A DNA stretch of 63,349 bases, the filler included, from Asterionella formosa (lineage: Eukaryota), in NCBI GenBank assembly GCA_002256025.1. It is 7 parts of 7 records of this genome, joined end to end, with 100 filler letters (N's around TTAATTAATTAA, not from the genome) between each part and the next. Parts side by side here need not be neighbours in the genome. Positions count along the whole stretch, not along the records: positions 38,847 to 58,163 come from NKIB01003737.1; 6 more parts are not named here. One strand, 5' to 3'. Shown here piece by piece: positions 1 to 63,349 of this stretch. Numbering within the stretch: position 1 is the first letter of the stretch; each line of letters begins with the position of its first letter. The notes under the pieces are model-generated. The model worked only from the letters and a program-made list of their open reading frames with translations, was not told the origin of the DNA and made no database searches. Position numbers and translations under genes: made by a program.

Positions 1-2655
1 TAAGTGACTGCTGCTGTAGACTTTTTTTATCTGAAAGACATCTGAATCTATCTTCATTGCAACTCACTATGTAGTGGGTAGAGAGTAGTTACCCTTCAGG
101 GTGAGGATATGACCTATCACTGCTTGATTCAATATTGCTTTTAAGATTACCGCATTTGCTGCAAGAGTTGTGGAGGATGCCTTTGAAAAAGAACGACGTC
201 TTCCAGTGGGCCGGATATAAAGTGTGAAATGTAGGCAAGGAACTATGTGATATCTTAGCACCGGCCTCAATATTGTCAAGCTGCAATAAAAAATTTATGC
301 GTTGAAGTCCCCTTATATACTTAATTTTCAGACTGCATCAAGTAAGGAGATGTTTCGTTCTTTTATAAGCCTTACTTTATGGGCACACTGTACGTGTGGA
401 ACTATTTGTCCTGACTTTCCCCGTTAATAAAATATTATTCATGACTAGAAAGAGGGAAGAATTTGAATAAGAATGCCTGTTTTCTTTGAATGCGCGCGTT
501 TGCTAAGAGATCAACACAAATACTGGTATTAGCGTTCGTTGAAAGATTTTGTGATCATAACTTGTGTATTGGTGTGATCAAATCCAAGCCAATTGGACAG
601 AAGGAGGGACAAGGATTCAACTATCAAAAATACTTGCAAGATAACGTCCACATTTTTTGATGGTCATCCTCGTGAGAGGCCAAACTGGATGAATTGGAAG
701 CGGCGATTGGCTGCCTCACTATCACTACATATTTGTAATTTGCTGGTAGTTTTTGTAGTGATAAACAAAACTAACGCAATCGCAGTCCACCCTGATTTCA
801 ACGAGATTTAACATCGCTGCGGACTTAGAAGTTTTTACACAAACACAAGTTGCTACCAATTCAAGCAGAGAAATTAAGGCAAGATTTGTATGGAGGCTCA
901 TAGTGGAGGAAATTTGGAGGTTGACGATGCTGACAATGTGATTAGTCGAGACTATGGCTTCTACGTATTGACCTGAGATAGATTCTTTGAATGTTTAAAA
1001 TATTTTAAATCAAACATTTGGAACAGCGGATAAAGAACCTTTTCTGTTTCTATCGAAATTTTGATAACTCGATGAATATTGAGGAAATTTTGTCGAGGCA
1101 TTTCAGGCAAGTACAGAAATACCAATTTGTGAAATAGTTGCAGCTTTCAGTCGCCTTCTACGAATCGGCTGAAACATGAATCAAAATCAGAAGTATTTCA
1201 TATCATAAATGAAATCCGATTTGTTTCTATGACTTCTGTGTATTTCCCTGAAATTGATTCAGTGAAAATCGCAACTTTGACTAGAAATACTGTATTAGAA
1301 TTCATTGACGTTGACATCATGACTTGCGACACAATATCTTCATATTGCTCGTCGTTCACTCGGGTTTCGCGGATGAGAGCCATTTATCACCAAATGCTGG
1401 CCTCAAAGCTTGCCTTCCGACATTGACCAGTATTTGCGATGATTTGGCTGCGACACAGCACGTACCGAGTGTCTGATACCTGAAACACATTCGGTTAGGT
1501 GCTAATACTAACTTGAATGATGTTGGTCAAACCCCTCACCCGTGCAAGCCATAACCAATATGAATTATCATTATTTATTTTGGCTGTGATCAAAATTTTG
1601 GTTGAAAAGGAAAATTTCCAAAACTTAAAGTAAAAGATTTTGCGAATGTGACGCATTATAACCACAACTTCGAATGGCTTGGCTTCAAGTCAATAGAGTT
1701 GCGGTGCTCTCAGTTTGTCTTTGACGAGTTTTAGCGAGAAATTCAGCTGTTTGTCCCTTGTAATCTTGCATAATCTTTTATTCAAAAGAAATGAAGGGAC
1801 AACAAAAAAATATTGAAGTAGTCTAAGGTAAATCAAAATCAGTAAGGGCCAACGACTGGTTCAGTCAAAGCCTGGTATTCCGTAGACTCCACACAGTGCT
1901 GGTATGATCCAGAAGAATGTCGATAGACCCAGCGTACATATGTATTCAAACTGCATATATTTATATAGCTAAAACACGCCCAAGCAGCAATGGAAACGTC
2001 AATTTTCTCGCCACAGGATAAATTTATGCCGACCGGGCCATGGTCGCTTTGACGTGAATGCTCTTGCCAACCCCTATAGGCGCATGTGCAGCTTGAAATG
2101 AACTCGAACGGTTGCATTAAGAGTTCATTTCAGGTTTTTCAAGGAAGGTTCACAGTGACTTCAATGAGAGTGATGGTTGGTTTCGATGCGCTCACCATCC
2201 CTTTTGAGCCAAGATTCATGAGGCCGCTCTTCGCAATGCAACCAGCCAAGGTTGTAACCCCATAGAAAAGTTGGACCAAGATTCATCATAGAGAGTTATG
2301 CTGCACATTTTGCATGCTGCTTCAATTTTTTGCTGGGACAAATCATTTAAAACAGTTGATATTTATCACACTGTGACATTCTCAATCAGCAAATCGACAT
2401 CATCTCTTGCTTCCTCCAACAAATCCCACAGACAAGCCTGCTGGACCATGAAAGAAGACAATCATTCACCTTTACAATTTGGCGGAGTTTACATTCCATC
2501 CCATGATACCTCCACCTTCAATGAATGCTGGAAAGCCTCGACCAAAATGAGTTGTCACATTATTCTGTTGAAGATAAACTGTGCTTGATTGAATTGTCCC
2601 CATTGTCTGGCCAAATATCATTTCCCCAGTAGGATTTAAACCTTGCTTGAACTTG

Positions 2656-2735
2656 CAACAGAACTTTAAAACAAGACTGGCCTATAGACAAACATCAACA
2701 GAACTTTAAAACAAGACTGGCCTATAGACAAACAT
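2656..2735. repeat. Exact 40-bp tandem duplication
   Basis: CAACAGAACTTTAAAACAAGACTGGCCTATAGACAAACAT at 2656-2695 and 2696-2735. Confidence 0.95.
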
Positions 2736-3965
2736 CCTTTCTGGAGTTGATGTTTCTGGAGTGATGTATCTTGTCCTGGGCTGTACATAGGTCCTCTTTT
2801 GTGGACTGCCTAGAAACAAAACACCATATTGCATCTATGTGCACATCAGTCTAGCTATGGTATCCCTTTTGAGGTAAAGATGCGAGCAATCGATACCATG
2901 ACATTGTGCTGTTGTCAAATCCTTATTTTTATGCACATTGGTTGTCAAAAAGGTCGGGGAGGAGAGGTTTTCTGGAGAGGACATGATTTTATGGAAAATG
3001 CCATGCAAAAAATTGAAGTCAATTTTGCGACTCTAGAGGAGACTTGAAAATACACAATTCAATTTGGAAAGAATTTTAGATGGAAGTAATTATTTTTATA
3101 TTCAGCAGGATAATTATTGGAGATATCGCCTGTTGAAAGGGCAAAAAACCAGAAAGCTTTGGATGCAACTACAATATTTGAACAGGGGGAGTAGTAATTT
3201 GATCATAAAACGACTTCAGCATTAATTAGTTTTTGTAAGCTTTTGTTGTTAGAATATCATATTCATTGTGTTTTTCCTTTTTTCTATATTTAGGCACCAC
3301 TGTTAAAAGGGATAATATATATTGGTAAATTTGACCAAAATTCCTCAAAACTAACAGAGTCTGATGAAGATTAGGAAAACAAAATACAGGTATGCAAGAT
3401 TTCATCAAATGTTTCAAATTTGCAGTTACCTTTTTCTTTTCTTTCCTATGTATAGGTTTTTGCTCATTTACCCTGAATCATTGTCGTTTTTGCCCTACTT
3501 TGCAATGTGGGTTTTAAGGCAGGTGGTCCATAAATGAAACCTTTAGAAAATTTATCTATAGCTTATTTGTTTGCTAAGTACGAAAAGCAAAAACATTCCT
3601 GGTAATTGATTCTGCCCCTTATTTAGTGTTAGTTGACTGTGAGGAGGATACAGTTATTATTTGTGGACAAGTGCTGATTTCATTTATCAAGGAAATAATA
3701 GCAGAAGTACTGCACATTAGAATCAAATGAATACGATATATTCTATTTTATCTTTAGGTACAGTAGCAACAAAGAAGGAAATTGAAATATAATCAATTCA
3801 GTTCACATCTGTCTTTTATTTTACCTTGGGCAAAGCTTGTCTTGTGATGTAGCAAAAGGAAGGGTACCAGAATGACTCAGTACATCAGTAAGATGCATGG
3901 CCTTGAAATTTCTGTTGAATTTCAAATCCCACGATTTAAATTTATAATTTTCCCCTTTGAAAGTA

Positions 3966-5501
3966 TTACAATTTCTTCTCAAAAACTATAAGACATTCAA
4001 TATGTCGTGTTTGGGGAAATAGGTCAAAAGGCTGGATGCTTGTGATTTCATAACCATTTGCAACAATTCCATTTGAATCTCTGGCCTGCGTTGCTGGATC
4101 ACAGCTCATATAGACAATTCTTTGAGGTTTAAAATTGTAAAGTTGTTCAAGAAACTCCTCTGAACATCCCTTACGAGGGGGGTCACAAACAACAACAGTC
4201 GATTCTCGAGGAAAGTCTTTCACCTTTGTTGGTGTAGTTTCTGGGTCTCCAATGGTTTCTTCAGAATCAAAAATAGCTTCGGCACTAGCAGCCACAAAAT
4301 GGCAATTAGAAATGCCATTGAGCACAGCATTTGCCTTTGCCTCCTTAATGGCATTACTATTGACTTCAATTCCTACACAAGTATCAAACTCATGGGAAGT
4401 GCTGAGACAGAATAATCCTGATCCACAATAGCAATCAATTAAGTGCGTCATTTGCTGCCCAACTGCTGTAGGCTTGGTGGCAGCTGCTACAACATAGTCC
4501 ACCATAACAGGTAGCATGAAGGGGTTGTTTTGAAAGAAATTGCCTGCCAAAAACTTAAATGTTAACCCTTTTACCGTGGTTGTCACATAAGAATTGTTAT
4601 CAGTCACCACACCTTCATTGGCATGCCTGAGTAGCAATGTAGCCCCTTTCTTGGTATTCTTCAATTCATTTGCCTGTGCTTGATCCCTTTTTTCGTCTCG
4701 TAAAGTCTTGAGTCGTTCATTTATGGCTTCTGTCGCGATGTTGCAATACTCTACATCTACCAAGCTTCTACTGGACTTGTGCTTGAATCCAATGTGTCCA
4801 ATCTTGTACTTGTTGGGTCCATCCTTTTCCGGTTGTTCATAATGCGGTGTTATTTTGGAGCGATAATGAAAAATCTCATCTGTTCCAACTGTGGGCGACA
4901 CATGAATGTCATGTATATCGCCTATTCTTTCCAGCAAATCCTCTACCTGGCGAGTCTTCCATAAACGCTGTGAGGATATATCCATGTGTTGATATTGACA
5001 GCCTCCACAAATGCTCGCCAATTTGCACTGTGGTAGCACACGAGTTGCACTCGGTTCCACAATTTCCAACAGATCAGCTTCACTGTATGACTTATGATTT
5101 CTATAAATCCGCATTCTTACTAGCTCTCCTGGAATGACGTTGGGCACAAAGACTACCCAATCTCCTTGCTGGTCATTGTCATTTTCCGCAAAACCTTCAT
5201 CTGCATCGATTTGGATTCGACAGACTCCAACACCTAGGTTGGTCAATGAGAGCACTCGCAAAGTCAATTCTTCGCGGTATTGAAATGGATAAGCCACAAA
5301 TTTCCTGGGAACTTTCAACGTTTCTCCAGCAGAAGGCGGCGATTCGTAGTAATCAGTATTGTTAGTAGATAGCATGAGTCTTGTTGTTTGAGCAACAGCT
5401 ACGCCTTTTCGCACGAAAACGCGTCCCATGGACATGGGTTTCCAGGCTCTGGTTGCCGACATGCCTAGCAGAATTATAGCTCTCATTTCCGATGCTTTCA
5501 T
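3966..5501 (-). CDS. RlmD/TrmA-family RNA (uracil-5-)-methyltransferase, probably organelle-targeted
   Basis: 511-aa ORF with a TRAM-like segment (VFVPNVIPGE), Fe-S cysteines (C..ASICGGCQYQH), FFQNN, SAM motif DCYCGSG, DPPRKG, catalytic YMSCDPATQARD and FDLFPQTRHIE. The N-terminus is signal-peptide-like (..SATRA-WKP). Confidence 0.92.
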   Translation of the reverse strand: MKASEMRAIILLGMSATRAWKPMSMGRVFVRKGVAVAQTTRLMLSTNNTDYYESPPSAGETLKVPRKFVAYPFQYREELTLRVLSLTNLGVGVCRIQIDADEGFAENDNDQQGDWVVFVPNVIPGELVRMRIYRNHKSYSEADLLEIVEPSATRVLPQCKLASICGGCQYQHMDISSQRLWKTRQVEDLLERIGDIHDIHVSPTVGTDEIFHYRSKITPHYEQPEKDGPNKYKIGHIGFKHKSSRSLVDVEYCNIATEAINERLKTLRDEKRDQAQANELKNTKKGATLLLRHANEGVVTDNNSYVTTTVKGLTFKFLAGNFFQNNPFMLPVMVDYVVAAATKPTAVGQQMTHLIDCYCGSGLFCLSTSHEFDTCVGIEVNSNAIKEAKANAVLNGISNCHFVAASAEAIFDSEETIGDPETTPTKVKDFPRESTVVVCDPPRKGCSEEFLEQLYNFKPQRIVYMSCDPATQARDSNGIVANGYEITSIQPFDLFPQTRHIECLIVFEKKL

Positions 5502-6316
5502 GTTTTGTCAATGAAAGAACAGGTTGGTCGATGTATGATGTGAGATTATGATCGAACGCAAAGTCGTAATGAATGAACGAACCGCTCTGCTATTATGCGT
5601 ACTGCATAATATGGCTTATTTCATGTGTGCGTGATGCTGACAGGCACGAGTGGAGGACGGTGGTCGGCGGTGTACCGGTAAGCAAGCCAATGTCATCCAT
5701 TGTTCATGAGTGAATGAGAAAAGCGCTCAATATAGCACGGTGTGATTATAGTACATCATCCTGGTAACATACGGAGTAAGAACAGAATACCAATGGTGGG
5801 CGGACGAGTTGCGGTAAAAGACGGTTCTTACTAGTAGGAAAAGGGAGCTAAAGTTCTCATTTACCGCAACTTGCACAGCTATTACTGATACGCACATACT
5901 TACCCGGAGATCTACCGGTTACATAATACCAGGTACCTACTGTTTGTCAACTTTGCTATGGTACCTGGTACGTACCTGGTTGGACTCCATTGCTTAGCTA
6001 TGAAGTAACGTACCGGTCGCCAATCTGATCTACCAGGTACCACGACCAGTCTACAAAGACTTGCAAATCTAGATTCCCTCATAGTTTTCTTGAGGCAAGT
6101 GCATGTAAGTCTCTGCTCCAGAATAGTTATGAAGCTACCGATAGAGGCAAAGTAAAGTTGCTGATAATTTAATACGAATAACCTATCAGTTGAACTAATC
6201 AGCACAAGACAATCTGGTGTTGTGATCATTAGATTTTAATTGTTATGATAGTACCAGGTAGGCAACAGACAGTAAGTAGACTGAACGCCATCAGTGGTCC
6301 ACTCAAGTAGATTGCT

Positions 6317-7001
6317 TTACTTTCTGCGTCCAGTCGAGCAAGTGTGCTGTCCACGAACTCTGATGTTCCACCAGTGACGAAGACCACGATGGGCTCTAAT
6401 CTTCTTCATGCGCTCAATGTCCTCACGCAACTTAGCATCAATGTTCTGTGCGAAAATTTGACTGTACTTTCCAGTTTTGAAGTCCTTTTGACGATTGAGG
6501 AACCAAAGCGGAATCTTGAATTGACGCGGATTCTGGATAATGGCCACAAGCTTTTCGATTTCATCAGCGGTGAGTTCTCCCGCGCGCTTGTTGACGTCGA
6601 TTTCCGCCTTTTTGCAAATCAAGTCAGCGAAACGGCGTCCGAGACCCTTGATTTTGGTCAATCCGAAGACGACGTTTCTCTTTCCCTCCACGTTGGTGTT
6701 GAGGATACGGAGAATGTGTTGGAACTCGGGTCCTTGCATCAAAGTGCTCGTCCTGTTGTCGTGCGAGTTTGTGATTATGGGTGAGCATCAAATCAACATT
6801 GGGCGGTTGCAAGCCTATGCTTCCATGCATTGTGGACAATGGACGAATAACGACGCAGCCATGTGATTTGCGATCAATGAATCCGGCAGAATTAAATTAC
6901 TCAGTCGTCGATGCGCAGCATTCGGATCGGTTCACGGATTCCTTGGTCGCTCTCTCTGGCCCTATGCACATTCTGTGTGTCCCAGTGGACTAAACTCACA
7001 T
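6317..7001 (-). CDS. RPS18: 40S ribosomal protein S18 (uS13); 2 exons (7001-7000, 6752-6317)
   Basis: [42 protein letters not shown]. Predicted intron 6999-6753 (GTGAGT...ACAACAG) splits the ATG and gives [11 protein letters not shown]. Confidence 0.95.
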
Positions 7002-7512
7002 GGTGGCAGTTGTTCTGTTGCTATTGCTGATCCAGATGGCTACCGTATCGATAGAATCCCAACAGGGTAGGCTGAGTATAGATGTTGGCAAACAGGTTGA
7101 GTTGAGTGCCCGCTGCCGGTCTAGCGGAAACAGGAAGTGGTAAGGAGTAAGGTCTGTCCTCGGTACGCGCTAGATCGGATTGGCACACGAACCGGTTCCT
7201 AGCGACCACCAATAATTCTAAACACCATAATGCAGAAGTGATGCGTATTTGTAGCTCGTGCTGCAGTCGACGAATCTGCGGTTGCGGCTCGCGGTGGGCT
7301 AGATACAAAATCGAATCAGCCACCAAGGACGAAAAACCAGAGCATGTGAAGTTTTGATATCCGAGTACCCGGTAGATATAGCCCCCTACCGGTAGTAAAA
7401 TGGCATTGTGGTACCTGGACGACCTGGACATTCTATGTACCTAGATTTATTCCAATAAAATAATAAGGAACGTAGCACATCATTCTTAACTCAACCAACG
7501 TACAGATTCAAG

Positions 7513-9381
7513 ATGAGCGAAACAGACAGTAGCATCAGCAAGCCAACCCCGATCATCGGAATCGACCTGGGAACGACGTATTCCTGTTTGGCATGCTGGA
7601 TCGATGGCAAGGTGGAAGTGATTCCCACCGCCTCGGGGCGCACCATGCCTTCCTGGGTCGCATTTACAAACGAAGGAAAGGTCGTGGGAGCGGCAGCCAA
7701 GGCCCAAGCCAGTAGGAACTCGGCAAACACCATTTACGATGTCAAGCGTATCCTGGGAAGAAGCTTCCAGGACGAAGTCGTCGTGGAGGAAATCAAAGGA
7801 TTCCCATTCAGCGTCATTGAAGGACCATCGGGAAACCCGACCATTCAAGTGGAGTGGATGAACGCGAAGAAGGAACTCAGCCCAGAGGAGGTATCGGCCA
7901 TGGTACTGGGAGAACTGAAGCTGGCCGCCGAGCAGCACTTGGGATTCCCCATCAAAGATGCCGTCATCACCGTGCCTGCACACTTCAATAATCTACAACG
8001 TCAAGCTACCAAGCACGCGGGCAGAATCGCGGGCCTCAATGTCAGGCGCATCATCAACGAGCCCACTGCTGCGGCATTGGCTTATGGCTTGCATTCAACT
8101 AGCGATGCTGCTGCTGACGAAGCCAAGAAGACAAACGTGCTCATTTTCGATCTAGGAGGAGGAACCTTTGATGTCACCTGCTTGACCATGACCGAAGGAG
8201 TGCTGGAAGTCAAGGCCACTGGTGGTGACACTCATTTGGGTGGGGAAGATTTCGACAACCTGGTGGTTGAATGGTGCATCTCGACTGTTGACGACGCAGC
8301 GTTTGGGGCCAAATTGAAGAAGGATGGAAGAGCCATCTCCAGACTTCGTCGCGCCGTTGAAGCCGCCAAGAAGGAACTGTCCACTGCACAGTCTGTCGAT
8401 ATTGAGGTCGATTCGCTGTTGGGCGACAAAGATTTCTCGGCTACACTTACAAGAAAGGTTTTTGAGGATTTGAATAGTCACCTATTCCAAAGATGTTTGG
8501 ACACCGTCAAAGCTGTCTTGGTGGATGCCTCAGTTGAACTTGACCAAGTTACTGACATCGTTCTGGTCGGGGGATCCACTCGCGTTCCTTTTTTGCAGCA
8601 ATCTCTTTTCGATATGTTTGGAGGACGCTTGGAATTGTGCAAGTCCGTGCATCCAGATGAAGCTGTTGCCATTGGGGCTGCTGTCCAGGGACACATTTTG
8701 AGCTCGGGCGGAAGTGGGGGAGGAAAGGACCTTGAAGCAGAAAACACTACTGACTTGCTTCTTTTGGATGTTACTCCTCTTTCACTTGGCATTGAATTGG
8801 AAGGACGCGTCATGTCAACTCTCATCAAACGAAACACTGCCATTCCATGTCGCAAGACGCGCACCTACAGCACCGTCGAAGACTGGCAAACATCCATTGA
8901 CGTCGTCGTTTACGAAGGAGAGCGTCAATCTATTGATGCTAACAATAAGTTGGGATCCTTTGTTATTAACGGCATTCAACGCGCACGCGCTGGAGAACCC
9001 AAGGTCGATGTCACTTTTGCCCTTGATGCTAACGGTATCCTACAAGTCTCAGCTCGCGATCAAATCACTGGTGCTGCAGCCCAATCCACCATCAAGGCTG
9101 AGAAGGGGAGACTCACGGACGATGAAATTGACCGCATGATCGCTGATGCTGACAAGTACCGTGCTGCAGATGCTGAGTTGAGCAACAAAACCGCCTACAA
9201 GACGGCTCTGGAAGAAGCTTTGTTTACTGCGCAGTCCAAGGCGTCAGCTGCTGCTGACATTAAGGAATTGGAAGAAATCATGGATTGGATGGATTTGGAT
9301 TCCGAGAATGCCACCCTTGACGATATGAAGAGCAGAGGACGTATTTTGGAAGATAAGTATGGAATCATGGTGGCTCTATAA
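7513..9381 (+). CDS. Hsp70-family chaperone, cytosolic type lacking C-terminal EEVD
   Basis: IGIDLGTTYS, TVPAHFN, RIINEPTAAALAYG, IFDLGGGTFD, GDTHLGGEDFD, VGGSTR, linker DLLLLDVTPLSLG. Short lid ending KYGIMVAL; no signal or transit peptide. Confidence 0.95.
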   Translation: MSETDSSISKPTPIIGIDLGTTYSCLACWIDGKVEVIPTASGRTMPSWVAFTNEGKVVGAAAKAQASRNSANTIYDVKRILGRSFQDEVVVEEIKGFPFSVIEGPSGNPTIQVEWMNAKKELSPEEVSAMVLGELKLAAEQHLGFPIKDAVITVPAHFNNLQRQATKHAGRIAGLNVRRIINEPTAAALAYGLHSTSDAAADEAKKTNVLIFDLGGGTFDVTCLTMTEGVLEVKATGGDTHLGGEDFDNLVVEWCISTVDDAAFGAKLKKDGRAISRLRRAVEAAKKELSTAQSVDIEVDSLLGDKDFSATLTRKVFEDLNSHLFQRCLDTVKAVLVDASVELDQVTDIVLVGGSTRVPFLQQSLFDMFGGRLELCKSVHPDEAVAIGAAVQGHILSSGGSGGGKDLEAENTTDLLLLDVTPLSLGIELEGRVMSTLIKRNTAIPCRKTRTYSTVEDWQTSIDVVVYEGERQSIDANNKLGSFVINGIQRARAGEPKVDVTFALDANGILQVSARDQITGAAAQSTIKAEKGRLTDDEIDRMIADADKYRAADAELSNKTAYKTALEEALFTAQSKASAAADIKELEEIMDWMDLDSENATLDDMKSRGRILEDKYGIMVAL

Positions 9382-9512
9382 TTTCGCCAGCAATAGTCCG
9401 GGAGAATATCTTTGCAAAGCACAAATAATCAATAATGAACAAAAGCATTTGAAACCTTTCGCTGTTTGAATCATTCTTTTTTTGCTTTTCCAATCAGAAA
9501 AAGCGTCAATGG

Positions 9513-9727
9513 AGCAAGCGGGAGAATGGATTCATTCCTTTCCATGCAGAGCTCTGTACTAGGTTGTATCAGTGAATGTGACAGCAACCCATTTTAAACC
9601 AAGTGATTTACCAGTTTGGATGCAAGCAAGCGAATGGATTCATTCCTTTACCTGTAGAGCCCTTCGTTAGGACATATCAGTGAATGTGACAGCAATTTCA
9701 AGCAAAGTATTTCACCATTGTGGATTG
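9513..9727. repeat. Imperfect ~110-bp tandem duplication
   Basis: Two diverged copies of GCAAGC..GAATGGATTCATTCCTTT..AGAGC..TATCAGTGAATGTGACAGCAA. Confidence 0.8.
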
Positions 9728-10925
9728 AGTACTTGAGGTGCATTTCACTAACATGCTATTTACAAACCAGCATTAGCTATTGCAACCTCTATCACCCAGA
9801 TTGAATGGGTGTGGTACTGTCAATATGCTACATTTAACTTGTTCAATGGAAAACTATGTATAACTCAAGAAGATCTTAGATGGTCTGAAAGGCTTGAGTC
9901 ACTACATAAGAATGGATGTACAAAAGAGGATGCAAAATGTGATTTGGAATACTCAAGGGACACTCCTGGCATATCTTAAAATCAAGCAACTGGTTAAATG
10001 GAGTAACCCAACCCAACAAGGGGTCACTAATAGTATGCTATGCATTCCACAACAAGTTTGTACTTGAAAGTGATGGCTTAGACCTGCAATTGAAGACTGG
10101 TAGTGCAAGTGACAGCTGAGAGGGACCGCTAGTCCCATTGAATGGAACTTGCTAAAGTTTAACTGGAGTGTGCACCTTTTGCTATTCATCAATAATGTAC
10201 ACTTGTATCATGAGAAGCTGGATTAGCCAGGCAGGTTTAGAACATTAGTTACATCTGTGATGGGTCTGGGAAATGATGCTGGAAGAATTCCTGTTTCAAT
10301 TTGAAATTTAGTTCCTGATCGTCATAAAGAAATCTTCAATGTTGAGATGGTAACAGGGACCAATGCTCAAGTGTTTCAGCATCCATATTTGAACTTCTTC
10401 AAGAGTAAATGGATTAAACACTTTGATGTTATAAGGCTTCAAAATGAGATTGTAGTGTTGCCAACTACATTTCAAAACCCTATTTGGGATTTTTCGATTT
10501 TCACATTTGACTATCTTGAGCAAAATGCAGATGTATGAGGACCCATTTTTTGTCAAACCATCTATTCTCAATATGCATACAAAGGAGGATATAACAGTAG
10601 AATCTACTACTACCACCAAGGGTCAGAGTGAGAGGACGACCCAACAGGATCTGCCAAAAATATATTGATGATGAGGGGATATTCCAACAATAACTCCACT
10701 GATGATGTCACACTGGTATCTCTTACATATTTTTCAAGAGCAAGCAACCCCCTGAAGTAAAATCAGTCAAATTCAGTCATTGTGGTGCACATGTGGGAGA
10801 TCCAGGACAATGAACACGGATGCACATGGTATAAAAATATATGTATGATAAAATACTGGTTGAATTTTGTATTCATACCATGATGGTGCATTTGCTCAAG
10901 GCATATTGTTGTTGCTTCAGCAGAA

Positions 10926-11028
10926 GCAGATCATGGTCTTATTGCACCTGCATATTAGGAACCTGTATTATGAATGCAGATCATGGTCTGATTGCACCTG
11001 CATATTAGGAACCGGTATTGTGAATGCA
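10926..11028. repeat. 50-bp tandem duplication
   Basis: GCAGATCATGGTCT(T/G)ATTGCACCTGCATATTAGGAACC(T/G)GTATT(A/G)TGAAT at 10926-10975 and 10976-11025. Confidence 0.92.
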
Positions 11029-11617
11029 TGAATAACAGGCGGTACGTATGTATGGATGTGCGCACATCTGCCGAGATTGAAATAACGACGTCATCGTGTG
11101 GAAAACCCGGAGTTCAAAGGATCCATTTGCCAGTGACAGCAACAAACCTGACATGACCCCGGGGATTTTGCTGTACCTAGTACCAGTAGGCTCAACAACT
11201 GTACGAGTACATATTCGTGTAATAAATATGCTTATTCATAACGGAATACCGAGGACTGAACTATGTTTTTACTTGCACATCGGTATGTAGAAAGCTGTTG
11301 CATGCGAAAGCGAGCAGACCAATAATATACCGATAGGTGTGACAACTGTCGAACATGGTTTGCCTGACAAACGAACCCCATTTTTTATTTGCAGATGAGC
11401 TCATCATACGTAGACTAGTGTTGTGTTCAGGCGCTCGGTTTGGTTTTAATTGAGGTTGACTTCACAGGGAGCAGCAGTTGAGGGAGAGCTTGCCTCGCAA
11501 CGAGCTCAAACGACGAATTCAGATTGCCGGTGCCATTTTGCCCGTTCGAACAGTGACTTACTATATTTTACTGTCGCAGGCTTTGGAATCTTTTTCAAGC
11601 ATATGCAACCAATCAAC

Positions 11618-14600
11618 ATGAAGTCATCGTCTCTTGCCATTTTGGCCCTTTTGGCAGCTCACAATAGCCATGCCTTCAGTCCAGCAGTTATGAGGAACAA
11701 TCGACGAAGCACCTCCGCAGGATCTCATAATAAGGTCGGACCACTTTCTATGAATCCACCGGAGAATAGTGACGAGATGAAGGATATCCCGATCGACGAC
11801 GTGACTGCCCAAGCCGAAGCTGCCTTGAGCGCGGCCCGAGATTTCCTACAGAATAAAGATGTCACTGAAGAAACAGAAACTGCATTCACAGCAGCTCAAG
11901 TTGCTCTGTTGAAAAAAGAAGAATCCCTTATTGATCCCGACTTCGGGGATGAAGGCCAGGATGCCGTGTCAAACGAACCCCTGATTGACGCTGATATGGT
12001 AGATGAAGCTCAGGAAGCCCTCGAAAAGCTAGCTTCGGGACAAATAGATGCGTCGTTCTTTGAGGAGACAATCGGTAGCAAAGAAAGAACTATCAAGAAT
12101 GAAATTCAGAGCAGGGAAGATTCGAAGCGCTCCAGTGAAGCGTTGGCTAGTGCAGTTGGTGCATTCGTAACTGGTGCGGCCTATAGTGCGTTTTCAGATA
12201 TTCAACAAACCGACACTGTTCCTCCAATCGTGCCACCACTAGTGATTGGTGGACTTCTTGGAGGCGCGACCTATTTGAGTTCCAACTCTGACTCGGGGTT
12301 TTCTCGTATAATCCGACGAACCCTGGGTAGGGTAACAATTATTGTGGGATCGGCACTTTCCAGTTATGCTCAATCAGCCGCCAACGCTACAGTCTCAAGT
12401 GTTCAGTCTATTCCTTCCAAGATCGGTGAAGCTATTGCGCAAACGGCAGGTGAAGTTGCCAAGATTCCCAACAAGGTAGGAGCCGCTGCTCAGCGCAAGA
12501 TCAAGGAAACAGCAAATGAGATTTCCAAGATTCCTGGGAAAGCAGCTGATGCCGCCTTGGAAGCAGTCAAGGAAACGGCAGACGAGATAGCAAGGATTCC
12601 CGGAAAAGCAGCTGATGCTGCCAAGGAAGCGGTCAAGGAAACGGCGGAAGAGATCGCCAAATTTCCTGGCAAGGCAGCTGATGCAGCGATAGGAAGGGTC
12701 AAGGAAACAGCTGAGGAGATTGCCAAGATCCCTGCCAATGCAGCTGGTGCTGCCAAGGAGAAAGTAGAAAAAATTAACAACGCTGCTAAGGAGAAAGCAG
12801 GGGAGATTGCCATGATTCCCAGCAATGCAGCCGCAGTGGCAAAGGAAAAGGTTATTGAGTGCACTGACTTGACCAAGAAACGCGTTAACAATGCGGCTTC
12901 GGAGACGAAACGAAAAATCAGTGACGCTATCGAAGAAGTGACTGCATTGCCCAGACGCGTAGTCAACGAACTACAAGAGGCATTCGATGATTTGACCGGA
13001 CCTGAAGACAAGCAATTACCGGTACCTCCCAAATTGCCCCCGCCACCGTTGACACAGGCGGAATCGGATTCATCGAAGATTGACTTTCCAAAGATCAACC
13101 TTCCCGAGATTGAACTCTCGAAAATAAAATTAATCCCTTCACTGCCACTGTCCGATACTCCATCTTCCGAGCTTTTTCCTACTGCATCTCAACAGGAACA
13201 ACCTAGATTCAAGCTTCCAATTATTGAGCCTCCGAAAATGAGTCTTCCAATGATTGAACTTCCGAAGGCAGAAAAACGCGAGAAGAAAGAAGAAGACAAC
13301 TTTGTCTTTTCCGAAACCTCGTTGCAGGAGTTTATTGGCAGACTCAACGTTGGATTGTCAGAAGAAGACAATATCAGCAACAGTTTAGCAAGTATAGCCG
13401 ATGTATCCAAGCGTAGCCTAGGAAGAAAAGCCGACGGGACGAAGAAGGAGCAAGAGGCAGCTGACTTCAAAAGGAAGGCCGAGTTGGAACGAAAAAAGAA
13501 AGATCTTGAACAAGCCGCGCTAAAACAAACTCAAGAGCAAGATCGTCTTGCGAAGCAGCAAGAACAAGAAGAAACCCGACAGCGTCAGGCAGCGAAGCTC
13601 GAAGCAATTACGAGAACAGTTTCTGATGCTCGAAAATATAGAGAGGAAGAGCGACTCGCCATGCTCCAAGCTCGTCGAGAGGAAAGCCTCGCCAGACAGA
13701 AAGCTCTTGAAGAGTTTCGGCAGAGAAAGAAGGAGGAGCGTCAAGCTATAGCGAAAGCAAGGGAGAACGAACAACTTGAGAAGCTGCAAGCTGAAGAAGT
13801 TGCTCGCCAGAGACAGGTAGAGGAGCGTGCTCGCCAGGCACAAGAGAAGGATCGCCAAGCTATGGTAATAGCTGCAGAGAACGAACTCCTTGCAAAGATG
13901 AAGGATCAAGAAGAAGCGCGCCTGCGAGAAGGGGCGCGTCTTGCGAAGCAGCAAGCTCAAGAAGAAGCTCGCCAGAAACTGATAGAGGAGCGTGAAGCAA
14001 TGGCAAAAGCTGCAGAGCAAGAACGTCTGACAAAATTGAAATCACGTCAGCAAGCGCAAGAAGAGCGCATTGCGGCTATTGAGAAGAAGCGTCGCGAGGC
14101 GCAAGCTATGGCGAAAGCAGCGGAGAATGAACGACTTGCAAAGTTTCAAGCGCAAGAAGATGCTCGTAAGCGACAGGTAGAGGAGCGTGCCCGTCAGGCG
14201 AAAGAAAAAGAGCGACAAGCTATGGCAGCAGTTGCAGCGAAAGAGCGGCTTGCAAAGTTGAAGGCTCAAGAAGAAGAACGCGAACGACTATTGGAGGAGC
14301 GCAGGGCACTCGCAGTTGCCGCAGCCGAAGCTCGCCAGCGAGCAGATGACGAGCGCATTGCTGCGATTGAGGAAAAGCGCCGCGAAGCACAAGAAAAAGA
14401 TGCCACGGATAGAGCCAAGAAAGTAGCATCGTCGACACCAGTGATCCCAGCCGCTTCGACGAGTCAACTGTTTGGCCTTGGCACTCCGAAATCGGAGTTC
14501 GAAGCTCCATCGAGACCTGTGGTTCAACCTGAGAAACTTGCTTCCGCTCCACGTGGAGTCCCCACAATTTCTAGTTGGAAAAAGAACCGTGATGGGTCTA

Positions 14601-16771
14601 TCTCTGGTAGAATCAGTGGATCTCCCAACTTCAACGACGGGGATGTTATTACAACCTCTCCAATCGGAGGCGAAGCAGCTGATGGGGGAGTAGTAGTACA
14701 GACAGCTTCTGGCTCCAAATATTACTTGGAGGTAAGGAAGGCACCGTTTGGATTCAGTTTCTTTGGGAACAAGGAAACGACTTCTACTAGTCCCGATCCG
14801 GTAACGAAGGTCTCTGATGTGTCTGTTTCTGCTGGTCGTAGCGAAATAGAGGAGCGGTCTCGCCAGGCGCAGGAGAGGGAGCGTCAAGCTTTGGCGAAAG
14901 CAGCGGAGAATGAACGACTTGCAAAGTTTCAAGCGCAAGAAGATGCTCGTAAGCGACAGGTAGAGGAGCGTGCCCGTCAGGCGAAAGAAAAAGAGCGACA
15001 AGCTATGGCAGCAGTTGCAGCGAAAGAGCGGCTTGCAAAGTTGAAGGCTCAAGAAGAAGAACGCGAACGACTATTGGAGGAGCGCAGGGCACTCGCAGTT
15101 GCCGCAGCCGAAGCTCGCCAGCGAGCAGATGACGAGCGCATTGCTGCGATTGAGGAAAAGCGCCGCGAAGCACAAGAAAAAGATGCCACGGATAGAGCCA
15201 AGAAAGTAGCATCGTCGACACCAGTGATCCCAGCCGCTTCGACGAGTCAACTGTTTGGCCTTGGCACTCCGAAATCGGAGTTCGAAGCTCCATCGAGACC
15301 TGTGGTTCAACCTGAGAAACTTGCTTCCGCTCCACGTGGAGTCCCCACAATTTCTAGTTGGAAGAAGAACCGTGATGGGTCTATCTCTGGTAGAATCAGT
15401 GGATCTCCCAACTTCAACGACGGGGATGTTATTACAACCTCTCCAATCGGAGGCGAAGCAGCTGATGGGGGAGTAGTAGTACAGACAGCTTCTGGCTCCA
15501 AATATTACTTGGAGGTAAGGAAGGCACCGTTTGGATTCAGGTTCTTAGGGAACATAGCAGCTCTTAATGTACCTTCTTCGGCTGCCCGAGAAGCGGCCGA
15601 CGACGCATCAGCAGCTGAGAGAAGCCGTAAGGCCGCCGAGATCAAGGCTGCTTTTGAAGCCATGACCGAGCAACGTAGACTCCAAGCAGAAGCTCTGGTA
15701 GAAGCGACGAAACAGGAAAAAGAATCTCAACGAAAGGCTATTGAGAAAAAGAGGCGTGAGGCGGCAGAAGCCAAGGCTGCGGAAGCAGAAGAAAAGAGGG
15801 CGAAAGCAGTACAAGCTGAGGAAATTAGAATCCAACAAGCCGTGGCGAGAAAGGCGGCTGTTGAAGCTGCCCAGGAGGCGCGTTCTGTACCAAAGCTTGC
15901 TGCTGCTCCCCGCGGAGTTCCTACTATTGTTGATTGGAAGCTGCGACGAGATGGTGGCATTGACGGCATGATCTTTGGATCCCCAAACTACGATGATGGC
16001 GAGCGAATCGAGACGTCCGCAATTGCTGATGGTGAGATCAGCAATGGGTGCGTTGTGAAGACCGCATCAGGTAGTCGATACTTCTTGAGTGCCGACGAAA
16101 AGATCAAAAATCAAAATAGAAAAGCTGCAGTGAAAGCAATGACATCGGCCAAGGCAGGTGCCACAATCTCGCTTGCCGCACGTATGGCTGCTGCTGCTGC
16201 TGCCGCTACTACTATTCCAGTTGCTCCTGCTCGTCCTGTACCAAAGCTCGCTGTAGCTCCTCGCGGAGTTCCTACTATTGTTGATTGGAAGCTGCGACGA
16301 GATGGTGGCATTGACGGCATGATCTTTGGATCCCCAAACTACGATGATGGCGAGCGAATCGAGACGTCCGCAATTGCTGATGGTGAGATCAGCAATGGGT
16401 GCGTTGTGAAGACTGCATCAGGTAGTCGATACTTCTTGAGTGCCGACGAAAAGATCAAAAATCAAAATAGGAAAGCTGCAGTGAAAGCAATGACATCGGC
16501 CAAGGCAGGTGCCACAATCTCGCTTGCCGCTCGCACGGCTGATGTTACTCCCAGTCCGGAAAAGAAGGCTGAACCGAAGCGTGCCCCTAGAGGTGTCCCC
16601 TCCTTGAGGAGATGGAGGAAGAACGGAGACGGCTCAATAACAGGGTTTATAAGTGGATCGCCGAACTTCGCCGAAGGTGACCTGATCACCACCAGTCCAA
16701 TTGTCAAAGGAATGGTTACGGCTGAAGAAGTGGTGCAGACTGGAAGTGGATCAAAGTACTTTCTCGTGTGA
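11618..16771 (+). CDS. Large (~1717 aa) predicted plastid-targeted repeat/coiled-coil protein with five copies of a ~60-aa domain; function unknown
   Basis: ATG at 11618 gives MKSSSLAILALLAAHNSHA-FSP (signal peptide, Phe at +1, Arg/Ser-rich transit peptide). Followed by two hydrophobic segments, 22-aa amphipathic repeats, an E/K/R/A coiled coil and 5x APRGVP.(I/L)..W...DG.I.G.I.GSPN(F/Y)..G..I.TS.I...VV.T.SGS.Y(Y/F)L. Confidence 0.85.
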   Translation: MKSSSLAILALLAAHNSHAFSPAVMRNNRRSTSAGSHNKVGPLSMNPPENSDEMKDIPIDDVTAQAEAALSAARDFLQNKDVTEETETAFTAAQVALLKKEESLIDPDFGDEGQDAVSNEPLIDADMVDEAQEALEKLASGQIDASFFEETIGSKERTIKNEIQSREDSKRSSEALASAVGAFVTGAAYSAFSDIQQTDTVPPIVPPLVIGGLLGGATYLSSNSDSGFSRIIRRTLGRVTIIVGSALSSYAQSAANATVSSVQSIPSKIGEAIAQTAGEVAKIPNKVGAAAQRKIKETANEISKIPGKAADAALEAVKETADEIARIPGKAADAAKEAVKETAEEIAKFPGKAADAAIGRVKETAEEIAKIPANAAGAAKEKVEKINNAAKEKAGEIAMIPSNAAAVAKEKVIECTDLTKKRVNNAASETKRKISDAIEEVTALPRRVVNELQEAFDDLTGPEDKQLPVPPKLPPPPLTQAESDSSKIDFPKINLPEIELSKIKLIPSLPLSDTPSSELFPTASQQEQPRFKLPIIEPPKMSLPMIELPKAEKREKKEEDNFVFSETSLQEFIGRLNVGLSEEDNISNSLASIADVSKRSLGRKADGTKKEQEAADFKRKAELERKKKDLEQAALKQTQEQDRLAKQQEQEETRQRQAAKLEAITRTVSDARKYREEERLAMLQARREESLARQKALEEFRQRKKEERQAIAKARENEQLEKLQAEEVARQRQVEERARQAQEKDRQAMVIAAENELLAKMKDQEEARLREGARLAKQQAQEEARQKLIEEREAMAKAAEQERLTKLKSRQQAQEERIAAIEKKRREAQAMAKAAENERLAKFQAQEDARKRQVEERARQAKEKERQAMAAVAAKERLAKLKAQEEERERLLEERRALAVAAAEARQRADDERIAAIEEKRREAQEKDATDRAKKVASSTPVIPAASTSQLFGLGTPKSEFEAPSRPVVQPEKLASAPRGVPTISSWKKNRDGSISGRISGSPNFNDGDVITTSPIGGEAADGGVVVQTASGSKYYLEVRKAPFGFSFFGNKETTSTSPDPVTKVSDVSVSAGRSEIEERSRQAQERERQALAKAAENERLAKFQAQEDARKRQVEERARQAKEKERQAMAAVAAKERLAKLKAQEEERERLLEERRALAVAAAEARQRADDERIAAIEEKRREAQEKDATDRAKKVASSTPVIPAASTSQLFGLGTPKSEFEAPSRPVVQPEKLASAPRGVPTISSWKKNRDGSISGRISGSPNFNDGDVITTSPIGGEAADGGVVVQTASGSKYYLEVRKAPFGFRFLGNIAALNVPSSAAREAADDASAAERSRKAAEIKAAFEAMTEQRRLQAEALVEATKQEKESQRKAIEKKRREAAEAKAAEAEEKRAKAVQAEEIRIQQAVARKAAVEAAQEARSVPKLAAAPRGVPTIVDWKLRRDGGIDGMIFGSPNYDDGERIETSAIADGEISNGCVVKTASGSRYFLSADEKIKNQNRKAAVKAMTSAKAGATISLAARMAAAAAAATTIPVAPARPVPKLAVAPRGVPTIVDWKLRRDGGIDGMIFGSPNYDDGERIETSAIADGEISNGCVVKTASGSRYFLSADEKIKNQNRKAAVKAMTSAKAGATISLAARTADVTPSPEKKAEPKRAPRGVPSLRRWRKNGDGSITGFISGSPNFAEGDLITTSPIVKGMVTAEEVVQTGSGSKYFLV
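14109..15540 (+). repeat. Near-identical intragenic duplication (14109-14757 / 14892-15540; period 783 bp)
   Basis: About 649 bp copied; one synonymous difference seen (AAA/AAG at 14581/15364). Near-identical shadow ORFs offset by 783 in the ORF track. Confidence 0.93.
15881..16530 (+). repeat. Near-identical intragenic duplication (15881-16179 / 16232-16530; period 351 bp)
   Basis: PKLA.APRGVPTIVDWKLRRDGG...KAGATISLAA repeated with only a few nucleotide changes. Confidence 0.92.
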
Positions 16772-17382
16772 TATACTGTTGATATAGCACTATGCAATAA
16801 AAACTAATCGTTTTTTCTGGGACTTCATGGGTAACATTTGGATTGAATCAAATCCTGAGCACGATCGATGTATTCAAACTTGATTGTTGTTGACGGTTGT
16901 ATGCGTCAGGCGAATGTTGTAGCATGGCTCTTCCTAGACGAAGACTTTCTGCAGGCGCCGCTCATCATTCAGCCTTGATCAAAATCATGATCCCTACAGT
17001 ACTTGCGGGGTACGCAAGTTTGCCGCATCTGTTGATCGCATATCATAGTGTTCCTGCGGGAAGAGTATATGATCGCCATTAATTGATTTATTAAAATCTT
17101 GAACATGAATCACGCCATGAATAATATTTTTATGTCATTCTTGGACACAATACAAGACTAGCAGTAAGCAAGCGGAAAGAACCACCAAGGACAGTAAACA
17201 AGCAGAACCCGGGCACGAAGGAGTAATATATGAAGTGAATAGGTGTGTCAATTGAGTAGAAGAATTAAAAAATGCTGGCACCTGTACATCAATTGACATA
17301 CAACTTGCTGTCGACCTGATGAGAGATACCACCAGATTCGGTTGACTATACATAATGATATGTTTCCATTACTTTTGGTGGT

Positions 17383-18039
17383 CTATCGTGAACATTGAAT
17401 CAACGTTGCTTGCAACCTTCGACTGTTATGAATATCCAAACTACTCGCAACAATAATATCCTGCAGGGCTCGCTTCAAAAGTTGAGTTTCGGAAGCATCG
17501 TTATTCTGTTTGCACTCTGATTCATTTCTGCCCGAATGCAGCAAGCGCCATTGAAATTGATTCTCAGCTTGAAGTCTTTGTCCTTCTGCTTCTGCTTCGT
17601 GAATTTGATATCGGAGAGCATACAAATCCCGTCGTTTTTCCAATATGGCTTGTTCCTTGTCGAACACTGCATTCAGCCCTTCGTTTATCAAGACTTGCAA
17701 ACATTTGTCAGAATCGCGACAAGCAGTTGCCATGCTCAATCGTTTCAGGAGCAATGCTTCTTGCTGCTGACGGAGAGTTGCATCAATTAAAACTTGCTGT
17801 AGAGATCTAGGTTTGGAGGTTTCTTCTGCGCTACCTGTTTGATCATAGTGAGATAGTACAAGAGTTTCTGCTTGGATCCATTCTCGTATCGCAATTTCGT
17901 TGTCAATAAGCTCGTCAAGGGATTTCTCAGTATGAATGGTGCCAAGCGTTTTTGCAGAAAGTGCCGTCTCAGTGATCGACGCACAACTTTCTAGCAGGCC
18001 TGTGAGCGTCTGTGCCATGCTTGGAGCCTTGCTTTCCAT
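17383..18039 (-). CDS. Coiled-coil protein, candidate CENP-H/Mcm16/Fta3 kinetochore subunit
   Basis: 218-aa helical ORF. C-terminal LLKRALQDIIVASSLDIHNSRRLQATLIQC resembles the CENP-H hook motif; upstream LLLKRLSMATA resembles CENP-H (A)L.RM.LSTAL. Confidence 0.55.
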   Translation of the reverse strand: MESKAPSMAQTLTGLLESCASITETALSAKTLGTIHTEKSLDELIDNEIAIREWIQAETLVLSHYDQTGSAEETSKPRSLQQVLIDATLRQQQEALLLKRLSMATACRDSDKCLQVLINEGLNAVFDKEQAILEKRRDLYALRYQIHEAEAEGQRLQAENQFQWRLLHSGRNESECKQNNDASETQLLKRALQDIIVASSLDIHNSRRLQATLIQCSR

Positions 18040-18234
18040 GATTGACCTTGGTGATCATTGTCAATTGTCGTTTGGTGTCGGAATTGTCCTCCAGTCAGTC
18101 TACATAAGCAAAACGAGTGGAACACACCGATATGAGATAATTTTACTAATGACGTCACATGTCATTGGCTTCTATCATCATTCCATGGTATTAGGGGTTT
18201 ACTATATATAGAGGAAGATCAAAACAGCTGGATA

Positions 18235-19325
18235 TGTTCCGATCTTGAGAATTTGAGAAAAAGGAATACGTATGGTTGCATACCACGTCAATTCGGGGAT
18301 TACGTATGCACTATTTACGTATGGAATTAGTATTAACCTACAGGAAGAGAGGAATGGATTGACCATTGGAGATCATTTCCATTTTTCACAGTTTATATCA
18401 TAATTTTAGTTTACGTTTTACATTTTAACCTATATTATCCGGTATTGCCACTGAGAATATCGTCACTGTTTAAGACGGTTTCTGGTTAACAAGGTTAGCC
18501 AGCCCATTTTCCCTCCACTAGTTTATCAGGACCCATTCCGCTCACCGTGAGCAAGTGAAGAAAGAGAAGAGTCACTGCGAAGCAACGGCGTGTCTGCCCA
18601 AGTTACAGTGAATACTGACAGAGACAGGAAAGAAGTCAACTGTGTCAAGGACAAGGTTGCAGGTGTCGAGCTTAGGACAAGGAGTCGACATTGATCAGAG
18701 TAGAGAGTCCTCTGCTGGTATGGATACGCGTGTCTGCGGAAGATACTAGAAAACCAAAAGAGGCTGTAAGCCCCAACAAGGAAGAGAAACCTGTTGAGAT
18801 CCCATATATAACCACTCCGTACAGAGTATAAAACGACTCTCGATAGCAACGAGACAAAACAACAACAACTATTAAACAATGAGTACTAATCCAATTATCC
18901 CAGAGAGTTATGAAATGGCCTGGGATGACAATGATGAAGACATTGATAATGAAGCAGAAATGGAGAATGAACTTGGAACAATGTTAACTAACATAATGGG
19001 CATTGAAGACGAATTCAAAGAAATATTACGTAGCAATGGAATCATTACTATGAAAATATTTTTCACTTTCATAAGAAGACCAATATTGCAAATCTTATCC
19101 ATGCTAGGAGAATCAAGATACAGAATATACAGAGCAAGCATTGTGAAGATACTTACTGTGAATGAAGAAATCAAAGAAGGAGGATCCTTGTACAAAGAGG
19201 ATATGAATACAATTCACAATGTTATCACAAAACCCGAATACATTAGCGCATACAACACTCACAAGAAAACATTGCGCGAATCCCTAGAATTAGCTTGGAG
19301 ACAACATAACCTACAAACATTGCAA
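18235..19325 (+). mobile_element. Probable 5' end of an LTR retrotransposon: LTR 18235-18491, PBS-like site, Gag-like ORF from 18879, cut by the contig end
   Basis: TGTT at 18235 and AACA at 18488-18491, followed by AGGTTAGCCAGCCC, which resembles Copia-type GGTTATGGGCCC primer sites. Then an A-rich ORF open to the gap. No second LTR in the window. Confidence 0.45.
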
Positions 19326-19425
19326 NNNNNNNNNNNNNNNNNNNNNNNNNNNNNNNNNNNNNNNNNNNNTTAATTAATTAANNNNNNNNNNNNNNNNNNN
19401 NNNNNNNNNNNNNNNNNNNNNNNNN
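19326..19425. other. Artificial contig linker (N-run, TTAATTAATTAA, N-run)
   Basis: 100-bp linker with stops in all six frames; identical linkers at 38747-38846, 58164-58263, 59459-59558, 60756-60855 and 62053-62152. Confidence 0.98.
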
Positions 19426-19577
19426 ATTGTACATGCATAATAGCATAATAGTATACCAGTACCCGGTTTCACCCCGGATATAGAACACAAACGTACTCGA
19501 ATCTGCGAACTTCCCGCCACTGAGAACAGTATGAATCTGCCTCTCATTTCAAACAATCTCAACCAAGTATCTCCACC

Positions 19578-20710
19578 ATGGGCAAAGAAGGAGGCGCTTC
19601 TACTACTTTGTTGGTGAGTGTTAATGCAGTTCTCAGATTTTGCTTGAATACAAAGCCAACGATGAAAGCAATACTCTCACCCTCTCACCCGATTTCTTTC
19701 CATTTTTATGTCCTTCTCATCTGGCCCAACACGTTGTTCTGTTCTTGACATATCCTCATATCCTCACTCAGACGGCTTTGGTCGTCGCCTGGTACTTTGG
19801 AAACACTGTGTACAATGTTTATAACAAGAATGCGGCCAACCAGCTTCCCGCCCATTGGTTCCTGGCTTCAGCTCAGCTTGTTGTTGGCATCGTCATTAGT
19901 TGCTTCTTATGGGCAAGTGGATTGAGGAAGACACCAAATCTTTCCCGTAGCGACATCATGGCTTGCCTTCCTATCGGTTTATTCGCGTGTCTCGCGCATT
20001 GTGGAACAGTTCTTGCTTCCGCCGTTGGAGCAGTGAGCTTCGCTCAAATCGTCAAGGCTTGTGAGCCTGTGTTTGCTGCTATTGTCGGTGTTCTTGTTCC
20101 ACCCATGGATGTCAAGCCTATGCTAGCTTATATGATGCTGCTTCCAATTGTCGGAGGCGTTGGTCTAGCATGTGTCAAGGAGGGAAAGGGAGTCGATATC
20201 AATGTTGCCGCATTCGCATTTGCCTCTATGGCGAACGCTGCGGCTGCTTTGAAGGGCAAGCTCGGTTCTTCTATCACCAAGGCTTTGGAGGCCGACAAAT
20301 CCAAGAATATGGACGCTGCCAACGTTTATGGTGTCATGAACATCATTTCTTTCATATTCACGGTCCCCTTTGTTATATACAATGAGGGTGCCACCCTTTC
20401 TGAGGTCTGGTCGCAAGCTGCCTCAACGCACGGTGCGAACGCAATTCTCACGAATATTTTGATTTCTGGATTCTTTTTCTACTTCTACAATGAAGTGGCT
20501 TTTGCTTTCACGGCTCACGTGGGATCTGTTACCTCATCTGTATTGAACACTGCTAAACGTGTTATTATCATCGTTGTGTCGTCTGTCCTTTTCCAGGAAG
20601 CTATGGAGCGCAACACTGTCATTGGATCTGCCATTGCTATTGGAGGAACTTTTGCATACTCGCTTACTTCTTCAGGCAAAAAAGTGGCACCCAAGAAGAA
20701 GACAGCCTAA
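19578..20710 (+). CDS. Triose-phosphate/phosphate translocator (TPT) family protein, copy 1; exons 19578-19613 and 19772-20710
   Basis: WYFGNTVYNVYNK, VSFAQIVKACEPVF, YFYNEVAF, SVLNTAKRVIIIV. GTGAGT...CAG phase-0 intron 19614-19771; no presequence. Confidence 0.92.
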
Positions 20711-21891
20711 TGAGCGAGAAATTAATATTTTGAATGTTTACCAAGTGCTTGTCTTGTTTGGGTCATCACTACCTATTAAGCTGCAGCACTGGCTTTCATT
20801 ATTAGCTACAACACATCTTGTATATTTGTTGATACTTGTCATTCTACCGCAAAGAGAAGGTAACAAAAGTGTCCTGATGCATACCATAGCATTTCTCTAT
20901 AGCAATCTGTGTCTGGTCTGGTTCATGATTTCGAGAGGTCCTGCCTCACAAATGCTCATCAAACTCGCCAGCTTGCAAGGGAAAAAATACCTTCATTTCT
21001 CCTCAGCTGAATGTTTACAGTGCTTACTATCAAGAGAAATATTCTCGACTTTCCCTGTTGTCCCCCATAGCCAATTTATAGGTATTTGACAGTATTAAAA
21101 GTAATAAAATTTCTGTGGTCTGCCTTTAATGTTACTTTGTCATGCTCCATGTAGTGTCCTAGTACACCAAGCAAGTGACATTTGAACTGATAGCCAATAG
21201 AACAAGATTTCAACATGATGGTACCTGGTAGGAGTCCCTGATACTTGGTAACCTGCCACCAGATAGCAAAGCTGATTGCTTTGATTACAATTATGCTATG
21301 TAGCATCATCCGCACTGGTATGTACCGGTACATACCGGTAGTTCGAACAGTACCAGGTACCCTGGTACGACTCCCGAACCGTCCTTTGATTGACTGACAT
21401 GTGGAACTTGATTACCACTGGTATACCGGTACCAGGTACCGGTACTAAATACCCGGTACCAGGGTACACATACTCTGAACTCTGAACGTAAAAGCATTTG
21501 CTAGTGGTCGTATGTACTCCCATAGTACACGACCACGAGCTCAACGACGGCCGAGTCAAAGATCGCGGCAGTTGCTTGACGTCAGCCAAGCCAATACTCG
21601 TATCATATTATTAGGCATCACCATTTTCCACTACCGGTAGCTATGTACGATATCCATTATCTATGATGCGGTAGCTGTATACCGGTACATGATTGTTATC
21701 ACAAATGGAGTACCGGTACATAGGTCTATGTACTAACTGCGTAACAAATAAACGATCGTGTGATCCTCCTCCTAGGGCGGCGAGTAAAAGTGTACCATAC
21801 CATACCAGGTGCTGTACGGTATAGGATCACCATGTATGATAACGGGAAATCATAGCCACCGGGTAGCTAGCTCTATACGGTACATCAGACA

Positions 21892-21959
21892 CACTGACAC
21901 ACTGCCGGTACAACGGGAAATATACTTCATACTTCAAATTCACTGACACACTGCCGGTA
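21892..21959. repeat. 19-bp direct repeat upstream of TPT copy 2
   Basis: CACTGACACACTGCCGGTA at 21892-21910 and 21941-21959, about 100-160 bp before the ATG. Confidence 0.8.
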
Positions 21960-22053
21960 TATCAGAGCTCAAATTTGCTTCGTTCCCATTTAGCCATTCA
22001 TAGTACTGATTTCTTCATCCCATAGCGAAGATTCGGACACTCGCAATTCCATC

Positions 22054-23163
22054 ATGGCCCCTAAAGAAGCAGCATCTCCCGCCAAACTCGTAAGTTGAAT
22101 AACCATTCCTCGTCGAGCTTGTTCCATCGATCCACTGCGAACGAAAAGCAGGAATAGAATCGGGGAATCGGCGAATCCATTCCGATCTAATGAACTCATG
22201 TAAACTGTTTCCTCGCGGCAGGCCGGTTTGGTCGTACTCTGGTATTTCGGCAACACTGTCTACAATGTCTACAACAAGCAAGCAGCCAATATGATCCATG
22301 CCCATTGGTTCTTGGCCTCGGTTCAGTTGATTGTCGGCATCGTCTTGTCGCTTGTCATGTGGGGAACTGGACTTCGCAAGACGCCCAACCTTACTGCCGC
22401 TGATATCGCTTCCTGCATCCCTATCGGTCTCTTTGCTGCGCTCGCACACTGCGGATCCGTTCTGGCCTCCGCTGTCGGCGCGGTCAGCTTTGCTCAGATC
22501 GTCAAGGCTTGTGAGCCCGTCTTTGCCGCCGTGGTCGGACTTCTTGTCCCGCCAATGGATGTTAAGCCGTTCCTTGCGTACGTGATGCTTATTCCTATTG
22601 TCGGTGGGGTTGGGCTGGCATGTATCAAGGAAGGAAAGGGGGTTGACATTAACATGGAAGCCTTTGCCTTCGCTTCCATGGCAAACGCTGCTGCCGCATT
22701 GAAGGGAAAGCTAGGATCGTCCGTCACCAAGGCGTTGCACGCTGAGCCATCCAAGAATATGGATGCTGCCAACGTATACGGTGTTATGAACATTATCTCC
22801 TTCTTCTGCACTATCCCTTTTGTGGTCATCACGGAGCTTCCTACTCTCCAGTCCGAGTGGGACGCTGCCGTTGCCCAGCACGGGTTCAACGCCCTGGTGA
22901 AGAACATTGTCCTTTCTGGATTCTTTTTCTACTTTTACAACGAAGTGGCATTCGCGTTCACTGCCCACGTCGGAGCCGTCACTTCCTCAGTCCTCAACAC
23001 GGCGAAGCGTGTGATTATCATTGTTGTTTCGTCAATCATTTTTTCAGAAGCAATGGAGCGCAATACCGTCGTTGGATCTGCCATTGCGATTGGAGGAACG
23101 TTTGCGTACTCGCTTACCTCGGGTGGCCATGGCCATGCGGCACCCAAGAAGAAGGCCGAGTAA
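22054..23163 (+). CDS. TPT family protein, copy 2; exons 22054-22089 and 22222-23163
   Basis: Same motifs as copy 1. GTAAGT...CAG intron 22090-22221 at the same position (after codon 12, phase 0). Confidence 0.92.
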
Positions 23164-23263
23164 ATTGTCATTTCTTGAAATTATACACCTCATGTCATGG
23201 GACACAAGTTTTCTATTAATCGATTTCCTATACTATATTTATTAATTACCTCAAGTTTTTGTT

Positions 23264-24178
23264 TCATTTATTCATTATATCCTCAAGGTACTCTCTTGTT
23301 ATCTTAACGTTGTCAAACGTTGTACCAGTATTACCGGTAGCTTGCTTCGAGAGGCCATCTGCCAGCTTTTGTAGTTTTGCCGAAAACTCCGACTGGAACA
23401 GACATTGGCATTTCTTCTCGGAACAACCATTCGCATCGGCCTTTCGTTTCTTAGTCCAGCCATCATGATTATTCTCATCTAAACGTGACAAACATGGCAT
23501 CGGCACAACGTCTCCCTTGGTTATGTACGTTGCTACATCAAAGATTTCGGCCGACGCCGACTCGTCAGGAATTCGCATTCGAAAGGTTGCATCTTGACCA
23601 ATAGCTTCAGCAACATTCACTTCCATGGTATGTATCCCTCGCTGAAGTAAATACGCAGCATTTAAACCGTTCAATATCTTTCCCCATATGTAAATCGCCA
23701 GTTCTTCGGTGGTCGCATGAGCTATGGGTAGCATGGCACAATCGCTTTTGGGAAATGTGAAATAGGACCCATCTTCACAAGAAAGATGGATCGAGACTTG
23801 TTCCCCAGGTGCAGTGGCTTCGTTGTCGTCATCATGATGAGGATGTTGCTCAGTGATCTTGATAACATTGGAAAGAGTTGGACATAAAAAGTGTTCATTG
23901 AGATCTTTACAAACCTTCTTGGTGACTCCTTTCACTTCACCAAAGTCAATCAAGTAGCCATCAGCTCCGATGGTCCGACTTCCCAACAGTCGAACACCAA
24001 CTTTGTAATTGTGACCATGAAGGCGCTCTCGAAAGCCTTTAAAGGCAACAAAGTGAGCAGCGTTGAATTTGAACGTGTCGTTGGAGACATGGACTTCAAA
24101 CGTTGTTGTTGGTGGTGGTGAATTATTGTTATTATTGTTGTTAGCTAACAACAATGATGCACTAATTGTGTTGGCCAT
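23264..24178 (-). CDS. 6-pyruvoyl-tetrahydropterin synthase family protein, PTPS-III type (Glu motif)
   Basis: FNAAHF, ERLHGHNY, G.LIDFGEVK, TTEELA and terminal V.EAIGQ T-fold motifs; Glu rather than Cys before HGH. Confidence 0.88.
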   Translation of the reverse strand: MANTISASLLLANNNNNNNSPPPTTTFEVHVSNDTFKFNAAHFVAFKGFRERLHGHNYKVGVRLLGSRTIGADGYLIDFGEVKGVTKKVCKDLNEHFLCPTLSNVIKITEQHPHHDDDNEATAPGEQVSIHLSCEDGSYFTFPKSDCAMLPIAHATTEELAIYIWGKILNGLNAAYLLQRGIHTMEVNVAEAIGQDATFRMRIPDESASAEIFDVATYITKGDVVPMPCLSRLDENNHDGWTKKRKADANGCSEKKCQCLFQSEFSAKLQKLADGLSKQATGNTGTTFDNVKITREYLEDIMNK

Positions 24179-25293
24179 TTTAGATACTTATTGGGGTAGG
24201 TGAAGGAGTTGCAACTAATAGGTCGCACACCGCTTACCGGCATACCAATACTCTACACATACCGCTATATCTTTTAACAAATCGCTGATGTTGTCTCATA
24301 ACATATAGAAAGTCATGGCATCATGGCTGATTACCGGTAATGAGGGGACGATATCAAATGTTGTGAAGGGAAATGGCACCCGGTGGTAGGAAACAAGCAG
24401 CGAAGAAGAAGCACCACAGCAGCTGTCTATGGTTGAGGATGAGCGAAGATGTGGCTGATGATGAGGTGGTCTATGGCAATACAGATCATCAGCATGATCA
24501 TGACAATTATGGCTTCTTTTAATGCTTGATGTGACGGCCAGGAGAAGGTTTAGGGAAACGAAGCAAGCGAAGAAGCAAGTACTCCTCAGCCAAGGTTGAA
24601 AGTATACCAGCTTTTACTCTACCTTGACCTGGTACCTACCGTACTCGACAACCTGCCAGTTGCCGTATTTGTGCTGTGACTAAAACGTTTAGCTATCTTT
24701 ATCCAACATTAAATGTTAAGCTAAATGACCGCAACTAGCTTGTAGATGGTTCACCAGGGTACTCTACTCCACCTGCCAAGCGAATCAGATGACGAAGTGT
24801 ATGTATCCCTTCGGCACTTCACATATTTTGCATACATAGTACATAAAAGGTGACAACACCCCCGTATGTTATGTACTGTAGAGTGATGACCAGAGTTGTG
24901 ACAAAGTGACGAGTCCCGCCCTTCCTGTCGACGTCATCATAACAAATACCGGTACTCAACGACAAGCCTGCTGCCTTGGCTGTTGCTTGGGTACAGAGGG
25001 GATGCTAATTCGCATTTCGCTTGATCGTCTCTGTGCGGAATATTTAATATACTTCCACTAGGAGTAAAGTGACTCGTTGTGGCCTGACGGACAGACGAAT
25101 GAATCCTGGCGTATCTTGAACAAAAGTTCAACTTTCCACTTCGTATAATCGAGCGAAGCACATTTGGTGATTTCTTCCGATTTGCGAAACAAGTCGGCCG
25201 TTCCCCTTGCTCCCGTTCCCTTTGTTTGCATCCACCCTCGCTATCAATATTAGTTGGCGTCATCTTATTTACACACTCATAGAATCAGAAACA

Positions 25294-26490
25294 ATGGTCA
25301 AGATTTCTTCCCTAGCTGTCCTCGCCCTAGCGGCGGGCGCAGACGCCTTTTCGCTCAAGCCAAGCCTCATTTCCAAAACTACTGTGAAGCAATCGACATT
25401 CGATCAAACAGAGTCAGTCATGACCGCCACTGCTACGACCAAGCTTTCAGGTGTGCAGGCGCGTCAAAAGATTCTCAAGGAGCCTGAGCTCTGGGAGTAT
25501 AACTTTGGCCTTCAGGATCCGGGCATTGCCCTTCCCCATGGCATTCAAAAGGACGTGACGCCTCCGGAAACCTACACAATCACGGAGGAACAAATCAGAA
25601 CCTTGGAGAGAGATGGTGTTGTTCACATCAAGGGAGTCTTTGATGACGATTGGGTGGACTATCTCCGCAAGGCAACTGCCTACCAAGTCGACCAACCGCA
25701 CTTTTGGGCTTTCGCTGGAACGGCATCCAAACTGTACGATTACATTCAACGAAATGTCTGGCAAACCAATCGATCCTTCGCCAGCTTCTACTACCATTCC
25801 GCCATGGGACACGTACTTGCTCAGTGTGGACGAACAGATGAGATTCGTGTCTCAACAGATCTTTTGATGGTCAACCCAAACAAAGGATTCAAGTGGCACC
25901 AAGACAACCAAAACGGACCCATTACATGGGAAGAAGGTCTCAGATTCTGGATTACCATGGACGAGACCCCCAAGGAATACGGGGCGCCGGTTTATCTGAA
26001 AGGATCCCATCGAAACGAGGTTGTTGACGAGCTTGCCGTCTTTGTCGATATTGAGCAGGCTGGGCTCGAGAGCTACAAGAAGGAGCTTCTGGAATTTCGC
26101 ACCATGCCTGGTGATATGCTCATTTGGCACCCACGAACCATCCACAAGGTCGATGGACCTGCGGATGGAATCTGGACCACCTACCGAAGAGTCTTGGGTG
26201 GTACAGTTGCCAAGGGTGGAGCCATGTACCACGACAAGCGCGGAAGCGGAGGAGTACTTTCCGATTTGGGGAAGCATTCCATGGTTGATGGGGACAAATT
26301 ACAGTCTCCATTCTTCCCTATTGTATACCCAAGGTTTGACAAGAATGAAGCTGCAGCAAGAGACGCAGGCAGAGTTGGGCGATCACCTATGGATATTGTA
26401 ACAAAAATTGGGGGATTGGCTGGCAAGGCCTCAGGTGACAAATTCAGCTCTTTCTTCAAGGTTCTCGGAAGTCGTGAGGAAAAATCATAA
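25294..26490 (+). CDS. PhyH-family Fe(II)/2-oxoglutarate dioxygenase with a predicted bipartite plastid presequence
   Basis: MVKISSLAVLALAAGADA-FSL; ERDGVVHIKGVF, WHQD (HxD), RFWITMD, KGSHR, PGDMLIWHPRTIH, RR. Confidence 0.85.
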   Translation: MVKISSLAVLALAAGADAFSLKPSLISKTTVKQSTFDQTESVMTATATTKLSGVQARQKILKEPELWEYNFGLQDPGIALPHGIQKDVTPPETYTITEEQIRTLERDGVVHIKGVFDDDWVDYLRKATAYQVDQPHFWAFAGTASKLYDYIQRNVWQTNRSFASFYYHSAMGHVLAQCGRTDEIRVSTDLLMVNPNKGFKWHQDNQNGPITWEEGLRFWITMDETPKEYGAPVYLKGSHRNEVVDELAVFVDIEQAGLESYKKELLEFRTMPGDMLIWHPRTIHKVDGPADGIWTTYRRVLGGTVAKGGAMYHDKRGSGGVLSDLGKHSMVDGDKLQSPFFPIVYPRFDKNEAAARDAGRVGRSPMDIVTKIGGLAGKASGDKFSSFFKVLGSREEKS

Positions 26491-26784
26491 TGATCAAGCG
26501 CTTTCTCACACATCAGGTATACCTATTTTGCCCTTGATGTGAGACATACTGGTGAACTCTGCGTGCATCGTTTCTACCACCGTGCACATCACAGCTAGGA
26601 AAGCAGCAAAGCAAACCCATCAGTCAACAATGTCCCAGTAGTTGGCGAAAATTAAGCTACTGATGTAATCTTACACATAATAACCATAACAGTTACACAA
26701 AAAGGATGCAAGCGCTTAATTACTGATCCAAAAATTTGATGCCCTGGATTATAGTTAGATAACGAGCTTCGATAATGATGCATC

Positions 26785-29700
26785 TTAAGAGGTGGTTGGA
26801 AAACATGGATCGGCTGGTGGCACAGCCGCTTGTTGCTTCCATTCTTCCATCATGTTATTACAAAAGGCCATTTTGCTGACCGCTTCCCATGTAAGGGTGC
26901 TGATTTCGTCGTCAGGAAGTGGATTGCCTGCCAACATACAATGAGAATGCAACACCATAATTGCATTCCGCAAGTGCTCAGTGGCTAGTTCCTTCAAAGT
27001 GAGACTAAGTTTTTCTGGTGACATTTCCCTTCCACCTTCCTCGTAGCTTTCGGGGACTGGCTCGGAAAGAAGAGGCTCCATCACCTTGAGCAACGATCTC
27101 CAAACAGAAAGCAAATCGGCTTGGGATTTGAGAATATTGTTGAGATGATGAAGCAGCGGCTTAAAAATTAAACTTGTGCACTGTTCAAACTCAATCATAA
27201 TCTCTTCTGTGTGACTAAGCATCCTGCTTTCGTCAAGAAGGAGAACTGTGATGCGTTTTCCAGCTAATGGTATGCAAATGCTTGGAAGCACCCTGCAAAC
27301 TGTTTCCGCTGGCAGTGAGCTTCCGTGCTTGTCAAGAAAAGCGTCAGTAAGAATTGAGAGTGCATGTTGACGGACGTTCTGTTGCCATGAGGCGAAATAA
27401 AAATTGATGTCAGATAAAATCAATCAAAACACGTTGTATAAGCTCTTAAATCAGTCGCGAATCTTACCGGATCGGAGCTGTGCCTTACAGCATCAGCTAT
27501 ACCTTCTAGAACAGGAATCCAGCAATCTACCCACAAATCTCCGTCGCTCCCAAGAGGACGCTTGATTGTCGTTCCAGTGTCCGATGCCTTGGTGATCAAG
27601 ATTTCAAGGCGATCGTGCAAAACATGCAGCAAGTCTAGAGCTGCCATACATAGCTTTGCGCAATTTCCTTTCTCCCCTGACACTATTAATGCTTTGATGC
27701 TCTGCGTGACAGTGAAGGGAACAGCGGTTTGCAATTCTCTGGTGTGAAGCATGAGATGAATCGATCGATACGCTTGCAGGGCTGGATCATCCTCTGACAA
27801 ACCCGATGGGCCACCGTTACCTTGATGTGCAAGTGCCTTTCCTCCTCTGGTGGCGCACCATTCCGCAAGACCCAAAAGTCCACCCCAACCATCGACATTC
27901 AATTGAGACAACCCGTCCGTATTACGACAAATTCTCCAGAGTCCTTCGCCAATGTGTTTGTCAAGGCCTTCTAGTTGAGGTGCTTGAGTTCGATTATTTG
28001 CACTCGAAGGATACAAAAGCGACAACGAACCAAGCACTTCATTTGCAACTGCCTCTCTTGTTACGGCGCAAGCGGAAATACGAAGGAGACCGGTAACGCA
28101 TTTTTCGATTCCCGGCGAAGTGAGCACTTTCCCACCAGTTTCATCTTGAATTGTCCACGCTGTCAGCCTCTTCGTATAGTGATACTTCAACCTGGAGTTC
28201 CAAAGGTATCCGAGCCTATCTTTATTCTTCACTGCTATTTCACAAATTAGCACCTCGGCCATTGCCTCCGACGCAGGGCTCAAAGGAAACGGCAATTGAT
28301 CTTCAGAAGAATGATCACCGGCTGCATTTTCCCTACTGTCTTTCCGACACGCACTGTTGATAACTTCAACAAGAGCTGTCATGAGATCGGTGATTGCGAG
28401 GGTATCCATGAACCTACTCTCGGAAAAAAGCCCAGCAAAATCGCATGATCTTATCAAGCGTTTTCGTACTCGGGCTCTGGGGGAGAGTTGATATTGACGC
28501 GTATCTTCCGCACGCTCAAGCCCAGTAACCGGAGCTTCAGTTTGGCGATGGATTAACATATCTTCATGAATGAGCTGACTTTCAAATTTTGATCCAACAC
28601 TAGCAAATCGAGTCATCATGGAACGTTCTTTCACTGTAATGTCAAATACCAGCAACGATTCGTCATCCTCGCCTTCGTCACATCCATCGTCTTCGTCGTC
28701 GCTCGGAGCCAACTCATTCCATATTAACATATCCTCTTTGCCATGTGGAGTCGGACGAGTCTCCTTGCTTTCGATACCTCCACTTTCGAGTTGTCGTCCT
28801 CCTTGGTCTGATTCAATACGTTCAGGCGAACCAAAGAGAGCACGACCCAATCCTTGAAGGAAGCCGTTCTTCTGCGTACGGGAGACAGTCGTTCCCCTAC
28901 CCGCATCGCCTTTCAACAAACGCATTGTCCAGTCCCGTCGTTCGCTATCGGAAAGCAAATCGGCTTCAGACTCTATAAGAATGCTTCGTCGTTTGTTGGC
29001 TCGTCCACCTCCAAGCATCTTGAGGTCCCTGAGTTCAAATATGATTCTGCAGACATTTTTCCAGCCATCAACTCCAATTTCATCTCCTACATCACGGGAT
29101 GTCTGCATTACAACAATGACGGCACTCTGTGCTTCAACAGAACAAACAAATGAAGATAGACGATCAACAGCATCCGAAATGTAGTTATCAACAAGGCCGG
29201 TATATCGACAGAGACAACAAAAGCTTTCCCGGAAAATGTCGATGCGTCCAAGACTACGGATTCCAGCAATCAGCTCCAAAGCAAGATCCATACCCAACCG
29301 TGCCCCTTGAGCGCCCAACATACCATTTGGAAAATTTTCAGTACCTTGTAATGTACCAGGAAAATAGATGTCGCCTGCGCGGACCACTCCCCAAAAAGCT
29401 CCGATGGCGGATATGATAGGCTTCCAGGTGTTTTCCACGATCAATTCCTTGAGATCATCTAAATCGATGTTGCTTGGCTCGGCCATGAGTGGAGTCACAG
29501 ATTCAAGAGTGGAACCTCGTAAAACATCCTTCCATCGCTCTACTGTCATGTGACCTTCTGCTCCATCCGCCAGTGTCTTGATTTCTTCCTCTTTGATGCT
29601 TTCATAAATAGAGGTAAGAAATGCTCGCGGAAACTCTTTTCCTTTGTCAGTTATATCGGCTCCATAATCTGTATTGTTTCGAATAAATGCGTCCAAGCTC

Positions 29701-32075
29701 ATTTTCCTGTCCTCTCGGATGTGCTTGTTGTGAAGGTCAGTATTCAACATTATAATACTAAACGCAAGCAAAAAGGCAGCATCGCCTGCTCTCTTGGGGT
29801 CGTCCGAAAAGACTTTCAGCCGAATATTTTCTTCGCACAACTGCCCACAACTGTCCGCAAACGCTTGAATTGTGCGATCAATCTGTTGACTTTCTCCTGG
29901 CAATCGGAAGGCGGCTAAAAACATGCGTAAACCATCCAAAAGTGACTGCTTCTCAAATTTGAATAGTGAACAATAGGTTGCCAATACTTCCTTGTGAAAC
30001 CAATCTCGCTCCCATGAAGGGGGAGACTTGCCAGCTACTGGCGACTTTCCTAATTCACCAAGGTAGGCTCCAACTGCCTCTTTATCAAGTCCAAGTACAA
30101 GACCATTCCGCAAAAACGTTGCAACAGCGAGAGGCGTAACGGGTTCCGAAATCAAACCCGACGTGACCATAAAAGCAATTCCATTGCTAGCTTTTTCATT
30201 GAAGAGTTTTGCAGCCTTACGCATAAGTCGTTTCTTGGACTTGATTGTTCGGTGAGAAAGTTTGCCAGTCTCACCGATGCCGCATGAGGCGTTGCTGTTA
30301 TTTTTTCCACTACCAGCATCCATTTGTACTGGTGTGTCCATTTCACATGGAAGTTGTTCTGAATCCGAAATCAACGATGATCGACGTCGAGCACGTTTGG
30401 CCACCATATCGTTGGAAGCATATTCTTCCTTGAACAAGGATTTTATCGCCGCAACAAGCGATTCCGCACATAGTTCTTTGAGATGAGGAGGAACAGGACG
30501 CCAGGTGGGTCCTTCTCCTTGAGGGTTAGAGGTTGGGTCCAATTGAACATTTCCTTCATGGTCAACGACCCCACCGCAAGCCCGACATAACTCCATCACA
30601 AGGTGTTCGGCAACGTCACAGCGCGACAGGTGACAGTCGAAGGTGGAATATAGCGTTTCCAGCGCACATGATCCGTTTTCACGTTCGTGCATATATAGCA
30701 AGTCCGTTAGACTCTCGAGTATAATTTCCAACTCGGCGTCAAAGAGAAGATTTTCGTGGAACATAGCACTGTCAATGGGAATAGGCCTTTTGCGAAGTAA
30801 CACAAGTGAACGTTGGTAAAATCCAGTAAAAATAGTTTCGAATTGTTGTACCAGTAGTTTTCTAAGTGTGGTCGTGTTCCAAAGTGTACAAATAGTTCCA
30901 CAGATCTCCGATAGCACTTCAACAGAAATGAACCCAGGATCATAAGCCCAAATCGCCTGGCCGGTCATTAATAGAGAAAGACATAAATCGTCTTGAATAA
31001 TTCGTAGCAACGATCGTTCCTCCGGATGTAACTCAAGATCTTCCTTTGTCACCACTACTGGCTTATCCTTCCATCCAGCCCTCAAACAACATCTCGTCAA
31101 TCGTAAACACAAGACTCTTGTTGCATCATGAGCCATCTGTGCTTCTCTTGCTGCCTCATCCAAGGCTTCACCTCCTGTCAATGGCGTGTGCAATAGCTGA
31201 TTGACCAGAAATTCCAATATAACGCGTGCCGCATGCTCATCCTCCTGAATGTTTGAAAACACCGCAGTCACCATGCTACTCAAGACATCTTCAAAGTGAT
31301 AGCACAATGCCGGTGAATGAACGAACGTATTCCGCGTGACAAAAACAGTATTGAAAGCGTCCATCAAAGTCGCCGGATGAATTAACGATGTATCAATCTG
31401 AAACACCAACGCCAACAAGTCCGCGATTGCCATTTCAACGGCTTCGTCGGCGCCAGCATCTGTTTGTTCAAACTTACATGTCAAGACACCTCGCATCAGC
31501 GACTCAAAGTTGAAGACGAATTTGTGAGTGTCGCAAGACGACGTGCAAAGAGATCCTCGAGCCACCATGCGAAATAGTGCTCGTAGCGCCACCAACGTGT
31601 GAGGGCCTGCAGCTCTCGGGTCCATGACTACGGCCAAGAAGGGACGAGCGAATTGACCGACTTCCTGCGGATGCCGTTGTGGTGCAGGAGGCATCACAGG
31701 AAACAGCGGTCCGTATCCGTGTTTGCCGACAAAGTTACATGTTTTACTAACGGGTTTTGGACTGTCTTCAACAGTCGGGTGTTGCACCATGACCGCATCT
31801 TCCATTATCTGTCCTACATCAGGAGGTTCCGCATGCGCTGGTGAGCGCTCTTCTTCATTTTGCGAGGCGTTACCGTCAGCAGTCTGATCTAAGGTCGCCT
31901 TGACAACGAGTCGAAGGTCCATCAAGTCCTGCGCCAATTCGCCACGTGCCACCGCGAGAGGACCCCCGCGAAGGGAAGTCAGAACGACGCGGGCTTCCTG
32001 GCAAATGTGTCTTGCTGCTTCCAGCGCAGTTGGCTTCCCCTGTGGCGCTGCCGAGAGAGACGACAGAGTTGCCAT
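26785..32075 (-). CDS. Large Sec7-domain ARF-GEF, GBF1/GNOM/Gea-like; exons 32075-27468 and 27378-26785
   Basis: DCB-like CKFEQTD..ADEAV, HUS-box-like FDCHLSRCDV, Sec7 FRLPGESQQIDR with the catalytic Glu and SIIMLNTDLHN. An 89-nt GTAAGA...CAG intron (27467-27379) joins DP|NVRQHAL. Confidence 0.92.
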
Positions 32076-32941
32076 GGGAGGGGTATTATTATTGTATGAT
32101 AACGCTTTGCAAAGATACAGTTCTAATAACAATAGGCAGCTAGCAACATCTTTGCTAGCTATCTGAAAATATGATTACTGGTAGGGTATTTCCTTGCCTT
32201 TCACATCGGAACAACTTTCAAACTAGGGTTCTACGACGACTTGTCAATCGCTCGTCAGTACAAAAAGAAGCCAGAAAAATCGATACGTATCCAGCAGAGT
32301 CCAAAATGTCTGTGCCTGTGGTACCTGGTACCAGTACCAGAAAGCCAGTAAGCACTCCGACACATCGAGGAAGCACCCAGCGAGCGATTGTTTCATACGT
32401 TTGTCGGTGGGTTTGCTGAATCCGAACGAAAAGACGTATCCAATGATGTTCCCATGCATCCACACTCGGATGTCTCTACGTACCGTTACTTTGTACGGTA
32501 CCAAGTACAGTACCTGGTACGGTACAGCCACCAGGTAGCTTGGGACGGGCGGGCTGAGGACATGGCCTAGAGCGCGCCAATTTTTTAGCCATCATGATCT
32601 TGATCACCTCTATCAATTACATACCGGTGCCGTAGTATGTACTAGACCACGGCACCACCCTAGTACCAGTACCGTAGTCTACCGGCATGCTTCTACATGT
32701 ACAGTTAGTTACACACGCTAACTGAAATTATGAGTTTCACTTTTGCAGAACATTGTCGACTTGCCATTACAGAATCATCGTTCATCCTTTATCTATTCCA
32801 TTTGAGTCTCTCAATCGCCGCTTTACACTCACCGACATTTATCACAGCATAGTACATTATCGCTTTTTATAGATATCCAAAGTTATCAGACATCCACAAT
32901 TGTCGTCCCCTTCCATCTCGGCGGCAAATTTCAAAACAACC

Positions 32942-35900
32942 ATGCCTGTTACATACCTCGAACTTGAAAACTTCAAGTCCTACGCTGGAGTACAGAGGAT
33001 TGGGCCGTTCAAAGACTTCACCAGTGTCATTGGACCAAATGGAGCTGGAAAATCTAACTTGATGGATGCCATTTCCTTTGTCTTTGGGGTGCAATCACGT
33101 GAGCTACGATCCAATCAAATGAAGGACCTTATCTTTAGGGCTCCAGGCACACAACAGCAGAAGCGTCTTCGAGCTTCAGCGACTATCATTTATCAGGATA
33201 CAGTTACGGAGGAAGAGACTCACTATTCAAGGACGATATCGCCTGCTGGAGTCGGTGATTACCGCGTCAACGGTTCCATTGTCACTTTTAAGGAGTATGA
33301 AGCAGCACTTGCGGAGATTGGTGTGCTCCTGAAGGCGCGCAACTTTCTGGTATTTCAAGGGGATGTGGAGAGCATCGCCAGAAAGACGCCAAAGGAATTT
33401 GTGGAGTTGTTGGAGAACATTTCAGGATCCGCCGAACTCAAGGAACCTTACGAAGAAGCCATGAAGGCAAAGGATGAAGCTGAAGCGGGACAGCTTTTTC
33501 TGTACAACAAACAAAAAGGGTTCAAGAACGAACGTCGCATCTTAAAGGAGCAAAAAGAAGAAGCCGAGCGCTTTCATGCCATTCTGGAGGAAAAGTCCAA
33601 ATTGCAGACCGACATGTATCTTTGGTTGCTGCACCATCTCCATCAAGACATGAAGGAACGCGAAGATGCGGTCGAGGAACTTTCGACCGAAATGGGAGAC
33701 CTTGAGAAGCAGGAGCATGTAGCTTCACAACAACTCAAACAGTGCAAGAAGCAAGCAAGTGCTGCACGCCGCGAGACTGCCGTTGCTGACAAGAAGCGGA
33801 TCCAACTGTCGGCCGCTCTCGATAAGCTAGAGCCTGCTGTGATTCAAGCAACGGAAGAAATAAAGGATTTGATCAAAAAGGTTGCAACTGATGAGAAGCA
33901 ATTACAAAAACTGAACAGTGATGCCGAAAAACACTCATCCACTCTTGCCACATTAGACGAAGATATAAATGAATACAAAAAGACTCGCAAGCAATTGGAA
34001 ATAGGCTATGCCAAGATCAAGCGCGGTGCCACTGACGATGTAACTTTGACGGAAGAGCAAGAAGCAGAATACGACCGTGTACGAGAGGCTGCTGCTGCTG
34101 CTTCCGATGAACCACGTCGTGTCTTGACTGCTCTCAACCGCAAATTGGAGGCTGCGCGGGCAAAGGCGGCGACAAAGTTATCGGAATACAATGATGTAAA
34201 AAGTCGCCACGAGGAAGTTGTGGGAGATGTCAAAGATTTTACCGATCGTAAGGAAAAACTGACCAAGGTAGGATATGACACTTCTCTGTCAATGAGAAAT
34301 TTTATTTTAGGCTCACTCATACAACTTGTCTCCCACTCTAGAGTCTCCATACAACTAAGGCTGACCTTACCTCTACCGAGAAAGAGCTTCAATCTGCACA
34401 AAAATCAGCACAAGAAGCTGAAGCTCGCCGCGAGGAACTTGACAAGGAGATCGAAAAGGTTAGTATTGCTCTTCGCGATGTTCGTGACGACCACCGCAAG
34501 GGAAAGGACGAAGACCGCCTCCTTCAGGCGATTGCTTCCCTTAAACGTCATTTCCCTGGTGTCCAAGGTCGCCTTGTTGACCTTTGCCGTCCCACCCAGC
34601 GACGTTTCAATCTTGCCGTCACAGTCGCCGGTGGTAAAGATATGGACGCGATTGTTGTTGATACCAAGCAAACTGGTTTTGATTGCTTGAAATATCTTCG
34701 TGACAACCGCATTGGAGTAGCCACATTCCTTCCCTTGGACACCTTGCAAGTTCCTTCACCAGAAAACGCCGAGCGTGTGCGAGCCATGACCCATCAAGAT
34801 GGCCGTTACCGCTTGGCAGCTGATGTTATCGCATGCGATGAATCCGTGAAACGTGCTGTACTCTATGCAGTTGGCACCACAGTTATCTGCGATGACCTTG
34901 ACGCGGCTCGTGAAATCTGCTTTGGTGGCAGAGGCTCTCGGCGCAATGAGCAGTCTGAAAATGCCAGCGTCAAGGCTGTTACTATTGGAGGTGCTGTCAT
35001 CAGCAAGGCTGGCACCATGACTGGTGGCGTCACGACCGACGACGCTAATCGTGCTGGACGATTCGAAGACGACGAAGTTGAAAAGCTTCGCGAAAAGAAG
35101 GACTCTCTTGAAAGGGAGCGAGCTGATCTTGACAGTGTTGGGGCTCGTGGTGGTGTTCGCGAGTCCTTTGGACAAGCTTCAAAAATTGAAGAACTCCGTA
35201 GCACTCTAGGCAACCTCCGCAATAGGAACCAGTATTCTCGTAGTGATTTGGAGTACACCACGAAACAACTTGGAGAAAAGCAATCTCTTTTAGAATCGAC
35301 GAAGAAACAAATGGCAGAATTGCAAAAGCAAGTCGACAAGGCGGAGAAAGACGTTTCAACATTTTTAAAATCGGTGAACAATGCTATTCAAGCTGTCAAG
35401 GAAGCTGAGGACGAGCATCTTGGTCCTTTTCGCGAGCTGACTGGATTACGTGACTTGAAAGCATACGAGGAAGCTGTGGGAAAATCTCGTGAGGAGTACA
35501 ACCAGAAGAAACGTTCAATTATGGAGCATATAACGAAGCTTGAACAGCAAAAAGACTACGAAACCGGCCGTGATTTTATGACACCTATTGCTCGATGCGA
35601 AAAACGCTTGCATGAGCGAAAAGCGAAGCTGGAATCAGCAATGGAACGTGCTTCTGATCTTGAAGTAAAGGTAACTGACGCCAAGGCAGCTCTTACACAT
35701 GCAGAATCAATAGTAAAAGAAGCTGTAGAAAAAGAGAAGTCATGTGACGATATGATCCAGACAGCCCAGATTGCTTTCAACGACGCGCAGACTGAACGAA
35801 ACAAATTGAGCAAGGCAATGACAAGCGAAGAGAGTGCTCTTGAGCGACTTCGTGGAAAGCTTCATGAGACTCTTCAGAAGGCAAGGGTTGAGGAGGTTTA

Positions 35901-37028
35901 TCTTCCTGTTGTCGGTATTTCAAGCACTCAGACTGGTAAAACACGAGCAAGTCAGCGATTGCAGCTAGAAGATGAAGAGATGACTGAAAATACTTCCGAC
36001 AGGACAATTGATCGCGCGTTGACCCAAGAAACTGCTGCGACGACTCATTTCTCCCAAGCTGACGATTCTCGTGTGGTAAAGGATCGGAAGGATACTTCCA
36101 AGATTGACTTTAGTCAGTTGAACTCAAAATTGAAGCAGAGGTTGAGTGATCGCGATGAAAAGAAGGTTAGGAAGGACTTTGAGGACCGATTGTCAAAGTT
36201 CACCGCTGACATCGAAGGGATGACTCCAAACATGAAGGCAGGGGAAGCATTTGAAGCTGCAACGGAGCGCATGAAGGACAGTACAACCGAATGGGACCAA
36301 GCCAAGTGTGATTCTAGAAAAGCAACACTTACCTTTCAAAAGATCAAGAGCCAGCGAGCTAAATTGTTCAACAATGCATTCGAACACATCGACGAAGCCT
36401 TGAAAACAATCTACACCGATATGACGAAGAGCAGCAAACATCCCCTTGGTGGAAGTGCATATCTCAGTCTAGACGATACGGAAGAGCCCTACAAGGGTGG
36501 CATGAAGTTCAATGCCATGCCGCCGTTGGTACGTCTGCCTTGTTGGCTTGCATCGTCTCCTCTAATATTTTTGTTCTCACTTTAAAACTTGGTGCTATTG
36601 TCCTACAGAAACGTTTTCGGGATATGGAACAGTTATCTGGAGGTGAAAAGACTGTGGCTGCTCTCAGTTTGATTTTTGCCATTCACTCGTTCCGACCCGC
36701 ACCTGTGCTGGTCATGGACGAAGTTGACGCTGCGTTGGACAATGTCAACATTAGAAAAGTTTGCAATTACGTCAGCCAGCGTGCACAGACAGACTTCCAA
36801 TGCATTGTGATCAGCCTAAAGGACATGTTCTATGAGCGTAGTCAAAGTCTCGTTGGGATTTGTAGAGACGTTGGTACGAACTCTTCGAAGACTTTGACCC
36901 TGGACCTGACTAAGTTTGCGGACGACGACGACCATTCAAGCAAGGGGCAAAAGCGTTCTCGCGCATCCAGCATCAGTAGCTCGAGAAAACGCAGCTCAAC
37001 TGAAAGTGTTGACGCTCCTGCACAGTGA
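32942..37028 (+). CDS. SMC1: Cohesin subunit SMC1; exons 32942-34267, 34342-36528, 36609-37028
   Basis: LENFKSY, Walker [22 protein letters not shown], hinge (ATFLPLD, GTMTGG), [32 protein letters not shown]. Introns 34268-34341 and 36529-36608 restore the frame. Confidence 0.96.
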
Positions 37029-37185
37029 GCACTGTACCTAGATTTTCAAATGTGTGTTGTGGACTTGAACAGGTTGGTTGGTATTCACATATTTTATAAT
37101 TTCTAGAAGACAAAGTTGATGCCAAATAGCATACTGTCCTAGAAGGCAATGACATGACTGTAACGTTACTCTAGTTTTGCCATGC

Positions 37186-38088
37186 CTATCTCCAGGATCT
37201 CTCCGTTCTGTCCTTAGTCGACTTTTGACCACCGCTAGGGCGTTCATCCCGTTCACTCCAAGATCCAGACCGACGAGTCGAGGGTGGTCTATCTTCGCTG
37301 CCCCCATGAGACTGCGTTCTATCGAGATTTTTTGGTTTCCAAACTTGAGTGTTACGAAAGGACGACTTATCCAGCAATGACGTTTGGTGGGGTTTGTACT
37401 CGATGTGAGCATGGGGAGGTAGCTGAAGAATTTTCTTGATGGCATCGCGGAGACGCTCAGTCACTTCTCTATCGTTAGCAGTTCGATTCCAGATACCCAA
37501 GATATCCTCACTGTATCTCACACTCAAGACAACTCCACAGATCTCGCCATCCTGGACACCAGGATACTGTCCTCCGATCAGTGCCAAGATGGACTCTTCC
37601 CAATATCTTGACGCCAGACCCTTCCGAAGTCTTACAATCCACTTGCCACCCTTGGCGTTGTTCGAATCCTCCCAAGTAGGCTTGATACCCTCGCGAAAAA
37701 AGTGGTAGTCAGTGGTAGTTGGCAACTCGTTTGGCCTGACAAGAAAGTTGTACGTTCCCCAAAACTCCTCCACAGTTTTTATGGTGGAAATAATTTTGAT
37801 CGAGTTTTCGTAAGGATTTGCGGCAGTCTCTTCCTCAGCGGCAGGAGCACCAGCGACCTTGACGCTTGCTCCTCCCTTGCCTCGACGCATATACCAAAAC
37901 GCATATCCAGAATGGAGGGGAGTTCCAGTGGTTGCCTAAAAGGTAAGCAAGGGACAATCGATGAGAACAATGGACTGTAGCTGCGGTATATTTTCTACAG
38001 GAAATCATGCCATCTGTATAAAGGCGACCGTTTACGCTAGATGCTTTTGTATCTGACAAGGCTCCGAACTTACAACAGCAGCAGTCAT
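37186..38088 (-). CDS. eIF4E family member, class II (4EHP/nCBP-like); exons 38088-38074 and 37935-37186
   Basis: TPLHSGYAFWY, NPYENSI, TVEEFW, DYHFFREGIKPTWED, GGKWIVRLRKGLASRYWE, EICGVVLSVR. GTAAGT...TTTTAG intron 38073-37936. Confidence 0.92.
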
Positions 38089-38667
38089 CGTTTGTGAGAG
38101 AATTTTCTTGGGGGCAGAGGGAAGTAGAATGGTGTGAATATGATTTGCAGACCTAATATATTGGTTGCAATAGACAGTGTTGGTGTGAAGTAATGTATAG
38201 AGTCAAGGGCAATCCATGTTAAAGTGAGCTCATCTACGTAGTTAGGACTCGGAGTCAAACGAGTCAAACGATTCGAATGAGTCCACTTTGATGTACCAAG
38301 CTCTCATCAACCACACATTATACTTTGCTACTCCGACTATAATGAGCCGGACAACATAAGCTATTTCGGAAGACCGATAGTTTGAAATGAATGATCATGG
38401 TTAAATACCTATGATCAGTAAGTGTGAGATAGACATGGGTCTATCTATGATTGTATGTTCCTAGAAATGCAAACAGCATTTGGAGAATAGTTCGTTTGTT
38501 TTGTTCAAACAGAACAACCTAAACTAGATTAGTAAACTCACAATAAGAATATAGAAACGGAAAGAGAAACGAACGTCTCTATCTATAGTCTTCTTTGTCT
38601 AACGATATAGATCTATACAAAAAGGTAATACTTTAACACGTTTATAAACGGACTTAAGTGTTTTAAC

Positions 38668-38746
38668 ATGTCTACAGAAATGTCTGAAGAGAGCATGAGG
38701 CTCATCAAGTTTGATGGCAACGAAACGAACTGGTACCAGTGGAGCG
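38668..38746 (+). mobile_element. Start of a Ty1/Copia Gag-like ORF, cut by the contig end
   Basis: Translates MSTEMSEESMRLIKFDGNETNWYQWS, matching the Copia Gag N-terminal I.KF.G...(N/D)W..W pattern. Upstream LTR boundaries not resolved. Confidence 0.6.
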
Positions 38747-39565
38747 NNNNNNNNNNNNNNNNNNNNNNNNNNNNNNNNNNNNNNNNNNNNTTAATTAATT
38801 AANNNNNNNNNNNNNNNNNNNNNNNNNNNNNNNNNNNNNNNNNNNNAGTACAAAATGAATGTTGGCGAGGAGGACCGTCCGCGCCAGTTTTCTTAACGAA
38901 AAGCAGCTGCTGGAATGAAAGGAACAAAATATCACATTCATGGTAAAATGAAATTATTGTTATTGTTATTGTTATTGTTGTCGTTTTTGTCGTCTTTTCT
39001 GCTATCATGGTTGTGTTCTCGTTGTCGTTATCGCTGTCCCTGCTGTTTCTGCTGTCATTTTTCTTGTTCTTATTCTATTGTTCTTTCGTTGTGGTTACTG
39101 TGGCTGTATACCCTTCTCTTCCTTGGTGTTCCTCGCCCTGCGTTTGAACTTGAACATGCATTGTTTGATATGGAATGTAAAAAGGTCTTGTTTGTTAAAA
39201 ACCAGCCATCATCTGACTCTGTGAATCTTGTTCTTCACTTCCAGATAACAAGAAGGACTCTGTTGTGTGCCGGTTCCTCTGGAAGAAACAGGCAAGCATT
39301 TTTTGTTTCTCCTTGCTTGTCATCACAGAAAGGATGCATCTGAAAGTTCGAGAAATTATGGTAAGCAGTTAAAATTTTGGGAAATGGAAACAGGTCCTTT
39401 GTCACATTGCTGTTGTTCTTTTTGTTCTTGCTCTGCACCGTCGCTCGTTTTCTTCGTCTTGTGTTCGGAACTATGTTTGATTGCTGTTGTAGTTACTTTA
39501 CCTCCATTTCGTTAATCCTCTTACTTGTGCCCTTTGGAATTGGAAAAGTGGTCAGTCATGAACAT

Positions 39566-40251
39566 ACTCTGCGAAACTTGTTCTTTTTCTACAGACAATC
39601 AATCTGTTCTTGGCAGGGCAGGGTTGAACCTTGGGAATAATGAAATGCATCGTGCTCTGCCTGTGTCAGGAAGGCTATCTTGTGTCAGGCAGGCTATCAA
39701 TCATTTTTTATTCGCATTGTTGAAAGGATTCCTCTGGTGCATAGGGGACAAATGTATACATGGTAAGCAAGTGCAATGTTTTCTTGGCTTCTGCTGATAT
39801 TGTTTGCTGTTGCTTGTTGTGGGCGGATCTCCTCTCCTATTCTCCTTCGTCTTTGTTCGGAATTGTTAGCGCAGGCATTGCCTATTTGTAATGAATTAGA
39901 AGAAGGGCTTGATTTTGTGCTTGTTAATTGTTGATCACGAACTTACTCTGCAAACGCTGTTCTTTGTCTACATACAATCAATCTGTTGAGCTAGGGATTT
40001 GTTGGGAATCAGGCGGCATGGTAAGCACAACAAGAACGATGCCTTTGTAACAATTGTTTGTCCATGAACTCACTCTGCGACCGTTGTTTACTGATTGCAG
40101 ACAATCAATTTGATGAGGGCTGGGTTGGACATTGGGGAACATGGTAAGGAGCACACAGAACCGAAATCATGGCTTCGCAACTTTTGCTATCTCATCAACT
40201 CACTCTGCAAATGCTGTTGCCCTCTTGTTTCTACAGCAGACAATCAATCTG
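39566..40251 (+). repeat. Four diverged copies of a branch-point/acceptor/exon/donor unit
   Basis: ACTCTGC...CTACAG|ACAATCAATCTG...CATG|GTAAG, with exon starts at 39595, 39974, 40101, 40240 and donors at 39763, 40021, 40144. Confidence 0.7.
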
Positions 40252-41118
40252 AGCAATTAGAATGAGCAGCCGGCTCATTTGCTATGAATTGATCTACCGA
40301 TAGTAGCAACAGGGACTCCTGCAAGTATGCATGAGTAGTACTAGCCAGGCAATCTTGTGAGTCGTTACAGCATCCATCTGCAAGAATGAACATCCATTGC
40401 TTGTCGTATTGGTTTGAGAATCACATTCTATAGAAAGTATCAATATAGACTATATAGCGAAGTGATTAATTTGATTGATTTTGCGATTGTAGCTAGAGTT
40501 CAATTTAAACGTTGATTGCTTAAACATAATTATTTGTTTGACTAGCATTTATATTTGTTTAACCTTGAGGTATTAATGTGATCAAAGTAAAGATAAAATG
40601 GGAGCAAACAAACAGAATTAACGATAGTCAGAGTGAAGAATATTTGTGAACGGAAATGTTGCGAATTGTAGAGAAAAGTACCGTATTATAGAGATTATTA
40701 CTGAACCAATTTTTCTTCGTGTCGCCAGAAAATATTGTCAGGTGGCCCCAAAAATTATGTGGGTTTTAAAATAATTATGGAAGTTGTCGAAACTATTTTA
40801 GTTCACTCCGTTCATATATATTGTATGATGCATCATATTTTTTATGTGATGTCATACCCTTAAATTATGTACGTAGCTAAATTCGTCATATTGGGCCACC
40901 CAAATAATTAAGTTGGGTGATCATATTTGACTATCTTTTTTTTTGTGGCGGCTGTACCAGTAATCGGCATTTTAGATGTAGTGTAGGTGGTAACGCTGTT
41001 TGATGGTGGTATTGGCGGGTTTACTAGGATTTCCGACACCTTTATACCACTGTACACAGAGTCCGTGGACTAGGTTTCCGCCCTATAGGCCCTAGGCTAA
41101 ACCGGGGTGGGGCCGCCG

Positions 41119-42305
41119 TTAGGGGGTGATTGGGTTGGGTAGGTCGACCAGGGCATTGGGAACGTCCTGGCCGGGAATGAGAGTGTAGGTGCCCCCCACA
41201 AGCATGTGGCGGGCAAGGTCTTGCATAACTGGCTGGGCCTGTAGGTGTAAGTACTGCAGCATTTCGTTGGATCGCCAGCGGCCAATTGAGCAAATGCGGT
41301 TGGTATCAACATGCGTGCACAGTAGAGCCATAGCGCCGCCCACCCGGAGGGAGTGGGCACTCACATCAGAGGGAAGAAAACCTAAGGATAATCCAATGAG
41401 GGCTGCAGAGGCACGGAGTGCGACGGTGACATTGTTGGCGGTGACGTATGTCCAGCGGTGGTTGTGGTGGAGGCCATTGAGGGGGGTGGTGGAATGGGCA
41501 TTGTGTTCGCGCAAATAAAGGATTCGCCGTGCAATAGCCCGGATAGGGCAGGAGGCATGCTGGTGTCCGCTGCACTGGTGGCCTATAACTTCGCCACCAA
41601 TGCCACTTTTTTGGTTAGTAAAAGTGAGAGAGGCGAAAGTGGCAAGGGCAAGTTCAGCCAGGGGAAATTGCAGATGTAGAAGGCGCTGGGTACCACTCCA
41701 GAGTTGAACGTCTTGGAGGCGAAAAAGGGGGCATTGGTGAATATTGGCATGGGGGAGACCTGCATATTCACCAGGCCGCATGAGAAAAGAATATACTATA
41801 AATGCCATATCCGTAGTGGCCTGACCGGTGGGGTTGGGAGTGGTCATGGCCTGTGTGTGGGCATGGAGGAGGAGCGGGCGGAGTGGGATGGGTTTGACAC
41901 GTGAGTGTGGCAAGTCGAGTTTTCCGTAGAATTTTTGTTGGCGAAGCAGACAAAAGTCTAGGTCCCCAAGGGGGTTTAGACGAGGGTCTGGGGACCCCAA
42001 GCTGGCGTACGTCTGCACAATCTGACGCACGGCATCTTCCACTGTGCAAGCCGGACCTGTTGTTTGGAGGGGGAGATGGTGCCGTGTCGGTAACGGTGGG
42101 CTAAAATTTTTAGGACGGGAATTTTATCTTGGAAGGATGGAAGGAGAGGGTTGAGGTGGAGGGATGTGCAAAAAGAGACCCAGAGTTTCCAAGCCAAGGA
42201 GGCAGCACGGGCGCGGAAGGCTGTGTCGCCAGAGGCGATGGCCTCTTGCACAGCGCAGAGATCAGTGAGGAGAGCGTCTTGGGTCGCAAGTGGTGTAGTG
42301 TCCAA
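41119..42305 (-). pseudogene. DIRS-type tyrosine recombinase, frameshifted near 42045
   Basis: FLMRPGEY, TNQKSG, CPIRA, HSLRVGGAMAL, IGRWRS, LQYLH: catalytic R, K, HxxR, W and Y all present. Confidence 0.88.
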
Positions 42306-43028
42306 GAGGTGGGCTGAGGGAAGTGGGAATTGAAATGGGTGAGAAAGTCGGAGTCGGACAAGTGAAAAGAGCGGCTAGTGGTGTCCGCCATGGTGTTATG
42401 AATCCAAGGAATAAAGTGAATTTGTTGGTGGTACCGATGTTGCCGTTGGTGAAAGGAGGCTAGGCGTAACAAGTAGGCATGGGCTGACGTGGTGGTGGAA
42501 GACCCCTTGTGTTGCCAAGCAACAGTGGCGAGATTGTCGCAGCCACTACTTGTGGTGAGTTCAGCGGTGTGATGGGCGGAGGTTAGGATGTCTTGGTGTG
42601 CGATAGTTGCTGCCAGTTAAAAATCCGAGTTTGTCACCCGCCAGAGCGATGATGGGCGGGAGAGGGGAAGGAGGGAACCAGACTCCTCCCATACCGTGTC
42701 CAGAAGCGTCACACGCGCCAATGAAAGTAGGTGGAGTGGGGACAAGTTCGCAGAAACAGGCGGGGCGTGTGTGCAACTGGTTAACTATATGTTTAAATCT
42801 GTCAAGAACAGGTGCACCGCGGCCGTAAGTTTCACGCAATTTGAGGTAGCTGACGTTAGCGCATGTTGGAAGAGACTAAATAAACCGCGGCTGCCGGGAA
42901 CCCGGTAAAGGAGGCGGGGTGAAGGTCTTGAGGAGGATTGAGGTGATGAGTTCGTCAAATTTTGGTACGGGGACCGTCATGGGCAGGGAAGAGATGTGCA
43001 CATTACTGAAATAAAGATGGAGCCATAG

Positions 43029-44569
43029 TTAGACCCAACGCAGTATTTGTGCGGGGAGTGACGGTGTTCGGTCCATTTCGGTCCAGTATTCCATGATGAG
43101 CATTTCTTGGGCCTTGAGAAAAGTGATGAAGGATCGGTAGGCAGTGGTGAGTCGATGATAGGGACCGAGTACTTCGCCAAGGATCACTGTGAAGGATCTC
43201 AGCGTGATTAGTGCGTGCCACATCGAGGTTGGCAACGGAATTTTGGATGCAGCTTGCTGTGCTTGAGTGTCGTGGAGCGTGGTGCCCATGCCTTGATGGA
43301 GATCAGCGGCCATGGATGTCACTTCACGCAACAGGGCGTTGGCATCCTGCGATGTGTAAGTGAATAGAAAAGGTTGGAGGCCCGTGTTGAGGTCCGTAAC
43401 GTTTCCAACAAAGTCACATCGTGTGATGAGAGCGACAATCTGTGTAGTGGCCACCGGTATTTGTGAATGCTCAATGGATTCCTGTGCTGCTCCAATGGTG
43501 AAGCGGTGTTGTACCACTTGTGCCTGTTCGTGTTTGAAACAATTTGCTAGCTCATGGTATAACAGGGGAAGGTGTATTTCATTTTCGACTTCGCATATCT
43601 TTAACAAGAGGGGTAAAAGGCCTCGGAATTTAGCGGAAGGTAGCTGTGGTGTAATGACATCGGACTTTTCGCTGTTGCGCCCAAGCCTATTTGCCAAAGC
43701 GGCTGCCATTGCTGCAGCAAAATGCTCCGGGGTCATGTTGTTTGTTGAGACGTCAGGCAATTTTTGTTGGACTTGTGGAAAATCCAGCGCTATTTTATGG
43801 GCGGCATACGTGGCTAGATGACCAGCTAGGGGTACGACATATTTGAGAGCTGTTGTCGCCACAATATGGATGCGACTTTCAGGGCCACCATCATCAGGTC
43901 TGCCCCAGCAGTTGGCAGCCCGCAACCAAGTGAGTAGGTCGGCGCACTCCCTGGTGAGTCCATCCTTTTTTATAGCGCCACCTATCTCTAGCCAGGCTTG
44001 TGCAGCCGGGATTTGCCGGCTTACTAGCATGGCGGCATAACGGGGTGGTAGATATACAGTGTTTCGCACTGTAATGTAGTCAGTATATTGACCATAAAGG
44101 GAGTTTCCAGCCGCATCAGACATGGGGCCCATGAACTCTCCCTTTTCATCAGAGTGTGGCTCCCAATTGGCTAATGCTTCATCCATAGTTGGGAGGGTGG
44201 GAGCATACACCGAACCTGCAACCGTAAATGCCTCAGGAGCGATGTGTACCAAGGGTATCTGGTTTGCGGTGATGTCTCCAAGAATTCCGAATAGTTTGTT
44301 ATCCCAAGGGGAGGATTCGGTGAAAGATCCTGGGTAGCGGAAGATACGATGCACACAGGCGATGTTTACTGTGTCATTCACGCGAAGGGCGACAGCGAAA
44401 GCTTGATGCGTGGACTCACCGCACTAACTATTCTGTTTGCCAATTTTGTGGCATTGAGCCCCTCCGGACCCAAAGCGGATGTGACCTCATAGATGCGGCG
44501 ATAATCACCATCAAAGCAGTCGAAGTCCGGGTCTCGGAAGCGCAAGGCGTAATCGCCCACAGACGTCAT
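43029..44569 (-). pseudogene. Gag-like ORF1 of the YR retroelement
   Basis: 450-aa ORF plus a 63-aa upstream piece in another frame. Assigned by position upstream of RNase H/YR, not by motif. Confidence 0.6.
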
Positions 44570-45009
44570 TTCACAAAGGATGTGACACTCCAGTTCGATG
44601 TGTGTAGGTGTCGACTGTGAAGGAGGAATGCAGCTGCCCAGTGGCGAAGCAAATGGATGACAGTGTTTATGCTTTTTTCGGACGACTGTCTTGGTGTATT
44701 AACGCAATGTTATCCTTCCGTTGGCTCCTGAGCTTGCTTTCGTAGTCAGCACTGCTCGAGCCAGTCTTCCGTTTCAACAAGGTTGCTTTCGAAGTCAGCG
44801 GTTTTGATGAAATAATGGTTCTTTTTTCTTTTCAACTGCCGGAGGTTGAGGGGTGTGGTGCTGGGGTATGCTGACGTGTTTTGCTACGTCACTCACATCC
44901 CAGGCTACAGTAACATCGATCTGTTGTCGTCGTTCATGAAGTTGATTTTGCTGCTCGTTTCTTGTTTGCTTTGTTGCTCTGTCGTTCGCTATGTTGAGTC
45001 TATCTCGAG

Positions 45010-45593
45010 ATGAGTGACGATGAAATGGTGAAAGAGAGCAATGTAAATATCACCCTTCTCAGCAGCAGTCATGAAGCTAGGGAGTCTGTAGAGTGGAGGG
45101 GAAAGATTGTTCCAGCTTTGAACCGCGCTATCTATAAATTGACTGATGAAGATAGCATTGATTCCCCAGATCCAATGACTGGTAAACTTTCCTATCACCC
45201 TCGTCATACATCTGACCCTGACCTTCAATTGTGCATTGCCTTGATTACATTCTACTACCATGCTCTTGAATGTACAATCTTCCAAGAGGCGGCAAGAAAA
45301 AGACTGCCTAGCCATCCAAAAATTGTGCAAAATGATTCATTTCACCGAGCATTGCTTGCATTTTGTTATGTGTGCGTGCGCAAGGGATTTTCTGCTTGTG
45401 CAAAGCTGCGACTTTCAGAGAGGCACCAAGGCATGGAACTCTGCCATATCCTTCAACTTCTTGACCTACACCTTATTCCTATCTGAAGGTGAGTGAGTCC
45501 GTTATGTTGGCATTGACGTTTGACAGATTCAAACCAAAGATCGCACTTCCTTCAGAGCAAATCATTGAAGAAAGCATCATTGAAATTGCGTAG
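45010..45593 (+). pseudogene. Retinoblastoma-related (RB pocket A) gene fragment inside the TIR element
   Basis: FYYHALECTIFQEAARKRLPSHPKIVQNDSFHRALLAFCYVCV follows RB_A LYY..LE.....E.......L....FHR.LLAC. After a frameshift near 45468 it continues PYSYLKVSESVM...LP...IEESIIEIA*, like RB F...KVIE.F...LP....IEE.ILESLAW. Confidence 0.75.
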
Positions 45594-46194
45594 ACGTGAG
45601 GTAGAAAGGCGAGCCACCAATGAGACAACATGAGGACGTGTTTTAAAGGCTGGTTGCATCAAAAAAATAATTATAGTAGCCCATGTAGCGCTGGTACAAA
45701 ATATTATCCTTATCCCTACCATAGGAAGGAATATCGCGCCGATTTGTTTGCTTCGATCAGCTTACCATGTTGCTCAATATTGCCGCCGTTTCCTGTGCAA
45801 AAGTGATTCCCCTAAGGCTTTTATATTCGTTTGTGCAGTCATGAGTGAAATGAATATGATAATTCATCTGAATGGGAAGAGAAATGTGTTCCATTGAAGA
45901 GGCTACTAAGTAAGAAATGGAAGCTGGGGTAATGATGGTCAAAATTTTCTTGATGGTCACCACGTAAATTCATCTAGTAGTGGTAGTAGTCATTCACCTC
46001 AACTATTAGAGAAAGAAGTTACTCTACATGCTGCCTTTGATTCAAATAGTAAAATTACTATGACTGGTCTAGGAGATGAATTAAATTCAAGGAAAAGGAG
46101 AAGGACAAGTGAACAACAAGAAGGAGTGGAGAAGAAGAAGGCAAAGAAGTAGGCCAACTAGTAGACTATTATTGCTAGGGGGGGGGGGTTGATG

Positions 46195-47368
46195 AATCAT
46201 CAGAACACTATTTGTTAGATAATTCGAACATGGGGAAAAACAGAAGGCTACTGGTCCTATCAGCAAATGGTATTGCAGCTTGAAGATTGCATTGATGTTC
46301 TCAAAGTACTCAACCCTCAATTCGATTTCTTGTTTCTTATTGATCACTCCTGTGGGCACAACCGTCAGAAAGAAGATGGCTTAAATGTGGAACGAATGAC
46401 TAAGTCCTATGGAGGTGCCCAAAAACGGTTGAGGAAAATGGCAAACACATGGTTACCTGGGACCTCACTTACCTTAGATGAAAAAAACGCAATCAATGCA
46501 ATCAATGTTTTTCAGAATAGATGACACCGGACCATTCTGGATGACTGAAGCTGAACGAGATCAAAAGCGACATGACTTGGTACTGGAAGGGCAAACAATC
46601 ACAAGACAATACACAAAGGATGAGTTCCTTAAACAACTAAGGCAAAGAGGAATGTTAGCAAAGGGTAAGAAGCAAGCAATACAGTCTAAGGCGCAAGAAC
46701 ACAACTTACCAATTGAAGAGACTAAAGCAAAAGTTATCAAAGGATGGGAAAATAAACTAAAGGGTATGTTGCAGGTACTTTGGGAGCGTGGATTTATTGA
46801 CGAATTGAGATTGGAGAATTACACGTTGAATGAAAAGCAGGATGCATTTGGATTTGTGCAGAAAGATTTTTCTTTGAAGTCGCTGAAGGGAAACTGTCTT
46901 GATTTCGAGGAAGAGGAGACACTATTGCAGTCAATGGGAAGGGAAATGGGAGTACTTGTTGACCGAATGCCGAAATATCACTGTGAACTTGCAGGAGAGG
47001 AGGGAATCGAGTATTCTTGGAGTTGCGCCAAGAATTTTTACCGTCGGATTTCTCTGAAGAGGAAAAAGGGTAAAGAGAATTCAGGTCTGTGGTGTGAGAG
47101 AGCATGTCAACAGAAATAGTGTTAACAACAAAAAGGAAAAGACATTTTTCAAGGCAAGCAAGACAATATATATGTGCATACTTCAAGATTTGGAAAGATC
47201 TGGACGAACAAACAACATGACAGGATGGACGCCGAAGTTAACACAGCAACACATGAAGCGGACCCCATCAGTGTTGAGAAGATTGTCAAACAAATCAAAA
47301 CACACCGCTGTGCTCTCGATTTCGACACAACGTTCTGCAAGGCAACCTATGTCAAGGATCTAACATAG
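46195..47368 (+). pseudogene. C-terminal part of a Tc1-like DDE transposase, frameshifted
   Basis: EGYWSYQQMVLQLEDCIDVLK, LIDHSCGH, GGAQ, KGMLQVLWERG, PKYHCELAGEEGIEYSW..AK; the first-Asp region is missing. The stop codon lies inside the right TIR. Confidence 0.85.
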
Positions 47369-47587
47369 CGAACAACAGAGCAACGAAGCAAACAAGAAGC
47401 AAGCAGCAAAATCAACAAACATGAAGGACGACAACAGATCGATGTTACATACCTTTTGAGGGGAGATGAGCGCAGGGCAGTATATATATATATATCAAAG
47501 AATTTGCATCAATTTTTGTATGCGTCACAATTTTTACTCTAAATTATTAAATGAAAAAGAAAATCTATACTGAGGCCTCCTTCCAGT

Positions 47588-49053
47588 GGGCGCTGCGCGC
47601 TCTGATAAGAAAATATTATTATATCATGTGTGTATTATAACACAAATTATTCTGGTGATCTGCTACATAATATCGTCCTTGCGCTCTGATAATAGAGATA
47701 TTTTAGACTACTTCTCTGACTTCATATATATTTTTAACTTTAATTTTCAACAGTTAAATTTTCATATCGATGCATCCTCTTGTATGCTAGTACGCCGCCT
47801 CTTGTTCATTATGTGCATGAGCTCTATATATTCATCATCGTCGGTCACTGACCATGTCGACTTTCATCTCATCTCCTGATAATGATGACTTATGATCACA
47901 TTGCTACTGTTAGCAATGTGCTATCCACCAGTAAATAGGATGCCATTGTTCAGGGAAAGTTTGACTGTTGATGAGGTCAGAAGAAGAAGTGGCAAAATCC
48001 GTCGCCACGCACTACAGCATCCATTGTCGAGTCCATTCTGGACTTTGTTCAACAGCAAGCATGATGATGCTCTGATTACCTTGTGTGGGTTTGACCATGC
48101 TTCTTTCGAGCTCCTACACCAGCTGTTCAAACCTTGTTTTTATTCCTTCACTCCCTGTAGGAAAAATACGGATTTCATTGTTAGAAATTCAACAACAAGG
48201 GAAAGTCTCGTTGTGCTGTGATGCAACAACTTCCCATTCATGGGACCCAATTGGCAGGTGAGTAGAAATGGTTTCCAGCAATGAGAGAATCTCATTGATC
48301 CTGAACTGTTAGACCCAACTCTGCATGCTTCGGCGACCTCTTGGAAACCTCGGTGCTCGCCTGGCAGTTGCCGTTCTTGAAACTGAACTAGTAGGAGCAC
48401 GTGAAAAATCGTTGTTGTTCCTTGATGGGGACTGAGTAACCCCAGAAACACCAATCTGAGAAACACCTGGGACACCTATCCTACTGTCCTCATTGTCACT
48501 GGCAAACTCATCAGCACCAGTGTCATCTTCATTCTCGTCGTCGTCCTCCTCCTCTTCTTCTGGTTGAGTCTGTTCTTGTTGTTCTTGTTGCTGGTGACGG
48601 CGACGTTCAAGCAGCCTTGGAGAGGAAGGGAAGCCCTCCCTGGCTGCTCTCCTTTGACCAGAAGAAGATGAAGACATTGCCAAAATCTAAAAGCGATGAC
48701 GATCGATTTATTGAGGAGGTTGATTGATATGTAACGATATGCATATGTATATGCATACCTATTTTGGCAAGAGCAAGCCATTTTGAGTATGAGCAAGCAA
48801 GTCTTGAAATATTCCGGGAAATTCTATATAGTCATTCATGTCTAAACATCTTTTTATATAATGCACTGTTATTTATAACTGTAAAAAATTTGTGTTTGTG
48901 TTGACCAAATTTGGTAATCCTGGTAGGCACCCCGAGGTGCTTACGAGGTTTGCCAAATTTGATCAACACAAACACAAATTCTGGGGTCATGGGTACAACG
49001 ATTTGTGTTATAATACACATGATATAATAATTTTTTATTATCAGAGCACGCCC
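47588..49053. mobile_element. PIF/Harbinger-like deletion derivative with two convergent gene remnants
   Basis: ~55-60-bp TIRs beginning GGGCG (GCTCTGATAA..AATATTATTATATCATGTGT..ATTATAACACAAAT). Plus-strand transposase N-terminus 47892-48190 (SPFWTLFNSKHDDALITLCGFDHASF); minus-strand accessory ORF 48683-48190 ending in a Myb/SANT-like (DUF6818-like) LLETISTHLPIGSHEWEVVASQHN after a premature TAA. Confidence 0.78.
48887..48980. repeat. 94-nt near-perfect palindrome (hairpin)
   Basis: AATTTGTGTTTGTGTTGACCAAATTTGGTAATCCT-G-GTAGGCACC-CGA-GGTGCTTAC-G-AGGTTTGCCAAATTTGATCAACACAAACACAAATT. Confidence 0.92.
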
Positions 49054-49751
49054 ACTATTAGTCGAATTTGCGATTTGATTGCGTTGATGGTCCGTTTTGA
49101 TCGCTTCTGTTGTGGTTTGTCGTTCTGTGCTTTCGTTTCGGTTCGATTGTATTTATCTACGCAAGGGCTGATGTATGTATGAATGTCTACTCTTTGAAGA
49201 TGTGTTGTTGCTGATCTTATTTGTTGATTTGTATAGCTAGTCATTGACCATGATGTCAATATTGCCGCCAAGGAATGCTTTTCTTGTTCTAACCCGCTTT
49301 GCTACCTTTCTACTCAGAGTTTGTATCACAGGATATGTATCAATATTCAGCTAGGGGGAGTCGACAGTGCTGGAGCAGCCTGGCAATCACCCTTGCTCAC
49401 CAGAATGGAATGGAATGATCAGGGTTGTTTGGTGGGAGGAATGACTGCCTGTGGTCGGACGCATTCTTGCTACTTCTGTCAGGCTACAGCAAAATCCATG
49501 GTTGGTTGCAGCAACCAGATCATTAACACTACATAACAATACAGATCTCAATTGGGTTCAGCTTTTTTCTTTTCTGTATTATTTCGCTCCTCGATTGTGT
49601 GAAAGAACAAAGTTTCTAAACCAAAATAGAAAAGTCCTTCTTGCCATTCCTAATCCCTGACACTAAAAATCTCATGCAAATGTTTTGAAGGATTTTGACA
49701 GATATTTGTTTTTATGTCAACTTGCCTTTATATGAATCAATCCCAGTCCAC

Positions 49752-49860
49752 CAGGTTTACCAAATTTGGTCAACACAAACACAAATTTTTGGATTATGGG
49801 TACAGCGATTTGTGTTATAATACACATGATATGATAATATTTTATTATCAGAGCGCGCCC
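49752..49860. mobile_element. Second, orphan right end of the same Harbinger-like family
   Basis: Diverged direct copy of 48947-49053, ending TCAGAGCGCGCCC. Confidence 0.8.
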
Positions 49861-50395
49861 AATAATGCGTTTGCCTTTTAACTCAAATATTATTTCAGTT
49901 TTTGTGTCAATAATCTTACTTTCATTCGTTTTGATGATGGTTTTATATAGATTTATATAGGGATTATTGATCTTCAGGTTGCAACCAGCCTCAACTGGAC
50001 GGAAAAATGTGGATGATTTAGCTCTACTGATACCTGGTACCATCGATGAGGTATTGCAGTAAAAATACTACCAGTTGTACTTTATGCTGATAAATTGTCA
50101 ATCAAATCTTATAGTAGTATAGCTAGCAGTATTAAAACAACCACACTGATACTGTATTAATGGTAATGTACAAAGCATGGTGATATGGTCATAGATAGCC
50201 AGAGCATTACTCCTAGCAAGTATTTGGCTGAATGATATAGAGTAGGGAAGAGCATCAATCTAGTGATAAAGTATATGCAAATGTACTAGTATATGGTTAT
50301 TATTTAATTAAATAGATAGAAAGTGAATGAACATTTAGACTTCTTGCAAGTTTGCTGATGCTTCACCATCTTTCAAAATGGCAATAAGCATTGGA

Positions 50396-51468
50396 TCACC
50401 ATGGATCACCAATGCATCGAATACAATTTCTAGCATCAGTGCCACAACTTCTTACAACTTTTCTCTCTGTAGGCATTCGTCTAAAAGCAGTGTTCCACTT
50501 CAGACTTGCAATACATCCCTTCCTCCCTTGAGCAGACACAGGTGAAATACCAAGACAGTCCTTGCATTGCTCAAGAGCAACAAACAACACATTTTCTCTT
50601 GTAATTGGAGGTTGCAGGAAGCCTCGATTTTTTGCTCTGCCATCCAATCTTTTCATTATCATCCTGAATTCATATAAATAATTGATCCCCCTTTTGCATC
50701 CTTTCCAGACAACAACTTGCTCCTCACCATTGGCAGCATCAGCATTCACCCTTGTGACAGTCTCAAAACTGACATCACAATTATCTAAAAACTTTAATGG
50801 ACCAATTTTATTATCTAAATTTCCCTCATGCTTCTTGAAAAGTTGCTAGAGAATCTTTCTAAAGCGATCCTCTTGATTTGCACCTGGAAAGAGTGGCCCA
50901 TCAGGGTTTTAGATAATATCTGGGTTGACACACATGTACTCAAACAAAGCAATGATTGGACACACAGCAATCTCATCAGGATTTGTACACACATGTCTGG
51001 GCTTGTAGTTTTTGATCCATCCTAATCATTCTTCATATGAGACAAGCGAATACCCACAGAGTCAACACTCCATATCAAGTGTTTAATGCAGACACTATCT
51101 GTGCTGTCAATGCGGCACATCAAGTTCCACGTCAGACATAAAAAGGCCCGTGCAAAGATAGCCTGTGAAGAACCCCCATCTGCAATCATCCAGACATTCA
51201 TTTTCCTGTATAAATCAAAACTAAGCTCCCTCTTGCCCTCTTCTAAACTGCCCATACCACCTTGTTTTGCCATATTAGCAATTCTTTTGATACCTTAGAT
51301 CAAATCTTGAAGTTCATTATCAAATTCCACTGTAACCTGCATTTTATACCTCTTCAAAAGCATATACAAGGAAGTTTTTTTGATTTTGCAAACTTTTTGA
51401 CTAAGTAAACATCCAGTAGATGAATTACTTAGTGTACTTAGGTATTCAAGAAAGTCAGTTGGTTTCGT
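50396..51468 (-). mobile_element. Crypton (CryptonS-like) tyrosine-recombinase gene remnant with an internal deletion
   Basis: Exon from a CAG acceptor (starts 51468): G.KR.A...Q.G...EEGKRELSFDLY, FLCLTWNLMCR, HLIWSVD, K.D, then ANPDEIAVCPIIAL and LFPGANQEDRF. Stops and frameshifts present; HxxR/Tyr region absent (junction near 50825). Confidence 0.8.
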
Positions 51469-53840
51469 CTGTAAATAAAAACTATCATGAATATATGATC
51501 AAGGGTATTGTACGCTAAGTGGCACAGGATTTTTACATATATATTAGTTTTTCGATCAAAAATGTGATAAATGTATCATATAATTATGATCATGCAGTAA
51601 ACTTTTATCAAGCTTGAATTATGATGATACTATCATAGTCATAATACCATTGCATCATATAATTGATCGAAATTTAGAACTATATTTAAGAATGGTTTTT
51701 TTATGTTTCTATCTCTTGAGTGGCTACTACGGAATGTTCTACAATGCTCTCATCGCAATGATTGTTGGTGCCGCTTTCACTTCCACATTCCCCCCAATCC
51801 AATTTTGAAGGTTGTTGTACTGGTTGTCTTGCCGTTGTTCCCCTGCTTTGTTCCATTTATTCCTGAGGGTTCTGAGTTTGCATTCACGCACTACTATTGA
51901 ATCCATTTCGTTGTTCCAATCAGCCATACTAACAAAGAGAAGCAATTCATTGTTAGCTGTTCATGTTTTGCTTACGCAACAACATGCATTTCGCTTCTAT
52001 CTGCCTTCACTTACCACAAATTGAGGAAGTAACTGATGCATATTTCTGTAAAAGAATGTGTCAGTTGAAGATTGAATGAGAAAGTATCGATCAATAAATG
52101 GGCTCCAACACTGCTGTTTGTTACTTACAAATACTGTTTGTCTACCATTATCCTGAAAGAAGCAACACATATGTGTCAGTTTTTCTAACAGTTGTGGATT
52201 GATCCAAAGATGGCTGATAGCACTTACCGATTTCTTTTGTCCACATTGATGGTTGGCCAGCCACCAAATCGAAAAGGAGCTATTGAAAGACTGAAAGGGG
52301 ACAAGACATTCCGTATTTTTAATCCCAGCAATTGATCATCCTGGCATTTGCTCTTGACATGCCTTGATGCTATGCACAGCTTGTTCTTGATTCCCCCGCC
52401 CTTCTCCATCATATTCACTCATTCTGAGCCGCATGGTGTATCATCGTGCTATATTGTCACTTCAGTTTTTCGCATCATGTGTTGCTTGAGATCCTTCATT
52501 TGAGGAAGTGGATGCAGCATGACAAGGAACATGAAAGGCATTTCCTCTTGACTTACCATCAATTGCTTCCCCCCTTCTCTTCTAAGACGCAAGTATCATT
52601 GTGTTGTATTATCACTTTCGTTTTCCGCGTCATCATTTGTGATAATCCTTCATTTCAGGAGCAAAGTGTATGCATGACAAGGAACCACATGAAAATATGA
52701 TTTCAAATGTTTCAGCCATGAATACATATATACAAAGATTTGTAAGTTAAATGTATATATACTAGTTGAACATTTGCAAAGTTTTAAACACGCTTATTAT
52801 ACGGCACATCCTGTGTATACTTATATCAATTTTGATTATACATAATTCAAATATATACAATGCATGATGAGGTCATAGTTTTCCACGACCTGTTGAATTT
52901 TTTCAATTTGTTTTGTGTCAATTCTTGTACCTACAAGTCAGTGGCTGATTCAATTACGCCCCTTAATAAAAGGGAGTCATCACCTATTTTTCAAATGGTC
53001 GAAATCATACATTTATGTATATAGACAAATTGACCAAAATTCATATGGCCTACTGGTAGTACTGTATAATTGCTGGTAATTACTTCTATCATGGAAATAC
53101 CACAAGCAATAGTGCAGTGGAAAACTGAATATGCTCATGTGTTTAGGATCATTTGATCATATTTTTAAGATCAATTAATCCTGATTCTTGAAAATAAACT
53201 TTGATCTTTCATTTTTTGATCAACGCCACCATTCATCATATGATCAATATGTTATGATCAAAAGTATAGGATAAACGAATCAAAATTCATTGATTAAAGA
53301 TCATACTTTATACCGAAGTAGTTGCTCATGCATGCAACCCCTTCCTCCCTGCTGTATACAGTACGGAAGTGATAACCCCCAAGCTAGCAAATTTTTATGT
53401 CTTGTAAGAATTATTGCAGCAATCTTACTGTTGAATTTGCATCTGCTCCTCATTCCAAATAGTTCGGAATTGCTTGCCTTGCTTTCTTCATGTGCTTATT
53501 TATTTCTTCCACACTATCAGTTATGCTGCAGATCTCAATAAGAATTTTTTTGTCCTAAAATATTGTCATGGTACTTGTACAGGTACAGCAAAAAGATTTC
53601 TGCTTCATACTGATGTTGTCACATTGTGGACTTTGCTCTCATGTTGCCCTTTAGATTTTCTTTAAGTTTGATGAGTGCTAATTACTTTTGCTGATTTGCT
53701 GTTTTCATAACCTTTCGCCTCTCTCTTTCATCTTGTCTCCTACTTGCTCTGTTTGTTGCTTTTGTTTCACAGGCTTCCATCATATCACCATTACCATCAT
53801 ATTTGTTTTGCAGCACCACCGCCAAGTTCATCATTTTACC

Positions 53841-54245
53841 CTAATCTTTTTCAATAGAATCTGCTTCCATTATGTCAACATCATCATTTTCATTTACAGC
53901 TGTGTTCATCATGTCATTATCATTGTTGTTTCTTTTTCCTGCTGCCTGATTTTGATGCTCAACCCCTTTTGTGCTTTGTTCTTCTGGGAGGACACCTGTC
54001 ATTTTGTTTGAAAGGAACACAGCTATATCATCAGGGTCCTTCAGGGATCTTCCGAATTTTTCGAAGCAGATGAAACATGTTGTCTTGAATTGTATTGATG
54101 CATCTTCATTAAGGTGGCCACAAATAGCATGGATGCTGTATCCACAGCAAGGACAATTGTGTGCAGTAGCCCTGGGGCATTCAGGAACAATGCACCTGGC
54201 CTTTGAAGCACAGACGATCTCATTATAGTCAAGTGGTTGTACCAT
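53841..54245 (-). pseudogene. PHD-like Cys/His zinc-finger ORF, probably transposon-associated
   Basis: C..C..C..HNCPCC....HAIC...CFIC; continues through stops and frameshifts into a Lys/Glu-rich region and further decayed exons toward the Crypton YR exon. Confidence 0.5.
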
Positions 54246-56354
54246 GGTGGGAGAACAGTCATATTTTTAGTGATGTTGATTAGATGAGAAGCATCAGATA
54301 CTTGTGTATGTAATAAAGTCCTCCATGCTTGCTTCGTGTTATTTCCTCTACTGGTATACTATTCAGGGAGCTATTGGTACCGGTACCATCGATGTGTTCA
54401 TGTACCGGTACCGGTACACATGTAGACTACCGGTAACCCTATACTACGATATACCTATCTTAGTACACCCGTATAGTGATTCAGCGATAATCATACATAC
54501 CTAACGGTCGTACAGTGTACATGACTTTATACATATGTACGTATTCATGCTCATACATTTTTAATCGCACGGACCTGAACCTGGACCTCGTACCAGTACT
54601 ACGCGACCAACTCCCCTTGTACCACTTACGGTAACCAGTACCCAATACAGGTACCAGGTACCTGCAAGTTGCGGTAATATTGCCGAACACGCCTGTAGAT
54701 CCAATACTAAAATATATAATCTGGCTAGCTCGGAAAACGGTTATGTTTCATTCGTGGCATGATCGTTTTGAATATTATTATGCTAGAATTTGATTTGGCA
54801 GGAACTATTTTAGGGTCAAACTCATTCCCCCAATCGAAACCCCCCCAATCCAAAAAAAATTGGGGGGTTTTACCGGAGAGCTAGATTCCGTCGGGGTCAG
54901 ATACGGGCAAAGGCAAGGGATCAAAGAACATGATAGTCGACCCCCGCCAATGAGTGCACACGTCCGGAAAACATACCGGTATACCGGTAGCGGTACATGC
55001 ACAAACGGTTATATGTATAATATGTATGCTCTCTCCCTGGTACACACCGAATATAAGAATTATACAATCGCTCATGAATCGAACGAACATGAGAAATTTC
55101 CCATTACCATGATTAAATGATTATTAATTTTCGATTTTGTACAACTGCTTTTAACACTGTTATTAGTTTCGTAGATAGAATACACGTGTCGCTAGCAATT
55201 AGTGAAAGAAACGAACACGTAGCTTTGATATTCATTGCGAAATAGCTAAAATAGAAAATCGGTGGAAGCAACATGGCGTTCGACCGCAACAACAATATCT
55301 CCATGATTTCTTGCCGGATCAAAACCCGAGTAGTTCGTACATAATCATTGTACATCAAGTAGACATGTTCTATAATATCAGAAGCTGAAAACAACAATTG
55401 GTTTATAATTCGTGATTTATCTGTTTACAATAGGCGTATCATCATAGTCATGATGTTACCGGTACCAAACCGGCAAACATCATGTTCCAAGAACAAACAT
55501 CCTGGTACCCTGGTAGCTACCGGTATTTACTAACAACCATACACTGACATGAAGTCAATTTTGTACCAGGGTGGTCCCTGGTACCAGGTAGTCTGGTACC
55601 ATTATGAATTGGTATTTGATACCGGTATGGATACAGGGATGCAAGATGGATGTACTACGTCGTTCTCCTAACATATGTATGATGCATACCAATATTTACC
55701 ACAACCACGCACTGTTTACACTTCTGTACATTCATACCGAAATAGAAATGCATATAAACTAGGAGATTTCTGGAATAAGGAGTCTTGAAACTCAAAATTA
55801 CGATTGAGAAAAAAAACCCCAATCCAAAACCCCCTAATCTTAGCAAGGTTTGGAAACTGGTTTCTTCAGAAAATTATTCTTTAAAATTAGATTTTGATAA
55901 TAATGAAATTTATTGGCCAGCGCGAAACCGTTAGAGTTTTCTAAATGTCTAAGTAATATTAGCGGGGAGTCAAATATGAGTGCTTGCTGGCGCCGTGTTC
56001 CATTTTCGGCAAAATGACCGCAACTTGCTAATACCAGGTATCAGGTCCTTATCACATAGACATTCAGCTTCGAAATGTGATCATGAAGGAACGAAAACTG
56101 ATGAACATGAGCATTCCTGCAATGCAAATGTATCAGTCAGGAAAAAATCAATAAAGAAGAGCATAAATGAATATTCCAAGTCGAAGTGAAACAAAAAGTA
56201 CTATATTTGATAATCAAAATATAACAGTTTTGTAATTACATGTAATTACAATTATAAATACTAATATGCACCCCCTAAATATTACCAAAATGACCATTTT
56301 CTTCATTGAGTCCAAATGCAAAGTGGCCCATTACCATTTTCTTGAATACCAACA

Positions 56355-58163
56355 TCAGATGAGTGATTTCGAGTCAATTGCGCCTTTTCCACTGGCATTG
56401 GCAAGTGCCACCTTGTTGATGTCATTCTCAGCCAAGCACCAAAGTGCTGCACAACCATAGTGTTGTACATCAGCACTGTCTAAATGACAATTCATTGCAG
56501 ACACAATCATAGGAATACCTCCTGCAACAGCAATCATCTTCTTGTTGTTGTCATGCACAGCCAAGGTGCCAAGTGCCGCACAACCAAAGTGTTGCACATT
56601 AACATTGGAGGAATGATACTTCATTGCAGACACAATTGTAGGAATACCTCCTGCTTCAGCAATCATTACCTTGTTGTTGTCATTCATAGCCAAATTCTGA
56701 AGTGCTGCACAACCATAGTGTTGCACTTTAGCATTGTCTAAATGATACTTCATTGCAGATAAAATCATAACAATACCTCTTTCTTCAGCAATATTCACCT
56801 TGTTGATGTCAATCACAGCCATGGTCCAAAGTGCTGCACAACCATAGTGTTGCACTTTAGCATTTGAGGAATGATTTGTCATAGCAAACAGAATTGTAGT
56901 AATACCTTCTGCTTCAGCAATCTCCACCTTGTTGTTGTCATTCACAGCCAAGTTATTAAGTGCGAAACAACCATAGTGTTGCACATCAGCATTGGACTGA
57001 TGAGTCACCATTGCAGACAGAATTGTAATGATACCTCCTGCTTCAGCTATTGTCACCCTGTTGTTGTCATCATTCACAGCCAAGTTCCCAAGTACTCCAC
57101 AACCATACTCTTGCACATTAGCATTGAAGGAATGTATGTTCATCCCAGACAGAATCATAGCAATACCTCCTGCTTCAGCAATCTTCACCCTGTTCTTGTC
57201 ATGATTGTCACCCAAGCTCAAAAGTGCTCCACAACCATTGTATTGCACGTTAGCATTGGACTGATGAGTTGCCATTACAGACAGAATCATAGCAATTCCT
57301 CCTGCTTCAACAATCACCTCCTTGTTGTCTTTATTCACAGCCAAGTTCATAAGTACTCCACAACCATAGTTTTGCAGATTAGCATTGGAGGAATGATTAT
57401 TCATAGCAGACAGAATCATATTAATACCTCCTGCTTTAGCAATTGTCACCCTGTTGTTGTCATGAGTATAAGCCAATTTTGCAAGCTCAAAAAGCCTTTT
57501 TTTTGAATGTCAGCATTCCACTCATTCATTTTCATCTCTGAAAGAATTACAGCAAGAGGCGAAGTGGTGCATTTAGGGCAGCTCTCTTGCACTATCTTCC
57601 AAACTCCAAACAAATTTGGTTTGCGAAGCTGAATGTCTGCATGATAAGGACAGAATCCACTTTTGAAAAGCTCATCTTGTAGGTAATAGAGATCAAGCCT
57701 AGTTAAGACAGTATTGTCCTTGCGGGCCTCTGCAATAGCCTTGGCGCCGTCATCACCAATTGAATTATTGTCAAGAAAAAGTGTATTCAAGACAGTATTG
57801 ACCTTGAGAGCCTCTGCAATGGCCTTGGCACCATTATCACCAATCGAATTATCTTTGAGATAAAGTTGAGTCAAGTAAGTATTGACCTTGAGGGCCTCTG
57901 CAATGGCCTTGGCGCCATCAATACCAATTGAATTAGCTCCGAGATTGAGTGTAGTCAAGCCAGTATTTAAATTGAGAGCCTCTGCAATGGCCTAGGCACC
58001 ATCATCATCAATAGAATTTAATTTTAGATAAAGTGTAGTCAAGACAGTATTGACCTTGAGGGCCTCTGCAATGGCCTTGGCGCCATCAACACCAATTGAA
58101 TTACCTTCAAGATTAAGTGTAGTCAAGCCAGTATTAACCTTGAGAGCCTCTGCAATGGCCTTG
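56355..58163 (-). pseudogene. RI-like LRR + CxxH..CPxC motif + Armadillo-repeat protein, disrupted and 5'-truncated by the contig end
   Basis: 28-aa repeats ALKVNT.LT.L.L..NSIG.DGAKAIAE (one has AAG>TAG at 57994-57992), FCPYHADIQLR..W..CPKC, a 1-nt frameshift near 57477, then about nine 43-44-aa ARM repeats (IAEAGGI..ILSAM..H.SNA.VQ.YGC.AL.NLA). Confidence 0.88.
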
Positions 58164-58263
58164 NNNNNNNNNNNNNNNNNNNNNNNNNNNNNNNNNNNNN
58201 NNNNNNNTTAATTAATTAANNNNNNNNNNNNNNNNNNNNNNNNNNNNNNNNNNNNNNNNNNNN

Positions 58264-59458
58264 GCAGTTGGATTCAAGTATGAGACTCGAAGGAAACATT
58301 ACTTTGTCGATGGTCATGAGAAGGCAGACACCTTAGCCTACCGTCGAATTTTCATTGCTGAATACTTCAAGAAAGAGGTTAATGCTCCAAGGTGGGTACA
58401 TTTTACAGCAGAAAAATCTAAACTTCTAGAGTCACAAGGTTTAGTTGTCAAGAATACTGGATTTCATTACAGTGACCATGATGGAACCAATGGTAGAATA
58501 TCATGCAGACAACTTTGATACCTCACCGGATCTTCCAATGGGAGGCAATTGTAGTGTGCGAAAGAAAAATGACGAGCAAACTGTTATGATTGTTGGACAG
58601 GATGAAGCAATATTCAAACAATTCTTGTTGAATTCCAAGATGTGGACAGGTCCGAATGGCGAGAGACCCCTACTACCAAAAGATGAGGGTTCTGGAGTAA
58701 TGATCAGTTCATTTATCACTCGAGAGCATGGCTTGATAAGAGAAATCGATGACTATATTCTTACAACGGTCAATGCCAATAGACTTGGAGCAAGTTATGC
58801 AGATGAGGAAGCTGCAATTGACGTACATGGGACCAAAAAGAAGAAGCCATTGACAAAAAAAATTCTCCATTCTTGGTCTACTTTGATTATGGAGAAAATC
58901 GAGATGGCTACTGGAATTACAATCACATGGTGTGTCAATTCGAAGACACAATTGATGTACTGAAAGTGATGCATCCACACTATAAGTTTGTTTATCTATT
59001 TGACCATTCAAGTGGACACAGCAAACATAGACCTGATGGATTGAGTTCAATCAGGATGAAAAAAACCTTTGGTGGAAAGGGGTTGCCCATGCGATTGACA
59101 ATCATTGAACAAGAAGCAGGATTCCTTGACCCCTTTCAAAGAAAATTACAGCCTGGTCAAACACAGCACCTCACATTCCAACCTGATGATGTGGGCCCAT
59201 GTTGGATGACTCCTGCTGAACAAGAAGCAAGTCGACATGATGCCATCATTGGAGTACCCAAAGAAATTCAAAGAAGTCGTGCCCAATTAATATTCGATCT
59301 TGCTGCTAAGGGAGCCAATACTAAAGGGAAGAATAAAAGCGATCTGGTGTTCCTCTGTCCACAATATCAAGTGCCAACATCGACACAAATTTCAAGGGTC
59401 AAGGAAGGTTGGGAAGGAAAATCGAAGGGATTAGTTCAAGTGCTTTGGGAAAGGGGAT
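58264..59458 (+). mobile_element. Tc1-like DDE transposase fragment, same family as 46195-47368, frameshifted
   Basis: YFVDGHE, VGQDEAIF (first Asp), PKDEGSGVMISSF, YGENRDGYW, LFDHSSGH (second Asp), KGLVQVLWERG; fills the whole contig. Confidence 0.88.
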
Positions 59459-59613
59459 NNNNNNNNNNNNNNNNNNNNNNNNNNNNNNNNNNNNNNNNNN
59501 NNTTAATTAATTAANNNNNNNNNNNNNNNNNNNNNNNNNNNNNNNNNNNNNNNNNNNNACAATACCCTTCTCGGCGGCTACTTGCCTTCTCGTATACATG
59601 TGTACTCGACTGG

Positions 59614-60038
59614 GATGGCACTCGTAGGGTGACCTTCTCGCAGCGCCGGGGGCGCCACTCGTACGGTCAACCTACTCGCGCCACCCAGCCTCGAAGACAT
59701 GCAGGCAAGAGACCACCTCGGGCGTGTATTGCCTTCAGCACTCTGTCTGGAAATAATTTAGTGGTCGACAAATTTCACGTGTGCGTTGCTTAAAAATACA
59801 ATTTCAGATACCGGCATCCCGTTATTCTTTGCTTCGAAGAGCCTCGTATTAGCAGGTACCTACCTACCAGGTACATAGTATCGACTTCACGTTGCCCTCG
59901 GATGGCACTCGTAGGGTGATCTTCTCGCAGCGCCGGGAGCGCCGCTAGAACGGTCAAACTACTCGCGCCACCCAGCCTCGAACACTTGTAAACTCGCAGG
60001 CATGAGACACCTCGGTCGTGTATTGACTTCAGCACTCC
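59614..60038. repeat. ~130-bp GC-rich imperfect direct repeat (59614-59744 / 59901-60038)
   Basis: GATGGCACTCGTAGGGTGA.CTTCTCGCAGCGCCGGG.GCGCC...CTACTCGCGCCACCCAGCCTCGAA...CGTGTATTG.CTTCAGCACTC in both copies. Confidence 0.88.
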
Positions 60039-60501
60039 GGAATACCGGTACATAGTGTTTGAGGCTAAAGCTGTGAGTGGGAATGGCGAAAATTCATTGG
60101 CAAGAACAAACACGTATTAGGAGATCCGCTCTCGCTAATCTGGATCACTTCCCATTGGTTTAAAAACAAACACGACAGTCAGGAGCAGCTCATTTTCATC
60201 TCCGACTACCAGCCGGAAATCGAAAGCAACCGACCGCTTGTTCGTCTCGGACACATGCCATCTGAACCACCTCTGACACTCACCGCAATCGCTTGTCAGC
60301 CGCTCGAGTACCGGTAGAATCTCCTGCAGCTAATCGGTAATATCTGTAATGTTTAAACGCTATTCCAGGCGGCTCCATTTCTCCAATTCCGATATCGCCC
60401 GCTCAATGTGCTCCATCAGCTTACCGGTATAAGACTCTTCCTGCGCTTCCTAGACAGCCGGAGCCCCACACCACAAACGCAAGCTCTTACATTTACTCAT
60501 C

Positions 60502-60755
60502 ATGGCTTCCTTGAAATTCCTTCTTCCCTTTCTTGCTCTGGTCCACGCCGTGGTTCCTCCTCATCCAGATTTCCTGGAGTCATATCGTCAGGACCGAATG
60601 CTCAAAGAAACTTCGCCGAGACCAAAATATCCGTTGATTCATCCGCAATTCTGCGAAGATTTGACAGACCAAGAATGCTCTGACTGGAGTGACAAATTTA
60701 CAGACCACTCTCGCAAATTACAAGCTATCATGGGAAGGACAGGAAAACTTCGTCC
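60502..60755 (+). CDS. 5' part of a secreted protein, possibly an M6-type metallopeptidase pro-region
   Basis: Signal peptide MASLKFLLPFLALVHA, then VVPPHP and a Cys pair. Truncated before any catalytic motif, so the family call is weak. Confidence 0.4.
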
Positions 60756-60857
60756 NNNNNNNNNNNNNNNNNNNNNNNNNNNNNNNNNNNNNNNNNNNNT
60801 TAATTAATTAANNNNNNNNNNNNNNNNNNNNNNNNNNNNNNNNNNNNNNNNNNNNAC

Positions 60858-62052
60858 TCTTCACATGACAGAGACATTCATGAGAAGGAACTTTTTGACC
60901 ATAAGGCTGGGCGAGGGCATAACATCTCGTTCCAAGATTCTTCCAAGGTTGTGGTGGAGCATGAAGAACCAGCATCTCCACCACATCCTGGAGCTGTTGC
61001 GGTGGGAGGGAGAGATCATGCCAGTCCTAATAATGAAGTCACAAACAATGAATGGAATGAAGAGGAGTCCCATGGAATTGGTCAACAACCACTTACCATT
61101 CATGGCATAGAGGAAGGCCAACACCAACAGGAGGCTGTGTATGCCACTCTTGTTGATGAATGTCCCACTTCTATGCGTACCACCATGGCGGCTGTCGACA
61201 TTGAAGCTGAAGTCAAGGCCCAACGTCACCGTAGCATGATTAACATCATGATATCTTGTGGACTCACAAGTCTTGTTGCCATTGTAGTGGTTGTCCTTGC
61301 AGTTGTGCTTACTCAGAACAACAAACCGAATAATCCAACATCATCTGTTCCGGACAATCAAACATTGGCCCCCACATTTGTAATTCCCTCTACACCATTG
61401 TTATTGTTTTTGTCGAATAAATCGTTTGACAATGGGGCTGCGCTTTTGACTAATGGCACGCCACAACAGCAGGCAATGGTCTGGTTGGAAAGTGAGAAAG
61501 GTACATCAGAAACCATGTATACTGATAAGTTGCTCCAAATCTATGCCTTGGTGACTCTTTATTATGCAACCTCTGGAGACCAGTGGCTCAACCGTGGTTC
61601 TAACGACGACAGTGGCAGGTCATTGTGGCTGTTCAGTACCTACAATTATTGTGAATGGTTTGGATTAAAATGTGATGCAGATAGAATCCAGGAGTTAAAT
61701 TTGCAAAACAATGCCTTAAATGGGTCCATTCCCCCAGAAATTGGTCTTTTGTCAAGTTTAGGTAAGTTAATATAACTGGCAAGAGACAAAAATAATTCAT
61801 TGAAGATTGCTCACTAATGAAATGAGGCATATCATTTTACGACAAAGAATCTATTGATTTTTCAAGAAATGCCATAAATGGATCACTACCAAGTGAACTG
61901 GGTCTATTGACAAGTGTTACATATATGTCTGTAGGAACTAATCAGCTTACTGGCCCAATTCCATTGGAGCTTGGACAGTTGACCAACATCATAGGATTGT
62001 CATTGCTTGATAACAAGTTAACAGGAACACTTCCAACAGAAATTGGCCAATT
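60858..62052 (+). CDS. Type II membrane LRR receptor-like protein (diatom-type family), partial at both ends; intron 61762-61847
   Basis: Frame open from the gap; PGAVAV, TM LVAIVVVVLAVVLT, PQQQAMVWL, YALVTLYYATSGDQW, CEWFGLKC cap, plant-type LRRs (L..N.L.G.IP.E.G.L). Confidence 0.88.
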
Positions 62053-62152
62053 NNNNNNNNNNNNNNNNNNNNNNNNNNNNNNNNNNNNNNNNNNNNTTAA
62101 TTAATTAANNNNNNNNNNNNNNNNNNNNNNNNNNNNNNNNNNNNNNNNNNNN

Positions 62153-63349
62153 AGGTAGCTGATCATCATTGATCATACGCATACCAGTGTGATCAGGCAC
62201 TTTGCCTGCCGGTACATTGAATGGACAGAGTGCGCTGCTTTTCCTTTGATGATCATTGCGGCCACAATGATTGCAGACAATTGTTCCTTTCCTTCTTGTT
62301 TCCTGATGTTCCCTTCTGGTGAGCGCAACACCAGAACCGTAAGTCTTACCTGATTTGTTATCTTGCCTTTCCTGTTTGACTGTTTCGAATCGTGCTGCAT
62401 GTATTTTTTCGCTTCGTTTCCTCTTTCGTTTGAATTGTGCTTTATAGGCTCCATCGTCACTTCGTCGCTTTTCTTTTTGTCTCCAGAAGGATTCTTGCAG
62501 TGCTGACATCTGCATTCCACATTGCTTGTATACATTCCTTGTATATTGTGTTGCTCCTTGTGTGTGTTGCCCAGCAACCGAAGCCACTCGATACTGAAGG
62601 CCTCCAGATCCCGCAAACACCTTGTTTTTTGGACATCGTCGCGACACTGCATTGTTCATTGCCTCATTAATCTGCGTGTCAAAGGGATGATGCAACGATA
62701 GTAGCTTTTCGCCTTCGACTTTTGTTGCAACATGCAGCATTAACCATTCGTATAAATCTTTTTCCTTTTCCTTGTCATGATAAGTGGAAGATTCATTGCG
62801 GAGCAGATGATATCTGCATCTGCTGGTCCCATTCCGGCTTCGTGACAACCCAAAATAAACTGTTTGTTGATAGAAAAGTGTTTTGCTTCTATTGCGTTAT
62901 TTCTTATCTCATCATTTCTGTCTCCATTGCTGTTGCTTCTTGCAGGTTCGAGTTTAGAAATCAGTTTCTGACAGGTCAAACAAGAGACTTTGAATTCGCT
63001 TGCCAAGCCGTAATTTTTGGTAGAGACAACAATCAACGGTTGTTTCATTGTTGAAATCGGAAAGTCAAACACATCCTGCTCCAGAAATGATTCACATTGC
63101 TGTTCAATGGACAGCTTTTGTTGTCTATTTGATGTAAAGTAAGTCACAAAGTCACGAAGTGATTGTTTGCAATATTCTTTTACAAATTTATTAACACAAC
63201 TTTTGCAATACATATCTTCCTTCAGAAATTTCGACAATGTATTATAGTCGATTATATGATTCGTGTTCAGTTGAGAGCAGTCTGTTTTAATTGGTGACGA
63301 TGTGATTGCTAGTTCAATTGGTGAAGTGGTTGTTGTAGGGGGACAAGAA
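62153..63349 (-). mobile_element. Mutator/Kolobok-like DNA transposase remnant with the central region deleted
   Basis: N-terminal CKSC...YGLASEFKVSCLTC...INKQFILG...GMG...CSAMNLP fused out of frame near 62770 to C-terminal DTQINEAMNNAVSRRCPK and a CNHCG..HQ...C knuckle. Confidence 0.7.

Follow-up and report, generated by a model that had tools for sequence, protein, structure and literature searches.

The window, by which we mean the whole stretch of 63,349 nucleotides (filler included) taken from the Asterionella formosa assembly GCA_002256025.1, contains at 44908-47449 an element bounded by terminal inverted repeats (TIRs). Between these lie two fragments of a retinoblastoma (RB) gene, a leader and a remnant of a transposase gene. 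Our data support the reading of this element as a defective, non-autonomous TIR transposon with a cargo derived from a host RB gene, i.e. a Pack-type element, as a preliminary description of the locus had proposed. From left to right the features are as follows.

44906..44907, no strand: TA at the left end, putative target-site duplication
44908..44995, plus strand: left TIR, start CAGTAACATCG
44998..45551, plus strand: RB piece 1 (most of pocket A and the region preceding it), corresponding to aa 707-898 of the RB protein P0001
45538..45642, plus strand: RB piece 2 (end of RB_B and just beyond), corresponding to P0001 aa 1145 to about 1170
45643..45873, plus strand: the element's own 5' leader; aa 14-89 of protein P0172 match 45646-45873 at 84%
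45855..46212, plus strand: N-terminal transposase coding, without P0172 aa 90-199, with a poly-G deletion junction at its end
46204..47365, plus strand: C-terminal third of the transposase (aa ~634/650-1007 of the 1015 aa of P0020), with frameshifts and one stop
47362..47449, minus strand: right TIR, whose reverse complement starts TGTAACATCG; one base shorter than the left TIR and different from it at the tip
47450..47451, no strand: TA at the right end
47450..47577, no strand: 128 nt past the right TIR, common to four of four metagenome loci at 89-94% identity

The repeat search returned two adjoining inverted-repeat blocks, 44910-44938/47420-47448 (29 nt, 97%) and 44941-44995/47362-47416 (55 nt, 93%). 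Aligned end to end they form imperfect TIRs of about 88 nt, 44908-44995 and 47362-47449, that are about 90% alike and have TA outside both ends, as first described. Matching TIRs of one transposon family are thereby present at both ends of the element, although the outermost bases of the two tips differ. Both TA dinucleotides were read directly; since a 2-bp match is expected by chance once in 16 and no empty site was seen, they are weak evidence of insertion. An empty-site-like join was not found by blastn of both flanks against the window and four metagenome loci, nor was a joint skipping 44908-47449 among the 15 joints listed, of 96, for the Logan contigs, and the window contains no second copy of the element.

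The four metagenome loci, found with a 22-mer of the TIR, are all right ends. They match from 46095, 46204 or 46986 to ~47577 at 90-94%, the right TIR is conserved in each of them, and RB homology is present in none. The 128 nt past the right TIR that they have in common are themselves repeated. Two of the loci, L002 and L003, match 49965-49990 after 47577, so that the repeat DNA at 47578-49964, which has inverted repeats of its own, was inserted into the window later. Because the right flank is shared, the related copies must go back to orthology or segmental duplication and not to separate insertion events, which weakens any claim of recent TIR-to-TIR mobility; they may have spread or been inherited together with the flank rather than by transposition from TIR to TIR.

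RB-derived cargo

The assignment of the cargo to RB pocket A is borne out by Pfam: the ORF at 44998-45483 matches RB_A (E 1.9e-6, 28.3 bits against a cut-off of 25), residues 78-127 falling on positions 78-127 of the 196 positions of the profile. The same ORF is 68% identical to the full-length RB proteins P0001 and P0002 over 96% of its length and 58-59% identical to the RB proteins P0003 and P0004. P0001 has 1298 aa, with RB_A at aa 795-930 and RB_B at aa 1004-1145. When the four full-length proteins were mapped on the window by tblastn, P0001 aa 707-869 fell on 44998-45465 (frame 1, 68%), aa 871-898 on 45468-45551 (frame 3, 79%) and aa 1145-1170 on 45538-45615 (frame 1, 69%, E 4e-4). The cargo therefore consists of two RB pieces. 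The change from frame 1 to frame 3 within the first of them marks a 1-base frameshift near 45466; this piece has an ATG at 45010 and a stop at 45484, and it is 8 codons shorter than in relatives. The second piece corresponds to a short conserved stretch right after pocket B. What lies between the two in the protein, aa 899-1144 with the last part of pocket A, the spacer and the whole of pocket B, is absent from the cargo in the tblastn search. As many as 14 nt (45538-45551) belong equally well to both pieces, an overlap compatible with microhomology at the junction. Of the three ordered RB motifs in the preliminary description the first two are true, the second being read after the frameshift; the third, IEESIIE with TAG in place of Trp, had been taken from the wrong frame.

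RB homology begins 3 bp inward of the left TIR. In the left flank (43660-44997) tblastn with P0001-P0004 detected none, even at E<=10. Elsewhere in the window RB rows of the tblastn search are scattered and at chance level (E 1.1-9.6). A full-length RB protein of the host itself was not found in the protein collection, where the best long match is 68% identical; breakpoints, microhomology and intron state of the cargo were accordingly read against proteins of other species at 58-68% identity.

With RB_B absent, a frameshift near 45466 and stops, the cargo is a gene fragment and not a gene. The same fragment is present in another sample as P0182, which differs from the window in 2 of the first 102 residues and then carries a different frameshift; a near-identity protein search yields only the window ORF (P0181), P0182 and one relative. 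The cargo-bearing copy is thus in decay. Two independent frame breaks, one in the window and one in P0182, argue against a translated pocket decoy, and since pocket B is also absent, the earlier idea that the element once encoded such a decoy is unlikely.

Carrier transposon

The 3' part of the transposase is present, as noted before: tblastn places the remnant at 46204/46243-47362. The ORF 46478-47116 within it has 1547 relatives at E<=1e-3 among 1.84 billion representatives (phmmer), 602 of them at 1e-10 and 55 at 1e-30. Full-length relatives measure about 900-1280 aa, and the window ORF matches aa ~735-930 of these. The window retains only aa ~1-240 (with gaps) and ~634-1007 of the transposase; the missing middle, aa ~240-634, includes the first catalytic D, and with the frameshifts no functional transposase is left.

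The stretch of some 600 bp between RB and the remnant had been called unassigned DNA. It contains an ORF (45910-46149) with nine relatives, which match 43-84% of its length at 83-93% identity. The 368-aa protein P0172, from a cluster of 60 sequences, matches 45646-45873, 45855-45908 and 45910-46131 and then runs through the same junction as the window into 46232-46381. P0177 and P0175 instead continue into a conserved motif that full-length relatives carry close to their N-terminus; P0177 aa 263-300 align there with P0038 aa 161-194 (E 1e-4). These matches identify 45643-46212 as the element's own leader and N-terminal transposase coding, with the ATG of the transposase likely near 45840. Directly upstream of the point where the window switches from RB to leader, P0172 carries 13 non-RB residues, so RB replaced part of the leader. 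It did not take the place of the 5' part of the transposase, as had been supposed, for leader and N-terminal coding are still in position. A further candidate, the RB-like stretch being simply the normal N-terminus of the transposase, was rejected: RB_A occurs in none of 15 relatives, and the true N-terminal region was identified.

An older deletion at a poly-G tract, separate from the RB capture, removed aa ~240-634. Its junction, near 46190-46212, is common to the window, the loci L001 and L003 and the protein P0172; L004 is intact across it, and at the same 'LLLLGG' spot P0171 and P0176 are joined differently. Where L001, L003 and P0172 are readable next to their shared junctions, RB is absent.

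This arrangement bears on an explanation without any capture, in which two truncated elements, or an element beside an RB pseudogene, would bracket an RB duplicate by chance. The nested repeats that fill the region to the right would suit it, as would a left-TIR type of sequence apparently rarer than the right end. The RB homology, however, starts within 3 bp of the left TIR and is missing from the left flank, and the two element parts on either side of it have the orientation and order of one element; we regard chance bracketing as very unlikely.

The naming of the carrier as Tc1/mariner-like stands as far as fold and TA flanks are concerned and has no counterpart among the Pfam Tc1/mariner families. 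No Pfam transposase family was found on the transposase ORFs of the window, none of 15 transposase relatives carries a Pfam transposase or RB family at E<=0.01 (one carries a SAP domain), and the 15 alignment members give no consistent match to DDE_3, Transposase_1 or HTH_Tnp_Tc3 even at E<=10. The profile search of PDB sequences with the family likewise gave nothing (best E 1.7). In the Atlas, DDE_3-bearing clusters appeared as leads only (0.87-0.90), and Bacillariophyta is the commonest phylum in a close cluster of relatives. This is consistent with a diatom host, as are the labels 'algae' and 'lake water' of the sequencing runs.

An AlphaFold model of the relative P0009 (503 aa, alignment of 43 sequences, pLDDT 86.3, pTM 0.82) was therefore compared with known structures. 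Its best Foldseek match is Mos1, though a weak one (E 0.049). After VIA re-alignment of the best 1000 Foldseek chains, the top six rows are all SETMAR/Hsmar1 (Z 12.6, 173 aligned, 3.9 Å), Mos1 (Z 12.1-12.5) or Sleeping Beauty (Z 11.5); these ITm rows span Z 11.5-12.6 with 173-190 residues aligned, and the next rows are HIV integrase (Z 9.7, rmsd 8.8) and TnsB (Z 7.9). Model residues 256-296 match SAP domains. In P0020 the residues D551, D683 and E897/E904 are invariant and probably catalytic, judging from the alignment; the spacing from the second D to E is about 214-221 residues, and the SAP domain lies in the resulting insert of ~215 residues. In ITm transposases the second D is followed by the third D or E after about 34-41 residues, and in Sailor reportedly after 82.

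The carrier thus shares with ITm elements the TA flanks, short TIRs (88 nt) and, in the predicted model, a catalytic RNase H-like fold, and departs from them in the sequence-family models and in the short spacing from the second D to D/E. Taken together, the modelled fold and the TA flanks support the designation Tc1/mariner-like. Mos1, Hsmar1 (SETMAR) and Sleeping Beauty resemble the carrier in the modelled catalytic core, the TA flanks and a left tip of the CAGT type, which is also the tip of Tc1; unlike them, it has no Pfam DDE_3 or Transposase_1, is ~1000 aa long and bears the ~215-residue D-E gap with a SAP domain. Among the papers listed in a literature search, judged by title and abstract, none dealt with a SAP-bearing ITm-like transposase, and none used the term 'SAP domain'.

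Copy number and transcripts

Logan contigs of four samples were placed on 42500-49500 at a likeness of at least 90%: DNA contigs from X1 and X2, polyA RNA from X14 and a lake metatranscriptome, X8. Word depth in X1, a sum over all contigs rather than a copy number, amounts to 275-390 for exact flank contigs and to a close 521-1128 over the RB part (45074-45541); it rises to 92,540-416,668 over 45542-47413 (~170,000 over the leader, 45643-45873) and up to 1.2 million further right, to 49500. By this contrast with the 90,000 or more on its right, the RB part is present in a single copy or few copies, and all that follows it is highly repeated. Depth over RB is single or low in X2 as well. The earlier thought of a multicopy cargo does not hold; the cargo-bearing element was not mobilised to several sites and belongs to the single-copy class. 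Judged by contig depth, TIR-left-type sequence is apparently less abundant than the right end.

The depth jump, about 150-fold, occurs exactly where the repeat starts (~45542-45643), and among the contigs listed, the longest of about 39,700 pieces, none bridges the RB/leader junction at 45642/45643; the link there rests on the assembly of the window. Both observations are what one would expect if the assembly had joined flank, left TIR and RB to a repeated right part with which they are not contiguous in the genome. This seems very unlikely to us, because the left TIR pairs with the right TIR in the expected orientation and at the expected distance, because the sequence after RB is the leader of the same family in correct orientation, and because the RNA depth in X14, ~68, persists across 45542-45775.

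The connection on the left side was recovered in three samples. Flank, left TIR and RB lie together on one X14 RNA contig (44751-45287, 0 differences) and on one X8 RNA contig (44725-45287, 2 differences), and an X2 DNA contig (44957-45287, 0 differences) bridges left TIR and RB. Other contigs fit an expressed parent RB gene. One X14 RNA contig of 1578 nt covers 45258-45550 at ~96% identity (11 differences, 3 gaps) and then continues for ~1284 nt unlike the window; the same 11 differences recur in a 264-nt X1 DNA contig. Another X14 RNA contig tracks the window to 45642 and then turns into other sequence, with a proline-rich reading that faintly resembles the RB C-terminal region of P0001. The parent-like contigs fix the right end of the cargo at 45642.

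Could the transcribed fragment have been put to use? It might, possibly as antisense, modulate the mRNA of the parent RB gene, or a 158-aa peptide of pocket A might be made. In two studies RNA contigs do span flank, TIR and RB; the fragment contig has a depth of 75, similar to the 117 of the parent-like contig; and identity to the parent is about 96% over 45258-45550. Yet the contigs carry no strand information, the frame is broken differently in two samples, and the cargo lacks pocket B together with the last part of pocket A; we consider such an exaptation most unlikely. Just as improbable is its more specific form, in which the RB fragment sits, possibly antisense, in a stably transcribed leader of wild lake populations and feeds back on the parent RB mRNA via double-stranded or small RNA. 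If true, a transposon would here have created a regulator of the diatom G1/S gatekeeper, on an undescribed SAP-bearing branch of Tc1/mariner-like elements. Since the cargo exists as one copy and decays, any effect on RB regulation is unlikely. Next to the element the longest ORFs run on the minus strand (43032-44423, 464 aa, no Pfam), and the RNA could for this reason be the leader of a minus-strand neighbour, with the RB part antisense. The transcript through flank, left TIR and RB would most likely be such a leader of a neighbouring gene or read-through, and not a functional RB product.

Proposed origin and known systems

We think it probable that the locus is a single-copy Pack-TIR which arose by repair and is now decaying. 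The starting state would have been an internally deleted, non-autonomous member of a large DDE family that is Tc1/mariner-like by fold. A break in the 5' leader of this defective element, beside the left TIR, may then have been repaired by copying two non-adjacent stretches of the host RB gene, first aa ~707-898 and then ~1145-1170, before synthesis returned to the element. Template switching or gap filling with short microhomology would be the likely route, and part of the leader would have been exchanged for ~645 bp of RB DNA. Multiplication of the cargo-bearing copy would not have followed, only neutral decay and read-through transcription. Both the two-piece cargo and the poly-G deletion junction, which was used recurrently, are signs of template switching in the course of repair.

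Internal deletion with foreign filler is also found in Pack-MULEs and Ds-like deletion derivatives, where it is attributed to abortive gap repair. Pack-MULEs are often multicopy and have 9-10-bp target-site duplications; the element described here differs from them in its single-copy cargo and 2-bp TA. In Caenorhabditis elegans, Turmoil-1 is said to be a case of transduplication.

Capture by ITm elements had been thought seldom. This no longer holds: in a survey of animal Pack-TIRs, 115 of 370 are TcMariner (PMC8277862), and Pack-Mariners of low copy number are reported in rice (PMC8903248). Single-copy Pack-TIRs of animals are reported to stem mostly from transposition-independent gap filling with microhomology, and many Pack-TIRs to be transcribed and chimeric with neighbouring genes (PMC8277862). 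Our element resembles these single-copy cases, Pack-TcMariner included, in that its TIRs enclose filler from a host gene, its junctions are compatible with template switching and it is transcribed; it is unlike the animal Pack-TIRs covered there in its algal, probably diatom, host, its Pfam-less ITm-like carrier of ~1000 aa and its two pieces of one gene (PMC8277862). With the Pack-Mariner and Pack-TYPE elements of rice and maize it has in common the TA-flanked, non-autonomous mariner type, the gene fragments and the mostly low copy number. The plant cases, as that source presents them, are of short Stowaway-like origin, whereas about 1.7 kb of transposase remnant is kept here (PMC8903248).

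Our search of the literature found, by title or abstract among the papers listed, no account of RB capture by a transposon in diatoms, in line with the preliminary description. Gene capture of this kind is already established in animals and plants, and the locus adds an algal case, clean and datable, in which a TIR transposon captured parts of a host gene. The carrier transposase family, with about 1000 aa, no Pfam model and its 1547 relatives, is perhaps the more useful result for the annotation of algal genomes.

The carrier transposase family

The carrier element's dead transposase remnant (window 46204-47365) belongs to a family of proteins with a length of about 1000 aa (P0020, P0038, P0009 and others), of which 1547 relatives were recovered using phmmer with the window ORF 46478-47116 (E<=1e-3). 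No Pfam model matches this family, and no description of it was found in the literature searched, as judged by titles and abstracts. According to the AlphaFold model of P0009 the catalytic fold is predicted to be mariner-like, with an insert of ~215 aa containing a SAP domain.

Internal deletions repeatedly break at a poly-G tract (window 46180-46212, read as LLLLGG). This tract is the start point of at least three different junctions, found in different copies (the carrier element and the related proteins P0171, P0172 and P0176).

Flanks of the carrier element

In the left flank (window 43767-44015 and 44467-44608), contigs differing from the window by 7-10% were found in the same sample at ~2x the depth of the exact contigs; they may represent either a diverged second haplotype or a duplicated version of this flank. 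Closer to the element lies a direct repeat with 49-nt spacing (44731-44799); contigs break and RNA contigs have loose ends in the same place, at 44729 and 44768, which may reflect variation in repeat number or splicing.

To the right, short TIR elements are nested at 47588-49057 and 49750-49864; the similarity between their 48-nt inverted repeats is 83-85%, and a direct repeat of 115 nt is also present. Their word depth in sequencing sample X1 is about a million (a sum over all contigs, not a copy number), making them the top repeat within 42500-49500. ORF 47889-48218 in this region has no Pfam match.

Other features of the window

Upstream of the carrier in joined coordinates, 3969-36582 holds ordinary host genes; a second transposase remnant lies further downstream.

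Within 3969-36582: genes for a tRNA U5-methyltransferase, HSP70, PTPS, PhyH, a Sec7 protein and an SMC protein
11450-16768: 1773-aa ORF, no Pfam match
19625-20707 and 22204-23160: two neighbouring triose-phosphate-transporter paralogues
58264-59457, + strand: transposase remnant no. 2, matching aa ~432-833 of P0020 (tblastn)

The second remnant is of the carrier's transposase family and more diverged than the carrier's own; both D residues are present and the reading frame changes. It fills exactly the space separating two N blocks. Six such paired blocks (at 19326, 38747, 58164, 59459, 60756 and 62053) are built identically, with 12 bases between two runs of 44 N, and may be gaps or masked stretches.
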